Below, one piece after another: positions 1 through 46,911 of a stretch of DNA of 46,911 nucleotides. This stretch comes from Candidatus Omnitrophota bacterium (lineage in GTDB: Bacteria > Omnitrophota > Gorgyraeia > Zapsychrales > Fredricksoniimonadaceae): assembly GCA_002753745.1 (NCBI GenBank), contig PEAR01000003.1, positions 1-46,911 on the forward strand. Direction: 5' to 3'. The position numbers and the translations under genes were made by a program. Numbering within the stretch: position 1 is the stretch's first letter; every line of letters begins with the position of its first letter. The notes beneath the pieces are model-generated. The model was not told the origin of the DNA, searched no databases, and saw only the letters and a list, made by a program, of their open reading frames with translations.

Positions 1-88
1 CTTCAGTCTTAAAATCATACGGAACATAGAACTTTACTTTAACATCTGTTTCATAACGCAGGTGTTTCCGCTGCTCGATAGTAGTCAT
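1..88 (-). CDS. PilZ-domain protein, N-terminal part only (runs off the window edge)
   Basis: Not in the ORF track. ATG at 88-86 overlaps the wrbA-like stop (ATGA). Translates MTTIEQRKHLRYETDVKVKFYVPYDFKTE with no stop; EQRKHLR matches the PilZ RxxxR motif. Confidence 0.6.
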   Translation of the reverse strand, partial: MTTIEQRKHLRYETDVKVKFYVPYDFKTE

Positions 89-657
89 AAGGAAAATGTC
101 CGGCTCCAGTGTTCAATAATCCGGAGCGTCCTGTTGTCGAGGGCCTCCGGTGCTTTTCCGTTTGAATATTGAATGAGACCAAAGGCATTAACATTTTCAC
201 CTGGAAGGGTATTAACGGATAAGGGAACTGAAAGCATGCCCATGTATTTAGCATAGGTATGTAACGCCGATAACGTTAAATCTCCTCCGCCTTCAGTATT
301 TCCTGCCGAAACAAAAGCGGCAAACTTTTTACCCACCAGTTTTCCCTGGAACCACAATGCGCCGGTTGAATCCATGAACGCTTTAAGTTCCGCTGAAACA
401 TTGCCGAAATATACCGGAGATCCCATCAAAATAAGGTCAGCCTGCAAAAGCACCTCCGGTTTAGCTTCCGGCACAGCACGCAAAGCTTGCAAAACACCAC
501 GGATATTCTCTGATACATCGGGCTTCTCGAACCAATCGGCATCAACCACACGACGCAGCATAACCTCATGTCCAGCGGACAAAAGTGTTTTCTCAAAAGC
601 CTTCGCAATCAGGAAAGTATTCCCGCATACAGAATGAAAGACGATACAGATTTTCAT
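85..657 (-). CDS. WrbA-like flavodoxin-family NAD(P)H:quinone oxidoreductase
   Basis: N-terminal FMN phosphate loop SVCGNT; GSPVYFGNVSAELKAFMDSTGALWFQGKLVGK is typical of WrbA. Confidence 0.85.
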   Translation of the reverse strand: MKICIVFHSVCGNTFLIAKAFEKTLLSAGHEVMLRRVVDADWFEKPDVSENIRGVLQALRAVPEAKPEVLLQADLILMGSPVYFGNVSAELKAFMDSTGALWFQGKLVGKKFAAFVSAGNTEGGGDLTLSALHTYAKYMGMLSVPLSVNTLPGENVNAFGLIQYSNGKAPEALDNRTLRIIEHWSRTFSL

Positions 658-785
658 GACATTAACTCAACGGTAAAAATATTAATTAAAATAGGGTAAA
701 AATATTCTTATTAAGTATAGTTTATCCTATAACAAATTATTGCAGAAAACTAGAAAAACATGCATCTTCATTATTTAATGTAATC

Positions 786-813
786 TTGACTTTCAAAACT
801 CGTTTGGTACTGT
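786..813 (+). promoter_or_regulatory. Candidate sigma70 promoter for the pnt operon
   Basis: TTGACT (786-791), 16 nt, TACTGT (808-813) in an AT-rich intergenic region; an alternative -10 TATAAA lies at 816-821; RBS AGGAG at 877-881. Confidence 0.35.
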
Positions 814-886
814 AGTATAAAATCTGTTATCTAAAAATAATCCGAACGACTACTTTACTGCGTTGTTAAAAAACCTAGGAGCGGAT

Positions 887-2011
887 ATGAAGATCGGCAT
901 TATTAATGATGCGCTTGTTGATGAAAACCGTATTGCCATGACTCCTCAGGGAGCCGCCAGGCTGGTCAAAAAAGGCGCAGAAGTTGTTATTGAAACAAAT
1001 CTCGGTGCCCAACTAAACTTCACTAATGAAGCTTATAGCAGGGCTGGTTCAAAATTATCATCGCGTGCTGATATCCTTGCCAATACTGATGTTATCCTGC
1101 GGATCCGCAAACCGTCGCTGGACGATATTAACGCCATGAAGCCTGGCACAATCCAAGTCAGTTTCCTTGATCCTTTTAATGAAAAAGAAATTGTTAACGC
1201 CCTGGCAGCCAAGAACGTTTCTGCTGTATCACTTGAAATGATCCCGCGCTCCACCTTGGCACAAAAGATGGACGCCCTGAGTTCCCAGGCCAGCCTGGCA
1301 GGATACGCCGCGGTGATCCTGGCAGCCGAGCGCAGCAAAAAAATATTCCCCATGATGACAACGCCTGCCGGTACGATACCACCGGCCCGTGTCTTCATTG
1401 TCGGCGCCGGCGTTGCCGGCCTTCAAGCCATTGCCACAGCAAAAAGGCTCGGAGCACGTGTTGAAGCCTTTGATACGCGTCCTGTTGTCAAAGAACAGGT
1501 CCAGTCACTCGGCGGAAAGTTTGTTGAGATTGATCTCGGTGAAACCGGTCAGACCAAGGACGGCTACGCGAAAGCACTGACCCCGGAGCAACTTGCCAAA
1601 CAGCGTGAAGGCATGAGCAAAATTTGCGCCGCCAGCGATATCGTCATTACGACCGCCCAGCTATTCGGTCGCAAGGCGCCGGTTATCATCACCAGGGAAA
1701 TGGTCGCAGGCATGAAGCCCGGCAGCATCCTGATAGATCTGGCAGTTGAGTCAGGTGGTAATATTGAAGGCTCTCTGGTTGGGAAAGAAGTTGATATTAA
1801 CGGGGTTAAGATCATCGGATTTGCCAATATGCCTGGCAAAGCCGCCATTGACGCAAGCGAAATGCTGGCCTCCAATTTCGTAAACTTTATTGATCATTCC
1901 TGGAACAAAGAAAAGGCCTCCGTTGAGCTGAACCTTAATGATGACATTATCAAGGGCTGCCTTATAACTTATCAAGGCGCAATCGTTAACAATGCGTTAA
2001 AAAAACAATAA
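887..2011 (+). CDS. pntAA: NAD(P) transhydrogenase alpha subunit, part 1 (soluble domain I)
   Basis: MDALSSQASLAGY, GAGVAGLQAIATAKRLGA, DLAVESGGN. Start placed at ATG 887, after AGGAG. Confidence 0.95.
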   Translation: MKIGIINDALVDENRIAMTPQGAARLVKKGAEVVIETNLGAQLNFTNEAYSRAGSKLSSRADILANTDVILRIRKPSLDDINAMKPGTIQVSFLDPFNEKEIVNALAAKNVSAVSLEMIPRSTLAQKMDALSSQASLAGYAAVILAAERSKKIFPMMTTPAGTIPPARVFIVGAGVAGLQAIATAKRLGARVEAFDTRPVVKEQVQSLGGKFVEIDLGETGQTKDGYAKALTPEQLAKQREGMSKICAASDIVITTAQLFGRKAPVIITREMVAGMKPGSILIDLAVESGGNIEGSLVGKEVDINGVKIIGFANMPGKAAIDASEMLASNFVNFIDHSWNKEKASVELNLNDDIIKGCLITYQGAIVNNALKKQ

Positions 2012-2030
2012 CTTTTCCGGAGATATACTT

Positions 2031-2327
2031 ATGAACGATCCCCTGGCTTACCAGTTATTCATTCTGGCTTTATCTGTCTTTCTTGGCTTTGCGCTTATTA
2101 GTAAAGTCCCCCCGCTGTTACATACACCGTTAATGTCGGAAGCAAATGCGATCTGTGGCATTATTATTGTTGGCGCGCTTATTGCTGCCGGTGTTGAGGC
2201 CGAATCGCCTTTTACGATCATCCTGGGAACCTCTGCTGTTGTCCTGGCAGCATTTAACGTGGTCGGTGGATATATGGTTACTGAACGAATGCTTAAAATG
2301 TTTAAAAAGAAGGATGGCGCCCAATGA
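2031..2327 (+). CDS. pntAB: NAD(P) transhydrogenase alpha subunit, part 2 (membrane)
   Basis: VPPLLHTPLMS..NAI, NVVGGYMVTERMLKMF; three hydrophobic helices. Confidence 0.95.
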   Translation: MNDPLAYQLFILALSVFLGFALISKVPPLLHTPLMSEANAICGIIIVGALIAAGVEAESPFTIILGTSAVVLAAFNVVGGYMVTERMLKMFKKKDGAQ

Positions 2328-3712
2328 ATCTTTCATTTCTTGTTCAAATAACTTATATCGCTGCCTCGATTCTCTTTGCTTTTGGTTTAAAGTTCCTTTC
2401 TTCGCCCATTACGGCCCGTCAAGGGAATACGCTATCTTCCACCGGCATGCTCCTGGCTGTACTGGCTACCCTGGCTGGACAGCATATCATCGGATATCAA
2501 TGGATCATGATCGGTCTGATCATTGGATCCAGTCTGGGCGCTTTAGTAGCCTTGAAAGCCAGGATGACCCAAATGCCTGAGATGATCGCTCTTTTACATG
2601 GTTGCGGAGCCCTGGCCAGCGTCTTTGTTGACTGGGTACACTACGAAAAATTATTACATCTTCCCGTTTTTTCAATCGGTTTAGTAGAAGGCTTCACGCT
2701 GTATCTTTCAATTGTTATCGGAGCATTAACTTTCTCGGGTTCCGTGATCGCCTGGGGAAAACTCAGCGAACGGCTTCCCGGAAGGCCCATTCTTTTCCCT
2801 GGCCAGAAATGGGTCAACCTGGCTATCCTGGCTGCCATCGTCATTGCCGGCACTTTATTTCTGATGCATCCTGAACGAATTGAACTGTTCTATTCGTTCC
2901 TGATTCTTTCAGCTTTCTTCGGAATCTTCCTGGTAATCCCTATCGGGGGCGCTGACATGCCAGTCGTTATATCCGTGCTCAACAGTTATTCCGGGATCGT
3001 CGCCTGTACTACAGGTTTTGTCATCAATAACACCTTGCTCATCGTCGTCGGGGCACTGGTCGGGGCCAACGGCGTTATTTTAAGCATTATCATGTGCAAA
3101 GCCATGAATCGTTCTTTGGCAAACGTCATTTTCGGCGGATTTGGCCAACTTAAGAAAAAGTCAACCGATGGTGTTAAGAAAGAGGCGCACCCGATATCTG
3201 CGGAAGATGCGTTTCTTATTCTCGAGGCCGCAAGAACCGTGATCTTCGCACCCGGTTACGGTATGGCCGTTGCCCAGGCCCAGCATGCCGTGCGTGAGCT
3301 TACCCTGGCGCTTGAGAACAATGGTTGCGATGTAAAGTTTGCAATCCATCCTGTTGCCGGTCGCATGCCCGGACATATGAACGTCCTTCTGGCCGAAGCA
3401 AATATCCCCTACGATCAGCTGCTTGAAATGGACACTGCCAATCCATTGATGGAATCAACAGACGTGGCGATCGTGATCGGCGCCAACGACACCGTAAATC
3501 CCGCCGCTTTAAATGACAAATCTTCACCGATCTACGGCATGCCGATCGTCGAGGTGTTTAAAGCTAAAACAGTATTTGTGATCAAAAGGTCAATGGCTGC
3601 TGGTTTCGCAGGGGTAGAAAATGATCTTTTTTATTACGACAATACCCGGATGATCTTTGGTGATGCCAAAGATATAGTGCAGAAACTGGGCGCTGAATTT
3701 AAGTCAAAATAA
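2324..3712 (+). CDS. pntB: NAD(P) transhydrogenase beta subunit
   Basis: IGGADMPVVISVLNSYSG, PGYGMAVAQAQH, HPVAGRMPGHMNVLLAEA, GANDTVNP. Confidence 0.97.
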   Translation: MNLSFLVQITYIAASILFAFGLKFLSSPITARQGNTLSSTGMLLAVLATLAGQHIIGYQWIMIGLIIGSSLGALVALKARMTQMPEMIALLHGCGALASVFVDWVHYEKLLHLPVFSIGLVEGFTLYLSIVIGALTFSGSVIAWGKLSERLPGRPILFPGQKWVNLAILAAIVIAGTLFLMHPERIELFYSFLILSAFFGIFLVIPIGGADMPVVISVLNSYSGIVACTTGFVINNTLLIVVGALVGANGVILSIIMCKAMNRSLANVIFGGFGQLKKKSTDGVKKEAHPISAEDAFLILEAARTVIFAPGYGMAVAQAQHAVRELTLALENNGCDVKFAIHPVAGRMPGHMNVLLAEANIPYDQLLEMDTANPLMESTDVAIVIGANDTVNPAALNDKSSPIYGMPIVEVFKAKTVFVIKRSMAAGFAGVENDLFYYDNTRMIFGDAKDIVQKLGAEFKSK

Positions 3713-3772
3713 ATCAAACCCGAATTTTGCATCATTAGACGTGGATGAAGTACGTTAATGCTATTCGCCGCG

Positions 3773-4126
3773 TTATCGATGCGTTTTGGCTGGACGTTTT
3801 TTCGCAGGTTTGGTGATGAACTTGACGGCCACATCAAAGGATGTGTCGCCATTCTCAACAACACGGATCACCTTTGCATTTCCTTTGGCAATATCGATGA
3901 CTCCTGAAATAGCAACGCTTACCTCAACAATATCCCCTACTTTATAAGGGATCGAACTCAAAAATAGTATTCCACTCACACTCATGTTCTTCGTGGTGGA
4001 TAAACTCCAATTACTGCGCGCTTTCGTAAGATTGCGCTTGACCAGCCGGTGTTCAATAGCGATCACCCGGCTGGCGCGAATTGCTTGACGACGCTCCTGA
4101 CCCTTTTTAACTGTTGACGATATCAT
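3773..4126 (-). CDS. Stand-alone PilZ-domain protein (candidate c-di-GMP receptor)
   Basis: ERRQAIR (RxxxR) and NMSVSG (D/NxSxxG) motifs, plus a C-terminal KVIRV...VAVKF beta pattern. Confidence 0.85.
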   Translation of the reverse strand: MISSTVKKGQERRQAIRASRVIAIEHRLVKRNLTKARSNWSLSTTKNMSVSGILFLSSIPYKVGDIVEVSVAISGVIDIAKGNAKVIRVVENGDTSFDVAVKFITKPAKKRPAKTHR

Positions 4127-4139
4127 GGTTATCTTTCAA

Positions 4140-5531
4140 TTAATAAGGTTTTAACATTTGCTCAGGACGAACAGTCTTGTCAAAATCTTCGGCTGAAATA
4201 ACCCCCAGCGCTAAAGCGGCCTGTTTCAGGGTTAACCCTTCATGATGGGCTTTTGAAGCAACTTCAGCCGCTTTATCATAACCAATCTTGGGCGTTAACG
4301 CAGTCACCAGCATCAATGAACGATCAAGGTGTTCCTTGATCCGCGCCAGATCCGGCTCAATGCCATCAACGCAATTCTCTTTGAAACTTTTAGCTGCCCC
4401 AGCCAGTAACGAAATGGATTGTAGAAGATTGTAAACGATCACCGGTTTAAATACATTTAACTCAAAATTTCCGGAAGCCCCCGCAATAGTGATCGTGGCA
4501 TCATTTCCGATCACTTGAGCACAAACCATGCTCATGGCTTCACATTGCGTCGGATTCACTTTCCCGGGCATAATGGAACTGCCAGGTTCGTTTTCGGGCA
4601 GGCGGATCTCCCCAATACCGCTGCGCGGACCAGACGCCAGCCAGCGGATGTCATTGCTGATCTTCATCAGCCCTACAGCAGCTGTTTTTAATGCGCCGCT
4701 TAGTTCAACCATGGCATCATGGGCCGCCAGTCCTTCAAACTTATTTCTAACAGGTTTAAAATCAATCCCGGTCAATTCGGCAATGATCCTGATCGATGTG
4801 CTGTCGAACGCAACATGAGTATTTAACCCTGTCCCTACTGCAGTCCCCCCAAGCGGTAATTCAAACAAGCGCGGCTGGCAGGACTCGATGCGTTCAACCG
4901 CGTTATGTACCTGCTGGGCATAACCGGAGAATTCCTGGCCAAGGGTAACCGGCGTAGCATCCATTAAATGGGTGCGCCCGATCTTAACAATATCATTGAA
5001 TTCGTTTGCTTTGGATAATAACGCACCCTCAAGATCGGTAAGCGCCGGGACAAGTCGTGATTTAACTTCTTCAGCTGCAGCAATGTGCATTGCCGTCGGG
5101 AAGACATCATTGGATGACTGTCCCTTATTAACATCGTCATTGGGGTGGACCGGTTTTTTTGAACCGATAATACCGCCTAACCGCTCGATAGCCCGGTTAG
5201 CAATGACTTCATTAGCATTCATGTTAGTCTGCGTGCCGCTGCCGGTCTGCCAGACAACTAAAGGAAAATGATCGTCCCAATAACCGGCAATAACTTCGTC
5301 TGCGGCAGAAACGATCGCATCCGCTTTGGTCCGGTCAAGAACTCCGATCCGTACATTGGCGAGGGCCGAGGCTTTCTTGACAATACCAAGGGAACGAATA
5401 AACTCCCGCGGGAATCTTTCACTACCGATCTTGAAATTTTCAAAAGAACGCTGAGTCTGGGCACCATAGTATCGGTCACCCGGAACGCTTACCTCTCCTA
5501 GGCTGTCTTTCTCGATGCGCTGTTCCGCCAT
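4140..5531 (-). CDS. fumC: Class II fumarate hydratase
   Basis: [15 protein letters not shown] signature, [22 protein letters not shown]. Confidence 0.97.
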
Positions 5532-5547
5532 CAGAACTCCCGATTGT

Positions 5548-6999
5548 TCAATTGTTTAAAAGATAATTAGTGCACAAGCGAACGCCGTAACCGGTTGCCC
5601 CATGGCCATAGTACCAGTGTGAATCTCCATCGACAAACGCCGTTCCGGCAATATCAAGATGAACCCAGGGAGTCTCGCCAACAAACTGATGCAGGAACTC
5701 CGCGCCGCAAACAGTTCCAGCCGCACCACGGACATTGCTGATATTCTTGATATCAGCGATCTTGGATTTGATCGCGTCTTTATATTCCGGATACATCGGC
5801 AACTGCCAGGCACGGTCGTCCGTTGCATGGGCACTGGCTAATATTTTCATGATCAGATCATCATTATTGCCCAAAACGCCGGCATAATCATGCCCAAGCG
5901 CAACAACACACGCACCGGTCAACGTGGCAAGATCAATGACTTTTGCAGGAGAGTAATTCTTAATAACATACGAAAGGACATCGGCAAGAACAAGCCTCCC
6001 CTCGGCATCAGTGTTCCCTATTTCAACGGTCTTGCCGGAATAGCCCTTGAACACATCGCCAGGTTTATATGAATTAGCATCGATCGCATTCTCGACTGCT
6101 CCAAAAGCAAAAATAAGATTCTTTTTGGGCTTTAGCGCCAGGACCGTCTTCAGCGTACCGATGACCGCAGCGGCCCCGCTCATATCTTCCCGCATGGTTT
6201 CAATGCTGCCGGAAGGTTTAAGATTCAATCCGCCGCAATCAAAAGTAAGTCCTTTACCGACGAAAGCTGTAAAGGGCGATCCTTTCCCCGCACCGGAATA
6301 TTTGGCAATGACGACTCGCGGCTTTTTATTGCTGCCCTGATTGACCGCCAGTAAAAGACCCAATCCTTTTGCCGATAATTCTTTCCTGCCGAGTACCTCC
6401 AGTGAAACGGTCTTATTGTTTTTTATCAGATCGCGCACCGTCTTTTCAAGAAATTCAGGTGTTACCGTATCAGCATTATCATTAACGAGGTCTCGTGAAA
6501 AGTTAACCCCATCGGCAATGACAGCCGCCAGAGATGCTTCTTTGGTAAAACGCGTAACAATATAGTAAAACTTAATATCGACGGTTTGGTCATCCTTCTT
6601 GCGCGTGATATATTTCTTCCAGGCGTAAGTGCCGATGATCGCTGCTTCAACAGCCGCGTGAGCAATATCTGCATGATCCTCATGCAGAATAACTTCAACC
6701 GTGGATAACTTTTTCAAGGGGTTGGAGAGGAACGCCCGACGTAAAACAATACGGACAGAAGTTAACGACACATCTGCTGATTTTCCAAGACCCACAAGAA
6801 TAACTACTTTCCCGGCAATGACAGCCGGGAACATCTCACCCTTACCGCCCTCAAATTGGGAGGCGTCAACGGCAGCCTGTAGCGCTTCGCAAACAGGCTT
6901 TAATGGAAAAGGACAAGCCTTTTTCTGGACCTGATCTTTTGTTAAAAGTACGACCGCAGCCTGCTTATCAAACCGGGGCTTATCATAAAAAGAAACCAT
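5548..6999 (-). CDS. pepA: M17 leucyl aminopeptidase
   Basis: [43 protein letters not shown]. Confidence 0.95.
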
Positions 7000-7007
7000 A
7001 GCGCCTC

Positions 7008-8315
7008 TTATCGTTTATTGATCTGTACATAATCACGTTTATTCGCACCAACATAGATTTGCCGCGGACGGCCGATCTTTGTCCCACCGGGAACTTCCGT
7101 CATCTCTTTCCAATGCGCAATCCATCCGGGCATGCGGCCGATAGAGAACATGACAGTGAACATATCTTTAGGGATACCGATCGCTTTATAAATAATCCCG
7201 CTGTAAAAGTCTACATTAGGATAAAGATTGCGTTCCAGGAAATACGTGTCCTTCAGCACTTTCTCCTCGATTTTCATCGCGATTTCGAGAAGAGGATCAT
7301 TGATCCCGAGCTTTTCCAGAAGATCATGAGCACATTGTTTAATGATCTTTGCACGCGGGTCGTAGCTTTTGTAAACCCGATGCCCAACCCCCATCAGAAG
7401 GAAATTAGAAGACTTATCTTTTGCCAGATTGATATATTTGTCAATATTGCCGCCATCCTTGGCGATCGTCTCGAGCATATCGAGAACAGCCTCATTCGCT
7501 CCACCATGTAAAGGGCCCCACAAAGCACAAATCCCCGCCGAAATTGAGGCAAAAAGATTAGCCTTCGAGCTTCCCACAAGACGCACTGTCGAGGTAGAAC
7601 AATTTTGTTCGTGGTCAGCATGCAGGATCAAAAGAACCTTAAGCGCCGTTACCACTTCGTCATAAATCTTGTATTGTTTTGTTGGCGAAGAGAACATCAT
7701 ATTTAAGAAGTTAGGAACGTACTCAAGATCTTCCCTGGGATAAACAAACGGCTCACCAATGGATTTTTTATACGCAAAAGCGGCAATCGTACGGATCTTG
7801 GACATCAGCTGAACAGAGATCGAATCAAATTGCTCCTTAGTCGGCTGCATCAGATCAATTCCCGGATAATATGCTGATAGCGAACAAACCATAGAAGCCA
7901 GAATCGCCATCGGATGCGCTGTGACCGGATAACCGTTAAATAGATTTTTCATGTCTTCATGGATCATGGAATGCTGGGTAAATGAGTCTGAGAAATCACG
8001 CAGTTGATCGGCATTAGGGAGCTCACCGTAGATGAGCATATACGCGGTTTCCACAAAACTGGAATGCTCAGCAAGCTGTTCAATAGGGTAACCGCGGTAG
8101 CGCAGAACGCCCGCTTCACCGTCGAGATAGGTAATGGCGCTTAAACAATTCGATGTGTTGCCAAAACCATGATCAAAAGTAATATAATTGGACAGGGTGC
8201 GCAGTTTTGCAATATCAATACCGTGTTCGCCTTCCGTCCCCACAATGACGGGAAGTTCATACGTATTGCCATCAATGATGACCTTTGCCGCTGGCTGATC
8301 CATTGTTGCCTCCAT
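7008..8315 (-). CDS. gltA: Citrate synthase (GltA type)
   Basis: LHADHEQNCST, WGPLHGGANE, GHRVYKSYDPRA, YPNVDFYSG. The start could be at 8303 instead. Confidence 0.97.
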   Translation of the reverse strand: MEATMDQPAAKVIIDGNTYELPVIVGTEGEHGIDIAKLRTLSNYITFDHGFGNTSNCLSAITYLDGEAGVLRYRGYPIEQLAEHSSFVETAYMLIYGELPNADQLRDFSDSFTQHSMIHEDMKNLFNGYPVTAHPMAILASMVCSLSAYYPGIDLMQPTKEQFDSISVQLMSKIRTIAAFAYKKSIGEPFVYPREDLEYVPNFLNMMFSSPTKQYKIYDEVVTALKVLLILHADHEQNCSTSTVRLVGSSKANLFASISAGICALWGPLHGGANEAVLDMLETIAKDGGNIDKYINLAKDKSSNFLLMGVGHRVYKSYDPRAKIIKQCAHDLLEKLGINDPLLEIAMKIEEKVLKDTYFLERNLYPNVDFYSGIIYKAIGIPKDMFTVMFSIGRMPGWIAHWKEMTEVPGGTKIGRPRQIYVGANKRDYVQINKR

Positions 8316-8392
8316 CCGAGGTTGCGTTAAAATTACAAATAGTAAAGAATTATATTATATGAAAGTGGAAAACGCAATGCAGATAAAGTTTA

Positions 8393-9499
8393 TTAAAGGA
8401 TTTTTGAATGTGGCGAATGCACCCGTTTGCTTATCCTAAGATCCTGAGCATTAACATCGCGGCTGATCGCTTTTATTTGAGGGAAAATTCGTACAAAAGC
8501 CTCGGCAACTTTAGGATCAAAGTGAGTCCCGGATACACGTTTGATTTCTTTGATCGCCGCATCAAAAGACCATGCTTTCTTATAGGGGCGTTCCGATGTG
8601 AGCGCGTCAAAAACATCGCAGACAGCACATATGCGGCCCGCCAACGGGATCTCCTCACCTTTAAGCCCTTTTGGGTACCCTTTACCATCCCAACGCTCAT
8701 GATGCGTCAAAGCAATAGTTTCGGCCATTTTGAGAAAAGGGGAACTGGCACCGGAAAGAATCTCCGCGCCAATAGCAGCATGAGAACGCATGATGTCGCT
8801 CTCTTGCGGCGTTAAAGCTCCCGGTTTCAAAAGAATACTGTCAGGAATAGCGATCTTTCCCACATCATGCAAAGGACTGGTGGCCAAAAGAAGTTCGCAA
8901 TCTTCTTCGGACATGCCCAAGGCACGCGCCAATGCCTCACAGTAGCGGCTCATCCGGATAATGTGCTCACCGGTGTCTGTATCCCGATATTCTGCGGCAT
9001 AACCAAGACGACGGATAACATCCAAACGGCTTTGATGAAGTTCAGCGGTGCGTTCATGTATTGTTCGGGCAAGATTTTTATTACGATCTTTAACCTCATT
9101 ATGCAGAAGGTTTGTTTCAATAAGATTCCGGCAGCGAAGAATAACTTTAGCCCGGTCATACGGTTTGCCGAGGAAATCTTTGGCACCTGCCGACAAGGCC
9201 CTTAGATGGATATCATCCGCATCGCTGGAAATAACGATCACCGGCAAATAGTCACCGGGATACTCTTTCTGCAAACGGTTCATGACATCAAATCCGCTAA
9301 TCCTGGGGATCGAAAGGTCAAGAAGAACGAGATCAGGTAAATACGAGCGGTAGATATTCACAAAACGACTGGCGTTAGGCAGACAGCGAATATGCGTGAA
9401 CCCGGCACCGACCAGGATATTCTTAAGGATCAATCGGCTGGGCTTATCATCCTCGACAATAAGGATCTTGGCATTGAGGATCTGTTCAGGCGTTATCAT
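8393..9499 (-). CDS. Response regulator with REC and HD-GYP c-di-GMP phosphodiesterase domains (RpfG-like)
   Basis: REC domain (ILIVEDD, DLVLLD, KPY) followed by DTGEH, LHDVGK, HHERWDGKGYP and DVFDALTSERPYK. Confidence 0.93.
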   Translation of the reverse strand: MITPEQILNAKILIVEDDKPSRLILKNILVGAGFTHIRCLPNASRFVNIYRSYLPDLVLLDLSIPRISGFDVMNRLQKEYPGDYLPVIVISSDADDIHLRALSAGAKDFLGKPYDRAKVILRCRNLIETNLLHNEVKDRNKNLARTIHERTAELHQSRLDVIRRLGYAAEYRDTDTGEHIIRMSRYCEALARALGMSEEDCELLLATSPLHDVGKIAIPDSILLKPGALTPQESDIMRSHAAIGAEILSGASSPFLKMAETIALTHHERWDGKGYPKGLKGEEIPLAGRICAVCDVFDALTSERPYKKAWSFDAAIKEIKRVSGTHFDPKVAEAFVRIFPQIKAISRDVNAQDLRISKRVHSPHSKIL

Positions 9500-10226
9500 A
9501 AGATTTTAAAGTTATATAATCCGTTGAATCGCAATGTACAGGTGTTACTGTAGCAAATCCGCGGGCTAAAAGATAGCTGTCTGACGTTTTTTCATTCGGG
9601 CCAGCCGGCGGGCGTCCGGTAAGCCAGTAATATTCACGTCCACCGGGATCCTTTCTACGACGAAATTCGCTATGGATCGGGACCCTGCACTGACAGGTCC
9701 AGCGGGTTCCACGCGGAATTCCGGGCGGAACATTAACGTTCAGGAAGGTCCCCTTTGGAAGTTTCTTATTAATGATAGTGCGAACAATCTTGGCACCAAT
9801 AATCGCCGAAGGAGCAAAATTCGGATTATCCCATTCATCCAGTGAAACGGCGATCGACGGAAGACCCTGCAGTGCTCCCTCACGGGCAGCGGCGACAGTC
9901 CCGGAATAAAAAACACTGCAGCCATCGTTACTGCCACGATTAATGCCGGAAACGATAATATCGGGTCGATCCTTTTTTAAAAGAACCGCCAGGGCGAATT
10001 TAACACAGTCCGCCGGCGTGCCACTCAAGGAGTGACCTTGCGTCTTCCCTAGAAAAGGCACCATGCTATGGTACAAAGGATGATCAAGGGTGATCGCCTG
10101 AGATATGGAGCTACGCTCCCCTTCAGGAGCAACAATCGTTACTCGGGAAAATGTCGTCAATTGTTTGAATAAAGCGGCAATACCTGGAGCGCGAATACCG
10201 TCATCGTTTGTCAGTAATATATGCAT
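9486..10226 (-). CDS. surE: 5'/3'-nucleotidase SurE
   Basis: ILLTNDDGIRAPGI, GTPADCV, VSGINRGSN, YSGTVAAAREG. Confidence 0.96.
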   Translation of the reverse strand: MHILLTNDDGIRAPGIAALFKQLTTFSRVTIVAPEGERSSISQAITLDHPLYHSMVPFLGKTQGHSLSGTPADCVKFALAVLLKKDRPDIIVSGINRGSNDGCSVFYSGTVAAAREGALQGLPSIAVSLDEWDNPNFAPSAIIGAKIVRTIINKKLPKGTFLNVNVPPGIPRGTRWTCQCRVPIHSEFRRRKDPGGREYYWLTGRPPAGPNEKTSDSYLLARGFATVTPVHCDSTDYITLKSYDNA

Positions 10227-11932
10227 TATTTCCTTGGAGATACCTTGATCTCAATGATTGATGATCGGCGGGCTTTCAGGGCTTGACGATAGATTAACTC
10301 AAAAGACCTGGCCGATAACGGAGCGGCATAACGGATCTTGAATAAAGCAGCTGCCGCAGCAAAAGACAACCCGTGAGGAGTTTTGAAAAACCGATCAAAG
10401 ATCAGATGATCTGCCGCGACCGGAAGATGCGTAAAGATCCCGCCACCATTATTATTCATGACCACAATAATCAGTCTTTGATCTAGCGACCGCAAAAGCG
10501 CCAAGGCGTTGAGGTCATAAAGAAATGCCAGGTCCCCGATCATCAATGTCGTGGTTCGACCGAGCCCCTCGGCGAAACCGGCAGCCGAAGCAATGATCCC
10601 GTCAATGCCTGATGCGCCGCGGTTGGCACCAACCACTACGGGATGACCGTCAGCAGATGCATACATATCCATATCACGAACTGGCATGCTGTTACTCAGG
10701 AACAATCCATCACCGGCCGGGATCAGACGAGAAACGCGTCGGGCAATGATCGGCTCTGACAGGTCATTTCTCGAATCATCCTTTCGCAGTTGATTGCTCC
10801 ATCGGGAATTCTCACGCTTTAACATCAACAATAACCCGGAAGATGAGCGTTGGGGGATCAACGGCAGTATAGAATCGATAAAAAGCGCAGGAGTGACTGT
10901 CAGCCGCGCCGTGACCTGATGAAGAGGGTCACTTCGTAAGGGATGACCGAGAGCCATAACATATTCTTTAAGGTCGCAAAGCGCTAATTGATCATAACAA
11001 CGTTTAGACGTCATCCGGCCGCCAAAATGGATAACACCGTCGACACTGGACAGCACTTTCTTGTTTAATAGTACCTGATCGTAATAAGTGATGACATTGG
11101 GATGATCATTGCCAAGGCGGAGCCCTGATGTTATATCAGCAAAGACAGGAAACTGTAATCTCTCTGCAAGCGTCAAAACGGCCTTTTGGTCGCGTGATGT
11201 CGAAAGTTTCCCTGCGAGAATAATGCCGTTCTTAATCCGGCCAAAACGGGTACTGATATCACTTAATGTGTCTGCCGTTAAAATAGAAACCTTAGGATAA
11301 TAGTGCGTATAGACGTTATTGGAACAGGCCCAGTTGGTAAGTAAAGCCGTATACCGGGAGAGCCCTCTATTGGAAATGGCCGGCGACAAAGGTTCTCGGA
11401 ACATCATATTCAAATGTACCGGACCGGATAACTCCCCCCTCGCCCGGCTTATCAAATGTCCGGCAGTTGTCAAAACGAACTGCGGCGGGATATCCCGGGA
11501 AGGACATGGCATATCAAAAGACCATCTTACATACGCCTGATATAATCCAGATTGTTCGATCGTCTGGGCAGCACCGGTTTTCTGAAGCTCAGGAGGACGG
11601 TCAGCGGTAAGAATGATCAGCGGCAATTTCTTCTTTGAAGCTTCAATAATCCCCGGCAGGAAATTAGCCGCCGCCGTACCGGATGTACAAATGAGAACGG
11701 CAGGCTTCCCGGAAGATGCCGCGTACCCGCAGGCCATAAAAGCCAGGGCGCGTTCGTCAAAATGAACAAAAACGCGAACCTTTTTATTATGACCAATAGC
11801 CGAGGCTATTGGTGCTGACCGTGATCCGGGTGCCACAAAAAAATGATCTGCCCCCTGACGACGCAACTCCTCGACCAATAGAGATGACCATAAATAATTG
11901 ATATTGGGCTGCTTTAATAAATTATCTGCCAT
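10226..11932 (-). CDS. menD: SEPHCHC synthase (TPP-dependent, menaquinone pathway)
   Basis: PGSRSAP, HFDERAL, CTSGTAAAN, TADRPPEL, NRGASGIDG, GDLAFLYD, NNNGGGIF. Confidence 0.96.
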   Translation of the reverse strand: MADNLLKQPNINYLWSSLLVEELRRQGADHFFVAPGSRSAPIASAIGHNKKVRVFVHFDERALAFMACGYAASSGKPAVLICTSGTAAANFLPGIIEASKKKLPLIILTADRPPELQKTGAAQTIEQSGLYQAYVRWSFDMPCPSRDIPPQFVLTTAGHLISRARGELSGPVHLNMMFREPLSPAISNRGLSRYTALLTNWACSNNVYTHYYPKVSILTADTLSDISTRFGRIKNGIILAGKLSTSRDQKAVLTLAERLQFPVFADITSGLRLGNDHPNVITYYDQVLLNKKVLSSVDGVIHFGGRMTSKRCYDQLALCDLKEYVMALGHPLRSDPLHQVTARLTVTPALFIDSILPLIPQRSSSGLLLMLKRENSRWSNQLRKDDSRNDLSEPIIARRVSRLIPAGDGLFLSNSMPVRDMDMYASADGHPVVVGANRGASGIDGIIASAAGFAEGLGRTTTLMIGDLAFLYDLNALALLRSLDQRLIIVVMNNNGGGIFTHLPVAADHLIFDRFFKTPHGLSFAAAAALFKIRYAAPLSARSFELIYRQALKARRSSIIEIKVSPRK

Positions 11933-13277
11933 CGATCACGTCCATGATGTTTTTCATTTTTAATCCTATCTCTTCCCATTCCCCAAGCGCATCTGATCCC
12001 CGCACAACGCCGGCACCGCCGTAAATATACCAGCTCGTCCGGCGGATCAGGCAGGAACGGATCCCGACAGCCATTTGCGCCTCATCACGATTCAACCATC
12101 CGATCGTTCCCGCATACCAGCCCCGGTCAAACGGCTCTACAGAAGCTAACAAATCAATTGCCTTTCTCGTCGGCACACCGCCAACTGCCGGCGTAGGATG
12201 CAAAGCGTTAATGATAATCTCGTCATTAACACCATCCAAGAGACGACCTCGCAGGCATTGATAAAAGTGGCGCTGATTAGCAAGCTCAACCATCCCGCCT
12301 TTGCCGTGAGCTTTTGACAATACACATAATGACTTAAGCCGATCCGCCAGCATGTCAACGACCTGTTTATGTTCAAGCTTGTCTTTTGTCGATGTTGCAA
12401 GGGCTTCCTTGAAGCGCTGGTCCTCCCATTCATCCTGACTGCGAGGGCGGGTACCAGCCACCGCAAATGTATCCAGTCGATCGCGGCGGCGATGATAAAG
12501 TAATTCAGGAGAAACCCCGAGAAATGCGGTCTGCGGTGCCGGCTGACACATAAACGCATAGCCTTGCTGCCCTAACAGCCGGGCCATCACCGCTTCAGGC
12601 GCGGCATAATGACTCATTTCAAGATGAAGACAGCGCGCAAGCACAACTTTAGAAATATCGCCCGCATCGATATATTCTAAAATGGCCGCAACGATCTTCT
12701 CCCAATTTTCGTACGAAGGCAACTCCTGGCGAGACAGAATATCAAACGAAATAGCGGAGTGATCTTCCCTGTAAAAAATAGTAGCCAGGTCAGCCAAGGT
12801 TGACTCGATCAATCCATCCTGGCGTTCTAACAGGACCAGCTGACAGATCAAATGCCAGTGAGCGCTAATCGGGTCACGTTCAAAACCGATCTTGGGTACA
12901 ACCATGGAAAAAGCGTCAAAATCAGACCATTCACGACCATGGATCCTGGGATAAAACGATCCTCCGATCCAGCAGCGCAGTGACGGTTCCTGGGTTATCC
13001 ATGAACGAAGATCCTCCCATTGTTCACCCGTAGATGCACGATCAGACCCTGTATGAATATAAGCAGCTCCCGCATAAGCCAACACGCGCCCGCCGTCATC
13101 ACTACGCCAAAAGAACTTTGGGAATTCTTTCTGGGATGCCAGCCAGGATAATGGGTCATACTGATCTCCCACATCAACCTGTACCCGAATAGCAGCAGGA
13201 AACTTGCCTGCCGCGACCGCCTTGGCATATTCCCTTGTTAAATGACGTATTAATGCTTTTACGGGATCGGAATTCAT
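11922..13277 (-). CDS. menF: Isochorismate synthase
   Basis: KVVLAR, GVSPELL, AVAGT, LHPTPAVGG, RGWYAG, VGIRS; adjacent to menD. Confidence 0.9.
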   Translation of the reverse strand: MNSDPVKALIRHLTREYAKAVAAGKFPAAIRVQVDVGDQYDPLSWLASQKEFPKFFWRSDDGGRVLAYAGAAYIHTGSDRASTGEQWEDLRSWITQEPSLRCWIGGSFYPRIHGREWSDFDAFSMVVPKIGFERDPISAHWHLICQLVLLERQDGLIESTLADLATIFYREDHSAISFDILSRQELPSYENWEKIVAAILEYIDAGDISKVVLARCLHLEMSHYAAPEAVMARLLGQQGYAFMCQPAPQTAFLGVSPELLYHRRRDRLDTFAVAGTRPRSQDEWEDQRFKEALATSTKDKLEHKQVVDMLADRLKSLCVLSKAHGKGGMVELANQRHFYQCLRGRLLDGVNDEIIINALHPTPAVGGVPTRKAIDLLASVEPFDRGWYAGTIGWLNRDEAQMAVGIRSCLIRRTSWYIYGGAGVVRGSDALGEWEEIGLKMKNIMDVIDGR

Positions 13278-14005
13278 TTCAAGCTTACCTGGGGAAGCTC
13301 ATCTTTCTTTGCCAAATATAATGTCACAGCGCCAAACGCCATCGATGTCACGCAAACATCCTTGAATCCCGCCTGACAAAACATTCTTAGAAATCTATTT
13401 CGATCAGGAAACGAAAGGATACTCCGGCCAAGATGCTGATACGCTGCCCAGTTTCCAGTCAACAATAGGCCGGCAAGCGGCACCATAAACCCTAAATAGA
13501 AAGAGTGAAGTACAACTGCCAAACCACCTTTGGGACGCGAAAACTCAAGAACAGCGAAGGATCCCGAAGGTTTTAAAACACGATAAGCTGTTATAAAAAG
13601 ACGCATAATATCGGGTACATTGCGCAAAGCAAAACCAACCGTCACGGCATCAAAGGTGTCAGCTCCCATCGGCAGATCAAGAGCATCACCCTGAAGTAAG
13701 TTAATTCGTCGATCAGCAACAGCCTTGCTAACCCGAGTTTTTCCGATCGTAAGCATATTCTCAGAAATATCGACACCGACAATATTTGTGATCTTATCTC
13801 TGTATCGCGCCAACGCCAAAGGGATGGCTGCGGTGCCGCAGGCCAGATCAAGAACGGAAGTCGTTTGTGCCGGCAAAGCTTGTGCCAGACGCACACGCCA
13901 TGACTGATGGAACCCAAAAGACAAAAAAGCATTAACAAGATCATACCGCGCCGCAATATTGTTAAAAACCTTGTTGGATGCGTCGGTCGATAGACCCATG
14001 ATCAT
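13274..14005 (-). CDS. menG: UbiE/MenG demethylmenaquinone methyltransferase
   Basis: FNNIAARYDLVN, VLDLACGT, FALRNVPD, RVLKPSG, LEFS; located in the men cluster. Confidence 0.9.
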   Translation of the reverse strand: MIMGLSTDASNKVFNNIAARYDLVNAFLSFGFHQSWRVRLAQALPAQTTSVLDLACGTAAIPLALARYRDKITNIVGVDISENMLTIGKTRVSKAVADRRINLLQGDALDLPMGADTFDAVTVGFALRNVPDIMRLFITAYRVLKPSGSFAVLEFSRPKGGLAVVLHSFYLGFMVPLAGLLLTGNWAAYQHLGRSILSFPDRNRFLRMFCQAGFKDVCVTSMAFGAVTLYLAKKDELPQVSLK

Positions 14006-14006
14006 T

Positions 14007-14942
14007 TTATCCGTTCAGAAAATGCTCGGCCTCTAAAGCAGCCATACAACCGGAACCCGCTGCCACGATCGCCTGGCGATACTTCTTGTCTTGAACATCG
14101 CCACAGGCAAAAACACCCTGAATACTGGTAGCTGTTGTTCCTGGAATAGTTTTAATGTATCCCACCGGATCAAGATCAAGCTGACCAGCCAGAAAACCGG
14201 TATTAGGTAAATGCCCGATCGCATAAAATAGGCCGCCACATACCAAATCGGTTTTCTGTGCGGTCTTTGTATTCTGAACCTTTAAGCCAGTTATAATCTT
14301 ATCGCCGACAGCCTCAAGCGGCACCGTGTTCCACATTACCTCGATCTTGGGATTCTCCAGCAGGCGCTTTTGCATGGCTTTGGAAGCGCGCAATTGATCA
14401 CGACGATGCATCAGGATTACTTTCGAAGTATAATGAGTTAAGTGCGTGGCCTCTTCAACGGCGGTGTCTCCTCCACCGATAACGACCAAAACCTTATTTC
14501 GGAAGAAAGGCAATGCCCCGTCGCAAACAGCACAAGCGGAAATACCTCTCTGCCAGAATTTCTCTTCACCGGGGATATTCATCCTTTTAGCGGTAGCGCC
14601 CGTGGCAATGATCAGGGACCTTGAAGTATAAGCTGTCCCGCTTTCCGTAGTCACCGTAAAGGGAACGTTTCTCAGATCAACTTTCTCGATCGTTTCTGTC
14701 TCAATGCGCGCGCCGCATTTAAGCGCCTGCTCGCGCATCCTGGCCATGAGCTCAGGCCCGGTGATCGCCCCTGGAAACCCTGGAAAATTCTCGATCTCCG
14801 TTGTGGTAGTAAGTTGCCCCCCGGCCGCAACCCCGCCGGCCAGCATTCCCTCGAACATTAAAGGTTTTAAATTCGCCCGTGCCGCATATATTGCCGCCGT
14901 ATGCGCCGCCGGCCCTGAACCAATAATAATAACGTTTTCCAT
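14007..14942 (-). CDS. trxB: Thioredoxin reductase
   Basis: IIGSGPA, GGQLTTTTEIENFPGF, active-site CAVC, GGGDTAVEEA. Confidence 0.96.
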   Translation of the reverse strand: MENVIIIGSGPAAHTAAIYAARANLKPLMFEGMLAGGVAAGGQLTTTTEIENFPGFPGAITGPELMARMREQALKCGARIETETIEKVDLRNVPFTVTTESGTAYTSRSLIIATGATAKRMNIPGEEKFWQRGISACAVCDGALPFFRNKVLVVIGGGDTAVEEATHLTHYTSKVILMHRRDQLRASKAMQKRLLENPKIEVMWNTVPLEAVGDKIITGLKVQNTKTAQKTDLVCGGLFYAIGHLPNTGFLAGQLDLDPVGYIKTIPGTTATSIQGVFACGDVQDKKYRQAIVAAGSGCMAALEAEHFLNG

Positions 14943-14944
14943 AA

Positions 14945-16012
14945 TTAACCTTTATTGTTAAATGGTCTTAATTCGTTAACTGTTTTTAAACCTTGACCAT
15001 TGTCTTCTTCAGTTTGACGGTCAATGAGCTGATCTAACGGCACATCGGACTTGATCGTAAAGCCTGCATCTTTGATCATTTGCAGTGTTTGCTTATCCGA
15101 GGTCCCGCGGGCATTTAAATATCCCTGTAAAAACAATGAATTAGCGGCATATAGCCCCATCGCCTCCAAAGACCTTAAATGCATTTCACGTCCCGCGGCC
15201 ATTCTGATCTCAGCAGAAGGGTTGATCAAGCGGAATAAACATAAAACACGCAAACAGTATTCAGGCGTGAGGCCGTTTGCCTGTTTGATAGCGGCACCGG
15301 GAATCGGAATGAAGAAATTTACCGGAATTGATGCTGCATGATATTTTTTAAGCTGCATTGCCATATCCACCACATCAAGCGGCGTTTCCCCCATTCCAAC
15401 AATAACGCCGGAACAAACCGCCAGCCCTGCCTTCTTTGCCGCTTGTAAGGTAGATAACCGGTCACTATAAGTATGAGTCGAACAAATACGGCTGTAATAA
15501 CGCTCGGATGTATTCAAATTATGGTTAAGGCGGTCTAAGCCTGCCGCCTTTAGCTCGGCGGCTTGACCTTCTGTCACGATCCCGGGAGATACACAAACCT
15601 CTAAATTATATTGCTCTTTGATACGCCGAACAATACCACAAATCGTCTTAATACGGTTATCTGAAGGGCCAGTCCCGGCAAAAACCATGCAATAGCGATG
15701 AGCGCCTTGTTCGTAAGCCGCCTTGGCTTCCGCCAGAATCTCGGCCTCCGGCTTCATGGCATACGTCTCGATTGGAGCCTCGGAAGATCGAGATTGGGCG
15801 CAATAACGGCAATCCTCAGGGCAAAACCCATTTTGAACATTATTCAGAATATGCACCGTCACCTCACGGCCATAATGGGTCTTTCTATAAAAGTAAGCCG
15901 CAGATAGTAGTTCTATAAGATCTACGGCATCGGGAGCAAGCAGACGCAAACCATCCTCTACGGACAGGCCATGTTGCTCTTCAATTGTATTAATGATGTG
16001 ATTTAAGTTCAT
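14945..16012 (-). CDS. bioB: Biotin synthase (radical SAM)
   Basis: CPEDCRYCAQS (CxxxCxxC), NHNLNTS, VCSGVIVGMGE, SIPVN, IRMAAGRE. Confidence 0.95.
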   Translation of the reverse strand: MNLNHIINTIEEQHGLSVEDGLRLLAPDAVDLIELLSAAYFYRKTHYGREVTVHILNNVQNGFCPEDCRYCAQSRSSEAPIETYAMKPEAEILAEAKAAYEQGAHRYCMVFAGTGPSDNRIKTICGIVRRIKEQYNLEVCVSPGIVTEGQAAELKAAGLDRLNHNLNTSERYYSRICSTHTYSDRLSTLQAAKKAGLAVCSGVIVGMGETPLDVVDMAMQLKKYHAASIPVNFFIPIPGAAIKQANGLTPEYCLRVLCLFRLINPSAEIRMAAGREMHLRSLEAMGLYAANSLFLQGYLNARGTSDKQTLQMIKDAGFTIKSDVPLDQLIDRQTEEDNGQGLKTVNELRPFNNKG

Positions 16013-16162
16013 AAAGTGAATGCATCATAGTATTATGAAAAACAGCATTTTTAAAGTAAAATCAAATAGGAATTTCTTGACTGCAAAGGAACATTCAAAA
16101 CAGCTTGCTTTTCAGATGAATTGATCTATATTGGCGAGAGTAGTTTTACGACAGGATACCTT

Positions 16163-17956
16163 ATGGGCCATACATTTCATATACCCGTCATGGGAACAGG
16201 ATTTACCACTGACTCGCCAATCCGTGTGGGCCGTTATGGTATTTCCTCGGTTATTTCACTAGTTGATGATCATCTGGTCGAAGATCTGCGCAAATTCTAT
16301 GCCCAGCAGTATGGCGAAGAATATACGCCCATCAAGAAACATGATGATGACTGGCGCGCCCGCCGAATAACCGAGTACCTTAACCTGACTGACCGCATCA
16401 TAGAAAAACAAATCACTGGACTTAAAAACGCTCGTTTTGAACCCGGTAGCGAGATCACTAAATATTTTGAATTTCTTCCTGAAACATCCCCATTAACTAA
16501 ACTTTATCGTTCCATGCTTTCTTGCAGCGATCAGGAAGCCAAAGCGCTGCTTCAAGACGAACTGCGTACCCTGGTCACCCCGGGACGCATCGACGTTAAC
16601 ATCATGACAAAACTCGACAGGCTGAATTTTGCCAAAACAGGCGAACCCCTGCCGGATGAACATTCGGACGCCTTATCTGCCTTACGCGGTTATGCCAATA
16701 GTACTGTTCGCTCAGCGATTGTCCTTTCCGCCGGTTTTAATCGGCGTTTGTATACTTACATAGAAGAATTCCCCGACTTTTTCCCTGACATTAATGGGAT
16801 TATTAAAAAAGAAATCATCCTCAAAGTAAGTGATTACCGCTCTGCGATCACTCAGGGGAAGTTTTTGACCCGCAAAGGTTTATGGGTTTCAGAGTTTCGC
16901 GTCGAATCAGGATTGAACTGCGGTGGACACGCTTTCGCTGGCTCCGGTTATCTGATGGGGCCCATTCTTGAAGAGTTTAAACAGAGAAAACAGGAACTCA
17001 TTGATCAATTAGGAGCGCCCTATCTCGAAGTCTTAAAGACTAAAGGTAAAACATTACCGGCAAAACCTCTGGATTTCAGATTAACAGCGCAAGGCGGCAT
17101 TGGAACTTTTGCTGAAGATACTTTCTTAAGACGATACTACGGAGCCGTATCGACCGGTTGGGGATCGCCTTTTCTTCTAGTTCCCGAAGCTGTTCAGATC
17201 GATAAGGAAACGCTGGAGCGTCTTGCAGCTGCTGGCGAGAATGATATTTATTTAAGCGACGTTTCCCCCCTGAATGTGGCATTTAATAATTTAAGAAACT
17301 CGTTAAGTGAGATCAAGAAGTGCCTCCTGATCAATGCCGGTGAACCAGGAAGCCCCTGTCTTTTGGGCCATCTTGCCAACAATACCGAATTTACCAAGAA
17401 TCCTATTTGCACAGCATCACGCACCTATCAACGGTTAAAACTTGACGCTATTAAAGCCCTGGGCCTTCCACAGGAAGAATATGACCGGCAAGCGCGCAAG
17501 ATCACCAGCAAAGCCTGCATCTGCGCGCAGTTGGGAGACAGTTTCTATGTCAACGAAAATATCCCCAAGAAAGAAGGCACTTACCCAGCGGTATGCCCCG
17601 GCCCCAACATTGCCTATTTTAACCGTCCGGCATCATTGAAAGAAATGATCGACCATATTTACGGTCGTAAAAATATCATGCCTTTTAAGAACCGGCCCCA
17701 CATGTTCATTAAGGAGCTAAAACTCAATATCGAGCAATTTGAACTGCTTCTTGCCGATAAGACTGAAGACCCCGGGGGAAAAAGAAAATCAACAATTGAA
17801 GAATATCGGCAGAATTTAACTGACGGTATTGCCTACTATCGCACCATCGTTCCGTTATTATCCGAAGAAAGTGAAGCCGCTCGCGAGCGCTTCAACTATG
17901 ACCTGAATGAATGCGCCAGGATCGTGGCAGCATTAACGCCTTCAAAAACGACTTAA
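16163..17956 (+). CDS. Conserved hypothetical protein; probable FMN-binding TIM barrel (NMO/FabK/FabX-like) with a Cys-rich C-terminal half
   Basis: Long ORF, start placed at ATG 16163. Motifs FRVESGLNCGGHAF, TAQGGIG, STGWGSPFLLVPEA and SPLNVAF parallel nitronate monooxygenase/FabK motifs; clustered Cys in SPC, ICTAS, CIC and VCPGP. Confidence 0.6.
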   Translation: MGHTFHIPVMGTGFTTDSPIRVGRYGISSVISLVDDHLVEDLRKFYAQQYGEEYTPIKKHDDDWRARRITEYLNLTDRIIEKQITGLKNARFEPGSEITKYFEFLPETSPLTKLYRSMLSCSDQEAKALLQDELRTLVTPGRIDVNIMTKLDRLNFAKTGEPLPDEHSDALSALRGYANSTVRSAIVLSAGFNRRLYTYIEEFPDFFPDINGIIKKEIILKVSDYRSAITQGKFLTRKGLWVSEFRVESGLNCGGHAFAGSGYLMGPILEEFKQRKQELIDQLGAPYLEVLKTKGKTLPAKPLDFRLTAQGGIGTFAEDTFLRRYYGAVSTGWGSPFLLVPEAVQIDKETLERLAAAGENDIYLSDVSPLNVAFNNLRNSLSEIKKCLLINAGEPGSPCLLGHLANNTEFTKNPICTASRTYQRLKLDAIKALGLPQEEYDRQARKITSKACICAQLGDSFYVNENIPKKEGTYPAVCPGPNIAYFNRPASLKEMIDHIYGRKNIMPFKNRPHMFIKELKLNIEQFELLLADKTEDPGGKRKSTIEEYRQNLTDGIAYYRTIVPLLSEESEAARERFNYDLNECARIVAALTPSKTT

Positions 17957-17968
17957 CTTTTATTCCTT

Positions 17969-19933
17969 ATGCCTTCAATTTTCAAAAATATTAAAACTGC
18001 TCTTGTCGGCCAAGCTAAAAACCCATTCGACCGCACGATTTTCCATAAACTATCCTTGATCGCTTTCCTGGCCTGGATTGGTCTTGGCGCTGACGGCCTT
18101 TCTTCCTCCTGTTACGGACCTGAATCAGCCTTTTTGGCTCTTTCCGGACATACTTACCTTAGTATTTTTGTTGCCATTGCAACGGTCATCACGGTATTCC
18201 TGATCAGCGCCAGTTATTCACAGATCATCGAATTATTCCCTTCCGGCGGCGGTGGCTACCTGGTGGCCAGTAAATTGCTGAATCCATCCCTCGGGATGGT
18301 ATCTGGATGCGCGCTATTAATTGATTATGTTTTAACAATATCCCTCTCCATTGCAAGCGGAGCAGATGCTGTTTTTAGTTTTCTCCCTCCTGGCTGGCTG
18401 CCCTTTAAACTAGAGGTCGGCGTTTTTATTCTTATCGTCCTTACCATCCTTAATATGCGCGGTGTTCGGGAAACCATCGAGCCTCTTATTCCCATATTTC
18501 TTGTGTTTCTGGCGACCCATCTGTTTGCTATTCTTTACGCATTCTTCACTCACGCCGGTGAATTCCCTGTAATTGTGGCACAGGCCAGATCTGAGGCCGT
18601 TAATGCTTCCGCCCAAATCGGCGTTGCCGGTGTTATTTTGTTGATGCTTCGATCTTACAGTCTCGGAGCTGGTACGTACACCGGGATCGAAGCCGTAAGT
18701 AACGGTTTGCCCATCCTGCGTGAACCTCAGGTTGAAACAGGTAAACGCACCATGGCTTACATGGCCGTTTCCCTGGCATTTACCGTCTTCGGTCTAATGG
18801 CAGCCTATTTACTTTTTAAAGTCGTTCCTCAATCCGGGAAAACTCTTAACGCGGTACTCTTTGAGAACATGTCCGTTAACTGGGGCCCCTGGGGAAATGT
18901 CTTCCTGATCACAACGCTGGTATCTGAAGCTCTCCTGCTATTTGTTGCCGCACAAACAGGTTTTCTCGGTGGTCCCAAAGTTATCGCCAATATGGCGCTT
19001 GACCGCTGGCTGCCGAACAAGTTTGCGAACCTGAGCGACCGACTGGTCACCCAAAACGGCATTATGATCATGGGCATTGCAGCGTTAGTCACTCTTATTC
19101 TTGCAAATGGCAAAGTCCAGCTCCTGGTTATTTTCTACAGTATTAATGTATTCATCACATTCTTTCTTTCATTGCTCGGCATGTCCCGACACTGGTGGAA
19201 TGTTCGCCATGAAGATAAAAAATGGAAACAACGGATCACAATCAGCGGATTAGGCTTATTCTTAACCACCTTTATTCTGTTATCTGTCATTGTTATCAAG
19301 TTTAATGAAGGTGGATGGGTCACTCTATTTGTTACAGGCTCTCTTATCATCGCGGCAGTTCTGATCAAACGGCACTACCTGTCGGTAGCCAAACTTCTCC
19401 ATCGTCTAAATTCACTAGTTCATGCCACCACGATCACTGAGAAACCGAACTTCACCGGTATCCCAAAATTCGACACCACTGGACGGGTTGCCGTTATTCT
19501 GGTCAACGGTTTTAACGGTATGGGACTCCACTCCCTGTTTAATGTCACAAGATTTTTTGGTAAGGAATTCAAGAACTATATTTTCGTCCAGGTTGGCGTG
19601 ATCGATGCGGGGAATTTTAAGGGTGCAGCCGAGATCTCAAATCTCCAGATACAAATCCAAAAAGATCTTAGCCGTTATGTCGATTTTATGCACGAACAGG
19701 GCTACTTTGCGAAAGGTATCCCGTTTATGGGTGTAGACATTGTTAATGAAGCAGAAAAGATCATCGCGGTTGTCGCCAAGGATTATCCCAATGCCGTCGT
19801 CTTTGGCGGACAACTTGTATTCCCGGAAGATAATATCTGGACGCGTTGGCTGCATAACGACACGGCGTTCATTCTGCAGCGAAAATTCTACCAGGAAGGT
19901 ATTCCCTTCGTCGTATTGCCGATTCGAGTATAA
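17969..19933 (+). CDS. APC-superfamily permease, KimA/YdaO-like (probable K+ transporter)
   Basis: DGLSSSCYGPE, PSGGGGY, LLIDYVLT, TGIEAVSNG; about 12 TM helices plus a C-terminal cytoplasmic domain (RWLHN). Confidence 0.8.
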   Translation: MPSIFKNIKTALVGQAKNPFDRTIFHKLSLIAFLAWIGLGADGLSSSCYGPESAFLALSGHTYLSIFVAIATVITVFLISASYSQIIELFPSGGGGYLVASKLLNPSLGMVSGCALLIDYVLTISLSIASGADAVFSFLPPGWLPFKLEVGVFILIVLTILNMRGVRETIEPLIPIFLVFLATHLFAILYAFFTHAGEFPVIVAQARSEAVNASAQIGVAGVILLMLRSYSLGAGTYTGIEAVSNGLPILREPQVETGKRTMAYMAVSLAFTVFGLMAAYLLFKVVPQSGKTLNAVLFENMSVNWGPWGNVFLITTLVSEALLLFVAAQTGFLGGPKVIANMALDRWLPNKFANLSDRLVTQNGIMIMGIAALVTLILANGKVQLLVIFYSINVFITFFLSLLGMSRHWWNVRHEDKKWKQRITISGLGLFLTTFILLSVIVIKFNEGGWVTLFVTGSLIIAAVLIKRHYLSVAKLLHRLNSLVHATTITEKPNFTGIPKFDTTGRVAVILVNGFNGMGLHSLFNVTRFFGKEFKNYIFVQVGVIDAGNFKGAAEISNLQIQIQKDLSRYVDFMHEQGYFAKGIPFMGVDIVNEAEKIIAVVAKDYPNAVVFGGQLVFPEDNIWTRWLHNDTAFILQRKFYQEGIPFVVLPIRV

Positions 19934-19952
19934 AACTCATCCCTTATACTTA

Positions 19953-21555
<1,603 letters not shown>

Positions 21556-21556
21556 C

Positions 21557-22345
21557 TCAAAGAGGCGCCATATCAGTCGACAGCATGTCCGTAGGGATAT
21601 ATTCTGGTTTGATATTCTTCAAACTGTTAAAAATATTTATCTTGATAGATGGCGTAACTTTCTCCATTTCGGCAATAATCTTCTTGATCGCTGCTCGCTG
21701 AGTGTGTCCGGAAACCGGGCAGCGGCATCCGCCCAGGCCACCAATCCCGGCTCCTTTAGCAAAGAGTCGGATCATCTGTTCATTCTCATGCGCTAACGGA
21801 CGGATCAGGGTCAGCGCGCCGTTAAATATCACCTGCTTGGGACACATAGAACTTAATTCACCTTTAAAAAATTGATTAAGCAGGATAGTTTCAACAATAT
21901 CATCCAGATGATGACCAAAAGCGATCTTGTTAAAACCATGATCCTGAGCATATTTAAATAATAGTTTTCGCCGGTTCCATGAACACCAGAAACAATTAAG
22001 GTCCGGGTGTTTCTTGCCATCAATAGTCTTAAAAAGATCGGTCCTTTTAATATGATGTTTAACACCTGTAGATTTAAAATATGCTTCCAGGAGACCTAGA
22101 TCCGGACCTGGCATGCCAAGGTCCACATGCATCGCCATCAATTCAAAATTAATTGGGGCGATCGATTGCCGGTGAAGCATTACATTCAATAAAGTCAGGC
22201 TGTCTTTACCGCCGGAAACAGCGATCAGGATCCTGTCGCCTTCACTGATCATATCGTACGCACCAATAGCCTTCCCGGTCCGTCGGGATATCTGTTCAAA
22301 TACGCTCAAAGTATCCTTATTTAAATAGCTGAACAGATGATCCAT
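21557..22345 (-). CDS. ttcA: tRNA 2-thiocytidine biosynthesis protein (TtcA family, PP-loop)
   Basis: SGGKDS PP-loop, CFWC, RRK, GHHLDD, IRPL, and CRCP near the C-terminus. Confidence 0.85.
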   Translation of the reverse strand: MDHLFSYLNKDTLSVFEQISRRTGKAIGAYDMISEGDRILIAVSGGKDSLTLLNVMLHRQSIAPINFELMAMHVDLGMPGPDLGLLEAYFKSTGVKHHIKRTDLFKTIDGKKHPDLNCFWCSWNRRKLLFKYAQDHGFNKIAFGHHLDDIVETILLNQFFKGELSSMCPKQVIFNGALTLIRPLAHENEQMIRLFAKGAGIGGLGGCRCPVSGHTQRAAIKKIIAEMEKVTPSIKINIFNSLKNIKPEYIPTDMLSTDMAPL

Positions 22346-23261
22346 CCTGGCCTCCAGCTCTTGCTAATGAACTCAAAATATCAAAATAATCAAACTCCAT
22401 CCGGATCATCTCTTCGTCGTTCTTACGAAGCCATTCGGATAGCCAGGCGAATCGGAACGCGATCATCAAATCGGTAAAATGTCTGAAACTTATCTCGGCA
22501 TATTTTCCCGACAAACGCAAGTGCTCAAGAAAACTGACCGGGGCCCCCGACCATAAACACTCAGGATCTTCAATCCCTAAGCAAGAAACCATATTGGCCG
22601 CATCATAGAGTTCTGGTTTAAGTCCGCAGAATTCCCAGTCGATAACAGCCGCTATTCCCCGCTCTTTCCAGATAATGTTAATGGCATGAAAATCTCCATG
22701 AGCAAAACAAACCGGCAGCTTGTCATACACTGGAAACAAATGATCCTTAACGTAGTTGTACATAATATCAACTTGCGGAGAAATGTCCTGACGATTTCTG
22801 CGGATCGCAGCCATAAGCTGTTCTATATACCTGGGAAGTGAAAAAGCCGGCTCAACAATAACAGGCGCTGCAGAACGCATTTCCAATAGGAAATTTGCAG
22901 CAGATTCCCCCCTCCACAGATCAAATACATATCCCGGCCGGTCAAGCTGAATACCAGGAAGGTACGGCACCACCTGCCAAAAATATCCTTCGTGTTCAAG
23001 AAGAAAACTGCCTTTAGAATCCCGGCGATATGGGAATACCGGCATCAAGCCATTTAATCGTAACTGTTCAAGAATCTCAGCGATGCGCCGCTTTCGTGAC
23101 CGCAGTTTAAAAGATAGCGCTTCAACAACAAACAATTCCCCCCTACAGTCCTCAATCACCATTCTAAAATCGCTGCGTTCAGGACTACCGGCAATAAGAA
23201 TATCCGGCCGCTCGTGCGACATGTCTATACGCCATGATTTAAGCAGTGATGGATCGATCAT
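22317..23261 (-). CDS. APH / type II homoserine kinase-like phosphotransferase
   Basis: HGDFHAINII (Brenner motif) and VIDWEF. Start moved to ATG 23261, which overlaps the upstream stop (ATGA). Confidence 0.8.
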   Translation of the reverse strand: MIDPSLLKSWRIDMSHERPDILIAGSPERSDFRMVIEDCRGELFVVEALSFKLRSRKRRIAEILEQLRLNGLMPVFPYRRDSKGSFLLEHEGYFWQVVPYLPGIQLDRPGYVFDLWRGESAANFLLEMRSAAPVIVEPAFSLPRYIEQLMAAIRRNRQDISPQVDIMYNYVKDHLFPVYDKLPVCFAHGDFHAINIIWKERGIAAVIDWEFCGLKPELYDAANMVSCLGIEDPECLWSGAPVSFLEHLRLSGKYAEISFRHFTDLMIAFRFAWLSEWLRKNDEEMIRMEFDYFDILSSLARAGGQDGSSVQLFK

Positions 23262-24196
23262 GATCTTCTGAACTTTGCGATAAAGAAACCCGAGAAGACA
23301 CCGTCTGGAAGCACCCGCCAGCAAGCGGCGAGATCGCTCTTATACGCCCGCTGATCAAAAGATTTAAGCACAGGATAGCGAGGAACCCCCGGAAGATCAA
23401 TCGCTTCCAGAAAAAAATCTCCGGATGTTTTATTAAGAAACCAGTCGACAACGCCCTCATTCTCTTCAGGAGCAAACGTGCAGGTAGAATACACTAAACT
23501 GCCCCCAGGGTTAACGCAACGCGAAGCACTAAGCAATAACCCTTTTTGCTTATGCGCCATTTCCTTGATCTTACGTGGGCTCCAATAACCAATCGTTTCT
23601 TTGTTATTAATATCAAAACGTCCTTCGGAACTACATGGGGCATCAACCAGCACTTTACTGAAAAGCTCATTTGCCGACACACGAAAACGCCTTCCGTCAG
23701 ACAACCGGCACTTGACATTCATTGCCCCGGTCAAGGTACAAACAGACTTTAATTTAAAAAAACGCCCTTTCACTACTTCGATAGCGATGATCTCTCCCTC
23801 GTTGTTCATCAAGGCCGCCATTTGTGTTGTTTTACTGCCGGGGGCTGCGCACAGATCAAGCACCCGCTCACCGGGCATTGGCGCCAGCACCCTGACAGGT
23901 AATGCGCTTGAGGGAGCTTGCCAATATAATTGTCCTTCTGTAAAAAGTTCGCAGTCACGAAGTTGCTGACGGGCTGATGAAGAGACGATCATAATCTCAG
24001 GAGCTGCTTCAAGCGCTGAAACAGTGATCCCTTGATCAGCCAGGAAAGAAATTGCTAAAGCCTTACTAAATTTAAGGGTATTAACCCGAATGCCGGCTGA
24101 AGCATGTGTTGATAATAAATTCAACACGCGCTCAAATGAATCTGAAGGGACAATGGATTTTAAGCGCTCAACAAAAAGCGCCGGTAAGGAAGGCAT
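23258..24196 (-). CDS. RsmB/RsmF/NOP2-family RNA m5C methyltransferase
   Basis: VLDLCAAPGSKTT, DAPCSSEG, YSTCT, PEENE. Confidence 0.93.
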   Translation of the reverse strand: MPSLPALFVERLKSIVPSDSFERVLNLLSTHASAGIRVNTLKFSKALAISFLADQGITVSALEAAPEIMIVSSSARQQLRDCELFTEGQLYWQAPSSALPVRVLAPMPGERVLDLCAAPGSKTTQMAALMNNEGEIIAIEVVKGRFFKLKSVCTLTGAMNVKCRLSDGRRFRVSANELFSKVLVDAPCSSEGRFDINNKETIGYWSPRKIKEMAHKQKGLLLSASRCVNPGGSLVYSTCTFAPEENEGVVDWFLNKTSGDFFLEAIDLPGVPRYPVLKSFDQRAYKSDLAACWRVLPDGVFSGFFIAKFRRS

Positions 24197-24208
24197 GTGA
24201 GCTTGTTG

Positions 24209-24793
24209 TCAGGCTTTAGTGATGCCCAGCAAGGCATGCACCTGATCCAGAAGTACTTCCGAATTGAATGGTTTATCAATGCATGCATCAACACCGATAT
24301 CCAGTAGTTTCTTCTTATCCGCATCTTCAAAATAGGCCGATACTCCAATGATAGATGTATGTGCGCAATTAGGGGAACGTTTGACTTTCTGAGCGACCTC
24401 ATACCCATTCATCCCAGGCATTCTCATGTCGAGAATAAGAATATCAGGTTTGAATAATAACAGCTTTATACCGGCCTCAAATCCATCATAAGCTACATCA
24501 ACTTCAAATTGCTGATCTTTCTTAAGCAATCGCTTGAGTGAACTGACCATATTGGCATCATCGTCGACAATGAGAACCTTGCGCGTATTCCCCCGCACTA
24601 AAAGAGAATCCGGGATCGGCATATTATATTGTTTCAGAAAATCAATGAAATCAGCAACTTGAACACGGCTGTGATTACCCGGAGTTCGATAGGCCTTTAA
24701 TTTTCCGTCATGAATCCATTGCAGAACTGTCCTTAAGTGGATATGACAGAAATCTGCGATCTCACCGGTTGTTAAAGGCTTTTCACTACTCAT
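24209..24793 (-). CDS. Response regulator with an N-terminal excisionase-like (HTH_17) DNA-binding domain and a C-terminal REC domain
   Basis: LTTGEIA...TVLQWIHDGKLKAYRTPGNHSR HTH; VLIVDDD, ILILDMRMP, KPF. Confidence 0.88.
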   Translation of the reverse strand: MSSEKPLTTGEIADFCHIHLRTVLQWIHDGKLKAYRTPGNHSRVQVADFIDFLKQYNMPIPDSLLVRGNTRKVLIVDDDANMVSSLKRLLKKDQQFEVDVAYDGFEAGIKLLLFKPDILILDMRMPGMNGYEVAQKVKRSPNCAHTSIIGVSAYFEDADKKKLLDIGVDACIDKPFNSEVLLDQVHALLGITKA

Positions 24794-24893
24794 AGATGAC
24801 TCCGATATGAATAAACGATAACCATCTGAAAATCTTTAGAATACTTACAGGCTGAGACAACTCAAATCCTGATTCTCTAAATTTTCCAGTATC

Positions 24894-24922
24894 AAGATAC
24901 AACGATAACCTAACTCTGTCAA
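24894..24922 (-). promoter_or_regulatory. sigma70-like promoter upstream of the HTH-REC regulator
   Basis: Minus strand consensus TTGACA, 17 nt, TATCTT. Confidence 0.6.
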
Positions 24923-24967
24923 GACAGGCTATGCAAAAATAGCGAATCCTAATAATGCAAAATAAAT

Positions 24968-25252
24968 TTATGCGGCATTAATGGCAAGAGAATCTGCAGA
25001 ATCAAGAAGAATGGACACAATATTCTTATCAACCTGAATAAATCCCGAATTCTTTGTTTTAAAGAAAATACTTTTACCTGGCTCCTCAAAACGTAATTCG
25101 TAGGAGCCAGGTGAAAGTGTCGAAAGTAATGAAGCATGATCGGGCAGGATCCCCATACTGCCTTCCCCACCCGGGACAAGAAGATAAGAAACATCGCCGT
25201 TAAACATTACACGATCAGGAGTAAGAATGGATACTTTGAAAGTCTTTGCCAT
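24968..25252 (-). CDS. atpC: ATP synthase epsilon subunit (short form)
   Basis: ILTPD, VPGGEGSMGILPDHASL, GFIQV; last gene of the atp operon; only 94 aa. Confidence 0.9.
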   Translation of the reverse strand: MAKTFKVSILTPDRVMFNGDVSYLLVPGGEGSMGILPDHASLLSTLSPGSYELRFEEPGKSIFFKTKNSGFIQVDKNIVSILLDSADSLAINAA

Positions 25253-25255
25253 GCA

Positions 25256-26665
<1,410 letters not shown>

Positions 26666-27514
26666 TTACCCTTTCAATGCCTCGACGGACGAAATGATCT
26701 CAATGACCTCTTTCGTGATCGCCGCCTGCCTGACCTTGTTCCTGAGAAGGATCAAATCCCCCATCAGTTCTTTTGCGTTATCCTTGGATGATTTCATGGC
26801 CACCATGCGCGCCGAATGCTCTGACGTCAATGATTCAAGCAACATCAGACGAAACATGCTCGACAAATACACCGGCAGCAGACTCGCCAGAACACCATCA
26901 CCGCTGGACTCCAAAATAAAATGCGAATTCTTAGTTTGCGGACGTTCTACGTGCAAAAATTTATCGACTACCGCCCGATGTTTCATGGGATTTTCAAAAA
27001 CAGTGTACGCTACATGTAATTCAGATACCTTATTATTCAGATAATCAGCGATCAAATGATCAAACATTTTAACATGAAAATTACCGCTTAACCGACCATG
27101 CATCCCAGGAAAAACGTGATTTATTGATATTCCTTTTTTACGAAAATGACCGGCACCTTTACGTCCGTAAACATACAGTCTGACTTCCTGACCGGCATTC
27201 TTTTCAAGAAAACGTTCCGCCGCTCGGATCAATTGATAATTATAAACTCCGCACAATCCGGTATCAGCGCTAATCACCAGCAGCCCCAGGGGGCCCTTGC
27301 GCTTCGACATAAAAGGATTTCTCAATGAAAATTCCATGCCGGCTGCGTTATTAAACAGTGAACGTACCTTCTCAAAGTAATTACGTCCCATCTTAAGAGG
27401 AGCTTCGAGAGATTTGAATTTTGACATTGAGACCATTTCCATCGCCCGGGTCACCTTCCAGGTTCCCTCAATCGAACGGATTCGGGTCTTAAGTTGTCTT
27501 AACTGCTGAGACAT
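26666..27514 (-). CDS. atpG: ATP synthase gamma subunit
   Basis: KVTRAMEMVS, DTGLCG, SEHSARMVAM, RQAAITKEVIEI. Confidence 0.97.
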   Translation of the reverse strand: MSQQLRQLKTRIRSIEGTWKVTRAMEMVSMSKFKSLEAPLKMGRNYFEKVRSLFNNAAGMEFSLRNPFMSKRKGPLGLLVISADTGLCGVYNYQLIRAAERFLEKNAGQEVRLYVYGRKGAGHFRKKGISINHVFPGMHGRLSGNFHVKMFDHLIADYLNNKVSELHVAYTVFENPMKHRAVVDKFLHVERPQTKNSHFILESSGDGVLASLLPVYLSSMFRLMLLESLTSEHSARMVAMKSSKDNAKELMGDLILLRNKVRQAAITKEVIEIISSVEALKG

Positions 27515-27518
27515 GTCT

Positions 27519-29042
27519 TTACGCCTTTATGAATTCCGCTTTGAACTCAAGGATCGCTTTCTTGAGAAGATCGGTATTCTCATTGGAAAGATCACCGGTT
27601 TTTTCAATATCACCCTCTAACTTAGGATATTTGCTGATAATGAATTTAAAGAAACCCGGCTCGAAACGACGGACTTGTTCAACCGAAAGATCATCCAGAA
27701 AGCCGTTAACGCCGGCAAAAATGATCATGATCTGTTCGCCTAAGGATAACGGCTGATACTGGCCCTGCTTGAGAATTTCTACAACGCGCTCTCCTCGAGT
27801 GATCTGATCCTGGGTGGCTTTATCAAGTTCCGAACCAAACTGAAGAAAGGTCACCAATTCACGATATTGAGCCAGGTCAAGTCTAAGCTTGCCAGAAACT
27901 TTACGCATCGCTTTCGCCTGGCCTTTACCGCCAACGCGGGACACCGAAAGACCAACGTTGATAGCCGGACGCACACCAGAATAAAACAAGTCCGATTCCA
28001 GATAAATCTGCCCGTCAGTGATCGAAATAACATTGGTCGGAATATAGCTGGTGATGTCACCGCCTTGAGTCTCAATAATAGGAAGCGCCGTCAACGAACC
28101 ACCGCCGAGCTTGTCGGACAATTTGGCGGCACGTTCCAAAAGGCGTGAATGCAGGTAAAAAATATCGCCAGGATAAGCTTCGCGTCCCGGTGGTCGACGC
28201 AACAACAGTGACAATTGGCGATACGCCTGGGCATGCTTGGAAAGATCATCATAAACAACGAGAACGTCTTTGCCTGCGAACATTTGCTCTTCACCTATTG
28301 CGCACGCCGCATAAGGCGCAAGATATTGAGATGAGGCGGTGGCCCTGGAAGATGCGCTGACAACTGTCGTATATTCCATGGCATTATGTTTTTTGAGGGT
28401 CTCGACAACAGCGACAATACTGGAAATCTTCTGGCCAATAGCAACGTAAACACAGTAAACGCCTTTTCCGCGCTGATTAATAATCGCATCTATCGCAATC
28501 GCCGTCTTGCCTGTTTGGCGGTCTCCGATAATCAGCTCACGTTGTCCGCGACCGATCGGTATCATGGAGTCAACAGATTTGATCCCGGTTTGAAGCGGTG
28601 TATTGATCGGCTGACGAGAAATAACATCAGGAGCATTAAACTCAATCGAACGGTAACGGTCGGTAACAATGGGACCTTTCCCGTCAATAGGGAAACCGAG
28701 TGCGTTAACAACACGTCCTTTTAAAGCATCTCCGACAGGAACCTGCACGATCTTTCCCGTGCGCTTGACTGTATCCCCCTCTTTAATCAGACGGTCGGCA
28801 TTGTCTTTACCAAAAATAATGACGCCGACGCTGTCTTCTTCGAGGTTTACCGCCATGCCAAATACATCATGGGGGAACTCGACGATCTCGCCGACCATGA
28901 CGTCATCCAGGCCGTAAATACGCGCAATGGCGTCTCCGACTTGAAGGACCGTCCCGATTGACTCGGTACGAAGGTTTGTTTTAAAATTCTCAAGTTCTTT
29001 TTTAATGATTGATGTGATTTCTTCGGGTCTTAATGTGCTCAT
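27519..29042 (-). CDS. atpA: ATP synthase alpha subunit
   Basis: [31 protein letters not shown]. Confidence 0.99.
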
Positions 29043-29043
29043 T

Positions 29044-29589
29044 TTATATCACCTGGGATTGAAGCAACTTTTTCTTAAGTTCAGCAAGACGATTACGCAC
29101 CGAACCGTCAATAACGGTATTCCCAACTATAACCTGAACCCCACCTAACAGGTCAGGGTCAAGTTCTAAATAAAGATTGGCCTTCTGTTTTAACCTTTGT
29201 TCCAACTTGAGCTTGATCCGTGACACTGTATCCAGTTCCAACGGAAAAGTTGTACGCAGTACCACATCGACCAGATCACTATGCGCAAACTGCAGACGAA
29301 CCTGATTGGCAATTTCCGGAAGCAGCGTAACCCTGTTCTTGCTGATCAGATAATTAATAAATATGACCATCTCTTCAGAGTAATATGCCTTGAACATATT
29401 CTGCAAAACACGCGCCTTGACAACACGGGAGACTTCCGGAGCTTTTAAGAAAATATCGAAGTCGGGCTCTTCCCTCAATAGACGCTTAATGTCCTTCATT
29501 TCCTCGACACAACGTTCTATCCCAAGGGTAGGCTGAGCAAAATCGATGTACGCCAATGCGTAGCGTTTAACGATGATCTGGCTGCGCAT
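29044..29589 (-). CDS. atpH: ATP synthase delta subunit
   Basis: [19 protein letters not shown]; operon position. Confidence 0.93.
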
Positions 29590-30085
29590 CCGCCGTTTTA
29601 TCCATTTCGGTTAACATTTTCTCGATGATCTGCCGGTCTTGTTCGTACGTGAGCTTCTCAAGGATCATTTTTTCTGTCACGGTTACAACCATGCCGACGA
29701 CATCGCGACGTAAAGCCTCTCGGGCTTTAGTAATCTCAAAAGTGATTTCTTTTCGTGAATCTTCAATGATATGATCAGCATCCTGCCGGGCCTTATCTTT
29801 GAGCTCGCGGGAACGTGCTTCGGCCTGGCGCTCGATCTCTCGAAACTTTAACTGAGCTGTTTCGTCGATCTTGGCCAAAGATTGAGCATAATCATTCTTA
29901 AGCTTCTGGACATCCGCCTTGGCCGTCTCGACAGCAGCCAGCTCTGCCTTGACTCTTTCACGCCGTTCTTCAAGAACCGTAAAAACGGGCTTCCAAAGAA
30001 ATTTCTTTAACAGAAAAAGAACCAGAAAGAAACAAACGATCTGGGTAATCACCATTTGAACATTGATCAGTTTTAGAATTTCCAT
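29567..30085 (-). CDS. atpF: ATP synthase b subunit
   Basis: N-terminal TM helix, LWKP...LEERR, long charged coiled coil; operon position. Confidence 0.93.
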   Translation of the reverse strand: MEILKLINVQMVITQIVCFFLVLFLLKKFLWKPVFTVLEERRERVKAELAAVETAKADVQKLKNDYAQSLAKIDETAQLKFREIERQAEARSRELKDKARQDADHIIEDSRKEITFEITKAREALRRDVVGMVVTVTEKMILEKLTYEQDRQIIEKMLTEMDKTADAQPDHR

Positions 30086-30121
30086 ATCAAACCTTTGACC
30101 TGATTATCAAGGAAAGCGATA

Positions 30122-30355
30122 TCATATCTTTCCGATAAGGGGAAAAATAACAAACGCCAGGACGTAAAAAATAATCGTCTCGATCAGGGCCGCGCCCAAT
30201 AACATCAACGTCATGATCTTGCCCATAGCATCAGGTTGACGACCAAGAGCCTCCAAGGCACCCGAAACCGCGTTACCTAAACCAACGCCAACACCCAAAG
30301 CCGCCAGTCCAAGACCGATGGGTAAACCAAAAGCTAAAGCTGCATGAAAGTCCAT
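30122..30355 (-). CDS. atpE: ATP synthase c subunit
   Basis: GxGxGxG helix, RQP loop, conserved Glu in ALIET; RBS AAGGAGG upstream. Confidence 0.96.
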   Translation of the reverse strand: MDFHAALAFGLPIGLGLAALGVGVGLGNAVSGALEALGRQPDAMGKIMTLMLLGAALIETIIFYVLAFVIFPLIGKI

Positions 30356-30410
30356 TTACTCCTCCTTTTTAATTTATCTACGAAAAATTAAATGTTCCCC
30401 GAAAAAATAA

Positions 30411-31178
30411 TTAATGGTGCACCTCTTCGTGTTTTAATACGAGTGAGAAATAAACCAGCGTCAGAATACTAAAAACAGCCGCCTGAATCGTAGACGTTAA
30501 AACCATTAAAATAAAATTAGGGAAAAGCCACAAAAAACCATCCTTAAGTCCCCAACTGGCAAATAACGCAAGAATAACGTCATCACCGTACACATTGCTG
30601 CGCAGACGAAGCGAAAGGCTGACAGGACGCACCAGTTCACTGACAACATGCAAGACCAGCATAAAAACAGGCATAATGATCGTCATGGCCATTACGCCGC
30701 GCGGTTGACCCATCAAATGATCTACATATCCGCGAAATCCAAGTTCCCTAAAACCTGTATATTGAATGTAAAAGAAGACGATCAGTGCCAACCCGACCGT
30801 TGTAGAAAGATCGGCTGTGGGTGATTTAAAGAACGGGATTAACCCGATATAATTCATGGCAAGGATATAAATAAAAAGAGTCCCGATAAAAGCTGTATAG
30901 TGCCTTCCTCTTGTCCCAAGGATGCTACAGACGAAATCGTCTATAAAAGAAACGAGCAATTCCGCCCCACTTTGAAAGCGGCCTGGCGAATACTCCATCT
31001 TTCTTGTGGCGAAGTAAGACGCAAGCGAAAGCAGGGTAATTACCAAAAGAGAATAAATCGCTGTCTCCCAACGTTGAAGGAAATGACCGAAAGCATTGCT
31101 GCTGTTTAATTCAGCAATGATCCCCACAATGTGAGGAAATTCTGCGGTAGTAGACTTTGCGGTTGTTTCTGCGATCAT
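30411..31178 (-). CDS. atpB: ATP synthase a subunit
   Basis: NYIGLIP, SPTAD, RPVSLSLRL, IQAAVF; first gene of the operon; no atpI seen. Confidence 0.95.
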   Translation of the reverse strand: MIAETTAKSTTAEFPHIVGIIAELNSSNAFGHFLQRWETAIYSLLVITLLSLASYFATRKMEYSPGRFQSGAELLVSFIDDFVCSILGTRGRHYTAFIGTLFIYILAMNYIGLIPFFKSPTADLSTTVGLALIVFFYIQYTGFRELGFRGYVDHLMGQPRGVMAMTIIMPVFMLVLHVVSELVRPVSLSLRLRSNVYGDDVILALFASWGLKDGFLWLFPNFILMVLTSTIQAAVFSILTLVYFSLVLKHEEVHH

Positions 31179-31297
31179 AAATGTGGTTTTTAAAGGCCGT
31201 TAAATTTTAATATGTTACCAAGTCGTGAATATAATTCAACATTTTTTAGTGATTTTGTAACAACTAATGCAAAAAGAGGATTTCAGCTACTGAAAGA

Positions 31298-31358
31298 TAA
31301 ACCGGAACACATCAGGTTAATGAGTTATTTTCTTCAAAACCCAATGTGTTCCGGTTTA
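31298..31358. repeat. 15-bp perfect inverted repeat / long hairpin downstream of glnK (possible terminator or processing element)
   Basis: TAAACCGGAACACAT (31298-31312) and ATGTGTTCCGGTTTA (31344-31358), with a 31-nt partly self-complementary spacer. Confidence 0.75.
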
Positions 31359-31381
31359 AAATCGTCTCTGATACAGGGACT

Positions 31382-31723
31382 TTAACCGATAGCAAGCCCC
31401 CCGCGCTCTTCGGTACGGATACGAATACATTGATCCAGCGGAAGAATAAAGATCTTACCGTCGCCTGTCTCTCCGGTCTTGGCTCCTTTGACAATGGCCT
31501 TTACCGCCGTCTCGACAAACGTATCGTTAACAGCAATATCGATACGTATCTTCCTTAAAAGGTTCCCCATCTCTTTCGCACCGCGATACACCTCTGTTAC
31601 ACCCTTTTGACGGCCATGGCCAAGGACTTCGCTTACTGTTATTAAATTTACATCAACTTTATACAATTCCTCTTTTACATCATCTAGCCTGCTGGGCTGA
31701 ATAATCGCCACAATCATTTTCAT
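31382..31723 (-). CDS. glnK: P-II nitrogen regulatory protein (amt-linked)
   Basis: GHGRQKG, YRG T-loop, TGDGKIF B-loop, RIRT C-loop; directly downstream of amtB. Confidence 0.93.
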   Translation of the reverse strand: MKMIVAIIQPSRLDDVKEELYKVDVNLITVSEVLGHGRQKGVTEVYRGAKEMGNLLRKIRIDIAVNDTFVETAVKAIVKGAKTGETGDGKIFILPLDQCIRIRTEERGGLAIG

Positions 31724-31770
31724 AATTTATTCTCCTTTTAATTTTGATCCAACATAAACATTCAGACAAT

Positions 31771-31807
31771 CTCCGTGCCAGCCGGTCCCGCCGGCTGGCA
31801 GACGGAG
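31771..31807. repeat. GC-rich intergenic hairpin between amtB and glnK
   Basis: TGCCAGCCGG-tcccg-CCGGCTGGCA core, extended by CTCCG(T)/(A)CGGAG. Confidence 0.75.
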
Positions 31808-31817
31808 TAGTTTGATT

Positions 31818-33044
31818 TTATTCTAACATAGTATAGGCGCGCTCATGATGCTGGGTGAGATCAAGACCGACATCTTCTTCCTTAGAAGATACTCTCATCC
31901 CAAGAACCAGATCAACAACTTTATACAGGATCGCTGTTACAACGGCTGAGTAAACAACCGTCACAGCAACAGCTTTAACCTGGATCATAAATTGAGCAGG
32001 GTTACCGTAAAAAACGCCATCTGCGCCGGCAGAGTTGACGAGTTTGGTAGCAAACAAGCCTGTCGCCAAAGCGCCCCATATACCACCGATACAATGAACA
32101 CCAAAAGCATCCAGCGCATCATCGTAACCAAGAGCGGGCTTAATGATAACGGCAGCCAAATAGCAGAACACACTAACCAGCAACCCGATCGCCAAAGCAC
32201 CGCTAACATTGACAAAGCCGGCGGCAGGTGTGATCGCAACCAAACCTGCAACAGCACCAGAAGCAATACCAAAAAGGGTTGGCTTTCCATTACGTACCCA
32301 TTCGATCACAGCCCAGCTTAAACCGGCAGCAGCAGCAGCTGTATTTGTCACCACAAAGGCATTTGCCGCCAAACCATTTGCCGCCAAAGCAGAACCGGCG
32401 TTAAAACCAAACCATCCGAACCATAACAAAGCAGTTCCTAAAGCCACGAAAGGTAGATTGTGTGGTGAAGGAATATGCTTATCAGCATTCTTTCTAGGCC
32501 CGATCATTAAAGCAGTAACTAAAGCAGCAATACCTGCGTTAATATGGACGACCGTCCCTCCCGCGAAATCCAAGGTTCCAAGATTACGAAGGAATCCACC
32601 CATACCCCACACCCAGTGTGCAATCGGGCAATATACAAGTGTCAGCCAAAGAATCATGAAGACAACAAATGAAGAAAACTTCATTCTTTCCGCAAACGCG
32701 CCAATGATCAACGCAGGAGTGATTACCGCGAACATGGCCTGAAAGATCATGAAAACCTGATGCGGGATCGTCGCAGAATAATCGTTATACGGCTCCAAAC
32801 CGACACCATTTAACATCGACCAGTTAAACCCGCCCCAAAAACCAGTTCCCGGCGCAAAAGCCAAACTGTAACCATAAACAACCCAAAGAACGCTCACGAG
32901 ACATAAAACAAAAAAGCACTGCATCAAGACGCTTAAGACATTCTTTCTTCTAACCATCCCTCCATAAAAGAAGGCCAACCCAGGCGTCATTAGCATAACA
33001 AGCGCCGTTGATACCAAAACCCATGATGTATCTCCTGCATTCAT
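31818..33044 (-). CDS. amtB: Ammonium transporter
   Basis: LMTPGLAFFYGG, DFAGGTVVHINAG, WFGWFGFNAGS, DDALDAFGVH; both twin-His residues present; RBS AAAGGAG. Confidence 0.98.
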   Translation of the reverse strand: MNAGDTSWVLVSTALVMLMTPGLAFFYGGMVRRKNVLSVLMQCFFVLCLVSVLWVVYGYSLAFAPGTGFWGGFNWSMLNGVGLEPYNDYSATIPHQVFMIFQAMFAVITPALIIGAFAERMKFSSFVVFMILWLTLVYCPIAHWVWGMGGFLRNLGTLDFAGGTVVHINAGIAALVTALMIGPRKNADKHIPSPHNLPFVALGTALLWFGWFGFNAGSALAANGLAANAFVVTNTAAAAAGLSWAVIEWVRNGKPTLFGIASGAVAGLVAITPAAGFVNVSGALAIGLLVSVFCYLAAVIIKPALGYDDALDAFGVHCIGGIWGALATGLFATKLVNSAGADGVFYGNPAQFMIQVKAVAVTVVYSAVVTAILYKVVDLVLGMRVSSKEEDVGLDLTQHHERAYTMLE

Positions 33045-33112
33045 AATTTTCTCCTTTGTTTTTTAATCCTGCCCTGTTCTTAAACTTAATCGCTTTTACT
33101 GCCAACTGCCGG

Positions 33113-33164
33113 AAAAAAGAAAAAAGCGCCTTTAATTCATCAGCGATGATGATTTAAAGACGCC
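33113..33164 (-). terminator. Intrinsic terminator (attenuator) in the amtB leader
   Basis: Minus strand GGCGUCUUUAAAUCAUCA-UCGC-UGAUGAAUUAAAGGCGCU followed by UUUUUCUUUUUU. Confidence 0.88.
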
Positions 33165-33204
33165 TTTGTCTTTTACTCCAATTTGTCTCAGGCTTCGTTG
33201 CCTG
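33156..33204 (-). promoter_or_regulatory. ANTAR-type dual-hexaloop RNA antitermination element
   Basis: P1 CAGGC-AACGAA-GCCUG (33204-33189), 15-nt linker, P2 AAAGAC-AAAGGC-GUCUUU (33173-33156). Both loops have A1 and G4 and a C-G closing pair; P2 overlaps the 5' arm of the terminator. Confidence 0.88.
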
Positions 33205-33271
33205 TTATTTGCTTGGGCCTTTTCGGCCCAATTCGCACCAATAGCTCTCAATGGTACGTTAGACATTTGTA

Positions 33272-33299
33272 AGTATAAAACCTTTTGGTAAAATTTCAA
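33272..33299 (-). promoter_or_regulatory. sigma70-like promoter for the amtB-glnK leader
   Basis: Minus strand TTGAAA, 16 nt, TATACT, upstream of the ANTAR hairpins. Confidence 0.55.
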
Positions 33300-33319
33300 G
33301 GGGTAATTTTAATTATTTT

Positions 33320-33347
33320 TTGCCTCGACGACAATTTTATGTATAAT
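33320..33347 (+). promoter_or_regulatory. sigma70-like promoter for the NSS transporter
   Basis: TTGCCT, 16 nt, TATAAT; ends 9 nt before ATG 33357. Confidence 0.55.
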
Positions 33348-33356
33348 GTTTTCATC

Positions 33357-34919
33357 ATGGCTCAAAAACAACGAGATTCCTGGGGATCACGTCTTGGCGT
33401 GATCATGGCCGTCGCCGGATCGGCGATCGGACTGGGAAATTTTCTTCGCTTTCCCGCCAAAGCCGCCGCAAATGGCGGCGGAGCGTTCATGATCCCCTAT
33501 CTAGTAGCCCTTATTCTTCTTGGTATTCCTTTAATGTGGATCGAATGGACCCTGGGGCGCTTTGGCGGTGGTTTCGGCCACGGCACAGCACCCGGTATTT
33601 TTCACTCAATCTGGAAAAAGAACCGTTTTATCCGCTACTTCGGTGTTATCGGCATTTTTGGTCCCATTGTCATCTTTTCTTATTACACTTTCATTGAATC
33701 GTGGACCCTGGGCTATAGCTTCTTTTCCATATCGGGAAAACTTCATACACTTTCGGACCAAAACGCCATGCAAAACTTTCTCCGTGGATACCAAGGCGTT
33801 GAACATAATATATTCTTCAATGACATTAAATGGGCATATGCTTTCTTCACTGTTACGTTCCTAGTAAATATTGCGGTCATCTATCACGGTATTAAAGGAG
33901 GGATTGAAAAACTCTGTAACATCGCCATGCCTCTGCTGTTTGTTTGCGGTGTCATTCTCATGCTACGCGTCATTACTCTCGGAACACCTGACCCGTCAAA
34001 ACCAGACTGGAATATCGCCAACGGGTTTGGGTACATGTGGAACGCTGATTTCTCAAAACTTTTATCCGCCAAAGTCTGGCTGGAAGCTGCCGGTCAAATA
34101 TTCTTTACCCTCAGCGTCGGAATTGGTGTAATTCTGACATATGCGAGTTATCTCAAAAAAGGCGATGATGTTGCCCTGTCCGGGTTGACAGCTGCCAGTA
34201 CCAATGAGTTAGCTGAAGTTATTCTCGGGGGCAGTATCATTATCCCGGCCGCTTTTATATTTTTTGGGCCAGCCCAGATCGAAACTATTGCCAAGTCCGG
34301 CACTTTTAATCTGGGTTTCATCACCATGCCTCTTATCCTTAACAAACTTCCCTGGGCTGAATTATTCGCTTTTGCCTGGTTTCTTTTACTTTTTCTGGCC
34401 GGGATCACTTCGTCTGTATCGCTGGCGCAGCCGGCGATCGCGTTCCTGGAAGATGAATTCGATATCAGCCGACGACGCGCCGTGGTCATTTTTGCGATCG
34501 TTACCTTTATTCTCTGCCAGCCGGCAATATTTTTTCTCAAGAATGGCGTTGTCGACGAGCTTGACTTTTGGGGTGGGACATTTTTCCTGGTACTCTTTGG
34601 TCTTATCGAAACCATTCTTTTCGGTTGGGTGCTGGGCATGAACAGCGCCTGGGAAGAAATCCACCACGGAGCGGACATGAACATCCCCAAAATATATAAG
34701 TTTATTATTAAATACGTAACCCCTACTTTTCTTATCTTTATTCTTGGAATGTGGCTTTTTCAGGAATGGCTGCCGGTTATTCTAATGTCCAGCGTCCCGT
34801 CTTCTGATAAACCCTATGTCCTGGCTACCCGTCTGGGGTTGATAGGATTTTTCATTATACTGGCCTTTTTGGTAAAGGTCGCCTGGCGGCGTAAAGAAGG
34901 AAAGAATTGGTTCTTATGA
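33357..34919 (+). CDS. Sodium-dependent transporter, NSS/SLC6 (LeuT-like) family
   Basis: RDSWGSRLG, AGSAIGLGNFLRFP, NGGGAFMIPY, QIFFTLSVG, AGITSSVS. Start placed at ATG 33357. Confidence 0.95.
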   Translation: MAQKQRDSWGSRLGVIMAVAGSAIGLGNFLRFPAKAAANGGGAFMIPYLVALILLGIPLMWIEWTLGRFGGGFGHGTAPGIFHSIWKKNRFIRYFGVIGIFGPIVIFSYYTFIESWTLGYSFFSISGKLHTLSDQNAMQNFLRGYQGVEHNIFFNDIKWAYAFFTVTFLVNIAVIYHGIKGGIEKLCNIAMPLLFVCGVILMLRVITLGTPDPSKPDWNIANGFGYMWNADFSKLLSAKVWLEAAGQIFFTLSVGIGVILTYASYLKKGDDVALSGLTAASTNELAEVILGGSIIIPAAFIFFGPAQIETIAKSGTFNLGFITMPLILNKLPWAELFAFAWFLLLFLAGITSSVSLAQPAIAFLEDEFDISRRRAVVIFAIVTFILCQPAIFFLKNGVVDELDFWGGTFFLVLFGLIETILFGWVLGMNSAWEEIHHGADMNIPKIYKFIIKYVTPTFLIFILGMWLFQEWLPVILMSSVPSSDKPYVLATRLGLIGFFIILAFLVKVAWRRKEGKNWFL

Positions 34920-35017
34920 ACATTAGCGGCTGGATAATGATATCTTTCACCTGGGGAGCGATCCTGCTTCTGACTGCTTTCTGCTTTTACAAAGTCCTGT
35001 CAAAAAAAGATCTATAG
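34916..35017 (+). CDS. 33-aa single-TM protein, probable MetS-like small subunit of the NSS transporter
   Basis: Below the ORF-track cutoff. MNISGWIMISFTWGAILLLTAFCFYKVLSKKDL*; its ATG overlaps the transporter stop (ATGA); one hydrophobic helix and a basic tail. Confidence 0.75.
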   Translation: MNISGWIMISFTWGAILLLTAFCFYKVLSKKDL

Positions 35018-36430
35018 TTCCGACGGCTCATGAAAACCATCAGCGACAGTCACGACAGGAAGAGGCTCCACCACCTTGATCTTTCTCCAGTTCCCGGTTT
35101 GATAACGGAAAAAAACGATAAACGAAAACACAAAAAAGAGACCCACCAACGCTGCCCATCCAGCGAGTGGAGACATATTTAACATTCGCAACATCACATA
35201 AAGAGCTCCAACAACGATCCAGTGCAGAGATACCGAGATCGCCATCGCCCAAAAAGTATCGCCCGCGCCCCTTAAAGCGCCAATAAAAACAACAAACAAT
35301 GCTTCAACCAAAACATAGATCGACGCCAAGCGAACCATCATGACGGCCAAAGGTGCGGCAGTGTCAAAAATCGCACCAGTTCCAGAGGGTTGAAAAATAC
35401 GCACCAGCATCTCGGGAAAGCATAAGAACAAAAATAATATAACTGAAGAATAAGCCAGTCCCAGTTTAAACCCGGACATGGTCGCCCGATGCGCCGTATC
35501 AGGATCCCCTGCCCCCATGTAGCGTCCCACCAGGCTGGTAACACCGATCTCAACCCCGATCAAAGGTACAAACGAGACCAGGTCCCAGTTTAACACGATT
35601 GTGGCCGCCGTTGCCGTTACCAGTCCATGAGCGTGAAAAATAAGAACTGTTGCATTAAAAGCCAGAATATTCAGAAATAATTCTACGCCTGATGGGGTGC
35701 CAAACCGCAATAGTTTGAACATTGCTTCACGATCGAATCGAAAAGACTTGGCTAAACCGAAATCAAGTGCATTTCTTCGATTCAGATAAGCCGCTATCAG
35801 GACCAGAAAACCACTAAAACCGCCGATCAGCGTTCCATAAGCTGCCCCCCGAATTCCCATCGGCGAGAGCCCTAACTTGCCGAAAATAAAAATATAGTTT
35901 AAAACCATATTGACCAGCATCGCCGTAAACGAAGCGATCATCACAATCCGGGTCCTTCCAATACCGGAAAAGAATGACCCCAGGCTGATGCGGAACAAAC
36001 TGATTACAGCTCCATATAATAAAATATCAAAATACAAATTCTGCGGCGCCATTTGCTCAGGAGCGACACCCATCAGCTGAAAAAGTCCATGGGCCAACGG
36101 ACGACATAATAAAATAGGGATATACGCAACGATCGAGATTATAAGAGCCTGGGTCAAAACCAAAGCGCATTTGTCTTTACGCCCGGCGCCCAAATATTGT
36201 GCAACGAGCGCCGAGGCATACCCGACGATCCCGACAAAAAGAGAAAACATCATAAAAGAAGTCAACCCTCCACCGAAAGCCGCATTCATTTGTTCGGGAC
36301 CTAATTTAGATAGAAATAACCGATCCGTAAAGATCATCACCGTATCACACGACTGGGAAATAACCATCGGGAGCGCGATAGCGATCATTTCACCAATACT
36401 GCCTTGTTGATGACGAAAAGGACTGCTCAT
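35012..36430 (-). CDS. MATE family efflux transporter
   Basis: About 12 TM helices; TDRLFLSKLG, AQYLGAG, GIRGAAYGT, GALRGAGDT. Confidence 0.93.
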   Translation of the reverse strand: MSSPFRHQQGSIGEMIAIALPMVISQSCDTVMIFTDRLFLSKLGPEQMNAAFGGGLTSFMMFSLFVGIVGYASALVAQYLGAGRKDKCALVLTQALIISIVAYIPILLCRPLAHGLFQLMGVAPEQMAPQNLYFDILLYGAVISLFRISLGSFFSGIGRTRIVMIASFTAMLVNMVLNYIFIFGKLGLSPMGIRGAAYGTLIGGFSGFLVLIAAYLNRRNALDFGLAKSFRFDREAMFKLLRFGTPSGVELFLNILAFNATVLIFHAHGLVTATAATIVLNWDLVSFVPLIGVEIGVTSLVGRYMGAGDPDTAHRATMSGFKLGLAYSSVILFLFLCFPEMLVRIFQPSGTGAIFDTAAPLAVMMVRLASIYVLVEALFVVFIGALRGAGDTFWAMAISVSLHWIVVGALYVMLRMLNMSPLAGWAALVGLFFVFSFIVFFRYQTGNWRKIKVVEPLPVVTVADGFHEPSEL

Positions 36431-37524
36431 TTGATCAGTGAGTCTTTCAATGCGGACGATTCAAGCAGGCTACCATAATGAAAAATAACACACGAACCCG
36501 AAGATACTTTCCGGCAAAGGTCAAGTTGTGCCATAAACCTCTCCGGTGATTTAATCTGCTGATACGCACCAACAGCGATGTTCAATCGCTTCGGGTCTGT
36601 CACCCGGACAAGAGCGTCAGCCATGAATTTGTCAAAATCAGTCGTATCGGCGGCATATGTCATTACAGTAACAAAATCAACCAGCCCGGTATTGACCCAT
36701 GAAGGCCAGTCCTGAAAAGCCTCATCAAACGCACGCGTATAGGGTGAACAGCCGGTGGTAGATACTTTAATATCAGGACGAAGGAATCTAACTTTCTTGA
36801 TCAATCGCTGCAGCAATGCGGTTACCTGGGCGCGTTTCCAGTCTTTCCAGATCTTGCTATCATCATCAATGCTATCCTGTCCCGAAGCTTTCTTGAAGCG
36901 GTCAATATTGATAGGCGTATAGCCGTAATGCGGATCCTGATCAGGATAACGGATATAATCAAACTGCACGCCATCCAGGGATGGATACGTACGAACAAGC
37001 TCCCCAACCATACTTAATAACGCCGTGCGAACCCGAGGGTCACCTGGTTCAAGAAAGAACTGCTGATCGATCTGATAATCATCAAGATTCTTCTTCTTCT
37101 GTTTACTACGCGTCAGAATGCTTGCCCCGTATTGCTTTAATAAAGGAGATTTCCTGTTTTTGCTTAAACTCAACAGATTGATCCACGCATGAACCTGAAT
37201 ACCTTCGTTGTGAGCCTGCTTAATCAGCAAAGCAAAAGGGTCTTCCCCAACATTTTTAAGACAGATCTCATACGGAGACTGATCTGCCACCTTCGACGGA
37301 AACCAGGACTGGTTAGCCCGGTACACTTGAACAAAAAGAGTGCCGATCCCGGCTTGTTTTGCATAAGCCACCAAATCTGCGATCGCCTGGCGGCTGGCAA
37401 GAATTTGAGGTTCTTGAATAACTGTAACAAAAAGATCACGCCGAGGTAAGGCATCAGCCCGGACCGGGGATAAAAACAGTAAAGAAGCGGCTACTGATAA
37501 AAGAAATCCAAAAAAATATTTCAA
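36427..37524 (-). CDS. Secreted glycoside hydrolase-like 10 protein (GHL10/DUF187, YddW/DigH-like)
   Basis: Sec-type signal peptide; LFVQVY, IQVHAWIN, FLEPGDPRVR, DGVQFDYIRYP, QDWPSW. TTG start overlaps the upstream stop. Confidence 0.82.
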   Translation of the reverse strand: MKYFFGFLLSVAASLLFLSPVRADALPRRDLFVTVIQEPQILASRQAIADLVAYAKQAGIGTLFVQVYRANQSWFPSKVADQSPYEICLKNVGEDPFALLIKQAHNEGIQVHAWINLLSLSKNRKSPLLKQYGASILTRSKQKKKNLDDYQIDQQFFLEPGDPRVRTALLSMVGELVRTYPSLDGVQFDYIRYPDQDPHYGYTPINIDRFKKASGQDSIDDDSKIWKDWKRAQVTALLQRLIKKVRFLRPDIKVSTTGCSPYTRAFDEAFQDWPSWVNTGLVDFVTVMTYAADTTDFDKFMADALVRVTDPKRLNIAVGAYQQIKSPERFMAQLDLCRKVSSGSCVIFHYGSLLESSALKDSLIK

Positions 37525-38207
37525 ACTGAGCCTTTCTGCGCTTTAATGCGCCCGAGCAATCGCAATAACCCATCCAGGATCGTCAACGGATGCGGCGGGC
37601 ATCCAGGGACATAAAGATCTACCGGGATGATCGTATCCAAACCTGCGGACACCTGCGGACTATCTGCAAAAACACCTCCCGATATTGCACAAGCACCGAC
37701 AGCGATCACTATCTTCGGATCAGGGACTGCTTCATATGTTTTCATTAAAGCCTCCCGCATATTGCGGGTTACGGGACCAGTAACAACAATACCATCTGCG
37801 TGGCGAGGTGAGGCGACAAACTGGATGCCAAATCGGCTCAGATCAAAAACAGGAGTATTTAAAACATTAATATCGGCTTCGCAGGCGTTACACCCGCCGG
37901 CGGAAACCTGTCGCAGCTTAAGAGAACGGCCGAAAATAGCCAGCATTTCACGTTGCAAAGCACGGGCCAATACTATTTCGCCGTTATTGAGCAACAGACC
38001 TGCTCTCGTCGATACAGCCATGCGAAAATCACGGCTATACTGAATGCCCGTTTCAGGAACAAACGTCATCTTTCCCAGATCGACAGAGGTTCCTTGAGCA
38101 ATAATCGGACGACCACGATAACGCTCCGGTAAGTTTGGAGGCTGTCCCTTAGGAAACGGTAATGTCCGGCAACCCTGTTTGAACCTCGTGATCAAAACTT
38201 TCAGCAT
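37521..38207 (-). CDS. Ehr / hydrogenase-4-like small subunit (NuoB/HyfI-like)
   Basis: GGCNACE, SPRHADG, GACA and PGCPPHP supply the four Cys for one [4Fe-4S] cluster. Start placed at ATG 38207, after AGGAAG. Confidence 0.9.
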   Translation of the reverse strand: MLKVLITRFKQGCRTLPFPKGQPPNLPERYRGRPIIAQGTSVDLGKMTFVPETGIQYSRDFRMAVSTRAGLLLNNGEIVLARALQREMLAIFGRSLKLRQVSAGGCNACEADINVLNTPVFDLSRFGIQFVASPRHADGIVVTGPVTRNMREALMKTYEAVPDPKIVIAVGACAISGGVFADSPQVSAGLDTIIPVDLYVPGCPPHPLTILDGLLRLLGRIKAQKGSV

Positions 38208-38216
38208 AAACACTTC

Positions 38217-39728
38217 CTATAAGTCGTGTCCGCAATACGATAAATTAAAACTTTTATTACACAATGGAAAATCTGAAATCTGCTGGCCGCGCATAGCAAC
38301 AGAAAGGCCAAACCAGTTATGGAAAGATGGATCTTTGACCTTATACCTGGAAAATCCCCCCTGATCATTGGAAATGCCGACATGCATGATCTCGCCGCGC
38401 CAACCCTCGACAAGTGAAACAGCAAAAGCGTTGGGTTTGATTGTGCCAACAGGTGAAGAAATACTGCTTTTGGGCAGAGTTGGCAAAATTTTTAATAAAA
38501 AGTCCAAAGACCGCAGTACTTCCTGCCGCCGAACCAGCGCACGAGCATACACATCACCAGTCGCTGATAAGGAGATGGGCACATGATTAAACTGCCATAT
38601 ACCGGAAGAATACTCAATACGCACATCACGTTCCTGCTGACTGGCGCGGGCAACAGGGCCCACCAGACCAAGCTGTTTGGCGATCATCGGTGATATAACA
38701 CCAATATTCTCAAAACGGGCAAGAACCGATGGTCGGGAGAACAGCAACTCACTGACATCTTCAAATTCCTTTTTATAAATAACGAGCTTGTTGCAGAAAT
38801 CATCACTCATCGTCTGGTCCAGATCAAAAAGAACGCCGCCCGGTCGGCACAATCCCTTGCCAAAACGATTGCCGGTCAATGCCAACAGTAAATTCAGATA
38901 ATCACCTCTCATGCGTCCAAAATAAGAACTTGAAGGCAAAAACCCCGCGTCCATGCCCATAGCGCCAAGATCGCCCACATGATTCGCCAAACGTTCAAGC
39001 TCAAGCGCCACCGCCCTTATTACCTGAGCTCTGGGGGGAACGACACAACCGGTCAACGATTCAACAACCTCACAAAATGCGGTCGAATGCCCGATCGACG
39101 TATCACCTGCAATAGACTCGCTTAAAAGCACACTGCGTTTGAGGTCATTACCCGTTAACATCGGCTCTATCCCCCGATGCTGATACCCAAGCTGTATCTC
39201 AAGATGTAAAATTTCTTCCCCGTGACATTGAAAACGAAAATGTCCAGGTTCAATGATCCCGGCATGAACCGGCCCGACAGCGACTTGATGAACTTCATCA
39301 CTGTCAACACCATAAAACGGATACGCACCGGGAATAGGCCGAGTCATTATATCGGCCCACAAATCTTCAACCCCGCGGTAATTGGAATGGTACCTCAACG
39401 GTTTTAGCCAGGGATGTCCCAAGGGGACTACCGCCCATTGTTCGGCAATCTCGCGTTCGAAATTTTGGGCAGCCAACAGAACCGGCGTTAACGATTGATA
39501 TTGAAGATTATCCGATGATACGAGCGTCGATTGTACCCTGATCTGAGCTTCTTCATCGAAACCAAGAATTGCGTATAAACGCACCTTCCCTGAGTTTTCC
39601 GGGCTAGCAAACAAATTTTGAAGTCTGGCACCGCTATGGCAATAATACAACACCTCCTGACGAAACTCTTCCATTGTCAGTACAGGGATATCAGCTAAAA
39701 GAATATTTCCACCGTTAAATAAATTCAT
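38217..39728 (-). CDS. Ehr / hydrogenase-4-like large subunit (NuoC-D / HyfG-like) lacking NiFe ligands
   Basis: FEREIAE, GPVHAGIIEPGHFRF, LGYQHRGIE, ELERLANH, VEGWRGE, KDPSFHNW. The L1 site reads ESIAGDT and the L2 site reads SFNLSYCG, so neither has CxxC. Confidence 0.9.
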   Translation of the reverse strand: MNLFNGGNILLADIPVLTMEEFRQEVLYYCHSGARLQNLFASPENSGKVRLYAILGFDEEAQIRVQSTLVSSDNLQYQSLTPVLLAAQNFEREIAEQWAVVPLGHPWLKPLRYHSNYRGVEDLWADIMTRPIPGAYPFYGVDSDEVHQVAVGPVHAGIIEPGHFRFQCHGEEILHLEIQLGYQHRGIEPMLTGNDLKRSVLLSESIAGDTSIGHSTAFCEVVESLTGCVVPPRAQVIRAVALELERLANHVGDLGAMGMDAGFLPSSSYFGRMRGDYLNLLLALTGNRFGKGLCRPGGVLFDLDQTMSDDFCNKLVIYKKEFEDVSELLFSRPSVLARFENIGVISPMIAKQLGLVGPVARASQQERDVRIEYSSGIWQFNHVPISLSATGDVYARALVRRQEVLRSLDFLLKILPTLPKSSISSPVGTIKPNAFAVSLVEGWRGEIMHVGISNDQGGFSRYKVKDPSFHNWFGLSVAMRGQQISDFPLCNKSFNLSYCGHDL

Positions 39729-41140
39729 GGTGTCGATCCTATTAATGCTGCCGCATCAGAAATAACCCTGGTTAACGGGGCCGGCATCCAAATCCCGAGG
39801 ACAACCAGTAAAGCCGCAGCCAAAGCAATGACGGCATTCATGATGGCATTCTCTCTTTTAGGTAAAACTGGTTCCGTCGATCGACCATAAACAAACCCTA
39901 AAACAATCTTTGCCAGACCGATAAAAATAATACCAAGAGAAAGAACGATCGTGCCCGCCAATAAATAACGTTTGGACATCACGGCGGCGTTAATGATCAT
40001 TAATTCACTATGAAAAGTCGCAAACGGAAACATGCCAGTCCCGCCAAATAAAGCTATAATTAATAAAATCCCGGTAACAGGATACAAATGAATGACGCCA
40101 CGGACGTCGCTTGAATTAGCCGAACCATACTTCTGGGCCACTGATCCCGCCGTCAGAAACATTACCACTTTAGCCAATGCATTATTGATGACATGGAATA
40201 ATGCGCCAAAGATCCCGACTCCGCCAAGGCCGAGGCCCAACACCAAGATGCCCATATGTTCAATCGATGAGTAGGCAAATGACCGCTTAAGATTCTTCTC
40301 GCCCAGAACAAACACTGCAGCTACGATCAATGAAAGTATCCCTGTAAGGATAAGGATCGATCCATAAAACTGACCCAGACCTGTTTTGAAACAGATTTGA
40401 CTAACTCGGACCAGGGCCAGAAAAGCGCATTGGGTCAAGCCGCCAGCCATCAGCACGGACGTCATCCCGGTTGAACGGCCATACGCTTCTGGTTTCCAGC
40501 TATGCATTGGCGCCAAGCCTAATTTGCACCCGTAACCGACCAACAAAAAAATGACACTTATCTTAAGCCAATTAACAGAAAGTGCTGATGCCCCACTGAG
40601 AACCGCTGGCAGCATAAGTGAATCAACCTGGTGAGCTGCAATCGCCAGAAAAAATGTCCCCATTAAAGCTAAGGCGATCCCCACCGAACAAATTAACAAA
40701 TATTTCCACGTCGCTTCCAGGCTTTCACGGGTGCGATGAAAACTGATCAGCGGAGCGCTGAATAATGTTGTGGCTTCAACCGCAACCCACAAAAGGCCCA
40801 TATGATTACTAAGCGTAACGACCGTCATCGTACATAACAAAAACATCAAACAGGCCGTAAACGTGCGGCTGTTTCTTTTTTCATGCTTAAAATAACCTAA
40901 CATGAAAACAGAAACAGAAAGAAAAAGAAAACTTATTACCGATAAGAACAGCAACCCCAAAGCATCAAGGACCAAGTACCCCTGAAACTCAGGAGTGGGT
41001 CGGGAACACCAAAATGATGCGACAGAGATCGAATGAACGAATGAAACGATGACAAATAAACGGATGCGAAACATCCTTGTTACCGGCAACAAAACTGATA
41101 AACCGCATAAAAACGGGATCAATGTAATAAGAATCAGCAT
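39725..41140 (-). CDS. Antiporter-like membrane subunit (HyfF-like)
   Basis: WVAVEATT, SLEATWKY, GYGCKLGLAPMHSWKPEAY, AYSSIEHMG. Confidence 0.9.
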   Translation of the reverse strand: MLILITLIPFLCGLSVLLPVTRMFRIRLFVIVSFVHSISVASFWCSRPTPEFQGYLVLDALGLLFLSVISFLFLSVSVFMLGYFKHEKRNSRTFTACLMFLLCTMTVVTLSNHMGLLWVAVEATTLFSAPLISFHRTRESLEATWKYLLICSVGIALALMGTFFLAIAAHQVDSLMLPAVLSGASALSVNWLKISVIFLLVGYGCKLGLAPMHSWKPEAYGRSTGMTSVLMAGGLTQCAFLALVRVSQICFKTGLGQFYGSILILTGILSLIVAAVFVLGEKNLKRSFAYSSIEHMGILVLGLGLGGVGIFGALFHVINNALAKVVMFLTAGSVAQKYGSANSSDVRGVIHLYPVTGILLIIALFGGTGMFPFATFHSELMIINAAVMSKRYLLAGTIVLSLGIIFIGLAKIVLGFVYGRSTEPVLPKRENAIMNAVIALAAALLVVLGIWMPAPLTRVISDAAALIGSTP

Positions 41141-41793
41141 CAGAACACTTCCCTTGGCTTTACCTGTTTCTCCGGATCAGGGCCCTGCTCAAACTCTTCG
41201 TTAATATGATTTAAAACTATAGCCATGATGAATACCGCGACAAAGATATCCAGTAGAATGCCCATTTCAATTAACGTCGGCATAGAATCAAATAAGGACA
41301 AAGCAAAAAGAAAAATGCCATTCTCAATAATAAGATAACCAAGTACCTGCGTAACAGCGCGCGTACGCGTCACCATAATCATAAAACCTAAAAGGAGTAC
41401 CGCTAGTGAGCACGGTAGGCCTAAATCGGCAGCAGCCTTCCCCGGTATTCTTAATGACATGGAAACCCAAAACGCACCCGCCACAAGCAAAGCGCCGCAT
41501 ACAATCGACGATCCCAGACCAATGATAGGTTTAATCTCGGAGCGCATAGAAATACGACGGATCGCCCAAAACAAAATAAACGGAACAACCCCGGCCTTTA
41601 ACACCATCGTTCCCAGTGACAAAACAATATCCCGGCTTGAAACATTTCCAGCATGAAGAAAAAGCGGCATGAGGCTTAAGACAAATGACTGCAGGGCATA
41701 AATTTGGATCATTCCAACAATGCGATAGGTTGCAAGAATCGAAAGCGAGAAAAAAACGATTAAAATACAACTGGCATCAATCCAGGTCGTCAT
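41140..41793 (-). CDS. HyfE-like membrane subunit
   Basis: YALQS, LKAGVVP, QVLGYLIIENGI, EMGILLD. Confidence 0.88.
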   Translation of the reverse strand: MTTWIDASCILIVFFSLSILATYRIVGMIQIYALQSFVLSLMPLFLHAGNVSSRDIVLSLGTMVLKAGVVPFILFWAIRRISMRSEIKPIIGLGSSIVCGALLVAGAFWVSMSLRIPGKAAADLGLPCSLAVLLLGFMIMVTRTRAVTQVLGYLIIENGIFLFALSLFDSMPTLIEMGILLDIFVAVFIMAIVLNHINEEFEQGPDPEKQVKPREVF

Positions 41794-41796
41794 CTC

Positions 41797-42714
41797 TTAC
41801 GCCCTCCACCACGTTACGATCAGTCCAAAAAAAGCCAAGGCAAAACTTATCAATAAAAGATGCCTGACCCGGTCAAGGCGAAGACGTGCCATCGAAGTCT
41901 CCACACATCCAACCAGCACCGCAAGTCCCGTCATTCCTCCTAGGTAAATAGCCAAATTAATGAACGGATCAAGGCTTTTGACTGGAATAATGATCGGGAC
42001 TAGAATCGATGAAAAAATCAAAAACTTGATCGCTGAGGCGTACATCATAAATGCAAGATCTACGCCGCTATGTTCAAGGAGCATCACCTCATGAATCATG
42101 GTAAGTTCCAAATGTGTATCAGGATCATCGATCGGAATCCGACAATTTTCAGCCAACAACACAATGAAAAGGCTCGCCACGATCAACAGCATTGACGGAC
42201 CCACAAGATTCCAGGAAACCGGGTAATTCGCACCAATCATCTCAGACAATGAAATGCTATGTGCCAGAAGCCCCAGGGCCAAAAGATTCATAAACAGCGT
42301 AACTTCAGTCAGGCATGAAAAGAATGCTTCCCTGCTCGCGCCCATCCCCTCCATGCTAAACCCTGTGTCCAATGAGCCTGCAATCATAAAAAAACGGACC
42401 AGGGCAAAAAGATAAACCAAAACCAGAATATCCCCGGCAAACTGCACAGGCGCTTTAAAAATTCCGATCGGAATCATTAAAGAAACCATCAGCACCGCTG
42501 CTAAAACGATCATGGGTGCTAACCTGAACACCCATGTAACGCCAGAACTGTAAACACTTCTTTTTTGCGAAAGCCGGGCCAGATCATAATAAGACTGAAA
42601 TAAAGATGGGCCAATTTTTCCGGCTATAACAGCTTTAACTTTAGTGATCACACCGATAAAGAAAGGCGCAAACAATAACGTTAACAACCAGTGGATCAAA
42701 ATCGTGGTAATCAT
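41797..42714 (-). CDS. HyfC/HycD (NuoH-like) membrane subunit
   Basis: GPSLFQSYYDL, GMGASRE, AENCRIPIDDPDTHLELTMIHE. Start moved to ATG 42714 (ATGA overlap, RBS GGAAG). Confidence 0.9.
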   Translation of the reverse strand: MITTILIHWLLTLLFAPFFIGVITKVKAVIAGKIGPSLFQSYYDLARLSQKRSVYSSGVTWVFRLAPMIVLAAVLMVSLMIPIGIFKAPVQFAGDILVLVYLFALVRFFMIAGSLDTGFSMEGMGASREAFFSCLTEVTLFMNLLALGLLAHSISLSEMIGANYPVSWNLVGPSMLLIVASLFIVLLAENCRIPIDDPDTHLELTMIHEVMLLEHSGVDLAFMMYASAIKFLIFSSILVPIIIPVKSLDPFINLAIYLGGMTGLAVLVGCVETSMARLRLDRVRHLLLISFALAFFGLIVTWWRA

Positions 42715-44522
42715 GTCAACTTCCAGGCTAATAAAAATATCAGAAACAGAAAAATATACATTAAATACATTTGGGTATACCGGACTCTTCCGGCATCGAT
42801 GTTTTTTGACCACACAAACATAGCCTTGACCAAAGGCCGGAAAATGTTTTCATCCGAGGCATCATGAACAGAAGTCCCCAAACTAATTTTGTTTGGGAAT
42901 GCACCTTTGATTTCTTCACCATGAGAACGAACCAACAGCAGGTTTTTGACAAACTCAACAATTGTGCACGCAAAAGATGATGACGTATACTGCATTTTCG
43001 GCGAACATCGGGTGAATCCACAACGCCAGGCCTCACGGACAGGCATATCCTTACGACCGACCATAAAACGACGAAGAAGAACTAGCCCAAGGATTAAAGA
43101 AAGAAACAGAAAAGACATTCCTATCACCATCGATAAAGGCACCATGACTATGTTTAAATCAACTGCAAAATAACTAATACGCGACATATATGTTCCAGCG
43201 AGAAACGTAAGAATGACCATGGTTTGCGGAACAAGCCCGATCCATATGCATAGACCTGCAAGTACCAGCATCGGAATAATCATCAACATCCCCGGATCTT
43301 CACCTTTTAAGTCAAAACGGGGCTCGCCGGAAAAAACAATACCGTAGACCTTGGTAAAACATGCCAGAGCCAACGCGCCCATTAAGGCTAGTGCTATGAT
43401 GCCTAATGAACAAAAAACTGCTCCCTGCAAAGGCAACATAAACAACCCCTGGAAAAGTCCAAAATAAATAAGAAACTCGCTGATAAACCCGTTAAATAAC
43501 GGCAAGCCGCATATTGATAATGACCCGACCATAAATAACGAGCTGGTGAGAGGCATTGTTTTGGCCAATCCACCCAAACGATCGATCTGACCGGTATGGG
43601 TTTGTTGTATGACCGAACCAGCACCCAGAAAAAGAAGTCCTTTAAAAATGGCATGATTTACAACATGTAACAAAGCGCCGCCGAACCCGAGAACAGTAAT
43701 CAATGAATTATGATAATTCCTCCCCAATAAGCCAACGCCGAGCCCAAGGGCAATGATCCCGATATTTTCAACGCTGTGATACGCCAGAAGCTTCTTTAGT
43801 TCATGCTGACCAAGCGCGTAAAGGACGCCCATTACCCCTGAAACAACCCCGATCCCCAGAAGTAAATAGGCACACCAGTCGGGCAGCACGCCCAAGATCC
43901 ACAAAATACGACAGATCCCATAAATCCCCATCTTAATGGCGATCCCTGATAACAACGCTGAAATATGAGACGGAGCTGCCGGATGAGCGTGTGGCAACCA
44001 AATGTGTAAAGGTAGAAATCCCGCCTTGACCCCAAATCCTGCGAGGGATAAAAGAAAAACAGTAACAGCGATCATTGGAGGAAAAGAGGTCTTCGCAATA
44101 AGATCAAAATTCATCGAGCCAGCCGTATGGGCCATCAGAAAGAACATCAAAAATAAACAAAAGGTTGCGCAATGAGAAGCGACCAGATAAATAAACCCCG
44201 CTTTGCGAACTGATTCCTGCTCATCGTTAAATATAATTAAAAAGAATGTAGAGATTGTCATCACTTCCCAGGCGCTCAAGAAAAGGATCACGTTATTGGC
44301 AGAAACAATGACTAGAAGGGTTAAAACAAAAATACAATAAAATGAAACGTGACTGACCAAAGACTTTTTGCCTTGGTAGAATCGCATATATCCAATGCCA
44401 TACACGCCGGCACATATAACCAGAACCGCAATCGCGATCAAAAAAATAATATTAAGCGGATCAATGCAAAGAGTAAAGATGCCGAAAGGAACCTGCCATG
44501 GCAGTTGAAGAACGCTGCTCAT
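42711..44522 (-). CDS. HyfB-like antiporter-like membrane subunit
   Basis: AWEVMT, KAGFLPLHIWLPHAHPAAPSH, KKLLAYHSVENIG, NHAIFKGLLF, PLFNGFISE, WRCGF. Confidence 0.92.
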   Translation of the reverse strand: MSSVLQLPWQVPFGIFTLCIDPLNIIFLIAIAVLVICAGVYGIGYMRFYQGKKSLVSHVSFYCIFVLTLLVIVSANNVILFLSAWEVMTISTFFLIIFNDEQESVRKAGFIYLVASHCATFCLFLMFFLMAHTAGSMNFDLIAKTSFPPMIAVTVFLLSLAGFGVKAGFLPLHIWLPHAHPAAPSHISALLSGIAIKMGIYGICRILWILGVLPDWCAYLLLGIGVVSGVMGVLYALGQHELKKLLAYHSVENIGIIALGLGVGLLGRNYHNSLITVLGFGGALLHVVNHAIFKGLLFLGAGSVIQQTHTGQIDRLGGLAKTMPLTSSLFMVGSLSICGLPLFNGFISEFLIYFGLFQGLFMLPLQGAVFCSLGIIALALMGALALACFTKVYGIVFSGEPRFDLKGEDPGMLMIIPMLVLAGLCIWIGLVPQTMVILTFLAGTYMSRISYFAVDLNIVMVPLSMVIGMSFLFLSLILGLVLLRRFMVGRKDMPVREAWRCGFTRCSPKMQYTSSSFACTIVEFVKNLLLVRSHGEEIKGAFPNKISLGTSVHDASDENIFRPLVKAMFVWSKNIDAGRVRYTQMYLMYIFLFLIFLLAWKLT

Positions 44523-45206
44523 CTATCCAGCCCTCGCTGTTTTTGATTCAGCTACCTGAAACGCTGTAAGGATCTCCTGCGCATTAGTTCGCCGGTTTAA
44601 GGCGGATCGGACATTTTCATCCTGAAGACAAAAAGCCAATCGAGATAATAATGAAAGATGCCCTTTAAAAGAACCCGTAAGAATAACAAACAATGTATGT
44701 ACATGCTCGCCATCGAATGCCTCAAAGTCGATCCGGTTCTCGAGAAAAAACAGTCCCACCACCGGCTCCATTCCCGCAAGTATTACCGGATGTTTAACGT
44801 GAGGAATAGCAATGCCATTGCCGATTCCGGTGGTGCCGGTCTGTTCACGGGATAACAGCATTTCTTTTAATGGATCTCGCTGAATATGTCCAGGTAGCGG
44901 AAGAGCGTTTAATACTTTCTCAAGGATATCTTCGCGTTGAGTGCCCTGAATATTAAAATAAATACCGCCACGCGTTAAGGCCGGTGTCATGACATCCTGA
45001 TCGGAACGGGTCTTTTCACATAGCTTTAAAGCGCCAGGCGTTAGCGAAACCTGATTCTTGAGCGCCCACTCAAGCACTTCGACTGAATTAAAATAATACT
45101 GGTCATTTGCTTTAACCGCCGGCATCCCGCGGGCATTGAGCCACTGATAAAGTGTTTTCTCGTTGATCTCGAATGCTGTCTCAATATCACGGAACGTCAG
45201 CTGCAT
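44523..45206 (-). CDS. Excisionase-like HTH fused to a PTS EIIA (Ntr/Fru-type) domain; putative regulator
   Basis: N-terminal EKTLYQWLNARGMPAVK..QYYF HTH; REQTGTTGIGNGIAIPH with the phosphorylatable His; HLSLLSRL. Confidence 0.88.
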   Translation of the reverse strand: MQLTFRDIETAFEINEKTLYQWLNARGMPAVKANDQYYFNSVEVLEWALKNQVSLTPGALKLCEKTRSDQDVMTPALTRGGIYFNIQGTQREDILEKVLNALPLPGHIQRDPLKEMLLSREQTGTTGIGNGIAIPHVKHPVILAGMEPVVGLFFLENRIDFEAFDGEHVHTLFVILTGSFKGHLSLLSRLAFCLQDENVRSALNRRTNAQEILTAFQVAESKTARAG

Positions 45207-45254
45207 GCCATCTCGCTTTTCAATAAAAAGTATAAAAGGAGAAACCTGCCATCT

Positions 45255-46904
45255 TTATGCCAGCAGATCCTCAGCACGTTTTATCGCATCTTTCATGCTG
45301 GAGAAAACATTCTCTTCCCCAATTAATTCGTATAGATTAGATTTTACCATTTCATTAAGTGGTTGTACATGAAGCCCGGTTATAATCAGCTTGATCCCGG
45401 AACGCTGGCATTTGCCATAAAAACTTTTTAAAGCGTGCATGCCCGTTGAATCGATCAGTGGCACATCACGAAAACGAAGTATACGTGCTTTGACGGTAGT
45501 GCCGTTAACTTCCCGATCAACTTCATCAAAGCGATTAGCTGCCCCAAAAAACAATGGGCCATTGATCTCGTAGATTTCAACTCCCTTGGGAATTGAAAAG
45601 GCCGATAACGGCCAATCATCAGTACTTTCGTCCTCTTGAAATTGTTTGGCAATGACCTTGATATGCGTCGCATCCGACATCCGTTTCATGAAAATAAAAG
45701 CTGAAAGAACGACACCAACCTCGATCGCCGCGTTAAGATCAACAAAGACCGTCAGCAAGAAAGTAGTTAAAAGGACCATCCTTCCGCCGTTAGACCAATG
45801 GAGCAATTCAAGAAATGAGCGCCATTCACTCATATGATAAGCGACAACAACAAGGATACCGGCCAGGCACGCCAGCGGTACAAATTTAATCAGAGGGCCC
45901 AAAAAAAGCATGATCAGCAACACGGTCACCGCATGGACCATGCCAGCAACAGGCGTGCGCCCGCCATTCTTGACATTGGTGACTGTCCGCGCGATCGCGC
46001 CTGTCGCCGGGATTCCGCCAAAAAGCGCCGATGCGATATTGGCGATTCCCTGCCCGATCAATTCCGTATTAGAGCGATGTTTAGCGCCGATCATACCGTC
46101 GGCAACGATCGCCGATAACAATGATTCAATTGCACCTAACAAGGCGATCGTGATCGCCGGTTGAAAAAGCTCACGGATCCTCGCCATTGTTATCCCGGGG
46201 AAATGCGGGACCGGAAGAGTATGAGGCAAATTGCCGAAACGGCTTCCAATTGTTTCAACAGGTAAAGAAAAGAAAGCCGTCAACGTTGAAACGGCGATCA
46301 GTGCCACCAACGCTCCCGGAACACGCTTGAGTATTTTAGGCGAAATGATAATAATCAGGACCGTCAGCAACCCCAGCGCCAAAGCGTCATAGTTTAGACT
46401 GGCAATATTCTCTATAAAGATTCGCCACTTCCCAACAAATTCCGCTGGGACCTTGTCGATATGCAGCCCAAGAAAATCCTTTACCTGAGATGAAAAAATT
46501 ATCGTGGCAATCCCGCTGGTAAAACCGACAATAACCGAATGGGGAATAAATTTAACCGCTGTGCCAAGCTTGGCAACACCCATAATGATCAGGAGAATAC
46601 CCGCCATCAATGTTGCGATGATCAATCCGTCGATACCGTATTTCTGGACAATACCATAAACAATGACCACGAACGCGCCTGTTGGCCCACCGATCTGCAC
46701 TCGGCTGCCACCAAGAGCAGAAATAATAAAACCTGCAACAATGGCTGTAAATAAGCCCTTATCGGGAGAAACCCCTGAAGCTATAGCAAACGCAATAGCC
46801 AGCGGGATCGCGACAACGCCGACAATAATGCCCGCGATACAGTCAGCAATAAATTTGTCTTTGGAGTAGTCTTTAAGGCAAGTAAGCAACTTTGGGGAAA
46901 ACAT
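45255..46904 (-). CDS. SulP/SLC26 anion permease with STAS domain
   Basis: AIPLAIAFAIASG, QIGGPTGA, AIESLLSA, PATGAIART, NGPLFFG, IDSTG. Confidence 0.95.
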   Translation of the reverse strand: MFSPKLLTCLKDYSKDKFIADCIAGIIVGVVAIPLAIAFAIASGVSPDKGLFTAIVAGFIISALGGSRVQIGGPTGAFVVIVYGIVQKYGIDGLIIATLMAGILLIIMGVAKLGTAVKFIPHSVIVGFTSGIATIIFSSQVKDFLGLHIDKVPAEFVGKWRIFIENIASLNYDALALGLLTVLIIIISPKILKRVPGALVALIAVSTLTAFFSLPVETIGSRFGNLPHTLPVPHFPGITMARIRELFQPAITIALLGAIESLLSAIVADGMIGAKHRSNTELIGQGIANIASALFGGIPATGAIARTVTNVKNGGRTPVAGMVHAVTVLLIMLFLGPLIKFVPLACLAGILVVVAYHMSEWRSFLELLHWSNGGRMVLLTTFLLTVFVDLNAAIEVGVVLSAFIFMKRMSDATHIKVIAKQFQEDESTDDWPLSAFSIPKGVEIYEINGPLFFGAANRFDEVDREVNGTTVKARILRFRDVPLIDSTGMHALKSFYGKCQRSGIKLIITGLHVQPLNEMVKSNLYELIGEENVFSSMKDAIKRAEDLLA

Positions 46905-46911
46905 AAAACCA

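Follow-up and report, generated by a model that had tools for sequence, protein, structure and literature searches.

The stretch of DNA analysed here, below called the window, comprises 46,911 nucleotides of an Omnitrophota MAG (86% complete, 240 contigs, 2.54 Mb) and carries on its minus strand the genes amtB and glnK, preceded by a promoter and a leader with several hairpins (Table 1). The neighbour across the promoter was identified via Pfam as a gene of an SNF-family transporter, which lies on the plus strand and is read divergently, so that the stretch of about 220 nt in front of amtB represents a 5' leader and not the end of another gene. The promoter agrees with the consensus at 10 of 12 positions in a consensus scan, its -10 element is kept across an alignment of 13 leaders, and transcription of amtB probably starts at this site. 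A look-up of sequencing runs covering 31300-33400 returned none. For the region between the terminator and amtB, the same type of scan revealed no promoter-like site. The probable operon end downstream of glnK is a long hairpin at which the consensus terminator scan made no call (31298-31356) and which surfaced as a spurious miRNA-like Rfam match.

Table 1. Features of the amtB-glnK region, in the order of transcription
Feature	Position	Strand	Details
Sigma-70-like promoter	33272..33299	minus	-35 TTGAAA 33299-33294, 16-nt spacer, -10 TATACT 33277-33272
Ha, first leader hairpin	33234..33258	minus	7 bp, 11-nt loop; -8.1 kcal/mol
Hb hairpin, GC-rich, GGGCC[GAAAA]GGCCC	33213..33231	minus	-12.5 kcal/mol
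P1, CAGGC[AACGAA]GCCUG	33189..33204	minus	5 bp, hexaloop with A1 and G4; -7.0 kcal/mol
P1-P2 linker	33174..33188	minus	15 nt; sequence reading
P2, AAAGAC[AAAGGC]GUCUUU, putative antiterminator hairpin	33156..33173	minus	6 bp, hexaloop with A1 and G4; -4.1 kcal/mol
Intrinsic terminator stem	33126..33163	minus	-18.8 kcal/mol
U tract, UUUUUUCUUUUUU	33113..33125	minus	Sequence; T-rich in 13/13 aligned leaders
amtB	31818..33044	minus	408 aa, ATG at 33044; Pfam Ammonium_transp, E 1.4e-132
glnK (PII)	31382..31723	minus	113 aa; Pfam P-II, E 1.2e-26
Long hairpin 3' of glnK	31298..31356	minus	Probable operon end, judged from sequence

The 5' arm of the terminator consists of bases 5 and 6 of the P2 loop together with the entire 3' arm of P2. 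Due to this reuse of bases, P2 and the terminator are mutually exclusive. Folding of the whole 171-nt leader yielded the terminator form, with a predicted energy of -69.8 kcal/mol and a z-score of -7.15, and none of 200 shuffled sequences folded as stably. The fold predicted for the RNA prior to transcription of the 3' arm of the terminator includes both P1 and P2. With -4.1 kcal/mol against the -18.8 kcal/mol of the terminator, P2 would be unable to compete unaided, and the RNA alone should terminate.

An earlier note on this DNA, made from the letters alone, had described a minus-strand promoter, P1, a 15-nt linker, P2 and a terminator with its U tract, and each of these elements was confirmed, position included. 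The mutual exclusivity of P2 and terminator that it had claimed is now borne out by the shared bases, by the fold energies and by covariation within the overlap (see below). A transcription start downstream of the terminator, which the note had named as speaking against its own reading, found no candidate in the promoter scan. The checks proposed by the note, as far as they were carried out, spoke for its ANTAR reading.

Conservation of the leader in orthologous sequences

A MAFFT alignment was made of 13 orthologous amtB leaders, which stem from several genera. Pairing was retained in 100% of the cells for P1, in 94.9% for P2 and in 97.7% for the basal 10 pairs of the terminator. The covariation score lay above those of 500 out of 500 shuffles and of every slid control, though the compared sequences are related to each other and the shuffle control thus overstates the significance. 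Counted by pair, two-sided changes were present at one pair of P1, two of P2, four of the basal 10 of the terminator and five of the seven of Ha; P1 showed, in addition, two pairs with changes from G-C to G-U, and its covariation is thin. Position 5 of the P2 loop covaries with the 3' arm of the terminator, being part of a G-C pair in eight leaders and of an A-U pair in five, which directly supports the overlap between P2 and the terminator. The covariation that the earlier note had proposed to look for in orthologous leaders is therefore present, with P1, P2 and terminator kept paired and some of the changes compensatory.

The loops themselves revealed a fixed and a variable position. G4 is invariant in the P1 and P2 loops of all 13 leaders, while position 1 is A in six, G in six and U in one of the P1 loops, and A in nine and G in four of the P2 loops. 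Because position 1 varies between A and G and G4 is fixed, the consensus of the lineage is better given as R1/G4 (R standing for A or G). The A1/G4 loops originally reported hold for both hairpins of the window, and G4 holds for the relatives as well, but A1 does not extend to them as a rule, position 1 being A or G there. The C-G pair closing P1 is invariant among the 13 leaders, and two of the orthologous P1 loops have seven bases. The linker between P1 and P2 measures 10 and 13 nt in two leaders of the same genus and 29-34 nt in four scored leaders of other genera; inspection by eye of leaders from other genera showed an extra hairpin between P1 and P2, with a spacing sometimes beyond 29-34 nt.

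Four core pairs of Hb are invariant in 13/13 leaders; only these core pairs were scored, since MAFFT shifts the outer pairs by one column between genera. Ha and Hb, which lie between the promoter and P1 and are absent from the earlier note, are thus conserved elements for which an ANTAR model offers no explanation.

The ANTAR protein and hexaloop hairpins at nitrogen genes

The genome, at 86% completeness, was found to encode one protein with a PF03861 domain (E 3.0e-21). Its gene lies on contig C67, outside the window and directly upstream of glnN. A candidate for the trans-encoded ANTAR protein postulated by the earlier note, which had seen none in the window, accordingly exists in this single protein, which carries two GAF domains. 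Pfam assigned to the 413-aa protein the architecture GAF-GAF-ANTAR, the ANTAR domain scoring 72.9 bits against a gathering cut-off of 27.3. This domain (residues 344-406) matches the solved structures 6wsh_A, 1s8n_A and NasR 4akk_A (E 5.1e-6). Of the two GAF domains, the first has its nearest relative in the GAF domain of PtsP/EI-Ntr (PDB 3ci6_A, E 3.5e-19; NCBIfam PRK11061, E 4.6e-36), the second in the N-terminal part of NifA (TIGR01817, E 2.2e-28). The GAF domain of NifA binds 2-oxoglutarate. [quoted passage not shown] By analogy to these two, the ligand of the regulator may be glutamine and/or 2-oxoglutarate. Public copies of the protein bear generic names, such as "GAF domain-containing protein", "GAF and ANTAR domain-containing protein" or "signal transduction protein with GAF and PtsI domain".

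Further loci of the same genome carry similar hairpins. The leader of a second amtB-glnK pair, on contig C17, contains four A..G.. hexaloop hairpins with the loops AUUGAC, AAUGAU, AACGUG and AAUGAA; the AACGUG hairpin overlaps a terminator, and the AAUGAA hairpin is located just 5' of the start codon. On C67, glnN, which encodes a type III enzyme and is the sole glutamine synthetase gene found in the genome, has its own promoter and a hairpin AGGGC[AUUGAC]GUCCU overlapping a terminator. The leader of gltB lacks a hexaloop-over-terminator hairpin in this genome, in which a GDH family match was not found either. The look at other nitrogen genes that the earlier note had proposed hence revealed the module of hairpin and overlapping terminator at glnN and the second amtB-glnK, but not at gltB.

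The pattern of two A1/G4 hexaloops by itself does not exceed chance. A count over both strands that required stems of 5 or more and 1-30 nt of linker gave 59 occurrences in the 2.54 Mb of the genome, which is about once per window-sized stretch. It is the combination that gives significance, namely that the hairpin overlaps a real terminator within a 5' leader, recurs at nitrogen genes and is conserved in relatives. Genome-wide scans for hexaloops over terminators showed no enrichment of the A..G.. class among 16 similar classes (28 with the loose and 17 with the strict terminator definition), as most terminator calls are weak sites within genes. Of the terminator calls across the source genome, 38/2286 were overlapped by an R..G.. 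hairpin, compared with 61/96 in the pooled leaders described below. True arrangements of promoter, leader and terminator with such hairpins, as judged by inspection, were three (on C11, C17 and C67), and all of them precede nitrogen-assimilation genes. Two other matches were rejected, one on C31 because it lies inside an ORF of 572 aa and one on C13 because it resembles the end-of-operon terminator of a response-regulator gene. Searches of the own genome with bare consensus patterns were likewise discarded, their matches being mostly coding.

The survey of relatives comprised 61 genomes of the same order, including the source genome. An amtB gene was found in 54 and an ANTAR protein in 57 of them, the latter nearly always as a single copy of about 410-440 aa. 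A comparison of coordinates showed that, in 24 of these 57, a same-strand amtB match lies no more than about 4.1 kb downstream of the ANTAR domain; in the own genus and neighbouring genera, the ANTAR gene precedes glnN instead. Sigma54_DBD gave no match in the source genome or in four genomes of the same genus (74-93% complete), and the amtB promoter is sigma-70-like, which agrees with the earlier proposal that ammonium uptake is not controlled by NtrC/sigma54 here. Of all 61 genomes, 24 gave a match to this DNA-binding domain of sigma-54.

The pooled leader set comprised 72 regions, 28 upstream of amtB and 44 downstream of an ANTAR gene. On their sense strand, 125 of 309 hexaloop hairpins were of the A..G.. 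and 46 of the G..G.. class; on the antisense strand of the same regions, the counts were 8 and 9 of 201. Genome-wide, A..G.. accounted for 2000 of 32478 hexaloop hairpins, under stem rules slightly stricter than those applied to the leaders. The hairpin consensus reads (A)GGGC-R-N-N-G-A-N-GYCC(U). A pattern search with GGGCANNGANGTCC, blind to gene position, in five well-assembled relatives yielded 11 matches against two for the backwards control. Eight of the 11 fell into promoter-proximal leaders (two of glnN, four in the amtB region representing two leaders, one of a Glu_synthase-family and one of a PyrK-like gene) and the remaining three within ORFs.

Starting from the regulator protein, 45 loci were retrieved, of which 44 were usable, and at 20 of them the next ORF downstream of the ANTAR gene was compared with Pfam. 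Nitrogen-related families comprised GSIII (one), Amt (three), NirB-type (three, one of them cut by the contig end and without NIR_SIR domains), NifH (one), GDH (one, from a MAG labelled Spirochaetia) and a PyrK-like oxidoreductase (one). The other ORFs belonged to Gcw_chp (two), to families without an evident link to nitrogen (three) or to no family (five). At least one R..G.. hexaloop hairpin was present within 330 nt downstream of the ANTAR gene in 10/10 nitrogen-related cases, and in 0/6 of the Pfam-tested loci without a nitrogen-related family (L044, L049, L050, L051, L052 and L057). Ten more glnN-like and four more amtB-like ORFs after the ANTAR gene were recognised by their N-termini alone.

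A model of nitrogen-responsive antitermination and its alternatives

The reading that we favour, and hold to be probable, is that the amtB-glnK leader works as an ANTAR-type attenuator of transcription that depends on a protein and allows nitrogen-responsive read-through. By default, the strong terminator would form and RNA polymerase would halt before reaching amtB. During nitrogen shortage, the sole GAF-GAF-ANTAR protein, supplied from another contig, would bind the nascent RNA at the P1 and P2 hexaloops; the bound protein would keep the weak P2 closed, the 5' arm would thereby be withheld from the terminator, and read-through into amtB-glnK would follow. Expression of glnN and of the second amtB-glnK would be switched on by the same protein via the same module, giving a small nitrogen regulon at the RNA level. 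Binding of the regulator to P1 and P2 and read-through under nitrogen limitation are both predictions of this model. Points that weigh on this reading are the frequency of A1 (6/13 in P1 and 9/13 in P2 loops), the length of the linker, the leaders with a single hairpin and the thin covariation in P1.

Keeping the same regulator and the same logic, the recognised unit could also be a single P2-type hairpin over a terminator, with the nearest hexaloop serving as any second site and P1 being auxiliary, a possibility that we regard as unlikely. The pooled leaders provide the material for it. Among their 96 terminator calls, which include some nested duplicates or the ANTAR gene's own terminator, 61 were overlapped by an R..G.. 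hairpin, 49 of these with A1, and just 27 of the 61 P2-type hairpins had a second R..G.. hairpin at most 40 nt upstream. With the other 34 lacking a nearby partner, many leaders look like single-hairpin leaders, and in the source genome the glnN leader has one canonical hairpin. Many are built as tandem arrays with one hairpin and one terminator each (for example L016, L021 and L053). An R..G.. hexaloop sits on the terminator's own tip in 10/96 cases, and another such hairpin follows at most 45 nt after the terminator in 32 cases. The tip of the window terminator can be drawn in the same manner as an A1/G4 hexaloop, UCAUC[AUCGCU]GAUGA, 3 nt after P2, and it is kept in two leaders of the same genus. 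However, this tip hexaloop is not retained beyond the genus, and a linker of 3 nt impaired control by EutV, as reported in the available part of PMC3369931. P1, in turn, is paired in 13/13 leaders, with G4 and the closing C-G pair invariant, which speaks against a merely auxiliary role.

It is quite improbable that the leader senses its signal as RNA alone, in which case Ha, Hb and P1 would form the ligand-binding junction of a new riboswitch and the likeness to ANTAR targets would be incidental. Such a sensor would account for the conservation of Ha and Hb, including the two-sided changes in Ha, and the predicted pre-terminator fold does contain a closed three-way junction made up of Ha, Hb and P1; the helix closing this junction, though, is not evident beyond the genus. 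A search of positions 30500-35500 on both strands against Rfam 15, with E up to 10, found no relevant family for the leader. The eight matches were to miRNA, sRNA, antisense-RNA or snoRNA families, all far under their gathering scores. The riboswitches in Rfam include glutamine-sensing ones. Moreover, Ha and Hb are missing from the leaders of glnN and of the second amtB-glnK; leaders of different nitrogen genes share the short hexaloop hairpin and nothing else, and this motif travels with the ANTAR gene. Very improbable, finally, is a constitutive attenuator or small-RNA gene that yields a stable RNA of about 150 nt, with amtB-glnK driven otherwise or merely dampened and no nitrogen signal acting on the hairpins: the terminated product would indeed be highly structured, yet no promoter-like site lies between it and amtB, the same module precedes unrelated nitrogen genes with otherwise different leaders, and G4 of the hexaloops is invariant.

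The ANTAR-type antitermination model may be extended to the phylum, tentatively and with rather less confidence than for the window itself. Omnitrophota might possess one GAF-GAF-ANTAR protein as the master nitrogen regulator, sensing glutamine and/or 2-oxoglutarate directly via its EI-Ntr-like and NifA-like GAF domains and governing the whole assimilation regulon (amtB-glnK, glnN, nirB, nifH and glutamate synthase-type genes) purely by antitermination. The targets would be single modules of an R1/G4 hexaloop plus terminator, often two or three in tandem, with more hexaloops at the tips of terminators and immediately 5' of the start codon. In most of the Omnitrophota genomes searched, sigma-54 was not detected.

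Relation to known ANTAR systems

EutV, NasR and AmiR are established cases of ANTAR antitermination by way of two A1/G4 hexaloops. The requirement for A1 and G4 was first shown for nasF, as cited in the accessible text of PMC3369931. In the system described there, comprising EutV/EutW and the eut leaders of E. faecalis, two A1/G4 hexaloop hairpins are present as well, the second one shares bases with a terminator, and the protein stabilises the antiterminator, as it would do in our case. The eut linkers measure 5-12 nt, and linkers of 3 or 14 nt impaired induction; the published ANTAR search model leaves the length of the linker variable (PMC3369931, available text). EutV is a phosphorylated response regulator, in contrast to the GAF-GAF-ANTAR protein found here. 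The leader described here also differs from the eut leaders in its linker of 15 nt, in having A or G at loop position 1 among orthologues, in its two extra conserved upstream hairpins and in its target, which is ammonium uptake and not ethanolamine use.

A parallel in function is offered by GnfK/GnfR of Geobacter sulfurreducens, where an ANTAR protein relieves premature termination in the leaders of nitrogen genes (PMC2995071), a role that our regulator would share. In the portions consulted, Ueki and Lovley (2010, PMC2995071) also report that glnK and amtB have terminator-like leaders, which carry the site CAGGCAANGGCGCC. This site CAGGCAANGGCGCC is strikingly near to P1 of the window (CAGGCAACGAAGCC) and to the loop AAAGGC of P2. 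The experiments in Geobacter, as far as the same portions report them, tested nifH alone (PMC2995071). GnfR is, according to this source, a response regulator that a kinase activates and that is itself controlled by sigma-54/GnfM, whereas here the sensor is built into the protein and sigma-54 was not found in the genus.

Matches to the covariance model of Ramesh et al. (2012), as given in the accessible text, occur in diverse bacteria upstream of genes for PII, ammonium transporters, nitrite reductase, nitrogenase and glutamine and glutamate synthases (PMC3369931). The regulons predicted there, such as that of Desulfotomaculum acetoxidans, comprise the same gene set as that seen across Omnitrophota, but in a different phylum. 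ANTAR nitrogen regulons that include ammonium transporters and PII are hence already in print (PMC3369931, PMC2995071, both in part), which leaves just the lineage and the sensor as new parts; of the earlier suggestion that an RNA-level nitrogen regulon might be undescribed here, this part stands, whereas the type of regulon is known from other phyla.

NasR with nasF in Klebsiella and AmiR with amiE in Pseudomonas are alike in being one-component or partner-controlled ANTAR antiterminators of genes for nitrogen sources. They respond to nitrate or amides, via a NIT domain or the partner AmiC, whereas the protein described here would respond to general nitrogen status. PtsP/EI-Ntr and NifA possess GAF domains similar in sequence, but their outputs are a PTS kinase and a sigma-54 activator, respectively, in place of the RNA-binding ANTAR domain. 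According to the accessible text of Ramesh et al. (2012), none of the GAF-ANTAR proteins had yet been characterised at that time (PMC3369931), and a 2025 review, in the part available, mentions GAF just as a domain architecture. Later surveys cover, in the text available, firmicutes, proteobacteria and actinobacteria (PMC8164766), and among the papers searched none contained both ANTAR and Omnitrophota as whole words.

As Omnitrophota are uncultivated, their regulation can be inferred from sequence only, and the present analysis provides a testable model of how these bacteria would sense nitrogen and turn on the uptake of ammonium and the synthesis of glutamine. The candidate regulator is a compact one-component ANTAR protein whose sensor domains resemble sensors of glutamine and 2-oxoglutarate. 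The tandem terminators with single hairpins would widen the definition of an ANTAR target in genome scans. Compared with the systems above, the type of switch is known; new are the Omnitrophota lineage, the tandem-GAF sensor with its PtsP-like and NifA-like domains, and the frequent arrangement of single hairpins with terminators in tandem.

Structural elements of the amtB-glnK leaders

Upstream of P1 and P2, the two A1/G4 hexaloop hairpins of the leader, lie two further hairpins, Ha and Hb, whose positions are collected together with those of the other features in the table. Among the 13 aligned orthologous amtB leaders, Ha displayed strong covariation and the sequence of Hb was almost unchanged. 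In the genus of the window, modelling suggests that Ha, Hb and P1 would form a three-way junction, closed by a predicted UGUCU/AGACA helix.

A further A1/G4 hexaloop hairpin can be drawn at the tip of the terminator, 3 nt downstream of P2. This hexaloop is present in both same-genus leaders, and the leader alignment revealed that it is not retained in leaders of other genera. Across the phylum, an R..G.. hexaloop (R being A or G) was found at the terminator's own tip in 10 of 96 terminator calls from pooled leader regions, some of the 96 being nested duplicates or the ANTAR gene's own terminator.

The second amtB-glnK leader of the genome carries a fourth hairpin, UUGGCAG[AAUGAA]CUGCCAA, which is located 3' of the terminator and about 20 nt ahead of the start codon, and may provide a translational layer of control.

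Coordinates of hairpins, leader and repeat in the window and its genome
Feature	Location	Strand	Remark
Ha + Hb, conserved hairpin pair	window 33213-33258	minus	between promoter and P1
Terminator-tip hexaloop UCAUC[AUCGCU]GAUGA	window 33137-33152	minus	drawable as A1/G4 hairpin
Long hairpin 3' of glnK, weak T tract	window 31298-31356	minus	sequence reading
Leader of second amtB-glnK operon	own genome C17:10860-11075	plus	four A..G.. hexaloop hairpins
Palindromic repeat	own genome C103, C124, C126, C183, C219 and other contigs		hairpin scans

Probable operon end and a genomic repeat

The long hairpin behind glnK is probably the terminator of the amtB-glnK operon; the consensus terminator scan made no call at this hairpin, and Rfam gave only a spurious miRNA-like match. 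Hairpin scans of the genome also returned a recurrent palindrome, gggcggcc-N6-ggccgccc followed by GTACATGCG-like bases, which looks like a REP-type repeat and has no copy within the amtB-glnK leader.

Gene neighbourhoods and homologues in relatives

In three relatives (L005, L006, L010), the leader terminator and amtB are separated by a small ORF, about 16-35 codons long, in which a G-R-D-S-P stretch is common to all three; the window has no such ORF. In two other loci (L027, L030), an ORF that is hydrophobic and about 35-40 codons long lies between leader and amtB. A long porin-like ORF lies immediately 5' of amtB in L017-L019, and in L056 and L068 the first ORF downstream of the ANTAR gene has a Pfam match to Gcw_chp; such products may be outer-membrane partners for ammonium uptake.

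Beyond Omnitrophota, homologues of the GAF-GAF-ANTAR protein, the proposed antiterminator, occur with about 50% identity in Nitrospinota (L072) and in a MAG labelled Spirochaetia (L070), where a GDH gene carrying two AAAGGC hexaloop hairpins lies downstream of the regulator gene.
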